64,000 bases of DNA, taken from the NCBI GenBank assembly GCA_003693705.1, contig RBZT01000312.1, positions 62,001 through 126,000 on the forward strand, given 5' to 3'. This document shows, one piece after another, positions 1 to 64,000 of the stretch; position 1 is the stretch's first letter, and the number at the start of each line of letters is the position of its first letter. Origin of the DNA: Polymyxa betae A26-41 (taxonomy: Eukaryota; Protista; Endomyxa: Phytomyxea). Position numbers and translations under genes: made by a program. The notes under the pieces were generated by a model. The model made no database searches. It was not told where the DNA came from and saw only the letters and a list, made by a program, of their open reading frames with translations.

Positions 1-15452: not shown

Positions 15453-16425
15453 TCAATAGACAACTCGGAGAACTCCAAGAATTAAAGCTGCTAAAGATGC
15501 AGCAATACCGATTGTTGTCCTGATTATTCTGTTCTGGACTTGCTCTATAATATATATTAAGGTATGCAAAACATCTGGGCTCGTTTTGGGTTGTACCGTG
15601 TTCGGTCTCAAGGCGCGCCTTATTGGTGTCAATCTTCCTCTCCAGTCTTGATATTTCCTGAGAAATTTCCGATAAATTCGTCTAACAGAGCAGTCAGCCA
15701 ATGACTACAGAAAACGCCCACGAAATTACTTTTAACATGATATGAAGCTCGGAACTTAGCTTGAGATCATCGGTTTTAGTATTCTGCCTATGGGCATCCA
15801 AAAGATTCCGAATGGAAGCGAATTCTGCCTAAGGTTTGATAAGATCAAATCGGCAAATTCGCAGTCGATAAAAAATCCACGTTGGTAGTATCCTTCTGAT
15901 GGCGTATCCGCAAATCATTTTTAAGAGTTGCATTGAATATAGTTTCATTTAATTCGGATTTCAGTGCAGCAAAATCCACCCGGGATGCAAGTGTTGCAGT
16001 AGAAATGCGATATGCCTCCCTGGAACAGTTATTGCCAAAATCTCAGTAGGAAAAAGATTTCCATACTGAGTGGTTTGATGCAATGCTTGGAGGACAGCAA
16101 CCGCTTGCTGCTCCGTAAACCCGGCATCTCGCAATGTTCGTACTAGAGCGAAGCTATCAAAATGAGGCTAACATCGCATTGAAATGATGTTAATGGAAAC
16201 CAGCCAGTTTCCTACTAGAGAACCGCTAGCATAGGCAGAGGCTTGCTGCGCCGAGCGTACCTCGTTAGCTATGTTAGCGACGCTTCTCATGACGGGGATT
16301 TCCTCCTCGGCGCCTTCGGTTGCTGGGGCTGCCGGTGTTGGGCCATCGTTTTTATAACGCCGTAGGACTAGATGCTGCCGATAAGCAACAGTTAGGAACG
16401 GTTGCCGGCAACGAGCGAGTGCCAT
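15453..16425 (-). CDS. DUF1640 / FMP32 / MCUR1-CCDC90-like mitochondrial coiled-coil protein
   Basis: Basic N-terminal presequence; head motif PHFDSFALVRTLRDAGFTEQQA; coiled coil; C-terminal TM IIRTTIGIAASLAALILGVLRVVY*. Confidence 0.8.
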
Positions 16426-16653
16426 TTAGTAATGGGAGTAACAGAAGAAGGTCCAGCCGCCAGTAACTGCAACTGTGATACGTATGTAGTTATATACTGC
16501 ACTAACGCTGTGCAGTGTCACTGGAGAAACAATGTCAACTTTGCGAAATCTCGCCGATAACACTTTCTACAAATACACGTATGATGGTACCATGAAGGTT
16601 GAGAGGACTTGCAGCAGATATTTTCTAGAACAGATATGGAACGATTTATTGTT

Positions 16654-19257
16654 TTATGCAGCAGGCCTGATCTCCTCTTGATCTAACTCCATCTGCCTGC
16701 GGCGGCAACGGCTCATCAGGAATTCCAGCTGATATTTGTTAGAATCGCAAACTGAGCTCAGATTGCGGTGCACTTTAAATAAATTCTTCTGCAGGCTGCG
16801 AAATGAGCTCATCAGCTGGTTAGAATGGCGCCTACAGTAATCGCCATGTTGCATTAATAACTGAACAGCCCAGAGAAGGTAAATCTCAAGTTCAGTACGC
16901 TGTTCGATGCCATCAGAAACCAAATTCATGATGCGTTCGACGAAGTGTAAAGGGATAGATCGAACAGTAAGACCAATGTCATCGATAGGCGTTCGAACAA
17001 TAATCGCATGGAGTGGGACGGATTCGTTCAACCTGAGCGCCATCAACAGAGCTTTCGAATATTCACAGTTTTTGAGCGTCGACAGGATTGTAGCTGGAGT
17101 GATATCAATATCCAAATCGACCGGATCGAACAGCAGTTCTTGATCCAAAGAATGGATCAATAACCCTTCAGTAGCAGCTGCAGCCCATGCACGGCCCGTG
17201 GGTGAGAATCGCAGACTTCTGCAACGAACTGCTCGTGGGACGCGTCTGGATGAATAATCACCGCGATGCACACCGGGTAGGTCGTCACGTTTCGCTAGTC
17301 GAGTATTGAGATCGTCGTCTTCGGAATCGCTTGCGTTAATATCGTCGATATTGCCACTGTCGGTCATGCGCTTGCTGTTGAGTTGATCTTGAACACCGTC
17401 TAAAGCGCGATTGCAGGAAATCTTGAAATTGCGAAGAAGGGAACGTTGCTCGACATCGTATAGACAAATGTTGTTGCTATCACCGCCGGCAAGGATGCCT
17501 TTACCATCAGCAGAGTATGAAATAGTGGTGAATGCGATTCCTTCAGTAGAGCTAACATTCGCTCGTTGACGACCGCCTTTGATATCTTGCTTACACTCGA
17601 TGGTACCCTTAAGAGTGCTTTGATTGACATCCCAGAAATAAAGTTGGCCGTCCAATGATGATGTGCACAATTCGTTACCATCCGCTCGAAAGGCGACAGC
17701 CAAAACGTCGGAATTATGGTTCAAAGTATCGATAGTAGCCTTCCGCTCGAAAACATCCCATACTTTGGCAGTTTTGTCCCAGCTAGCCGATGCAAGAATG
17801 GATTGTTCTGGAGAGAACGATAACGAGCAGACAGGTCCTTCGTGGCCGGACAGAACATCAAGCAACCGACCGGTTTGAAGCGACCAGACAAAAATGTCGA
17901 ATGGGTCCATAGCACCGGCACAAACTATTTCACCAGAAGGGTCAATAGCCAAGGATAGAAACTGACACGTTGTGGGAGTCACCAGCGTTCGGAAATTTCG
18001 ATAACGAATCAGATCAAAAGCACGAACAGTTCCGTCTAGTGAGGCAGACAACACAACATTCCCAGCCGAAGTGAACTCAATGGCACTAATTGGACCAGTA
18101 TGGTCAGTGAAGGTAGCAAAACAAAATCCGCTGGTGCTATTCCAGATCTTGACTTTGCCGTCTTCACCACCTGTTGCCATTAATTGCCCATCCGGAGAAT
18201 ATGCCACAGCTGTGACATCATTGCTATGCCCTTGTTGTTTCAAGACATATGTCTCAGATTGCCACTCCCAAACCAATAGCTGGCCTAGAGCATCGGAACC
18301 GAATGCCAGCCATTCTCCGGTCGGGTTGATAGCAACTGAAGTAATATGATGCTGAGATATGGATAGTGAATGGATCTCATGACAAGAGGGAAGTTCATGA
18401 AGCGAGAACACGCCAGAGCTGAACCCAACAGCAACGAAATTTAAATCGTTGTTTTGATGAAATGCAGCACATTCCACTTTAGCGTGATCTTTCGAAAACA
18501 AGTGCTTTCTTTCCAGCGAGAATTTCCCGCCAGCGAGTGACTTAGAATCGTCCTCACTCAGAAAAGACCAAATGAACATAGCTCCATCTTTCGCGACGGT
18601 ATATAGGTTGTCTTCCGAATCGATGAACGATGCCATCGTCATGCTTCGGTGCCCATTCAAAGTCAACGGATGAAACCCATCGATGGGATCCCGCGAGAAC
18701 ATCTTGACCGAGTTATCCCTGGAGCAGGTGAAGATGAATTGTGAATCATGAGACCAATTGATGTGAGTGATATCATCATAATGTCCACCATACGTGCGAT
18801 ATAGAGTGAATGGGGCATATTGAGTTACCAATGTCGGCGCAACCCAGATCTGTAAGTGCTTGCCTTTAGTGACAGCAATGTATTTCGAGTCAGGACTGTA
18901 TTTGATATCGGTGATAGGCTCCTTAAAGGTGAAGCGGTTTAGGACGACTCGCTTGTGGTAGTTGGCCAGAATTGCCCGGCCGTCGACGTCGACCGAGATC
19001 AGCGTTTGTCCGTTGGGGCTGAGAGCAATCCGGGTGATGTTGTTCTGGTTTTCAAAGGGGAAAGTGGAGCATTTATGGCTGTTCAGACATCATCAGTAAA
19101 TCTCGAACATTGGCGGTGGTACGTACTTGACGAGATCGAAGACCGAAACGCGATTACCAACAGGGCTGAGGACGCAGTTCCCGTCTTTCGAAAAGATAAG
19201 ATTCCCTCCATTAAATGAGCTCCCACATAGGTTCGAAAACTCGAACGAAATCTTCAT
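16654..19257 (-). CDS. PWP2: Periodic tryptophan protein 2 (UTP1), WD40 SSU-processome subunit
   Basis: N-terminal FEFSNLCG...LSPVGNRVSVFDL; GQLLVWEWQSETYVLKQQGH; DGTVRAFDLIRYRNFRT; FSPTGRAWAAAATEGLLI; FDPVDLDIDITP (Utp12 domain); one intron near the 5' end. Confidence 0.95.
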
Positions 19258-19802
19258 GGGCTCGAAGAGAAAATCAAGCAGAGCTTCTGGGGAACCAAAC
19301 AGGTAAATCGCTGACGGATTCCGATAACGGTCATGAAGTCCGTGCGGACTTCAGTCGAAAAAATCAGTGGAAAATTTCCAACAAACGTGGGAAATTTGAA
19401 GTTATTTACTTAAATTATTCAACTTATCGGAAATGACTTGCTCACCTTGGCGATATGCACAAGGAATGATTTCTCTTGAAGGCGCTTTTCGATCCAGATG
19501 ACGATGAGCTTGTATCAGGTTATGAGCAGGACACAGAAAGTGTAAGTTAGAGATGATGGTAATGCGGAGTTGGTTGGGGACCCCTACACCCCATTATCTT
19601 CTGAATCGTCCTCCCCCTTTGTATTGTAGCTGCTGTTGGGTCTCGCAGGGGAGTGCGGGCAATTTAGATTCTCTCTGCGCGTATGTATGAGTGCGCCCTG
19701 ATCTCTTGAAACCTGTGACGATTTCTGATTACCAGCGCCGAGCACCCCATCAATTCTCTTTGAACAGATTTTTCAGATCAGCCGACGCGTTCGTCATCGT
19801 TG

Positions 19803-21195
19803 ATGAGCGGTCTGCATTGGAGAGTCAGAGCGCGAGAATCGGGTGCTCTGGGCGCCCCATGGAAAATCAGTCGGAATTCGGATAGAAGACGATTCGCTGA
19901 GATAAAATTACAAGCTGAGGCAGACACCCATGATGTTCACGAGGCTAGGAAATTGCCATTACTAAGAAGGCGCTCAGATATAACCGAGATGATGATTGCT
20001 GGAGACCTGCTGCTTGCTTTGACCCAGACTGGAGTCTGTGTCGCTTTCAACAGCAGAACCCTCAAACGGGTTTGCTATCTGAACATTGCCGAAGACGAGA
20101 TCATTCGTAGCTTGTTTTACAATAAGACAAATTCCTCTATAATTACTGTATCAGTGTTTCGACATGATCACTACAGCTCGTTAAACTGTCGTTCGACCCC
20201 GATCGAAGCCATACAAGCTGGAAATCCTCGGCTGGGAATTCCAGTTTTCCAGTCTGAGTCGCTACGATATCCTGGGTTTATAGAATTTGATGAGGTCAAC
20301 TCGAAGATCTTGACATATTCTGCAAATGATTGGTACGCTAGAGACATCTGCTCTGCATGTAATCTCATTTCCTCTTAGTCATTACAAGGTCTGGGAATTA
20401 ACGAAGTATACCCCATTGCATACATTCTGCGATTCCAGGATTGCTGAGGTTAAAGTTAGGTAATCCAAGCTATGTCGCATCGTCGCTTTCCATTTATGTA
20501 TTTTGTATAGTCTAGGCATCATGCTCTTCATATACCAACACACTAAGTCAAACTTGCCTCTCAAGCTTGTCGACATCAATAATGGAGTCGAACTGAAAAC
20601 TCTTAATCATTTGATTAAGAGAAATCGCAAGATCGATTTCGTTGAACTGTTTAGCGATAAACTGCTAATCAAGCAGGCCGGAGAGAATTTGATTATCATT
20701 GACGTTTGCACTGGAATCGCTACTGAAGTCCCGCAAGCCGATTTCCCTACTCCTTCAGCGTTCATTTTCCTATACGAAAATCAGTTATTTCTGACGTTCA
20801 GGGACAGCCAAATTCTCGCCTGGAATTTTAAAGGCCAAATTGTGACAAGATTTGAGGATCACACCTTGTTCAGCTCAGGTATTATAAATGGCCTGCTTGC
20901 TCGTTCAACAATTCAGTGTAGCTTCTTAGATTTTCACTCTAACCTGATATACATTCCTCGTGCCCAAGATCTGATTGTTTCACACTGCATTTCGGAGAAA
21001 AGCACCCGAGGAAGCATCAACATCTCCAGTATTCTTACAGGAAAAGTTCTAGGAAAGATATCGTGTCCTGACAATGAATGCTATTCCGCCAGAGGGATCG
21101 CTTTAGACAATGTCACTTCGGTTTGTTACTGTGAAAGATCAGGCACGATCTACACTGGCAACAGCACCGGCATGGTTTATGCATGGAGCACTTGA
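19803..21195 (+). CDS. Conserved uncharacterised WD40-like beta-propeller protein (family I recall from plants and algae); true start may lie upstream
   Basis: DEIIRSLFYNKTNSSIITVSV, LRYPGFIEFDEVNSKILTYSA, PSAFIFLYENQLFLTF, VTRFEDHTL, GSINISSILTGK, IYTGNSTG. Confidence 0.75.
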
Positions 21196-21611
21196 TCCCT
21201 TCGCTTAATTTAATTAATTTCTTAGAAATAAGCATGTATAAAAAATATACACCTCTGGTTCTCAAACGGAGATCCGAAATGCTTTGAGAATTTGAGTAAT
21301 AATCAAATAATCAACATTGTACCCTTAAATGTAGACAGATATTCAGGGCCCAAATGTAACGTTTCACCAAACGGCGGGGCCTTCGCAAATTTATCTTGCA
21401 TGTTTTTTGGAAGGTTTTAATCTTTTTTCAACACAGCCCGTCTTATAGTTGGGTTGACTGATCAACCTTCATTGTGATGCACGGTAGGTCTGCTAATCCT
21501 AGTACTCCTCTGTCGTTTATTGATCATTCGGTGAAACGATTCGGCCGGGTAGATCGCGAAAATTTGACGCCGTCGCCGGATCTCTTTAATCGGCTTCGAA
21601 TTAGTTCGGAA

Positions 21612-22802
21612 ATGCCGGATACCGGCTCGTTGCCACGACCTGGCTCTCCACCCGATTGGGCCCTATCCACAAGAAAACTTGATGATCGAGTAACGGGCGT
21701 TTTATTTCCGAGGTCATTTTTCTCAATTTTACCAGGCTTCCGAGCTTGCAAGATTCAAAAGACTTTATGAGGCGAAACTTGAAAAATTGGAGATTCATCG
21801 CTGTGAACTTGATGGTGAACTGGGATACGTTCAATTGTTTTCTGTCTAACATAATCGCAGCGTGGGAACAAAAACTCTCTGAATGGAAGCGGCAAATGAC
21901 GGAACGTCACCAGACGTTAGAAAGGGCTCTCGAAGAGAAAATCAAATCGCATAATGCTCAGGTGCTCCTGTTTGAAGAGCAAAAACGTGCTGAAAGGGAA
22001 GCGCTTCAATTAGAGAAGGATTCTTTTCGAAGAAGCAGACTTCAAGCTGCAAGCGATCTCGACGAGCAACGCTCTGTTATCCGGTACCGTAATAAGGAGT
22101 TATCTGAACAAGAGAGGTTGCTTGGTCCTCGGATATCGGCTTGCGACAAGCAACAGGCTGAGCTTGACGAAAGGGAGATGAAATTGAAAGCTCAGGAAGA
22201 ACAATTTGCTGAACGTGAGGCTGCTCTCAAAGAAAAGGAACTCAAATGTAACAAGCTTTTGGCAGAGCTGGCCAAAAAGGAAGCAGACTTAAACGACAGA
22301 GAAGAGTCGATTGAAGACCTTCAGAAGGGTCTTCGAGTTAAGTTAAGAGAAAGCGAAAAGTGTCTTGAAGATCTCGATGCGAAAGAACAAGCTATGCTGT
22401 CACAGAAATCTGAATTCGACGAAAGGCAGAAGCTGCTTGACGCTGTCGCTAAAGAGCAAGAACTCAGAGAACAGGAACTCCAAGACAAAGAGAATGAGTT
22501 CAAAAGACGGGAAGAGGAGCTGTTTAAGTCCTTAGAAGAAGCAAGCTGGAATATCGTGGAATCCGAGCGTGAGATCGCTGAGAAATCGAAGTATCCGACT
22601 GTATGTGCCGTTCGCTGTTTTTAACTGGACTCATAGGGAGATCGAACGGAAAATTGCTGAAAACGAGGAGCTATCGAGAAGGATAACGAAATGGAATGAC
22701 GAGCTTCGTGTACAAAACGAAAAAGCTTCGATCAGGGAGAAAGATCTGGAAGCCAGAGAGGAGTATTTATCCAAGTACTTTTCAGCTTTTCAACCGATAT
22801 AA
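21612..22802 (+). CDS. Long E/K/R-rich coiled-coil protein
   Basis: Heptad-rich ORF 21746-22624 plus flanking exons; ends approximate. Confidence 0.65.
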
Positions 22803-22867
22803 TTGTATCTGTATTATTGTATTTATATATTTATGCATCCTATAAACATATCCGACTAGGGACTCGA

Positions 22868-25569
22868 TTACAATGCTTCTTTCGTAGGATCTGCAGTATT
22901 ACTGCCTTCGTTCTTTTCTGGATATTGTTCTCCAGTTTCCACAGTGACGGCTGTACCTGAATTCTCTTGATCTCTGGCAGGAGTGGGTTCGCCTTTCAGC
23001 CGCCTCTCCTGAGAAACATCCTCTTTCTCAAGCTTCGATTTCTCATTTTCTTCTGCAATCCATTGCATGAGTTTCTGTTGCAGCATCTTTCTGTTTTTTA
23101 CACATTTTTGCATTTGGTCGCGAATCGCGAACTTTTTCATTTCGATCATATCTTCAGCCCATTGTTGTCTATCCTTCTCAATCTGTTGCTTTACAATGTT
23201 CACATTTTCAAGCAATTCTTGTTCGCTGAATTCATGTTGCGCCAAAACTGCCTCTTTCTTATCAGCAATATCTTTCCTCAATTTTTCTTCGAGTTTCGCC
23301 AAAGTTTCAGAGTTCTTCTGTCTTAGCGCTTTCAGTTTCTGTTCAGCATCTTTGATCTGTTTCCTGTCACTTTCGTCACGATGCTCTTTCTCCAATAACC
23401 ACCGTTTTTCATTAGTTTCGTACCAAGACCGAAATCCAAGAATTTCGTAATCCATTTGCAATAAAATATCCTGTGCCAATCCGCTGAGTCTCCTCTTATC
23501 GGTTTCAGCTTTCACGATTCTCAACTGAGCCTGATTAAAAGCCTCTATATAGTCCTCGATAATCTGTAAGCATTCTGGTCTATTGTGGAGGATCAGGATC
23601 GGGGTTCTGTATACATAATTATACCTACAGAGTCATATTGGCCCTGGGATCATCCCAGGAAGTCGTCTTCGTCTTATGATCTTTATAGTACACGGTACCA
23701 TTCTTATCAAGATGTTGCGAATATCGAGAAGGCATTCCTCTTGGATCAACTGTCGTCATCAGACCTTTATATAAAAACATGGGTTTGGCAATATGGCCGC
23801 CCGATTCCAGAACCAAATCCCATTCCACCGGGAGACCACGTGGGTCAATCCACGTGCTCGATTTGGCTGTGTACGAATAAAAGAACACTTTTCCATCCAG
23901 TGTCATACTCTGCTCCCAGCCTGTATCACATTTCAGGTCAAATTTTGAGAGCAATAATGTCATAACCTGGAGGGAGATATCTCGGATCAGACCATGTGGT
24001 TTGTTTCGTTGGATGATAACGAAAGAAAACATATCCTTCCGAGTCCACGCTTAACGACCAGCCTCTTGGAAGGGCTGCATAAACGGTTAAATTTGCATCA
24101 TATTTGTTGGACAACATCCAACTCTGAACGCTCTCATCAGTGGTCCATTTTCGCTGCTTTCCGATGACAAGGAGATCTGATGGATCATATGGAATAGTTG
24201 GCGCTCTCCAACATATCGAGCTACGAAGTGATGCGAACCGATCCAGACCCATACCATTCTTGGGTATTTCATCTAACTTGTATGATAAGATCCGTTAGAC
24301 AGCATAGTTGCTACTTCGTACCAAGACAATTTCTGGGGATCTCTATATCTGGCCATGATATTGGTCCAGGATGCACACCTGTGATATGGTTATCTCCCAA
24401 TCTCTAACAGTTTACTCGTTACCATGCTCGGTATTCGATCCGCTCAGCATCTGAGCTACCTTTGGACCATTCATAAACAGAATCGTTCCTGATACAAGTT
24501 TAATAAGAACCTGTAAATATTAGCAGCAGTACCGCTAATGTGTAATTCATTATGGCCCTGGCAGAAAACATCCTCATTAAAAAGCTGCATTTCTGAATTA
24601 GCTGGATGAAAACGTGTTAACGATAGCCGACATCGACCAATCTCATTCCAGACAGGCTCCTGTAAAGCTCAATATTGTTAAGTTCAAAGAAAGCCATCAA
24701 ACCTTGCCGTCTTCAATTGTTCCGAAATACACCGCAACGTATACAAATGAGTTTTCAAAGTCCATTACAGAGGCTGAAACTGTTTGCGGCTCGATACTTT
24801 GAAATCGAACTTTCAAACGATCAACAACATCGGCCACTTCTGAGTGATGTCTAATGTCCTGTCTGCAGTTGCAAGTTTTTCAGACCTAGTGTTAACTTTT
24901 GACAGTATCCACTGTTCACCGTTCTGAGTAAAAGATCCCGATCTTCGCTTTTGTCGACGATGAGAGCGGCGGAATGCACCGCTCCATGACGAGTTCGACA
25001 TTGGAAATGCAGTAAATCAAATTCGGACAGAATTCTGTCATTTCGACAATAAAGGTAACCCGGCCAGCAGGCGACCCAGCGTGTCTCTCCAGCTGAATGT
25101 CTTGCGACATCTTTAGCCAAAAGTTAAGGAAGTGGAAATAAAATAGTTGTTTAAATACGGGTCCGGTAGCAATGGTATGGAGATCGATTGCCGCTTTGCC
25201 GAGAAATATCGCCTCTGGCTCGTTCTTGTCATAAGCACTAATCTCCAGGTTTAATTCTGTCAAGTCTTCAACGGTCTCAAACATGAAACTGAAAGTTGTA
25301 CTCCAGTTTGGTTCGTCCTCTAAATAATGTCATCAGAATGACGAGCGCCTTAGCGCAATTACCATTCTCAAGGCATTCTGTCTGAAGAACCCGGAAACCC
25401 TGAGCAAAATTGATCCGGCAGAAAGGCGAAATAATATGCTCGGGATCGCTTTAGATCAATCAGCACAAAGAATACAAACCTGACTGAAAACTAACGGATG
25501 TGGCGGACAAACGAGGCCGCTAGCACCGATCTCGGCAATGTTGATGATATAACAACGAAGTCCTTCCAT
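22868..25569 (-). CDS. C2-domain + four tandem WW domains + C-terminal coiled-coil protein
   Basis: C2: EPNWSTTFSF, LEISAYDKN...FLGKAAIDL. WW: LPRGWS...TTWSDPR, LPPGWEQ...STWIDPR, LPVEWD...VDPR, MPSRYS...YYKDHKTKTTSWDDPR. Coiled coil in the last exon. Confidence 0.8.
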
Positions 25570-26007
25570 GTAAGACAACGACCGTTGCAGTCACACGTGT
25601 GCTTGATTTTGCCTCAATGAAATCGATTTGGAACGGGAGCAAATCATAATGCTTTTTAGCGCGACCGGCAAAGATAGCCATCGCTTCTTTTGGATAGAAG
25701 AAAAATCATATTTGACGATAAGAATAATCGTCTTTCTGCCGAAGCACGAATAGGCTGAAGCCAGTTCAGATGACGAGCCATTCCTCCCATCGATAACCAA
25801 ACATAGACATGACAATATCAGAATGATGTTTGAAAAACGGAGGCAAGTTGACTGCTGTGATTTGTATAATTTATAAGTTACGCAGTTATGTGAGCTCTAT
25901 CGTCGCGCATCTTATTTCTGTAAACGCGTCTCTTTCACCATTTTATAACCGATTGGTGTCCCAAGTGTCTCAAGTGGAGGTGCTCAAGGTCAAGGTTTCT
26001 TGTCAGA

Positions 26008-26819
26008 ATGGCCAGCAGCACAGGCGGCGCTCCGCCTAACAATAAAATGTTCCAGTTTAAACTGGTTTTGCTCGGCGATTCAGCCGTCGGCAAGAGCTCG
26101 CTGGTGCTTCGCTTTGTGAAAGGGCAATTTTTCGAATATCAAGAGAGTACCATTGGAGGTTGGACTTTATTTCATTGTTCCCCCTATCTAACAGTATCTG
26201 CTGTAGCTGCTTTCTTGACCCAAACCGTTGTCGTGCAGGATTACACCGTCAAGTTTGAGATAGTGAGCTGCTCCGTCTGTGTTCAGCGCCAATGCTAATT
26301 GTTATACAGTGGGATACCGCTGGTCAAGAAAGATATCACAGCTTGGCCCCAATGTATTATCGTGGAGCAGCAGCCGCTGTCGTCGTTTACGATATCACTA
26401 GTGAACAGTCATTTGAAAGAGCAAAGAAATGGATTGCTGAGTTAAGGCAACTTGGGAGTGCTGATATGGTCATTGCGCTAGGTATCGATTTCTGTTCGTT
26501 TTGGATTATAACTAAGAATTATTAGCTGGCAACAAGACCGATCTTGAGGCGCAACGCCAAGTAAGTTCCGAAGTAGCGAAGGCTTATGCCGACGAGCAAG
26601 ATATCTTCTTCACTGAAACATCAGCTAAAACGGCTGATAATGTTAATGAACTCTTTGTTACAATTGCTCGGAAGTTGCCCAAGGTTAATATCAATTTTGT
26701 CCTTGGTCGCGATTTTTAAGCGTTTGCAGGTTTTTGCTCCTCAAGAAACGAAGACTGGCAGCATTGTTGTGGACAATACTGGAATAACAGAATCAAAGAC
26801 TGGCTGTTGTGCACATTAG
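26008..26819 (+). CDS. RAB5: Rab5 small GTPase
   Basis: [55 protein letters not shown]-terminal CC prenylation motif. Confidence 0.95.
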
Positions 26820-27750
26820 GCAAAATTTTCGCCTCCAATTATGATTTAGATCTACAGCTTGATACTGACCGAGTCTGATAGCCAATTGCGATACTCTATC
26901 TTTGCATACGGTTGAGCAAGAGGTGATTTTACTATTGCTAAATATGATAATCATCGTCATTATGCTGTTTATTCAGAATGCTCAGTAGACTTATCATTTG
27001 CTGTTATGATTAGATGAATTGGCTGCTTGCTTCAATCTCGCAGTAGATTTCGTAATTTACCTCGTGCTCTTTTTGATTGCAAATAAGGTTGTCATTGCAG
27101 ACAAATCTAATATTCCTGCCGCTGCTTTGATAGCGAAATTCCTTTTTGAGGTAATCCGCTTAACTTCCAGACATTCCGGAAAATCCGGTCATATGTCAAA
27201 CACCGCGTGACGCTCTCGTTCCGCTGTTCGCTCGCAGAATTTCAAAGGCCGGGCTGAACGGCAAGGAAGGTTCTTCATCTCACGCACTAAGTGCTTCTTT
27301 CTCGAAAACAAGGTTGGAGCGACCTTTTGTCGCCGACCACTGGCAACGACGTCGTTTAACCAGGAAAGCAAAAATAGTGAATCATAAACAATTTTACACA
27401 ATTGCAGCGCTCTGTTTAAGCCCAGCATTAACAAAAACCTCAACTTTGACGGTTTGTATTTGGTCCTATGTACTGTAGCTTGCTGGATAGTTATAATTTT
27501 TCCAAATATTGTGGGAATCAAAGAGCAGCCTGAGCAGGGCGAAAATTTTGGTCATGCAGATTTGTTATTCGGATGGGAGTTCAAATTACTATCCGAGAGA
27601 GGCCGCTCTGTTAAGTTTCAGACTAAGGTGGAACGAAAAGGATCGAAGACGAGCAATTAAGTAGCCCTCAACACTAACCAAGGCTGGTTGCATTCCTGAT
27701 TTTATTTTTCCAGACACTGCTGCAAAGAGTGTCCATCGTAATCTGTTAGC

Positions 27751-30700
27751 ATGAATGATGGCGACGAATACCACTCCGATCAAGATATGGACCTTGGAGG
27801 ATTCCAAGGCAACCTTCCGCCGCCGCCGCCGATTGCCAACACTGAAAGAAGTCTTTCTTCGAATCCGATGTTGAATGATGCAGCAGCACATGAACCTGAA
27901 AGCTATGCCCCTTTTTCACTGGAACCACTCAATGAACAAGATGAGTCAAAATCAGAGCAAAATTCCAGACCTTCACAATCATCAAAGGTTTACTACGCCA
28001 AACTGTCTCTGAAATGTTTGAAATGCGATTCAGAAAATTTTTGATTTTCGTTTCGGAAAAATTCCCGAAGGCGTAAATGTTATTGTTGGAGGAAATAGTG
28101 ATGGACAGGCTGTTCTGGAAACACAAGCAGACCAGAGCACAGCGCTTGTTATTCCTCCTCAAGCGCATCTAGACTTGACATGTAAATCACATTGCCAATA
28201 ATTAAGAATTTTCTTAACGCATTTGCCAGTGGGTTGGAAAGAAGCTGCTCCCTATCTAAATGACTACACTATTGTCATGGACGTACGATTAGACACGCTT
28301 CCTCGCGATTGCCTTTCCCTATATGAAGCGAATGATGCCCGCCGAACTGAGGGTAGATCTGACATTCGATTTCGTAATTTCCTGTTTAAATTGCTCTCCC
28401 AGGAGAATGTTTCATCTCCAATCACGGCGGTGTAGGGATTTTTGGCGAATATGGAGTGAAAAATGCAGAAATCAAACCAGGAAGATGGCATCGTATAGTT
28501 GTAAGCCGTTAAATACCGTTATTGTGTTTCTTGACTTCTGTTCAGATTTCTTTTGGAGCTGATAGAGGTCCTGTCCGTCGCATGAACACCTATGTGAACA
28601 GTGAGCCTTGTGCTACCATTCAGAAAGGCGTATTTGATATTCCTGATAACCGTTTCGCTTTATCCGCTCAGTCATTGAGTTTGTTCAAGTCCTCCAGGCC
28701 TGAATTTCAGCCTGGTATTCGTGTTCGTTATGTTGAGGTCCAGATTGGTGCTGCTTCAAAAGAGGTACTGATAGTTTCACTGCCGATGGCTTTCACATTA
28801 ATTTTTGCAGAAAGTGAAGCAGTTTATAAACGAAAATCGAATATTCAGCTACTGGGAGGTTCAAAGAGAACAAGGTCTTTCTTTTCGGCTCAGCTCTTGA
28901 TTTTGCCAACTGATTTGAACTTGCAGATGAGAAGAGAAGATTTCAGGGTTTGTCCCTTCAATCGCTCTACAAGCGTCCGCCTCCTATTTGGCTACATCCA
29001 ATGTTTCTTGGTTGGTACAATTCAAGAGGCTTTCCAACTTTACCAAGCATTTCGTTTAGGGATGTTTGGAGATTGTCACCTAGGTGGGACGGGACTTGAT
29101 ACCGGTATGCTTACTCTCCTGAATCAACTGGTCTGTCATTTACGGCTGCAGGATCATCGTTGCATCCATGTATTACTGTAATGGATTTGATTCTGCATGG
29201 GATTCTCTCCAATCGGCAAGACATGCTATCCATGTTTAGCCATGAAGATATGCAAAGTCTTACATCACTCCAATCCATTTTGTCAGACGGCTCCGTCGTA
29301 TTCAAAAAAGTACCTTACTGCCAATTTGATACTGCATGTACCCCATTATTTGACGTAGTTCGCCAATGCTTGCCGGAATACATCGCAGATGATCCAGTTT
29401 ATAAAATGGTTCAGAGGAAGACTTGTTGCCCTCAAAGATGGAGATATTATGCTCGCTCCTTGCGGGATTTCTGCCCATCCAATCGTTTTCATTCTGGTTC
29501 GGAAACCGGATGGGTTTCTCGTCGTGTTTGTGAATACAGATCCAGAAACCGGGCTCAATTATCACCTTTCTAATGCCAGGGAGGAAAACAAAATCAAGTC
29601 GGTAAAGTATACAAAAAGATCGCTACATTGACACTTTTGAAGATTCAAAATGTGTATCGCCTTCGATAATGTTCCCGCCAGTCAAGTCATCAACGATGCC
29701 TTTTGGGCTGTTGCTTTCAAGGGTCCCGTTGAACAATCCAAGCATGATACACCCGATAAGGTCTGTATGTTGAATAGTTTCGCAGCTCTTTAACTTAAGA
29801 AGACAACCAGGTATATGAAATACTATTACCATGGCTTTCGCAGAAGCCGGTAGAGTGTTCAATACTTGAAACGGAGGATGATCCAGCAGTTGGTTGGCGA
29901 ACGCCGCAGCGATCTGCCATTCCTGCCTTTAGAGCACTCCATGAAGCTTCCGTTTATATCTTGTCCAGCAAAGGCAAATTTGCGTTCTTGAAACTGACAT
30001 AGAAACTGACTTGCCAAATTTGTAGGATTGAGCAAGGAAAAAGTTAAGAAAGTTTTCTTTGCGATTAGATTGCAAACTATTCTTCTGCTTCAAAACGATC
30101 TCGCCCATATGCCTTCCTTATCTGATGCAGATAGCAGATTGATCCGTTTGGCAGTTGAACAAGTGAGTTCGTTGCCTTTTTGGGGGTTCTCGTTACTGAC
30201 TGATATGTGTAGGTGGCTTACACTGCTGCGAAAATTATGGACTGTTCGGATAAGGCAACTTTGGACGCTAAGAACTTCATTCAAATCAAAACCATCTTAG
30301 ATCAGGTTAGTGTTATTATCAAGTAACAGCACCAAAACTCATAATGTCTGTGAAGATCGAAGAGAAAAGGCGCTCACTTCCAGCTCATGAAATCTCATCA
30401 TACAGCGATCAGGTTCAGATTGATTTTGAGAGAGGCAGCGACTCGAAATGGCAGTCACTGTTGTTACCGCATTTTGAAAGGCTGATTCAAGAAGATGTTC
30501 GAGGACTGGCTGGTTTCCCAACCAGAATGCCAACGTAGAGACCATTATTCTCTGTGTTTCACCATAATAACTGCTCGCTAGATACGTTCCAGTAGATATG
30601 CTGCAAATTCCTGAACCGCCTGCAAAGACGTTTCCTGAATGCGTTGCTGCGTTGCGTCATACAGACAGGCTCTGCACTTTAGTAATGGTCCAATCCAAGA

Positions 30701-33700
30701 AACACATTCGTCATGCAATCTTCATGATAACTGCTCTGATTGAACACACGTTCCTTCACGTTCTTCCAGCTCCTTTACCATTAGATGATCGTAAAGATGT
30801 AAGCGAAACATTAATTGTAGTTCGTGTTTTACTGAAACCGGCCGAAGCAATGCGTGTGGTCGACTCCAATGCTGTATGCACAGCAGCTTGACATTCTTCT
30901 GCTTTGCCAGCGAATCATGGAACATTTTGTCGCCACTGCATTTTCACTGCAACCAAATCGCTCTCTTGATGCCACAAAGCTGGTCGTCTCGGGGTGTATC
31001 ATGGCGATTGCCGACCGCGTTATGCGTGTGATGGCAACCGACATTCCATCAGAGGTATAGTTCTTGTTTCAAGCAGCCTGGCAATGACTTGCGACTTTAG
31101 GTCTCACTGAATTTGCACGCTCACGGCCATCGACAAGCGCTGTTTGCGCCAACTCTTGGAAGATTTGCTGAACAGGTTGTTAACTGGTCTTCTGTGTTGT
31201 ATTTTTCTCTGATTCTTGCAGACCTCTGAAGTTCTCGTTTACTACCCGGAGCTCGTAGTTGCACGAACAGCTGTGCTTCGATATTTCGAGTATCTACAAT
31301 CAGGTTTGCTTGAAAATGATCACTGTCATTTTTCTAAAGATGTTGTCAGTCACTCTCGAGACCAACCTGATTTTCGATTGGGAAAATGGTAACGGTGTCC
31401 AGCAAGGAACGTGTCTTCTAATCGAGCAGGCAATCTTCCGTTTAATTTGTTTTGATTCCAACTGAGGCTGCTTTCAGATTTGTGCTGATTTAGCTTTTCC
31501 TGTCGATAATCTACCAGCGTACGTTTCCGGAGAATCGCATCTGATTCAGAAAAATTATCCGGAATGGCCCTGCTATCGCGATATTTCATTTTGGTACTGA
31601 GGGGTGGAATGACCTTTCAACGTTTAACCGGTGTTTTATAGGTTCAAATATTTCCAAAATACAGATGAGAAGTGCTTTCCGCCCGTTCCGATGCAGCCGT
31701 ATGTTCAAAAGCAGGCATGTCTGGAATGGGAACTTGGGCAACAGGGATATACGGTTGTTGCATTCCGGATGCCAATTCAATGTCGGCCATTAAAAGGTAA
31801 AGGGTTGCTTTTACTGTGTAGTCTGCTCATTAAATTTGTAAAGGACCCTTTACGGAACGGTTTTCATCACCATCGAAGCCTCATTTGCTCACTGCACCAC
31901 ATTCGGTCGAGACAGAAGATGATGTTCTTCATGTGAAAAATCTTCCTACCTTTGAGGGTGCTCTTGGTCAAAGGGATTCTGAGCTTTTGATTTCGTATTT
32001 GACTGTCCCTTATATCCGCATTCCCTTGTTGCTGTACGTATATGGAATCTCGATGGCCGCTAAGTTCATTTTCTGATGTTGTGCAGGACCTTTTTCTCTA
32101 CGCATGATCGCATTCACTCGTTGCGAAATCCAAAGCTTCGTGAGGTAATTCTTCTGCTGTGTATGGTCTCAGAACTAATGTTCTTTAGCTGCTTGATAGC
32201 GCTTTGTTCGAACCCGGGTCTTATTTGCAGGGAAAACTTTCGAATGTTGCACCAACTTTAGTGCCAACCGAAGAAAAGGAGCTCCTCTCCACTGAATACG
32301 GCTACTTGCTTAACGAATTATATCATTCACCTCAGCGTGTCATTGAGTCGATTACCACTCTTTTAAAGCAAGCTCTGGAACTAGACACTGGTGTTTTTGA
32401 CCCTTCAACATCTGACATTATCCTATTCGTCGTGACCATCGCTAGTCATGTTGAGAATTACATCGCGTTTCTTTTGAAATCGCACCATCAAGCCTCCGCC
32501 AACACCCTTCTGAAAAACGTGAATCTTTCTGACTCCCAGCAAAAGCTGCTATTATCTGGACTCAATTCGATTTCGTCACTGCTACAACACCAGTTCAGTG
32601 ATCTCCTACTGCGATGGTTCTCACAAGTATATTCGACCGTAACAGAAGAATCCATCGACGAAATGACCAAAATTGCCTGCACAGTTCATGCTCATTTACT
32701 TCTAATTCTTCGTAACTCCGAAGAGTTTCCTCCCCAATTTATCGAACGTTTCCTTTCAAGCTTATTATTTGTTACGACCAGACACAGCTGGAATCTGAAT
32801 CTTTTACCGATTCCGGAAACCCACATCTTTGAGCTGCTCACCTTCTGCCAGAGAAAACTGATTGCGACATTGAAATGTCTTCCAAAACAGGTTCTCAATC
32901 AGACATTAGATCATTCTATTGCCACAACAACACAAACCACCCCTTCGACTCACCGTCAATGGGCTTTCGTAGCTGGACCTCGATCTATTGGTAGATATAC
33001 AGTCGAAAGTCATCCAGAATCTACTGGTAACACAAGGTGATCGTTCGCTGCCATTTTGATGAAAATTTTTCGCTGCAGATATAATCGCCACCGTTGATGC
33101 CCAATCGGGAGAGCTCGGAATCGAGATCGACGTTCAAAGAGCGCAATTGACTTTCTGCAATGCCCATCTTGAAGCGTTACAGATATCTATTTTACTGGAT
33201 CCCGATATTCAGCTGGTTTTTGGCGGTGCAAAGTCCATTCAGGCTGCAATGGTCGAAACCGCACAGCATCGAGATCTATATGAGTTAATCGGCCGCGATC
33301 ATTCAATTGAGCATTGGTAATTATGAAAAACCTCTTTTGTTAGGAGCTCATAGTTACAAAATGTAGGAAGACAGCCGACGAGCGTCCCGGCTTGATTCCT
33401 TTCGAGACGCGTGATTATTCTCCTGGAGATCTTGAGGACTCCGAGAGATGGATCGTCAATATATTCGAGCCTATACGTCTCTCGTCAGTCCGCTTGATTC
33501 CAGTGTCATTGACAACTAATTAGTGACAGTTATTTCATGAAACCTGTCCCCATCCAGATTGTGATGTCTGCGGATATCACGCCGTCTCAGGCAACCGTTG
33601 CGATATTGTACGCTTTGCATCCTATGAACGGTGGTGCTTGGAAAGAGATTCATGTTCGTCGTGAATTCTGTGAAGTTTTCGATCTTGTGTCACATGGGCG

Positions 33701-36700
33701 AAGGATATATCGCTCTCTGGTCTACACATCTGATTCGAGGTTTTCTTTGCGCGATTTGCAACCACCTCCAAAGAACCGTGATTTTCCATGGCAACCTTGG
33801 GAGAGGCATGCCGCAGGCCATCCGTTAAAACCAGCAGCTAGTGAGTTCTGTTGTTTGCCTGATTTATCAATAACGTCTCGGTTAGATCCGATTTCGGTTG
33901 TAATCATTCGACATGTTGATCACGAGTCCAATAAATCTGGGGACGATGAAATGTTTATTCCGGCCCGTCTTTTGGACGGAATCGTTCCATCAGCGCTTCT
34001 GGATAAGTTCTTGTTTTGGCAAGATAAAGACAATAATATTCGTGGGTATATGTTGAAAAAAGGCAAGGATATTTCTGATCACGTCGTATTTATCCGGCTG
34101 GTGGATTCTCAACAGGTTGGGCAAATCGTACGTGGAAATTTGTTCTCTAAAACCTTGAAGATCAACTGCACTGGGCTGCCGGGTGTTGGGGCTATCATCA
34201 CACGATCTTTAGCAATCCCACCATCTGGAGCGGTCACGAAAAGTGACCAGACGTTGCGATTAGTGAATGCATCGTTCGCGCCCGAAGGAAGCATCATTTC
34301 TGATGTGAACAAAGTGCTGTCTCGGATCGAACGAAATGCTTTTACTTTGATTTGGACTACTGCATTAGTTGAATATCCAGATTCAACTATTCAGGATCAA
34401 TCGATTTCAAGGTGCCCCTTGAAATCGCTTGTTATTGTTGGGTTTTGACCGATGTCACAGTAATGAACTCACTATCGACTTGATCGAACTGCCCCGTTTA
34501 AATATGAGTTTCTCTGTTAAAGAGGATATGGACGGTGTCAAGCGCCTTTACAGCGATGATCACGTGTATGCTGTTATCTTTGCCATTTCTAAGTTAATTT
34601 TAATTACTCATAGGAACTTGTTTGTGTCAAACGAACGTTCTGTCCTCACAATGTCGTTGATTGCTGGAATTCCTCATTCGCTTTTACTATCGAATGAAAA
34701 CAACGATATTCAAGTTCTTATTCCTGTAGTGATCATGAAGCACGATTTGACAGCCAGCTTACGATTTGTTTAGGCTGTGCCTCCTATACGGCCAATCATC
34801 AGTTCATCCCCATTCTCTACTGAACTAGTTCTTGTTAGAAATGACCCAACGTGGTACCAAGCCTTTGATGTAACCTACTTTGTATATCCAATTCGTAAGA
34901 AATCATCTGTTGATGTTGTAGTCATCTGATTTTCTTAATCAGATGTCAGTCTATCGTTTATGTTCACCCCGACACTATCTTCGGCGCTCTATCTATTGCT
35001 GCTTCGTATTTTGCATCGTGACTACCAACAAGTCATTCGTCTGAGTATACAGCCACTCTGCTATCTGAGACAGCGTTCTGATTTGTCGTTAGCAAATTCT
35101 ATCGGAACTGATACCGCATTTTCCAAAGAGGAATCACAGATCTTCCAGCTCCTGGCGCAAAGTGTTTCAGATTGTGCTCCAGATTCTCACGCCTGTCGAC
35201 TTCGAATTTCTTATGTCACAATTGATAGTCCTGTTGAGTGTCCTTGGCTGCTAACGAAGGAGCTGGCCAATTACATCATCAAATATGCACATGTATCAGC
35301 CACATGCCGCCTCACTTTGCAAGAGGAATTTCAGCTGTTACAGCTTGCAATTACAGATTTGTCGGATGCTCGGTTTGATCCGAAGATTTATTCAGTGCTC
35401 GAAATTTACACAGTTAAAAATCGTCGCAGCAGAGTTCAAGCAATTCTTGATGGTGAAAGATCCGCTAAAGCATTCAGTTTGCCCGCTCCCGAGCGTGGTC
35501 TCAGCACAACTGCATGGCCCTTTTACTGTGATATTTCAGCTATTGCTGCCCAAGACCAAGATTTTGCTGATCTGATCGTCCATTATGCTGCGAATCCGAT
35601 GATATCTGGTGATACCGTCATGAAGACGATTAGCGGATTTTGGACCCGTCAGGAAGATATGTCTGGGCATGCTTTGCAATTAGGGTTCTTATTCATTTAT
35701 GGCCTATTAACTGTATGTCTGTCGAACTGTTCGGAAGCTGTCATCTGCTCATATTCTTCAACAGGGAACAATTACAGCTAAAGTATGTAACAACAACGAT
35801 TCGTTCGCTTTAGCATCGATTCTTCTACAAACAATGTCAGATAGACATGTTCAGTCGATCATGTCGTCCATTCTCCATATTCTGGTTCAAAATCCAGAAC
35901 TTGTCAAGATATGCCCAAAGTTCATTGATAATCGCCAGTTCCGCACCGAGCAGATTCGCTGCGTTGGCGACGTTCATTCCCCTGTCTCGCCACTAGCAGA
36001 ATTGTTCAGGAATTGCATTCCAATCCTGCTTGCAAATGTCGAATCTTTATGGAGTCCACCTCCGCTGCCAGAACTGCCTGGCTCAATTGCTGTCGAAGTG
36101 AAAGTTCAAACTCTGAAACAGTATTCGGATCTCTGGTAAGCAAATCCGGGTGTGTGATCAACTGCTAAGCTGCCCTACAGGCCGATTCCCGCAATCTCCG
36201 ATTTCTCTTGTGCCTCCAGAAACATTCGTTGTGTCAGTCGAGAGGAGTTACCTGAACAATTCAAGGACCTGGCTCTATCTGCTGCTGAGCTTGAGGCTCT
36301 AAGTGACGCGCCGCTAGCAGGTGCTATCGATTTGTCAGCGTCTATTATGCATCAATCGAGATCGGAATCCGGCCTTTCCATGGTTCCAGATGAGGTATCA
36401 ATACTGTAAACTGCTTCCTGAATTCTCAACTCCATTTCAGCTTTCTTTTGATATCTCTCGGCATCCTGAAGCTCAATCTGCGGTTGCACGCTCCTTGCTG
36501 GATCGTCTTGGAAATGATTTGAAATTGTATGCGGATTTCGAGAACAAAGGAATGTTTGCAAAGTTCAGGCCGATCGTTGAGTTGGAGGCTCGTTTGCTGG
36601 AGAAGTCTTGCGATGAAGCTGTAGCTGGTAGAAGTGTGTTTGTCGCCCTTCATCATCGTCTGATATTTCCACTCAGATGTTGGTGATCTTTATTCTGTCG

Positions 36701-39700
36701 TCGAGGGCCTCGGCGTTACATTAGAGGCACTCAGATTTGCTGACAGGTTTGTGATCTGATATCACTGCAGGTTAGCAAACATTAATTTGTGTGATTTAGT
36801 GATTATGTCCGATTGGCCTTGGAATCCTTGATCGAACTGAGCAATAAGGTGGAAGATCCTTCTCATGACGTTTCATTGTCTCGTTGCATGTTCATCTTCC
36901 GTCGTTATTCTGGAGCTCGGTCTTCTATATGTACAGTCAGATGCCATTTGCGTTCTCATTTGACCGAAACTTGTAGGGCTTGAATTCGTGTTTGCCTGCC
37001 TTCTTTGTTCTGACGCGAAGCGCGACTTTTGGACTTTGAATCCGTTCCTCTCGGAATCAGAGGTTGAGCTTATCTTGCAGATCTCGATGGCAGCCATTCT
37101 TCATGCGAACCGAATCGGACAGGTAGACTGAAATTTGTTCGTAGAATGGCCCTGTAAAGTGCATAGATCAACCGCTGCTTGAACCATGTTCGAGCAATTT
37201 TATCGTGTCTGAAGTCGTTGTCGACGACTCCAATGGATGACACGTCCAGATCGATTACAGCGCTAAAGCAACAATCTGAGATGCTAGCTAAGAACCTTGG
37301 TGCGAAACGATATTATATGACGAATGCAAGCAGTAAATTTGCAAATGTACGGCTATGCCGCCCTAGACGCAACGTTAATCATTAAATTGGTTGACAGGAT
37401 GCGTTCCAGCTTGATCCAAGATATCTTATTTTTGAGTTTACTTGGAATTTACAGCTAAGAAAGCAGCAAATCGACCTCGTTCAAGACTTTATGCAGTCAT
37501 TGGAACAAAACAAATCTCTTGTTAAACAGGTTTGTCGGTTGGTCTCTTTCATTCCGATTGTTTAACTCTATTTGCTCTGTTTAGATGATCATGGGTGCAG
37601 GCAAAACTACTGGTATTGTGTAACGATTCGCGCCATTTCAACGAATTCATTTACAACAGTTGTTGGCCCATTACTGGCGCTTATGCTTGGTGACGGCAAA
37701 GGTCTTGCTGTGCAGGTTGTCCCACCAGCGTTGCTTGAGTTTTCTCGTGGAATAATGCGCTCGACTTTTTCCTCAATTATTCATAAGCGTATCTATACTC
37801 TAAGTTTCGACCGCAATTCCAAAGCAGACGCCAATTTGTTGAACAAACTCGAGAACTGTCGCAAGACCCGCGGCGTCGTGATTTCGACGCCAACATCGAT
37901 TAAGTCGTTAATGCTGAAACTTATTGAATATCTGGATTGTCTTAACAGTGATGATATGATTATGGAGCACGGAATCCTTGATGAAGTTCAGATTTTGCAG
38001 CAGATTATTTCAATGTTCCACCATGGCACTCTGATTATGGATGAGGTTGACCTGCTGCTGCATCCTTTGAAGTCAGAATTGAATTTCCCAATTGGAGCGA
38101 AAAAGCCGGTCGACTTTGAGCCTCATCGGTAAAGTTTTCATCTTGCCTATGATCTGTCATTGACGATGCGCTTTTAGATGGAAATTACCAATCCATATTC
38201 TTGATGCCTTATTCTACGCTGAACGACAGAAGATGTCGGTTGGCTTCAAGGAATCGCGCCGTGCTTTTGTACTTCTGCAGCAGGTCCAACTCTGCAGTTG
38301 TAGATTTCTAATCATTCGTTCTAATCGACTCTGCAGATTCGAAAGGTCGTTGAGGAGGGTTTCGAATGCCGCGCCCTTCAAAGTATCCCACACTTGGTTC
38401 TTCTGGATCCCGATTTTTACCAGGTTTTCATGCAATCATTTTCTAACGATTCACTGTGGTCTCAAAAATTCTTTTAGGTTCGCCTTAAACCTCTCATGGT
38501 TGAATGGACCATTCTTTGGCTCGAATCACAGCACTTGTCAGGCTTGCCTGAACAGCAAGTAAAACTGTATCTATCCGCAGAGTCGCTTGAACAGTCAATG
38601 GTCCAGTTTTCAATCTGTTAATAACCCATGTTGTTGATGCGTTTTAGATCGATTTGGTCAATCACCATATAGCCCCGCATCATAAGAAGATGCTCAACCT
38701 GTCCCGAGACTGGCTCAATACGTTTTTACCACATTGTCTTGCAAAGATTAACAGAATCTCCTTTGGTTTATTATCCGATTTCGATTTTGCCAAGTGGGTA
38801 TCATCATTTGACACGAAAACATTACCTGATAATGTCATTCAGGGCCATCGAAGTAGATCCACACATGCCACGAACTCGAGCCAAGTTAGGCATCCCGTTC
38901 GTTGGCAAAGACACTCCTTCACGCTCCAGTGAATTCGCCCATCCTGATATCATCCTCGGCTTGACCATACTTGCCTACCGATGTTCGATCGCTCAACTTG
39001 GTCTCTTTGGCGCTGGTTCTCACATTATTTCAGATGAGGGGCTTCGACGAAGCGATTTCAACGACATCATTCAGAGCTTGCGTACATCGATGATCAAAGA
39101 AATCGGACCTTTCCATGAAAGGAAATCGTGCCGTCAGTATGAGGCCTGGGTCAATGAAGCAGGAGGACGAATTAAAGGTAGCTCTGATGGTATGAACGAT
39201 ATGGAACCAGAGGTGGTCCATTTACGTCTCCTGAAACCCTCCAATGAGACGCAAATGAACTCGCTGTTCGATCTCTGGCATAAGCTGCCAGATGTCATCC
39301 ATTGGTACCTGAACGAATATATCTTCCCTGTATATCTTCAGCATCAAGCTGTGAAGCTTAGCGAGAGCGGCCAAGGCCTGGGTGGCTCAATGCTATTTGG
39401 TCGTAGAATAGGATTCAGTGGAACTCCAAGGTTCGTCATGCTATCAGATCTCCTGGTTGCCTTGATTGAAGCTGATTCAGTGACCTGCTTCCAATCGAAC
39501 TTGGAAAATGTGGTTATGAGAAGGGTTCGGATGGAAAAGTTGTTTACACCATGACGAACCCAGACGTTGTTCGAGTTCGCTATATCGAAAAGGGATGGAC
39601 TGTCGATTCTCTTCTCAACGTTATCGCAAACGGTGGTGTGAAGTACAATGCGTTGATTGACACCGGGGCCTTAATTACCGGATTGTCGAACTATCAAGTC

Positions 39701-42700
39701 GGTTTCTTTTCGCCCTCACCACACCTGCCTTATGTCCGATCAGGTGGCAGAGTCTCTGCTTCGAAAAGGCTTGAAGGGCTTTGATGGGGTCGCTTTCTTG
39801 GACGACGCCGACCGTAAAATGATCCTGGTTCGAGCTACTGGTCGTGTTGTTAAACTTGACCAATGTGGAATCGATGTCAATCGGCGATTCGTATTCTATG
39901 ATCAAGGTCCTCGCGCTCTGATTGTTTTTGAAGTCGTTAATCTCGTATGAACAGTGCATACCACTGGAATGGACTTCCAGCATGCTTTAGATGCACATGC
40001 AGTGCTTACTTTGGGGAAAGACATGGTATTCAGAGATTATGCTCAAGGCGCCTATCGAATGCGTGGTATTGGCGTTGGGCACACCATCGAACTGCTGATT
40101 ATCCCAGAAGTCTTAACATTGATCAGGCATTGCTAAGCTCTCGAAACCGAAATGCTGTCGTCTGAATTGTCTTTAGGAGAGAGTTAGCAGCTGCTCGAAT
40201 GGACGCAATGGAAGATAAAGCAGAGAATATTTTACATGATGTTACTGCATGGCTCAATATCAACAGCATGAAATCGGAGCGTATTCAGTTCAATCAGCTG
40301 TGCCTCCAGGTATGGATGGGATATCATTGAAAGCGCGGTCAGGATTAATACGGTCCATTTCCAGAATATCGGCAACATTTGGAGGAAGAAAGCCTTTGAA
40401 GCTCTCCTGACTCAATATGACGCTTTCTTGAATGGACCCAACAACCTTCCTGCACAACTGAAAATGTCGTTGGATGTTTTCAAAGAGAAGATCGATTTCA
40501 GCATAGAAGCTTGCGTTCCTCAACCGGTAGAAGCTCGTTTTGTCTGGGATGCCTCTTCGACTTAGTCTGCATCAGGTTTCGTTTTTGGAAACAATTAATG
40601 GGCTTGTAGAAGATAACAAACAATTAATTGTTACACAATCGGAATGGGATATCATCGAGTCAGTTCGTAAATTGAGTTCAACAGTCATTTATGACGATTC
40701 TCAACACGTTTTTAACGCTGAAATGGTCCAGGAACAGGTTCGTTGACTCGTTGCATTATCAGGACGCAAGATATCTGAACCCTTCCTTTTGTTTAGGAGC
40801 AAGAACAGGAACAAGAGCAGGAGCAAGAGCAGGAGATCGAGATCGAGAAATTTGTTGATCTGGCATACAGCCGTGAAAATGAGCGGCAAATTCCATGGGA
40901 GTTCTCCCTGCTCTCCGGCCATGGCAGCGAAAAGCCTCCATTCTATGCTCTTCGTGAGTTCCATTTGGCTAAACGGGAACCCATCTCGTTCCCGTCTTTC
41001 CTTCTGGCGTCAAACAATTATTTCAATCCGAAATGGTCGGGACCCCGTCGTATCAAAAATAGTATGAGATCTGAAAACCGCTGCTCATTCGGACCTAATC
41101 AGTTTTTCTCAGTATCCGTTACGCTTGAATGGTCGCTGTCCTCCTCGCCAGCTTTGGCACCCTCTCACTTAGATCAGCCGATGTCAAAATCCGAATTGGA
41201 ATCGGCTCAGAAAGCTTTTGAACTATTTGATATCGACGGCTCCGGCGATCTAAATGCTGCTGAACTTCATAGCGCGTTACAAGCTGCACTGGATATTGAA
41301 CTATCAACTGATGAACTTATGCAGGCTTCAGGTGCAGCCTGAGACCGATTATCATTGTTCAGGCCTGATTGTGTCTAACAGGAGGCAAGGCCCTCAATTT
41401 TACGAATTTTGTCGAATTTTTGAAAAGTGGTAACTTCCGGCAATGTCACAATTCGGTTCGTCTGATATCCATCATCATCACTCTGCGCTGACTTTGTTGA
41501 ACAGCGATATTTTGTTTCCGTCTCATTGGCCGAAGCTGAAACGATCCGAAAAATTCTGCATTCTGCTCCATCTGAACGTATCCGGATTGCTCTGAGATGC
41601 CTCGACGCTGATCACACTATTCTGGATGCTTCACCCAGTTTCTATCCTACAACTAACTATATGGGCAATGTACCGTATAAGCCTGTTTTCTTATGGCTCT
41701 CTGTTTATCTATTGATTCAGGCGGCGTATGCTTGCTTGCGTTTCTTCAATTCAGATATGTACTTCAACAATGCTGAAATCAATCTGCTGCTTCAGTCACT
41801 TCGAAATTCTACGATGCGCAAGCGTCGAATCTTCTTCCAGAATCTACTATCATGTCGTCGTCGATCGGTTAGATGCTGCTTAATTCGAAAGTTCCATTGT
41901 CCTCTTAGCTCGCTTTCAGGTCCGCAAATGGGAGGAAGCACCCATTGCAAGACTGTTCACCACGCCAACCGAATTCGACCTTCTCAAGCAGCGAGCACAA
42001 TCTTTACGCCTGCGAGCCGCCATTCAGGTTTGTTCATATCAAGGTCATCTAATTTGTTCTCACATTTCTGTAGGCCAAAGGTTTACCTCTGCATGACGCC
42101 TTCCGAATGTTCAATTATGCTCGAAACGGCTTATTGAGCACTGCCGAGCTCTGGGGCGCCTTAGATTGGCTTGGATTCTCGGTTTCAGCTGACGATGTTT
42201 TGGGTAAATTCGTCATTGCTTGAAGTTGCACTTTCCTGACTGACTCTTATTAGATTTCATGAGATCTGCTGATACTGACAAAGACGGGCTGATTTCCTAT
42301 CGAGACTTTTCAGAAATGATTTCCAATACCAATCAAGAAGAGAACATTCAAGAAGCTGACGAGGCAATTATTTGTAGCCCGTCTCATGCTGTAAATACTT
42401 TCATTATCATTGATATTTGTCGTCCTAAATGCGTATATGCAGGAACTGGGACGTATTCCACCGAAAGGAGAAGACCTTCTTCGCCAATTACAGAACGAGC
42501 GTGATCTCCAGGAAGCTCAAGAGGTTTTTTACAAAATATTTCGCCATCTAACTCCACACTTATATGCAAACTAGGAGGAAATTGAGGCTGAACGTGAACG
42601 TAGAGACGAGCTTCGGTAATTTTTTAAATTCTCGCTTCGTAATTTTGAACCGATCAATGTAGAATTCGTGAAAGCTTGATCGCAGCTGCTCTGGAAGAGA

Positions 42701-43698
42701 ACGCTAATCAAGCTGGTGGCAGCAATCCAAAAGTCACTCCAGAACAGGTTTACTACGATTTCACAACTGGACGGCGACCTTTCGGTGTCACTTCCATTGG
42801 TGATATTCGCTACCAACAAGGTCGTTCTCCTTATTCGAAAGTATCCATCGAGCTAAGGCTTTTGCTATATAGATGGTGGTGCCTTTTATCTCACCGTATT
42901 CCATCTCGGCTCACTCTTTTTGCCATTGTCGCTCCCAGGAAACGGTTCCGGAGCTCTCCTCAACCGATATTCAGCTACAATGGAGATACAGTTTGACAAG
43001 CTACCGGTAGATAAAGCGGCCGTTATGACTGTTGATCGATTGCGACCAAATCCAATTGTTGGTAATCAGATAATAGCATTTCCGGGTTCTAAGTGTCATG
43101 CTTAGGCATTGTATGTCAATTCAACAGGGCAACTAGGGTTATCTGAGGAAGATTTTGCAATGAGATCAAATGTGGTTGTCACGCCAAAAAAATGGCACAT
43201 GGTGACTATCGTCGTGGATGTTCCTGGGAAAGCAGTAGCTGCATACATTGATGGAGAGATGGCTTTCCGCAAACAAATTAATGCTGTTGTTGATGGCCCA
43301 TTTGCGTTGGATTCCAAGGTAACGCAGCATGCATGCATTCCCAGGTTGTAAATCAATCTAAAATACTATTACAGATCTGCCTATTCAGTACAGCAGTAGG
43401 GGAAGCTTCGCACGAAAAACACATTCGATCTTTCCTTTTGGATTTGGATTGCCACACTGCAGAGACTGTCAAACTGTTGTATGAGACCAAGATGGAGGAG
43501 ACCAAATGGATCTGTTCCGTTTGTACTTATCGCAACAACCGGACAGACGATCATTGCACAGTGTGCTTTACCTATAATCGAGCAGCTGCTGCAGTATCAG
43601 CTACAGGTAATGGTAGCGAATGGAGCTGTCCGGCGTGTACTTTCAAGAATCCAGCATCGGCAGGGTTGTGTTCAATTTGCGAAACCCCTCGGTCTTAA
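27751..43698 (+). CDS. Giant multi-exon protein (~4,000 aa estimate): LamG-like, papain-like, SF2/P-loop ATPase (DUF3638 + DUF3645), EQ tract, EF-hands, second LamG-like domain, two RanBP2/NZF zinc fingers
   Basis: Same-strand exons separated by ~50-nt introns from ATG 27751 to TAA 43698. Motifs: QMIMGAGKT, LIMDEVD, IPFVGKDTPSRSSEFAHPDIILGLTILAY, GFSGTP, ALIDTGALITG, QGAYRMRG, DIDGSGDLNAAE, DTDKDGLISYRD, WICSVCTYRN..CTVC, WSCPACTFKN..CSIC. Confidence 0.85.
40797..40847 (+). repeat. Degenerate hexamer coding repeat (GARCAR)6 encoding EQEQEQEQEQEQ-EIEIE
   Basis: gagcaagaacaggaacaagagcaggagcaagagcaggagatcgagatcgag at the start of an exon of the giant gene. Confidence 0.85.
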
Positions 43699-43716
43699 GT
43701 TATGGAATGGATAAAT

Positions 43717-44565
43717 TTATGTCGCTTCCCGGAGCGTTAATGGGATATCAACGGGCTGAAGTGCACCATCTGGTAGAATTTCCAGGACTTTAATGAAGAA
43801 TTTGGTCGGAATGGGCCCCGGTGATAGAATCACATTGTTGTCGCTGATAAAGAAGGGAATGTTATCATTTATTGACCGGATCGCATCGATGAAAATCAAA
43901 ATTTCGCAATTCGCGCGAATTCCTGAATAACAACAGGCTTCAACAGATGCAACCGAATCGAAATAATGAAAACCGACCACTTTGAACTCTACCGGAATTC
44001 TGCAGTAGTAATGGGCTATCAGCGACAAAATGGATGTGATTTCGACTCATTCGACTTAATCCATTTTGCAGGATAGACGGAATACAGTTCCTGAATGTTC
44101 CATGGACAACAATTGGATGGTGTTCTGCAAGTGGTTGTAGCAGGAGACTGTTATCAATCGAATCGATGGAATGGCCTTGATTGCAACGAATCCAATAGAT
44201 ACCATTGTTATCAGAATACAACGAATACCTTTGCTTGGCGTCAGTTTGTATAATCTGCAGATCGTCAGCAAACAGACTTTCTGATAGCACAGACCGTAAC
44301 CTTCTGTATTCTGTCAACTGTTGGCTTAAACCTTTGGAATTTCTTGTGATTAAGAATTTCGTTCAAGCAAACAAACTGAAAGCCGTTAAGAATACGGCTG
44401 CCAAGCAATCAAACGATGCTTAACTCCATCAGGACGTATTGCAATTCCCATTTTAGGGGCGTCGTGGCGCAGTACTTTCGATAAAAGTTTGCTCAATTGA
44501 ACATCCCTGGCGTCGTTGCGATTACATCTGGATTTTGGAAGCTCTGGTGTTTCAGCGTCACGCAT
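43717..44565 (-). CDS. TPT1: tRNA 2'-phosphotransferase (Tpt1/KptA)
   Basis: LSKLLSKVLRH, KQRY, IRCNQGHS, VHGT, GLSRMSRNHIHF, SGIR, SDNNVILSPG. Confidence 0.92.
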
Positions 44566-44912
44566 GCCTGCCTTCGAAAAGGGATCTTGCTGTTAAAGGC
44601 GCAATTTTTCCTTCTCAAGAAACGAATTGCAGTCCCAGTAAAGAGCCTTCTGCCTCCGCAGTTTCACCATCTCGTAAACTTTCTCAAAAATCTTAACTTT
44701 TTTCAGAAAAAAAAGGAAGGTTTTTGCGAAGCCAAGGAGAGCGGTCGGACAACACAAAAAATTGGTGATAGCGCCTGAACGAAATATCTGAAGTGTCTTA
44801 ATATAAATATGCTCACTGGTAGCTAAATGTGAGTTGGACTTCCATAGAGAGAATCGCTTGTTGGAAAAAACAGAGCCACGGCAGTTTCACAATTAGCTTC
44901 ACTTTCAGACTG

Positions 44913-46154
44913 ATGGCTGACCGAATGCAGCGATTGATGCAAAGGCATCAGGAACGGCAAGCTAAACAAGCAGCCGATAGAGAAGCACGACAGCAGGCTC
45001 GCGAGAAAGGCAATGGCGAGAGCGTTTCCGAATTCGAGGAAGAAATCGAGAGATATTACTCCGACATCAGAACAGCGATTGCTGGTAAAGAGTTCCAAGA
45101 AGCCCAGCAGCTTTTACGATCTGCAAATGCGTTTCTCAATAAGTGGACCAATTCTCTTCCCTCCTATACTGTTAAACAGACACAAAATGTTAGAACAGTT
45201 CGACAGACGAACCGCGACGATTTATTCATTGCTGTTTATCAGGCAATCGATAGCTTAGATAAGGAGATCTCACAGAAACTGGCTGTTGTACAGCCTAGGA
45301 AGAGGTTCAGCTTCAGATCAGTGCAGCCAGCTTCTAATGAAGGAAGTCAACCACAAAAGCAGTCGGATGTTGAAAGCCACACCGTTGATGCTTTAGGTTT
45401 GACCTTACTCAATTCTTTGTTGAAGGTATTCAGAATGCTGTGCTAGATGAGATGCTGAAGGATCGTTTATCATCTAACGATATAATGATTAAGAATTTGT
45501 AGGATCGTCTTTTATCGATTGTGTCTGTCATCAAATGTTTGCAGGACTGATGAAAAGTATCGCCATACAGACGCCAATTCTAAAATCAATTCCATTACCA
45601 TCATAGATGTTAAGGCCAGTATTATCAGCATATGTCGAACGATCTCATCGTTGCGAATCGTATCGGTGCAGGTTTGCTTCTCATACCATTTCGTTCTCGT
45701 AACTGATTCGAGTCGCATTAGGATAGTCTAATCATGGTTGGTCCTGTAGCCGGTTCTGTTTACGTTGAAAATTGTAGAAATTGTACTTTGATCTTTGCTT
45801 CTAGACAGGTTCACACATAGCTTTTGAATTGGTCAACTGCTCAATTTCACATTCTAGGTTCGAATTCATAAAACACATCATGTGAACTTGTACATTTTTG
45901 CTAAATCGAATCCCATCATCGAAGATTGTTCCAAGATTGCAGTGGCTCCATTCAACTTCGTCTACGATGACATCGAGCAGAGTCTGACGGCCGCCGATCT
46001 GACCAGTACCAACATGTACGACCAGGTCCAGGATTTCAAATGGCTTAAAGACGGCGCTGCTCCGAACTGGTCCATCATACCCGAATCGCTGCGAATTGGG
46101 GAATTCCGACCTGATTGTGATACTTTATTGATTCCAAACACGAATAAAGGTTAA
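44913..46154 (+). CDS. TBCC: Tubulin-folding cofactor C
   Basis: N-terminal helical domain with LPSY and PRKRFSF; C-CAP domain GPVAGSVYVENC, RQ-VRIH, SNPIIEDC, VQDFKWLK..PNW. Confidence 0.88.
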
Positions 46155-46358
46155 AGTTGTAACATTACAGAATTGAGTCCATCTTGTAGGTAGGCAGGAG
46201 GCCTCTCCTTGTTGTCTTGAGTCTTGAGAAAGCCAGAAAGGCCTCTCCTCTAATGGAAGATTTCTAGAAGAAGGCTCTCATTTGATAGTGCGTCCAGGAG
46301 CAGCAAAAGCCAACTTGCATCCAATCTGTCTCTTTCCTCTTCAATAGGATACCGTTTG

Positions 46359-47067
46359 ATGGCTGGCACCAGTTCACGATTGCTTAAAGAGTATCGTGAT
46401 ATCGCTCATGAAGGCACTCGTCATGATTCCCATCATCAGCATGATCGGGTGTTAATCTTCCCAAACAGTATGTCTGATCTGACGGTAATCATCTCATTGT
46501 TTCAGCAATTGCAAGGACTGACAGCTGTACCAGCAATGGACAGCATATATTTGTGGGCCAGACGAGACTCCGTTTCATAATCGATACTTCCAGCTAAGCA
46601 TTCAAGTCCCCAAATCTTATCCTTTGGAAGCACCGAAAATAAAGGTAAAGGGCTTAAAACCGTTTACTTCAAGAAAACTCACCAAGTAATAAGTTTGTTA
46701 CTCCAATATTCCATCCAAATATTCATTTCAAGGTAGCTTTTCCTTCATCAAGTCGTCCATCTGTAGTCATTTTGTCAATAGACCGGCGAAATATGCCTTG
46801 ATATTTTGAAATCGGAATGGAGTCCAGCATGGACACTGATCGCTGCTTGTAGAGCTATCATTGCAATGTTATCGCATCCAGAGCCGGATAGCCCACTGAA
46901 CTGCAATGCAGGTAGAGAATAAGCATCAAGATTCCTCTGACTACAACTGATACTTTGAAGGCAATTTACTTAGAGATGGCGATAAGCTAGGATATGATTC
47001 TCTTGCAAGAATGTACGCTATCGATTTAGGCATGTCCGAGCCGCCAATTCCTGATTCAGAATCTTAA
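46359..47067 (+). CDS. PEX4: Peroxin-4 / E2 ubiquitin-conjugating enzyme
   Basis: RLLKEY; GPDETPF; FHPNIHFKTGEICLDILKSEWSPAWTL (catalytic Cys); PEPDSPLNCNAGNLLR. Confidence 0.9.
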
Positions 47068-47096
47068 ATTACTCGGTTTAGCATCCGTTGATATTA

Positions 47097-48707
47097 TTAT
47101 GCCTCGTTAGATTTCGCCACGCTTGTCGATAACATTTCTCGGATACTTATCGATATATGATTCTCAAATGATTCGCCATCTATCCGATATTCATATTGGC
47201 ACATCATACCAAAACTATTCATGATTCCTCGACGGCTCAGATCGGCGCCCCAATGTATGTCTGCGAGACGAGCACCATTATGAGTATGGAATCTGATGTG
47301 GTATTTCAAATTTCAAAGAGAACGAGCTCAGATCAGGACCACATGCCTAAATACGGGATCCAATGAAGCTTCATTAGCGTCTTTCTCCAATGCTAAATAA
47401 CGAAGGCACTTTTTAATTATGACTGCTTTGTATGAATCTAGTATTGAAGGATCATCTAGAGCTGTCCTCAGGATGTCCTCGCACCTGGAATGCCCGAAAT
47501 TAGAATTAATCAGCATGAGAAACGGTACCTCTTTATACCATACGCTGTTTTCAGTTTTTAGCCATTTTATCAAGCCAGGGATCGGCGACAACGTGAGAAC
47601 GCTCTTAAGACCAGGGAATTCAGTTCGAAGCTACTGAGATTATTGAGACGGCCTCTCTTTAAACGAAAAACCAACCATTTGTATTGCTTTTTTGATAGTC
47701 CATCCAGCAAGCCCAAATCTTGACGCTCCTTGATGGCCATTACTTATAGAGTAACAAACAGCGGTGTCTATAGCACAGGGTTATAAGATGGACAACATCC
47801 GAGAGACTATTCGAAACTACTAAAGCTCACCGCAGGTAGAATCATTAAATTTATAACGACCTGAAAGAACATCTTCGATGTTCGTTGGAAGGTTTTCACT
47901 ATCAACTAAGGCGATGTATAATACTGTCAATGGACTATTCCGAAGTGCTGGATGAATTAGGGCAAACACTCGCCTCCCTGCAAAAAGATTAAACTATGGA
48001 ACTCGCTGATGGCTTTTTGAACCTGCTCCAAATCGAACGCCATAATCAGATTCTGACTGGAAAGGATACAACTGATGGTAAATCAATGAGCACATTAGAA
48101 CAGTGAAGCGGTCACTCACTGCTTCAACATTGGCGACCGATTGTTTAATGCTGAGATCTGATGACTGAAATACTGGTTGCAATTGCAACAGACCAGGATT
48201 GAGACAAACTTCCAGTAATGAGGTGATCTCAAAGTCCACAATAGGAAACTTCTGAGACTTATCAGCTCCTACGTCTTTCCGAATATCCAAAAGCATGCCA
48301 AGCCCAACTGGAACATTCTGCAAAATCGACCTGACAATAATCAGCAGATTGTACAGCTTCATCACAGTTTAGACCTAAATAACGCCGCCAAAGGCGAACT
48401 GAGAGCTTTACGTAATTCTATGGCTTTTCTTATCCTGAACATTTTTGAGCCTTCACTGGCTAAATATTCATTCGCGCGTTGATGACAAAGAATCCAATTT
48501 GCTCCGCCTATCCTCTCAGCCCATCTCAAGCCGCGATGCCGGTTCTCGAGATTCTCTCCTTTGTATAATCGACATATTTCTAAGAGATCATTCTTTGAAT
48601 TAAGTAAGCAACCCAGTGACGTGTCTCAATAAGGTAGACACCTTCAACGACACGTCCCAATCAATGTTGCCTGCAAGCGCTTTTCTGATACGCGCCAACA
48701 TCACCAT
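47097..48707 (-). CDS. MLYCD: Divergent malonyl-CoA decarboxylase
   Basis: After splicing: RRVFALIHP..PLTVLYIAL, AVCYSISN, TLSPIPG, RYLALEK, DPV..FHTHNGA, WGADLSRRGIMNSFGMM. Confidence 0.85.
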
Positions 48708-49326
48708 AATGGTGTGCTGGCGCTAGCACTTAGCGGTTAATGAACTGCGAAAAGACACTGCTTCTATGTATACTTATACAACGTTGAGAATCAGAATGCT
48801 ACACGGCTTATGGCCAACCAACATTTGCCCAGAAATGTGGCAATCTGTGTATAATTTCAGCTCGGCTGAGTTGCTAATATTTCTCTTCTTGCATATCTAC
48901 TTGTTGATTGACTCTCTGCTTGTCCGCAAACAGACAAAATTCTCTTCTAATGTGCATTATCTTTAAAAGTAGCTGCTTCATAGGCGGCATTCAGTATAAA
49001 CGAAAAACCAATCACAACAATAACATCGTGTTATTGTCATCAAGTTAGTCCACAAAAAAATTCAGCATGTTGAGCTACAAGCAATTATGGCTGCTTTCGA
49101 ATCGGTGAGAACCACACTTAGTTCTCAGTCAGAAATATTGATAGCAGGTTGAGAACAGGTCCGGCCCGATATCAGCTAACCTCCGAGCCCATCCGACCAC
49201 CTTTTTAATGGCTTGTCAAACAATCATTCTATTAACTACATTGTAATCAACGCATCTTGTCGTAGATTGCCATAAAAGTTCACCTCACAGCATTTTCCAT
49301 AATCTTATAGGCCCTGCAAAATAAAG

Positions 49327-50817
49327 ATGGGGGTTAAACTGTTCGTAACGATCAGCTTCGTGATCCTCGCAGTAGCATTTGTCGAACCGCGACTGAATGC
49401 AGCTGAGCTCATGAGGCTACTTTTCGGCAATATGCTGGATTCAAGCTTACACACATTGAACAAATGGAGCGATTATCAATACGAAAAGAATTCAGATACT
49501 CAGCATCTTCAACACGATGACGGCACCGTTCGAGTCCGTTTGAATGATATCAAATCGAAAGCACTTCCCGTTCAATATCATCCATATGCCAAGTATGGTG
49601 TCACACAGCCTGAGAATCCACCAACGATTCCTCTCCAAGACTTTATGAATGCTCAGTATTATGGTCTGATTGGAATCGGATCACCACCGCAGTCGTTCGA
49701 AGTCATCTTCGATACTGGAAGCTCGAATCTCTGGGTTCCTTCGTCGATGTGCGAGAACTGCAACCATGCCAAGTATTATCATGACAAATCGTCTACCTAC
49801 GAGAAGAACGGGACCGAATTCGCAATTCGATATGGAAGCGGGTCGTTAAGCGGGTTTGTTAGTAGAGATGTGGTGACGTGGGCTGGGTTAAAGGTCAAGG
49901 ATGTCGACTTTGCTGAAGCCACCGACGAACCTGGAGAAACCTTTCGTCGTGGAAAGTTTGATGGCATTCTTGGAATGGTGGGAAGCAAATGCAACTTGTT
50001 CAAAAAATAATTCAGATTGTTTAGGCATTTCGATCGATTAGCGTGGACGATATGGATCCCATCTTCCAACGAACCTGGGAACAGCAGCTGATCCCACAGA
50101 ACATGTTCGCTTTCTACCTGCCGAGTAGAACCGGACGTGCTGGCGAGCTGGTCCTCGGAGGATACGATGAATCACATTTCCGAGGCGATATCACCTGGGT
50201 GGACTTAACCAGCGAGACGTATTGGGAGACAGAAGTCGACTGTATCGGGCTCAAGGGCCGAGATCCATCTGGCATTAAGACTGTAATTATCGATACAGGA
50301 ACGTCTCTGATTGCTGGACCGAAAGATGAGATTGATGCAATCGCTAATCATGTTGGTAAGTGCAAGTCAAATGAATGGTCACACCCCCATCTGATAGTGC
50401 AATTGAAGGTGCATTCGCAAGCCCTATGGGTGGCGTCTATATTATTTCATGTGGCCAGGCAAAGAATCTGCCTAATTTTGAAGTGTCGATGGGTGGGCGT
50501 ACGTTCGTACTCAAAGGAGAGCATTATATTATGAAGGTGAAGCTGCTGGGATTCCCCGTTTGCATTCTAGGCATGGTTGGCATCGATGTCCCAGCTCCTC
50601 GAGGCCCTCTATGGATACTGGGTAAATTCCTTGGATTGCGATTACATTTTGAAAACTGAACGCCGATTCCCCAGGCGATACTTTCATTCGGCAGTTCTAC
50701 AGCATTTTCGACGTGGACAACCTGCGTATGGGTTTCGCTGACGTCAATCTCGGATACAGAAGCAGACTGAGTAACCTGCTGAAAGACAGGAGACAAGATG
50801 CAGTATCGCTAGCATAA
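49327..50817 (+). CDS. Pepsin-family (A1) aspartic protease, cathepsin D/proteinase A-like, with signal peptide
   Basis: [44 protein letters not shown]. Confidence 0.95.
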
Positions 50818-50955
50818 TCAAAGCCGCAAACTTTTGCCTTGTTTTCCAGTCACTGCGCAATTGTGTAAAATAAAGTGCGACAGGACTTTTAGGAGGAGTT
50901 GACATTGGTGTTAATTATTTGTGGTAGCATCGACCATAGAAGTTTGTCAAACCAG

Positions 50956-51685
50956 ATGAATCAGATTCGCGAAATCGAGCGAATCAATAGGAAAGAGGCT
51001 GAGGCTGGTGTGCCTGAGAGTGGCTCCTGGCATGCTGAATACAAACACAGCGCGTAACTTGACTTTCTGTATCTCTCTGTCAGTACGCTGATGATGGCTT
51101 TCTAGCTACGTAATTGCCTCTGGATTGGATTATCGACTATCGGAAGGCGACATAATTGTTATTTTCTCCCAGTGTGGCGAAATCGTGGATCTCAACTTAA
51201 TTCGGGATAAGAAAACAGGAAAATCAAAAGGATTTGCTTTTATTGCTTACGAGGATCAGCGAAGCACTGTCCTAGCAGTTGATAATTTTAACGGTGCGAA
51301 GGTTGGCGATTTTATAATTGAGTTCTCCATTGGTTGAGCTGATTGCTAGCTATGCGGTCGCATTCTTCGTGTCGACCACGTCAGGCAATATCGACGACCT
51401 GAGACTTCGCTTAAAGCCGGTAGTGAAGGTGTCAATGAGACAGATGAAGACTATGACACAAGGAGGCGACGAATATGGCCCTATACACCTGATACTAGAA
51501 CTCCACTGGTTTCCGAAACCAAGCAGCCTGAAAAGCCCCAGTTGGACAAATCACTTCCGGAACCTGCAGAAGCCCCAGTAAACGAAGATGCTCAGGTGGC
51601 GCGAATCGAAGCCATCCGTCTGCGGCGCAAGCATCATCTGGAGCAGCTACAGAAATCATTTGAACAACAATCGAAGCCTCGTTAA
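50956..51685 (+). CDS. RBMX2: RES-complex RRM protein RBMX2/Ist3(Snu17)
   Basis: [56 protein letters not shown]. Confidence 0.92.
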
Positions 51686-51942
51686 ACTGACTCTATTAAG
51701 ATGAATGGCTGGCGGAGCCTCGTAGGGTTCATCAGGTTTTCGATACCCCATGACCCCCATTTTTAACCCCAAATTGTGATGGTATCGGGTGCTATTATAT
51801 AATTCGGTCATAGAAACACGTGTTGTCGGGTCACTGGGTCTACTGTTACCGCAACATTAAATAGGCCAATAACTTGTACTCTCTTTGTCATTGTACTGTA
51901 TCGGGCTTATTGTCATTTACTTTATAACGGCTCTTGCCGACC

Positions 51943-52868
51943 ATGACTAGCTCGATCGGCAGCGAGCCCGAACAGCCGCCGTCGGTTTTCAACGTGATTC
52001 CTGGCGGGTCACTGATTCTACATCTGCCCGGAAGCGGGCTGCTGCTGCAAGGCGAGAATGTGGTTCGAGGCGTGGTCGCGTCCGGGCTGAAATGGATTTT
52101 TGGTGGCAATCCTCCCGCCGATCCAGAACCTGTGCCGGATTCAGATACAAAATATAATGCTTTACATTCGGCAGTCCAAGAGCTCGTCGAAATGTTTGAC
52201 GACGATTCTAAAGATGAAGCTCATTCCAGTCTTACAGGTTTTTAGCAAAGCTGATAGATTTTTTTTATTCAGTTTTTACCGATTTTTAGGAATTGACCTG
52301 CTGCGAGCTACTAAAATTCGAGTTCGCGCCCTTGAAAATGAGATCAAAGTTGAAAGGCAAGCTCGGATCCGGGCCGAAGCGAGAATAGGTACGTTACGTT
52401 TAAATTCGTCAAGTGTTTTTCTGAAAGCAAAATGTCAGCGGAATTAGAACGTATAAAGGTTATGGTTGAAGAACAGAAAAGGGAGCATCGAAGGCTGGAA
52501 CAAGAACTGCAGAAGTTCGCCAGTCTTGAAGAAGAGTATTTTGATGCCGAGCGTGAACTCGAACAGGTCCAGGATGAGATTTTTCACATGAAGGAGAGAA
52601 AAGCATGCGGCCTCAACGACCTGAATCCAGCAACAATGAGTACGTTAACTTTCAATTTCGGATCGATTCTTTAACTTCGTCTGATGTCGTAGGCGTTAGT
52701 GATCTCGAACAAACGCTTGAGCAGATGAAAATGGAGTCCCGTGAAGATCGGGGTCTTAAAGCACAAATCAATTCTACAGTTCTGAAAGAAATTCACTCTG
52801 AGATGCTCATAGACCAGAAACATCGCGAATTCAAGCGTCGATCACAGAAACTTTTCGATAAGGAATGA
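51943..52868 (+). CDS. Hypothetical coiled-coil protein, multi-exon
   Basis: Same-strand ORF pieces joinable through short introns; heptad-rich C-terminal half. Confidence 0.55.
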
Positions 52869-53837
52869 GGGCTTATTATCGTTTCCTTTAAGGCAAACAC
52901 AGAAGATAAAAGTTCCAAATCCAGTAAAACGAGCTTCAATTTATCAGGATCCCGTTAAGCGGCTCTCTAATTATTGCCATAAATATTAGCAAGTCACTCT
53001 TAAAGAACGTTGTCATCGTAAACGTCGGTGTAGACCACCTTAAACCCTTGGTGAATAATCATAGTTCTTGCTCGCATATCAATACCTAGAACCGATCAGA
53101 TCTGCCTTAAAATGGATCAATCAACGTCAGCAATACCAAGCTCGGCGCCTGCACCCGATGGATGCCAGTCGTGATGATCATGGTCGCGTCTCTTATCTCG
53201 GCCAGCTCGGCGCCGGCTACTATATGATGCCTGTAATCCCGACTGTAATGCTTTCATCATCACAATCACTGACTGAATATGATTTATTCCGCAACTCATT
53301 ATAATCGTCATGTTCATTGCAAGATCGGGATTTTATTCAAGCATCTGCTTAATCGCCCTGAGAAAATTCTATTTGAAATAATTTCTCGCGCATGTACAGC
53401 CGTAATGAAACGCGGCTAACCATGATCGCATCATTGTCCTCATGTGGCCTTGGTCGACTTTAATATGTGCAGATATCAGCCAAGATTGTGGTTGTTCTGC
53501 AGAAGCGGGCAATGCGCCCATATCGATTGACGCTCAAGCTTGAATTGGGCATTATAATGTGCTGTTGTCAACGTCACTGTAGATGCGTTGCCGGATATCG
53601 GTTCAATAATGAGACAAGCCCCGACGGCATCAAATGAAGCAGGAGCGGGCGAACACGCTCCTGCAGGTGCGTTTATATCGCAACTAATGCCCACTGACCA
53701 GATCAGAATACGCTGATCTCGTTCATACCCAGTCATGCTGGCCCCCATTACTAAACCTTCTGCAAATCGATGGTTAAATCTACATGATGAACATGTGCTG
53801 ATAATGGTGATTGCTGTTAAACAGTGTAATAATCGAT

Positions 53838-54454
53838 TTACGAGGAATTCTGCCGATCAGCTTCTGCTTTCCGCTTCTGGAGCAGATGCTGGATAGTGAC
53901 GAGACCTTCCCTTTTACGGCCCAGTTCGGTATCAGCTTCAGCAATCTTGGTGCCGATCACGCCCAGTTTCCGGCTGAAATATTCGGCGGCGTCCGAGACG
54001 CGTTTCTCAATGAAATATCCTGATTTAGAGCTCAGATCTTGATTAGGAGAGGGCACGAAACATGCCTCTTACCTGTTCCAGCATCTACAAGAACCTTTTC
54101 ATTATCAGATAATATACCAGGAGCGTATAGAGAATCTGTTAATGGCACAAGAACATCCTTGCCTGTTTTAAACAGAATTGGTTGCAAAATCCAACGCGAA
54201 AATCTACGATATCCGATCTACCTGAGCTGAACGTTTTGAGACCTTCTAACGCCTTCTGCGAAGTTTGAAACCGGGAGGCGCCTATTCTCAGCGTATTCGA
54301 TGCCTGAGCGAGACCTTGAACTTCCTGTTACCCAGATTTAGTCAAGCATCGGGACGACGACAGGATCGGCAGAGACCTGCTCGAACTGGTTCTTGAGCAT
54401 GACCAGCTGCTCATACGGCAACGTTGAGATATCGATCTGCTGTGGCTGAGACAT
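53838..54454 (-). CDS. PFDN5: Prefoldin subunit 5 (alpha type)
   Basis: [34 protein letters not shown]. Confidence 0.92.
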
Positions 54455-55394
54455 GGTCGAATGCAGCACGACGATGACCGTGGCCCGATGTGCTGCTCGG
54501 TAGTACCCGCCCTCACCAATCACGGACAATGAAGAGCGACCACTGTTTTTTGATGCGGTTCAGCGCGCAACGACAACGCCGAATTTGCTTGGATGGCAAT
54601 CGTTAAAATAAAACCGAACTGAGATCGACGTTGCAATCGGGACAACAAAGCTTCATTCATATTGGATGACGATAATGGAGGAATTTGTACTCTGTGATTA
54701 TTATCAGGGATGTCTCTAACTAATGCTGGCACGAGGAGCGTCTTTCAGCCAAATCTGCCTGGAAACCATCTCATGTTCTGCTCTGATCGTAATACGCGGA
54801 ATGAAAACAGCATAGTCTGGGAGTTCATCAACAGATCGCAACCTTTGAGCTCTACACGCTGTTTGCCAAATGAATCGGTCGCGAATTCAACCAGCAGAAT
54901 GATACACGAAAGTTGGTGAGAACAAGTTCGATTTGTTTAAGGAGATGAATGATATCGGGCATCGGCTGGCACATTACATCTACGTCTTTTCAGAACAGAT
55001 GCAAAGTTTCCTATATTGACACCCAGAATGCTATACGATCAGCGTGGCACATATTTATCATTAATCTGATGCATTTGTGTGGCAGAATCCGCTAATCGAT
55101 TGATTCATGACCCGCTATTAAGAGACACAACTCCGTATAAACAACTTCGATCTCAAAACCCCATTATGGGACCTTTCGTTCGAGTTCGGATATCCTTCAG
55201 ATGCGAAACAAATGCAATCGGATTTCTTACAGCCATAAACTGTGGCGATCACGTTTGGCGCCCTGTCATGCTACTCTTGAAGACGTTGATCTTGTTCAGT
55301 GGAATTACGATGCGCTCGGAATGGAGAATACTCGATGAAGCAATCGGCCGATGACTCTGGAATCATTGGTTGAAATGCTGGCAGGCAGAGTTTC

Positions 55395-56255
55395 ATGACG
55401 GTTGCTGCAGATCGTCTGGATCCGGAACGAATCAACGAATCGTGGCTGATCTCAAGAAAAGGCCTGGCAATATATCGGCTCCTCGCCTTGATTTTCGTGC
55501 TGTACACGATTCTGTATACATTAGCATACAGCTCCATAGCTCGACATCTGTTATTTGCTACACATTGGAACGCATTGCTCATACTCTTGTAAAACCAGCT
55601 AGTTATTCAGATCATCCCATTTCGCCTTTCGCTGAATGTCATGCAGATTCTTCATACTGGGTACGATTACAGATTGGAATATGGTTAAGAGCCGAGCACT
55701 GATCGTCGTGACGTTTATCGTGTTTGAGACATCGGTCTCCATTGCCTTCACCATAGTTGTAAGAACTGGATTTCGTTCGATTTCCTCTCATGATCGATGT
55801 GATGGCAGGCGCTGTACTGGGGAGCTATCAATCCCAGCCGCCAATTCGAATCGGTGAATCTCGCCTTGAGCAGCGTCCAGAATCATGGCATCGTGTCTGC
55901 CTTGATCTACATCGATTTATTCTTGAACAATGCAATTGTAAAGGCTCGTGATGTTATCTATCCGATCGCGTTCGCGATCCTATACCTGCCTGTAAACGCT
56001 GCATGGACTACAATAACCAACCGTCCGATTTATCCCCAGGTTGATTGGAAACGGCTTTGGACCTTTTACGTCATTGTAATTGCATTAGCACTCATCATTA
56101 TTGTGCATCTAACCGTATGGTTCGTCACATACATACTTCGGCCAGGTCACGATGTGGAAGAGACTGCTGGCGAACCAGGAGAGTCAAAGGCTGGCGAACC
56201 AGGAGAGTCGAAGGCTGGAGAATCGAGTGTCCAGATTCCACCATCCACACCCTAA
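55395..56255 (+). CDS. Multi-pass membrane protein, rolling-stone/FAR-17a-AIG1-like
   Basis: TM helices with YRL, LFATHW, YW, NHG..S..IDLFLN, RPIYPQVDW motifs; two introns; start uncertain. Confidence 0.65.
56166..56221 (+). repeat. 24-bp coding tandem repeat (AGEPGESK x2.3)
   Basis: gctggcgaaccaggagagtcaaag gctggcgaaccaggagagtcgaag gctggaga. Confidence 0.9.
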
Positions 56256-56332
56256 ATTGTAATATAGGAATTCCATTGCAATTGTATACGTTTAAATCTA
56301 GGTTAAAATACGTTTGGTTCAGAGAGAGAATG

Positions 56333-58470
56333 TTATACGGTTATGCTGGTTGCATTCTTTAGGTCGTGATGTTCTTGCTGCAAACGAAGGACTCGGTTTG
56401 TGATTGAATTAATACGAGTCACAATATCAGCAGATTCGGTGGCGTTACGCTGCCCACTAGACTGACTAGAAATAGAATCAGGAGAGAGCAATCGTTCGAC
56501 TTCCTTTCAGGAAAATCAGCGATTTTGCAAGCAGAAGCGACATACAAAATGACCTGCTTATGGATGGATGGTTCAGCTTCCAGTGCTTCTTGCCTTCTTT
56601 TAACAATCTCCTGGGCGAGACTTGACACAATATGCTGCCTCTCCTGCTCCAGCTGGTTTTTCAGCGCAGCAACGGCAGTCTTATTGTCTTGCTCAGCCTC
56701 AACTCGTATCTCTTCAATCCAGGAGGTTTTTGCAGAATCGAATTCAGCTGGGATAGCATTGATCAGCGTTGGGAAAGTTAAACAAACGAAGTCAGACCTC
56801 GGAGAGCCTGTAAATCCCGCTCGATGGTAGCTTGATGTTCGCGACGCAATCTGGCGCATTCATCTTCCCTTTCCGTCAGAAGAGCGTTCTTGAAATCTTC
56901 AATTGCTAGCAGCTGCCTGAAATGCTATGAGTTTTACATAAGCGAATAGAACTGATATTGCCTTTGTTGCAAAAGATTCTTTTCGTCGGCGATATTGGCA
57001 TCATTTTCTGCTTTCATTTCCTGTTTGATCTTCTCACACGCCAAAAGCCTTTCATTTTCAAGCTTTCTCCGAATTTTTTTTATGGTTTGGTCCATCTAAG
57101 CATTTAACATTGAATATCCATTCCACAGCACAACCCGGGAGGTGTCTTACTTGAAGATTTATTTCATTCTGGATATCGAGCTTATACTTTGCTAAGTATC
57201 GATCATTGTCCTCCTGAATTTCCTTTCGCAGCCGACTTTCGTATGATTTAGCCTTAGATAAAGCCCTTCTTTCTTCCTGCTCTTTAGAGGTTTTCAGATT
57301 TTCAAGAGCCTCTTTCTGAATTTCCTATCAATCTGTGAGAAGACTCATGTTGAAAAAGAGCCATTACCTTCTTCTTTTCTTGAAACTCCTTGGAATGTTT
57401 CGTTTTTAAAGCCATTATTTGTTTTGAAAGCGTCGCCTTGGCTTCCTTCTGAATAGCCTCAAGACGGCTATCAAAGTCACGTTTAACTTGCGACTCGATC
57501 TCCTTTAACTTGAGCGCATTCTGCTTTTTCTCCTTCTCCGATACTTTTTTGGCGTCCTAAGCACTGAATCAGAATTCTGTGTAGATGTAATTAACGGCAT
57601 CTAAAACAGAGTTTAACTTCTTCAATTTCCGCGCGTAACCGTGATTTCATCTCCTGGTGTTCGTTATGAAGAAACTGATGAAGATTTTGCATTTTTTCTT
57701 TTCGTTCTTTTGCAACTTCACGTTCAAGTTTATCTTTCAATGCTTTCATTCGTTTGTCCTACACAATGGTTAAAGTCGAATATCACATCAGCACAGATGC
57801 AACTTTCTCTAAGTCGACGGCGCGCTGGGCTTCTGCAATCGCCTCCTCCTCCTTACGCTCCCAAACCTGATCCATCTCGTTTGCGATCTTATCAATTTCG
57901 CTTTTCGCGATCGATTCGGCTTCTATACGCAATGCTTCCAATAATTTCCCCATCTAGGATGGCATTCACATTTTTGTTCAACAAACAACTTGCCAAACCT
58001 CCGAATAATGAAGCTCATGGAGGATCTTGATGCTGTCCAGCAGATCTTGCTTAAATTGCTTGATGAGGTCGTCGGTCATCAAAGAATTGTTCCTCTTAAG
58101 ATATTGGCTGCTCGCTTCGAACAGCTGCTGATGTCGCTCCTGTATTTTGTTCGCCATGCGCTCATAGGAGGATTGATATTGTCGGTTAAGGTGATCATAT
58201 TGGCAATGGACATGCTTCTGAAGCAGCTCCCAATGTTTCTTATCATAGCCCTGCAGGAGAAGTTGGAAATGATGGATTGGGGCTGGCCCTGTTGCCATCA
58301 TGACAGATTGAAATGACCGAAATGACTTTGTGAGTCACAGACTATCAAATGAAACCACATTGCCGATTGCATTAGATTCGCACGCTGCTTCACAAATTGT
58401 TTTGTCTTTCAAGCGCATGGCCGAAGCACTCGGGCAACATGGTTGCATAACCCAGTTTTCGATGTCTTGA
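56333..58470 (-). CDS. Long coiled-coil hypothetical protein, multi-exon; 5' end uncertain
   Basis: E/K/Q/R-rich exons join through short introns (including GC-AG 56917-56961) and end at NATSITV*. Confidence 0.55.
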
Positions 58471-58910
58471 CTATCGAATCTGTGAATAGTCTGTCCCTGA
58501 AAGGCCCACTGTCATCGGTAGAATGATTGAGGCAATGTAACATTAACCATGGTGGCATGATGGGTGACCTGTAATGAGTGTCATACGATCAGGCTGTCTG
58601 TTGTCCATATAGACACACTGACTTGAGACACTCGAATCATGATCAACCGTATGACCATAAAAATGATAATGATCTTGTTAAAATCGACCATCCCACCGAC
58701 ATGCCTGTCTCTACTATCCATTGTCATGCAACGAAATTTTCGAAAGCGATTTATTTGCTGTAGGTAGAACTAGGATACTACACAACGATCTTCGGTGCAT
58801 GGGCCTGGCGATCCTTATCTTGATCCTGTGTCGGCATAGCCTTATAATAGAAGCTATTCGTCATAGACCGTGCTTGATTGGGCTATCTGCTCGTAAAGTT
58901 TACAAGCAAC

Positions 58911-59432
58911 ATGGAAAGCCCAGCTCGTGAGGCACATCATCAGCCGGGACGGCCACGAATCGAAATATGGGAGCCTACGTATAGGATGTCTCCAAAAGAA
59001 GGCACTGTGTTCCAGCCATATAAAGTCGAGTCGATCTTGAAATCCCGACTGCATCCATGCCTGGATGGATTCGTGTACGACCACGATAAAGCTAAAGAGT
59101 TAATGCTGCAGTTGACTACTGAAATTAAGAACGAAGTTAAAAGTACTGGAAGCGACATCCTCGGATGTTATACTGATTATTGTCATCATAACAGAACTAG
59201 ACTTCGAGCGCTATAAAATCATAGTGCAGGTGTCTATTGGAGAAGTTAAAGGGCAAGGCATCCGGGTAGCGTCTCGATGCCTTTGGGATGACAAAACTGA
59301 TAACTGTGCATCTTACTCAGTCAAAAATGTGATAATCAGTTTTCAATGATCACGATAGAGTATTTACTGAAGCAGCGGTTATAGGAGAGCACATGGGCTG
59401 TAGCAACAGTTTTCGGCCTTTTCCTCGAATGA
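58911..59432 (+). CDS. Tctex1-domain dynein light chain (ciliary TCTEX1D type)
   Basis: PTYRMSP, RYKIIVQVSIGE..GQGIRVASRCLWD..TDN, AVATVFGLFLE*. Confidence 0.9.
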
Positions 59433-59572
59433 GCTTCATGCTCAAGCATGGAAAGCAACCTCAATGCGATTTAATCAGCCGGAAGGAGGATCTCCATCAT
59501 TACCAGCCTCTTAATTAATGAATAAGAATGGCTTATATAATTATTTGACCTAGCGTAATATGCAATCTTGCA

Positions 59573-61207
59573 TTAAGAACTCTGATCTGGAGCGAACTCA
59601 TATGTAGTGGATGCAACTCCGCCAGCTTCCTCCGATTGTTTCACTGTTCCGCATCGCTTTGATTCGCGAAAGAACTTCATGATTAGCTGTTGTACATTTT
59701 GCTGGCGAATAAATGTTTTGGCCTGCACCTGAGAGATGCTTAGATTTGCCAGTGAGATCACAAATTGAAGCATCCTTGTCGGACCTCTAAATCTCGAAAG
59801 ACATCAAGTGTGCATAAACCAGACCGGCGAGCGATCGTTATGGCTTTCAGTATTGCTCTTGTCCAGAGAATGCGGCCATACGTCAACGACTCATAAGACA
59901 AAGTTGTGCAACACTGCAGCCCCATTATGACAAAACGGATCTGCCAAAAAAGTTATTTGAGTATCAAAATATAGGGTCTTTGTGCTAACTTCGTCGTTGT
60001 TGGAACACTGAAAGTCCAGTGTTCGTTCTTCCGCAATGATTGAGAAACAGAGCCAGGGTTTTCCCGTGCTCCAATCATAGTCTGTAAATGCTTGGGTTCT
60101 TGGGCCCACAACGATTCCATGCACCTCAGCTAGTTCGACTGCAATGACGTTTAAATCACATAAGACTATGCAAATTTGTTGAAAATACGTAACTGGATCC
60201 TAAAGCCCTAGACGGGGATCTTCCCCAAATTAGCTCTCCATTGTCTCTGCTCATTTTGATGTAGCGTCGTTTTGGAGCTTTTGGCCATTTGTAGCGGATG
60301 ACATACAGTCCCTTTTGCAACTTCGCCAACATGGATGCCATTTCACACTGACGTTCGTGGTAGCGACTCAGAATGGAGTCTACAGCGAAACGATTGGTTA
60401 AGCAAGATCGATAACGAGGTGCTCTGGTAAGGGACAAAGGAGGAGGCGCTGAACAGCTCCGATCCTATACAGTGTTAATGATGATGTCTCCTTTTCGAAT
60501 CGATTACCCGTTTGTGGCTAGTATTAGGAGGTGTATGGTCTTTAAAGCGAACCCTTTTAGGTGCCACTATAGTCTTGGTTGACGGAATCGCAGCGAAATG
60601 CTGTGATTTTGAGCGCTGCCGAATGTTTTCATTGTTTTGTCTGTTTATTGTTTGCTTATCGGTTTCGACGTCATCTAGCGATTCTCCAAACAGCTTGCTA
60701 TGGTTTGATAAGAATTCGCATGCCTAGGCAATCTGCAGCATATACCGAATTTTAGAGAGCGTCAGCAAATCGGATGCAGAGCGAATCAAATTGGAAATCG
60801 TGGAAGCCATGCTGCTTGCAGAAGTCACTATGTGAGGGTGACGGAATTGAAAGTGAAAGTAACACTGGCAGTGGTAGAGGTGAACCGCATTACGTTTCAA
60901 TTCGGTCTCACCTCTCATCTCTTTGTAAAAACTTTATTGAAGGACCTTCCTTTATGCAGCTGTATTAGTTAAATAACGATAGCTACAAGAGAGTGCTTAT
61001 CATCGGCAGCTCTCATTCGCGTTTTGAAGTCGTCTTTATTAACGAGATGTAATTGGAAGGAGAAATTATTGCACGAACACGTAAGAGTTGATTCCTTTTG
61101 TGTACTAACGTATCTGGAAAACACAAAACTTTGAAATAGGTCTGCCAGAGTAGCCCGTGGATTGATCCTGAAGCAGCGTGTTCAGAAGAAGCATCGTTCA
61201 ACGACAT
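59573..61207 (-). CDS. PH-domain protein (PLC-delta/Mcp5-like PH); 5' exons uncertain
   Basis: LQKG..IRY...PKRRYIKMSRD..ELIW; IVVGPRTQAF; CFSIIAEERTLDF. Confidence 0.65.
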
Positions 61208-61339
61208 ATTTAGTGGGAACCATCATGAAGGGACGTGGCTGCGCCGCCTGGCCTCTGTGACGCTGATTTGAACTTTCCATAAAAGCATTTTCATTTCATT
61301 TTGCATACATACACGGCAACATATTGCTCAACATCGAGT

Positions 61340-64000
61340 ATGTTTACCGGCCATGGCGGTCGTGAACGCCGTCGAGTCGATCTTTCTGGCCGCAGAACTG
61401 AGCCCGGTAGTGTCCAAGCATCAGCGAATGCGAAATCACTAAAGATTACGGCTAGTGAACAGAAATGATATCCTTGAGAAAGCCAAGTTGATGCGGATTC
61501 AGAGGGAACAGGATCGTCAGAAAGAATCAAGCTCTGTAATTATTCAGGTAAACTATTGGAATCTAGTTAAAATTCCGTCAATTTGTTGCAGTCTTCGAAT
61601 CATGTTATTTTCAGGCGGCGTATCGCTCGCATCGACTGAGACGATCAGTAAAAGTGGCGTTTCGAACTAGTTTTGACGCCAATTGTAGATCCGAGGATCT
61701 GACTGATGTCAGTGTTATTCGACATTTACTTTCAGTCTTGATATTCTTTTATAATCCATCAGTTGATTCTGCACGGCTGCGAAAAATGGCAGAAATTCTT
61801 GTTGCGTCACTTCGCCAAAAAGGTGACTATTGGAATGCTAGAATCTCGTGTCTGAATATGACGGTTTTTTCAATACAGATATCAAAAGGAATTATCTCCA
61901 ATTGATGCTATTTGATGACTTGACTCAAACATGGATATTCCAAATGCAGCGGCTTTTGAAAAACGTTTTAGATGCTCTTTCAGAGTAATCCACTTTTTGA
62001 TTGCTGGTTGGCTGGCCTTGTAGTGACTTGGAAAAGCAGACATTTCGTTCCTGCCTTCGTCTCAATCATTTTCCTGGTGTTTAGCCCGGAATACTGGCCG
62101 GTTCGTCCTTCCAAAGCGAATCACTGCTCAACAAGTGTCATCCAATATGTCTTAAGAAATAATGCTTCTCTCGTATTTCGATCAGCTTTAATCTCGAAGG
62201 TAGTTTATCATCCAGCAACTATCGCGACCATGATCTTAATTCTTTTCATGTAGTTTCCTCTAGATTTTCCTCTGCTCAATGCATCTGCTGAACAGGTTAA
62301 CTTAAGTTTCCTGTTGGTCAAGGCTTGCCTGAAGCTCTGCCATGCTTCGACGATATACTATTTTGTTCGGGATATCCTAACGATCCCCTCACTGCTGAAT
62401 CGGTCGGTTTCAAACTGTAGTAACTGTTTCCGCTGATCAGTTTTTAGCCATGGAATTCAAGGAATGCAGCCTTTATATTCACAAGAGAACCTGAAGCTGA
62501 TATACAATATTGTTTGCTCGGATAATGGGCAGATACTTGCTGATATTACTTCAAGATATGGCGATGTCGGAGATCCTGCATATCCTTCAGCTGGTACGGC
62601 CTGTGTACTTGAATGTTTGGTTACTAACTGTGCCAAAGGCTGGTTGATGGGCAATATATTTCATTTATCGATGCCTTCTGTTGAAAATGAAACCGAGGAT
62701 AATCGCCTGTTCTCGGCTTTGTCCACTATACTCTTCCGGGGCCCTAAAGTAGGTTGCTTCGTTCAGCAGGAAATGTTATAATGTGGAATCAGTCCATATT
62801 TCCATCTTTGTCTCAAGTTCAATTTGAAGACGAAATGAGAGATGATGACGAAGAGCTGTCCAGTGAATTCCTCTTTGATCATTTGCCTCTACGACTCAAA
62901 CAGCAACTTTCTTTTTTTACCGATCGTCGATTTTTGAATGCTGTAGTCCGGATTGTAAAACACCAGGCAATAGCTACTGAAATTGAGACATCTCGTCTGT
63001 CATTGATTTTTTTGCAGGAAGGCCTCTCTGAAAAATTTGTATCGATAACTTCAATACTCTCTGAGATTCTACGCGTTTGGCAAAGCGCCCGTTTTGAAAT
63101 TCTCAGCGCCGTATCATTCGGTACCAATATCGTTCAGTTGCTTTGGGCCGCTCTTAGTGAAGCAAACTTCGAGAAATTTACAATAACTGTACTACATTCA
63201 CATCAGCATCCATTTCCTATGTTGCTTATCTTTTGAGTAGGATTATGAGAAAATCAGTCCCTCATTGTCCCTCTTCTGTCTTACATATGGACATTGTCTG
63301 AAAGTCATCGATGACGAAGAATTTTATACTCAGCAAGTTCCGTTCACTATTCCTCAAACAATTAATATTATTCTGGCGTTAAGAAGTATGACATTTGGTA
63401 TATTTGCACATATTAACTCATTTGACATTCGTATCACAGCTGTTTTGATACGCTTGTTCTGGTCGGATGGCGTTCTGATGTTAACATCACCTTGGGCATG
63501 TTACCTTCGTGAATTGGCAGCATCAACATTCCAACAGCTCCGTGATCGCCAGTCTCGTAAACCGTTTGCCGACAAGGCAATCTTTGTAATGACCGAGCAG
63601 GCTAATCAAGAATTTCAGCAAGAGTGCTTCGCGATCGTTAACGAAGTAAAGAATTACTTTGAATAGTTTGTCGTTGCATTTTAGTTCAAATTTAGGCCGC
63701 AGCGGTCGGCGGCGACGCCACGCTGGACAATATTTCTGGAGCTGGTGTGGGAAATCGCACTTTAACAATATTGAGAAGAGTCCCTGTGATTATCCAGTTT
63801 CACCAGCGTGTTGAATTATTCTATCGCGTTATTGAAGAAGTTCGTTTGCTCAATGGATATCTTTGTTCTCATATTGAAACTGCTTGATTAGGATAGGCAT
63901 AGAGACCTTCATTTTCATCAATCTCAGGTCAATGTCCGACGAAATTTCCTTTTAGAGGATGCATTTGACCAGTTCGTGAATATGGGAAATCATGTGCGGG
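61340..64000 (+). CDS. UBE3B/UBE3C (Hul5/UPL6-7)-type HECT E3 ligase, 3' partial
   Basis: N-terminal MFTG...VDLSGR, R..RE..R plus IQ motif; ILRRVPVIIQFHQRV..F and VRRNFLLEDAFDQF, which immediately precede the HECT domain; truncated by the window end. Confidence 0.85.

Follow-up and report, generated by a model that had tools for sequence, protein, structure and literature searches.

Background

The DUF3638/DUF3645 proteins are among the largest conserved eukaryotic proteins without known function. They form a family of 1,248 representative clusters that is essentially eukaryotic and ranges over Amoebozoa, Rhizaria, Euglenozoa, alveolates, stramenopiles, haptophytes, apusozoans and fungi, and its members carry the automatic UniRef name "ubiquitinyl hydrolase 1". 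Our searches found no functional study of any member, the literature searches giving only passing mentions of the DUF names (DUF6606 included) and of Pfam/InterPro accessions. The original prediction for the locus described here, that such proteins have no demonstrated function and are often annotated automatically as ubiquitin hydrolases, was correct on both points within the literature and UniRef searches. Among other giants, RNF213 consists of dynein-like AAA+ modules and E3 domains, while ZNFX1 joins an SF1 Upf1-like helicase to NFX1 fingers. Two Legionella effectors are also relevant by fold: protease activity of AnkH was not detected in vitro (PMC6712400), and AnkD/LegA15 has been re-read as an atypical GTPase dependent on the same Cys (PMC9757750).

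The window that was analysed is a stretch of 64,000 nucleotides of Polymyxa betae DNA. Profile matches identify the predicted protein of its 16-kb gene as a member of the DUF3638/DUF3645 giant family: DUF3638 (PF12340) matches at 37566-38129 (74.1 bits, curated cut-off 31; E 1.4e-20), and DUF3645 (PF12359) follows downstream at 38673-39551 (47.3 bits, curated cut-off 25; E 1.2e-12). The locus is an ordinary member of a widespread, catalogued family, and the original view of it as a candidate for such an undescribed system does not survive. What is new here are features apparently shared with SecA, an N-terminal jelly roll in a homologue model, and the swapping of ubiquitin-system modules at the protein ends. 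The gene was found as a single copy, a lower bound on the count, in the 27-Mb genome. When 185,579 prokaryotic species genomes were scanned with profile A1, one locus was returned, from an 'Anaerolineaceae' MAG; it lies on a 9.9-kb contig of 65% GC that is entirely one open frame with 51% identity to homologue P0004, and we regard this contig as eukaryotic and wrongly binned, not as evidence of a bacterial homologue.

Gene structure

The predicted gene runs from an ATG at 27751 to a stop codon at 43696-43698 (whole gene 27751-43698; all features described here are on the forward strand), and its 70 exons encode about 4,187 amino acids with no internal stop. The 69 introns are 44-59 nt long (mean 49.0), 66 of them GT-AG and 3 GC-AG, in agreement with the dozens of introns of about 50 nt that had been anticipated. 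The model was built by splice-aware dynamic programming and then refined with an HMM of 10 full-length homologues, by which four splice junctions were corrected. Six in-frame, stop-free introns (33841-33885, 34116-34160, 34566-34613, 35045-35092, 38983-39033 and 41062-41112) had earlier been taken as coding. A homology-weighted dynamic programming run that read through short introns was discarded as over-weighted, alternative junctions at 40252-40297 and 41385-41427 were rejected when the homologue-HMM score fell, and an intron proposed by dynamic programming at 43607-43663 was rejected because it would remove half of the second NZF finger. The spliced window protein was used for gene modelling only; the Pfam, PDB and structure searches took single exons of the window gene or database homologues as queries.

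Full-length homologues, including complete transcriptome ORFs from Luapelamoeba hula (4,316 aa) and Entosiphon (4,668 aa), are collinear by tblastn with positions 28037-43689, and when first 17 and later 145 giants were compared by tblastn, the homologue P0178 spanned 28040-43680 with a mean identity of 38.5%. This collinearity indicates that the 16-kb locus is one gene encoding one polypeptide, as had been claimed. The first exon (27751-27987) encodes an acidic low-complexity N-terminus whose start codon was picked by the model without homology support, tblastn of giant homologues giving no HSP upstream of 28022. Across a poorly conserved linker (35765-37122) homologue HSPs are sparse, and the splice junctions there come from the coding and splice model alone. 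The whole protein is predicted to be soluble, with no signal peptide and no transmembrane segment.

The ATPase core

The SF2 SecA-like ATPase core, comprising DUF3638 and DUF3645, occupies 37167-40737: RecA1 comes first, then a roughly 350-aa insertion and RecA2, and the core closes with a long scaffold helix and a helical domain. Its Walker A motif MIMGAGKTT is carried on a 28-nt micro-exon (37585-37612), the Q before it being the final codon of the preceding exon, and the Walker B motif, or motif II, is MDEVD (38037-38051), in which DEVD is identical to that at residue 209 of E. coli SecA. Between motifs II and III is a mostly helical insertion (38178-39380) containing, from 38892, the near-invariant DUF3645 motif IPFVGKD..SSEFAHPD. 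Motif III reads GFSGTP (39411-39428; GMTGTA in SecA), LIDTG is at 39653-39667, and motifs V and VI fall within 39906-40067, with VHTTGMD interrupted by an intron (39907-39954) and QGAYRMRG at 40044-40067. Every motif listed by the original prediction was found at its place, and the SF2 set that it had called full is intact in the window (GAGKT, MDEVD, GFSGTP, VHTTGMD and QGAYRMRG), the columns of alignment A1 being invariant or nearly so. The general SF2 motifs Ia and Ib (VVP.AL and TTP) are conserved in the same alignment.

The structure models are those of homologues P0004 and P0035, the window protein itself not being among them. The AF2 model of the homologue core has tandem RecA-like domains (pLDDT 84, pTM 0.83), an insertion at the SecA-type site and a 46-residue helix after RecA2. 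The prediction of an SF2 motor had been staked on the core modelling as tandem RecA-like domains, and since the core does so it stands on this point. SecA and SecA2 came first in both Foldseek and VIA-align searches with the longest alignments, those of SecA covering model residues 4-923 as against 18-822 for other SF2 families, over which the lead of SecA is only about 1.5 Z units. Further structural neighbours were Snf2 and, within about 1.5-2 Z units of SecA, DinG, ALC1/INO80/SWR1, Hel308, Hef and MDA5/RIG-I. None of the SecA Pfam domains (SecA_DEAD, SecA_PP_bind, SecA_SW) was found on the window exons or on homologues P0004 and P0011, the A1 HMM returned nothing from the PDB sequences, PDB sequence searches with two ATPase exons gave no meaningful match, and hhalign of A1 against the single E. 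coli SecA sequence found nothing (probability 0.2). On the evidence of the models, the core is a two-RecA SF2 motor that is structurally closest to SecA.

The N-terminal module and middle blocks

The proposed N-terminal LamG-like jelly roll finds support at the level of fold: in the structure model of a homologue, the region corresponding to exons 2-5 (28034-28764) adopts a ConA-like/LamG-like fold. A helical linker and an AnkH/AnkD-like module, which is a clan-CE-like cysteine-protease-like domain with a cap, extend over 28811-30534. Here a papain-like segment had been proposed, and the homologue model does have a clan-CE protease-like fold, but the nucleophile Cys is replaced in the window by Pro (codon 29922-29924; ungapped alignment of WRTPQRSAIPAF with WRSPQRAGTCYF). 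The His (29476-29478) and Asn (29533-29535) are kept, and a YH motif (29554-29568) is invariant. Because the nucleophile position encodes Pro, the module of the window protein is probably a pseudo-enzyme. A complete His-Asn-Cys set, as in homologue P0035, was found in 3 of 18 giant homologues, the other 15 being without the full triad, which suggests that only a minority of members have kept a catalytically competent module and that most of them, the window protein included, have a dead one. "Ubiquitinyl hydrolase 1" is thus probably a wrong name for the majority of the family. A search of PDB sequences with profile A3 gave no sequence-level match of this module to AnkH or AnkD. LegA7 was set aside as a comparison, the YopT-like protease family being a different one.

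The segments that had been described as long helical regions are family-specific conserved blocks without a detectable known relative. There are three of them, all strongly conserved (30582-35712; tblastn and alignments A4-A6, with invariant residues), and they correspond to residues 700-1270, 1330-1810 and 1980-2420 of homologue P0004. No relatives were found in Pfam, PDB sequences or the ESM Atlas; PDB sequence searches with profiles A4, A5 and A6 gave no meaningful match, and ESM Atlas feature searches over 2,200 residues of the middle part produced no usable one. In all, about 1,900 conserved residues are without an assignable fold and could hold the real activity of the protein.

The C-terminal modules

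An (EQ)n low-complexity tract is found at 40729-40832. Candidate EF-hands lie where they had been predicted: the loop of the first, DIDGSGDLNAAE (41229-41264), is canonical, and a second EF-hand pair (42074-42390; EF-hand_6 E 0.0027, EF-hand_1 E 3.3e-5) includes the loop DTDKDGLISYRD at 42271-42306. Per-exon EF-hand Pfam scores of 22.9-25.6 bits are just below the cut-offs because introns split the domains, and homologue P0004 has an EF-hand_7 match above cut-off at the equivalent place. The expected second LamG-like domain, a C-terminal LamG-like/ConA-like domain at 42663-43318, is indicated by the similarity of exon 43106-43342 to Laminin_G_3 (E 8.7e-5, below the curated cut-off) and by likeness to the N-terminal domain (20% identity and E 5e-6 in a pairwise comparison). 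Among the best 120 homologues, 13 carry a precomputed PF13385 assignment.

The protein ends in two RanBP2-type NZF zinc fingers (43498-43695; PF00641 in two stretches, 45.5 bits, E 4.5e-12), with Trp codons at 43507 and 43621. Both follow the pattern W-x-C-x2-C-T-(Y/F)-x-N ... C-x-(V/I)-C, with four Cys and the conserved W and N; the first finger has C-T-Y and C-x-V-C, and the second C-T-F and C-x-I-C. In NZF fingers a T-F/Y plus hydrophobic signature marks ubiquitin binders, and with this signature, the four Cys and the Pfam match the two fingers originally proposed are borne out.

At least one ubiquitin-system module is present in 36 of the best 120 homologues (WWE in 11, NZF in 9, MIB_HERC2 in 9, ubiquitin-like in 4, UBA in 4, RING in 2 and AZUL in 2), and across homologues these modules interchange at the protein ends. 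The same 120 also contain EF-hands (64), thioredoxin-like modules (52) and DnaJ (3), and no nucleic-acid-binding accessory domain was found among their architectures.

Proposed function

The most likely function of the protein, with a probability that we put at roughly 45%, would be that of a ubiquitin-directed, Ca2+-modulated, ATP-driven remodeller. The C-terminal NZF pair, aided by the two lectin-like domains, would dock the machine on ubiquitylated targets, Ca2+ on the EF-hands adjoining the motor would modulate it, and the SecA-like motor would spend ATP on clamping a bound polymer and pulling on it or remodelling it. The favoured client would be a polypeptide, which would give the protein a quality-control or segregase-type role, and the degenerate CE-like module may act as a non-catalytic surface for binding ubiquitin/Ubl or substrate and not as a deubiquitinase. 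We infer the translocase activity, the Ca2+ coupling and the glycan recognition.

The motor could instead be a nucleic-acid-dependent SF2 helicase or translocase, in which case the giant would sense or remodel RNA/DNA, and ubiquitin and Ca2+ would do no more than recruit or regulate it. Analogues named for such a machine are the RIG-I-like receptors, ZNFX1 and the Snf2 enzymes. The conserved motifs Ia/Ib are consistent with a nucleic-acid motor, as is the closeness of DinG, ALC1/INO80/SWR1, Hel308, Hef and MDA5/RIG-I to SecA in the structure searches; however, SecA and SecA2 top both of these searches, and the accessory partners in the 120 architectures are ubiquitin, redox and chaperone modules. 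We consider a nucleic-acid client somewhat unlikely. A protein with live deubiquitinase or Ubl protease activity, fed with substrates by the ATPase, is far less probable. Although the UniRef name, the AnkH/AnkD clan-CE-like fold and the three giants with a full triad in AnkH-like motifs point that way, the Pro at the nucleophile position, the incomplete triad of the other 15 homologues, the lack of protease activity of AnkH itself in vitro (PMC6712400) and the re-reading of AnkD/LegA15 (PMC9757750) all argue against it. That the gene is an artefact fusing two or more neighbours, for example lectin/protease, ATPase and EF/LamG/NZF genes, is the least credible reading, since apart from the little homology support across the linker the frame is continuous and stop-free through 69 introns of uniform size and homologues 4,100-4,800 aa in length, among which are several complete transcriptome ORFs, are collinear with an identical domain order.

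The reading as a ubiquitin-directed remodeller can be extended to the whole family, whose giants would then represent the counterpart of SecA in the eukaryotic cytosol: an SF2-type motor gripping and threading ubiquitylated polypeptides, and a class of protein remodeller apart from the AAA+ unfoldases, with redox (thioredoxin), chaperone (DnaJ) and ubiquitin-reader/writer modules added lineage by lineage; the Legionella AnkH/AnkD domain and cap would derive from the N-terminal module of this family in an amoebal host. Taken jointly, these proposals are speculative and quite unlikely to hold in full. What the family does gain is a testable anatomy, in which an SF2 motor resembling SecA and a clan-CE module resembling AnkH/AnkD are combined with swappable ubiquitin-system ends.

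Comparison with known systems

The likeness to RNF213 and ZNFX1 that had been suggested holds as a concept only, that of a very large polypeptide in which an NTPase motor is coupled to modules of the ubiquitin-related or zinc-finger kind. Homology to either protein was not seen, the Pfam, sequence and fold searches having matched none of their signatures (AAA+ dynein-like core, RING/RZ, SF1 helicase, NFX1 fingers). The fingers of the Npl4/TAB2/TRABID type are the same four-Cys RanBP2-type NZF fingers, with the W, the N and the T-F/Y plus hydrophobic residues; here they are in tandem and C-terminal, ubiquitin binding is predicted, and outside them the window protein is unrelated to those proteins.

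AnkH (6mca) and AnkD/LegA15 (7ew8) share with the window protein the fold of a clan-CE-like protease-like domain with a cap, but the module of the window protein is not preceded by ankyrin repeats and, as in most homologues, the nucleophile Cys is absent. The structural match suggests a possible host relative of these two Legionella effector domains, still unsupported at the sequence level. The window protein has the same DEVD in Walker B as SecA and, judging by the homologue model, apparently also resembles it in the large insertion that separates motifs II and III and in the long scaffold helix. It differs from SecA and SecA2 in having no detectable sequence relationship to them, in its mainly helical insertion of about 350 aa, and in being a soluble eukaryotic protein of about five times the size, with nothing that points to a membrane channel partner.

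The closest systems are the other DUF3638/DUF3645 giants (Albugo laibachii F0WWQ5 and those of Bodo saltans, Thecamonas trahens, Vitrella and Chromera), with which the window protein shows full-length collinear homology. They share the order of CE-like module, conserved blocks, ATPase core, EF-hands and C-terminal ubiquitin-binding fingers, whereas the window protein has no thioredoxin insert, a predicted LamG-like domain at each end and two NZF fingers. Over the full length, identity to its best relative is only about 38%, yet nothing essential differs between the window protein and the other giants.

Family membership and distribution

The giant gene at 27751–43698 on the plus strand is a further member of a known, catalogued family. 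Single exons matched the Pfam families DUF3638 (PF12340, E 1.4e-20) and DUF3645 (PF12359, E 1.2e-12) above the curated cut-offs, and a HMMER search with exon 38844–39428 against 1.84 billion representatives returned 1,248 relatives, 103 of them with E <= 1e-30, at identities of up to 62%. Many relatives are 4,000–7,000 amino acids long. The original prediction had called the gene the best candidate for an undescribed system in the window; because it falls in this catalogued DUF3638/DUF3645 family, it does not represent a new type of system, and the interest lies in the family rather than in the locus. The accompanying claim, that the family lacks a demonstrated function and is automatically named as a ubiquitin hydrolase, agrees with the literature mentioning the DUF names, in which no function is reported, and with UniRef, where the name is 'ubiquitinyl hydrolase 1'.

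Overall, a complete transcriptome ORF of 4,316 amino acids from Luapelamoeba hula ranks first among the relatives, covering 28040–43680 with 38.5% mean identity, and the next best is a foraminiferan protein. Other carriers include Albugo, Bodo, Diplonema, Eutreptiella, Entosiphon, Paulinella, Amorphochlora, Chromera, Vitrella, Aureococcus, Chrysophaeum and Thecamonas. ESM Atlas clusters of the family are 88–100% eukaryotic and are most often dominated by one of three phyla, Haptophyta, Ascomycota or Rotifera being the commonest in each, and the Polymyxa betae genome (27.1 Mb, 1,001 contigs) holds at least one copy. Only one locus emerged from a pattern scan across 185,579 prokaryotic species genomes, a 9.9-kb contig (PABI01000099.1, 1–9947; 65% GC) from an 'Anaerolineaceae bacterium' MAG, which is an uninterrupted frame from end to end (3,315 codons, both ends open) and encodes a DUF3638/DUF3645 giant with 51% identity to the homologue P0004. 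This contig is probably a mis-binned eukaryotic fragment contaminating the MAG, and not a bacterial homologue.

Accessory modules

The C-terminal part contains a canonical EF-hand loop, DIDGSGDLNAAE, and, separately, a predicted EF-hand pair whose second loop is DTDKDGLISYRD; the Pfam matches in single exons are slightly under the cut-off because introns split the EF-hands. Exon 43106–43342 matches Laminin_G_3 (E 8.7e-5), and this C-terminal LamG-like domain weakly resembles its N-terminal counterpart (E 5e-6). The two RanBP2/NZF fingers (E 4.5e-12, single exons) both read W-x-C-x2-C-T-Y/F-x-N ... C-x-V/I-C, which we take to be the signature, T-F plus a hydrophobic residue, typical of ubiquitin-binding NZFs, examples of which are found in Npl4 and TAB2. 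Three middle blocks, about 1,500 residues in total (30582–35712), are strongly conserved with invariant residues in their alignments, and have no relatives in Pfam, PDB sequences or the ESM Atlas.

Precomputed Pfam domains of the best 120 word-search matches included EF-hands in 64 and thioredoxin-like domains in 52, followed by Laminin_G_3 (13), WWE (11), NZF and MIB_HERC2 (9 each), ankyrin (8), discoidin (5), ubiquitin-like, UBA and Vps62 (4 each), DnaJ (3), and RING and AZUL (2 each). At least one ubiquitin-system module was present in 36 of the 120. With hmmscan we confirmed WWE and thioredoxin in a homologue, UBA, jacalin and fascin in a family example, ubiquitin-like and RING in a family example, AZUL, and ZZ together with a MIB_HERC2 match that scored slightly under its cut-off (31 versus 33.5 bits). 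Ubiquitin readers and writers of different kinds are repeatedly joined to one core, and this attachment makes, by association, the strongest case for the family acting in ubiquitin signalling. Thioredoxin- or nucleoredoxin-like inserts occur in about 40% of the best 120, including the homologues P0011, P0099, P0261 and P0265, and DnaJ in a few; the Polymyxa protein has neither.

ATPase core and proposed mechanism

Across an alignment of 31 ATPase cores, Walker A, DEVD, SGTP, HTTG-D and QGAYRMRG are invariant or nearly invariant, and the DUF3645-internal motif IPFVGKD.PS.SSEFAHPD is almost invariant. AlphaFold2 was run on this alignment with residues 2940–3890 of P0004 as the target (37–61% identical to the window exons), giving a model with pLDDT 84 and pTM 0.83. 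The core models as tandem RecA-like domains, as originally predicted, and runs from the first RecA-like domain through an insertion of about 335 residues, mostly helical and flanked by two long strands, to the SGTP strand, the second RecA-like domain, a 46-residue helix and a helical domain.

Foldseek placed Bacillus subtilis SecA at the top (E 6.7e-6, TM by target at most 0.43), followed by DinG, INO80/SWR1 and MDA5/RIG-I. VIA-align, applied to the Foldseek list and exhaustively to 48,161 PDB representatives, gave the following values for score, alignment length and span in model residues: SecA, 18.0–18.2, 434–566, 4–923; SecA2, 17.7, 463, 3–923; ALC1, 16.7, 332, 18–822; DinG, 16.5, 342, 16–813; Hel308, 16.1, 369, 16–922; and the isolated SecA motor, 16.1, 331, 16–775. 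These results make the predicted two-RecA SF2 fold firm; the specific likeness to SecA comes from parts outside the motor, by a modest margin. No sequence-level link between the core and SecA was found.

From the anatomy shown here we infer all functional steps. In the best reading, the giant protein would be an ATP motor, directed by ubiquitin and modulated by Ca2+, which clamps a bound polymer and remodels it. A polypeptide client is favoured because SecA is the closest structure, because ubiquitin, redox and chaperone partner modules recur, and because no nucleic-acid-binding module was found in the architectures of the best 120 homologues. The main rival, a nucleic-acid-dependent SF2 translocase, is less likely but plausible, since Snf2, DinG and RIG-I-like structures lie within 1.5–2 Z units of SecA.

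N-terminal protease-like module

AlphaFold2 on residues 1–670 of the homologue P0035, with 18 homologues, gave an N-terminal model with pLDDT 77.8. AnkH has a clan-CE-like cysteine-protease-like domain with a cap and a triad in the order His-Asp-Cys (motifs rGHa, D/NRg and GNCSW), and no protease activity of AnkH was detected in vitro (PMC6712400); LegA15 was later re-interpreted as an atypical GTPase employing the same Cys (PMC9757750). In the giants the triad follows the same order, in motifs resembling these (GGHA, CNTG and GTCYF). No sequence-level match of the module to AnkH or AnkD was obtained. His, Asn and Cys are kept together in only three of 18 giants, and a Y-H motif downstream of the triad motifs is invariant.

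The Polymyxa gene keeps the His (29476–29478), the Asn (29533–29535) and the oxyanion-type Gln. Its nucleophile position is Pro (29922–29924; ungapped alignment WRTPQRSAIPAF versus WRSPQRAGTCYF), so that the module is most likely a pseudo-enzyme; deubiquitinase activity in this protein is unlikely, as is the aptness of its database name.

Gene structure

The window is eukaryotic DNA (GC about 44%) with stop-free segments and short gaps on the plus strand at 27.7–43.7 kb. Splice-aware dynamic programming, with codon usage and splice sites from the window itself as training data, gave one gene from an ATG at 27751 to a stop at 43696–43698, with introns of 43–59 nt throughout. After refinement against a local HMM from ten full-length homologues, the model comprises 70 exons separated by 69 introns (44–59 nt, mean 49.0), 66 of them GT-AG and three GC-AG (29974–30025, 31430–31477 and 40127–40176), and encodes 4,187 amino acids with no internal stop and no predicted signal peptide or transmembrane segment. 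Junctions were corrected at 29310–29358, 30799–30847, 39907–39954 (restoring motif V, VHTTGMD) and 43319–43374, and an intron at 43607–43663 was rejected because it would cut the second zinc finger. Homology is weak in 35765–37122, where junctions follow the gene model alone. The joined protein served for gene modelling only; searches, family scans and folds used single exons or database homologues.

Six introns (33841–33885, 34116–34160, 34566–34613, 35045–35092, 38983–39033 and 41062–41112) are multiples of three without stop codons and had therefore been read as plausible coding sequence. Against the homologues each is a window-specific insertion of 15–17 residues with GT...AG at its ends; removal raised the homologue-HMM score by 11–29 bits each and restored the family consensus in three of the six (for example TILAYRYEGLR). 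They were detected by homologue comparison only, and the same error may occur in automatic or by-eye models of other genes in the genome. On the minus strand an open frame terminates at 43717, 18 bp from the giant-gene stop codon, suggesting tightly packed, convergent genes.

All motifs of the original prediction were recovered in place, the Q of QMIMGAGKT being encoded by the final codon of the exon upstream. A mis-joined model is very unlikely: giant homologues are collinear with 28037–43689 (tblastn), and the complete transcript-derived Luapelamoeba and Entosiphon ORFs, with unchanged domain order, are the best available evidence that the predicted single polypeptide would come from one mRNA.

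Comparison with SecA and DEAD-box proteins

Neither the SecA-like core assignment nor the N-terminal AnkH/AnkD match with nucleophile loss in most members was found in the searchable literature. In ordinary DEAD-box proteins motifs II and III are about 30 residues apart. Escherichia coli SecA has GEGKT-105, DEVD-209, GMTGTA-391, GRGTD-508 and GRSGRQG-573, and the giant-family core has GAGKT-61, DEVD-194, GFSGTP-584, HTTGMD-723 and YRMRGIGKGQ-753, positions which place a large domain between motifs II and III in both.
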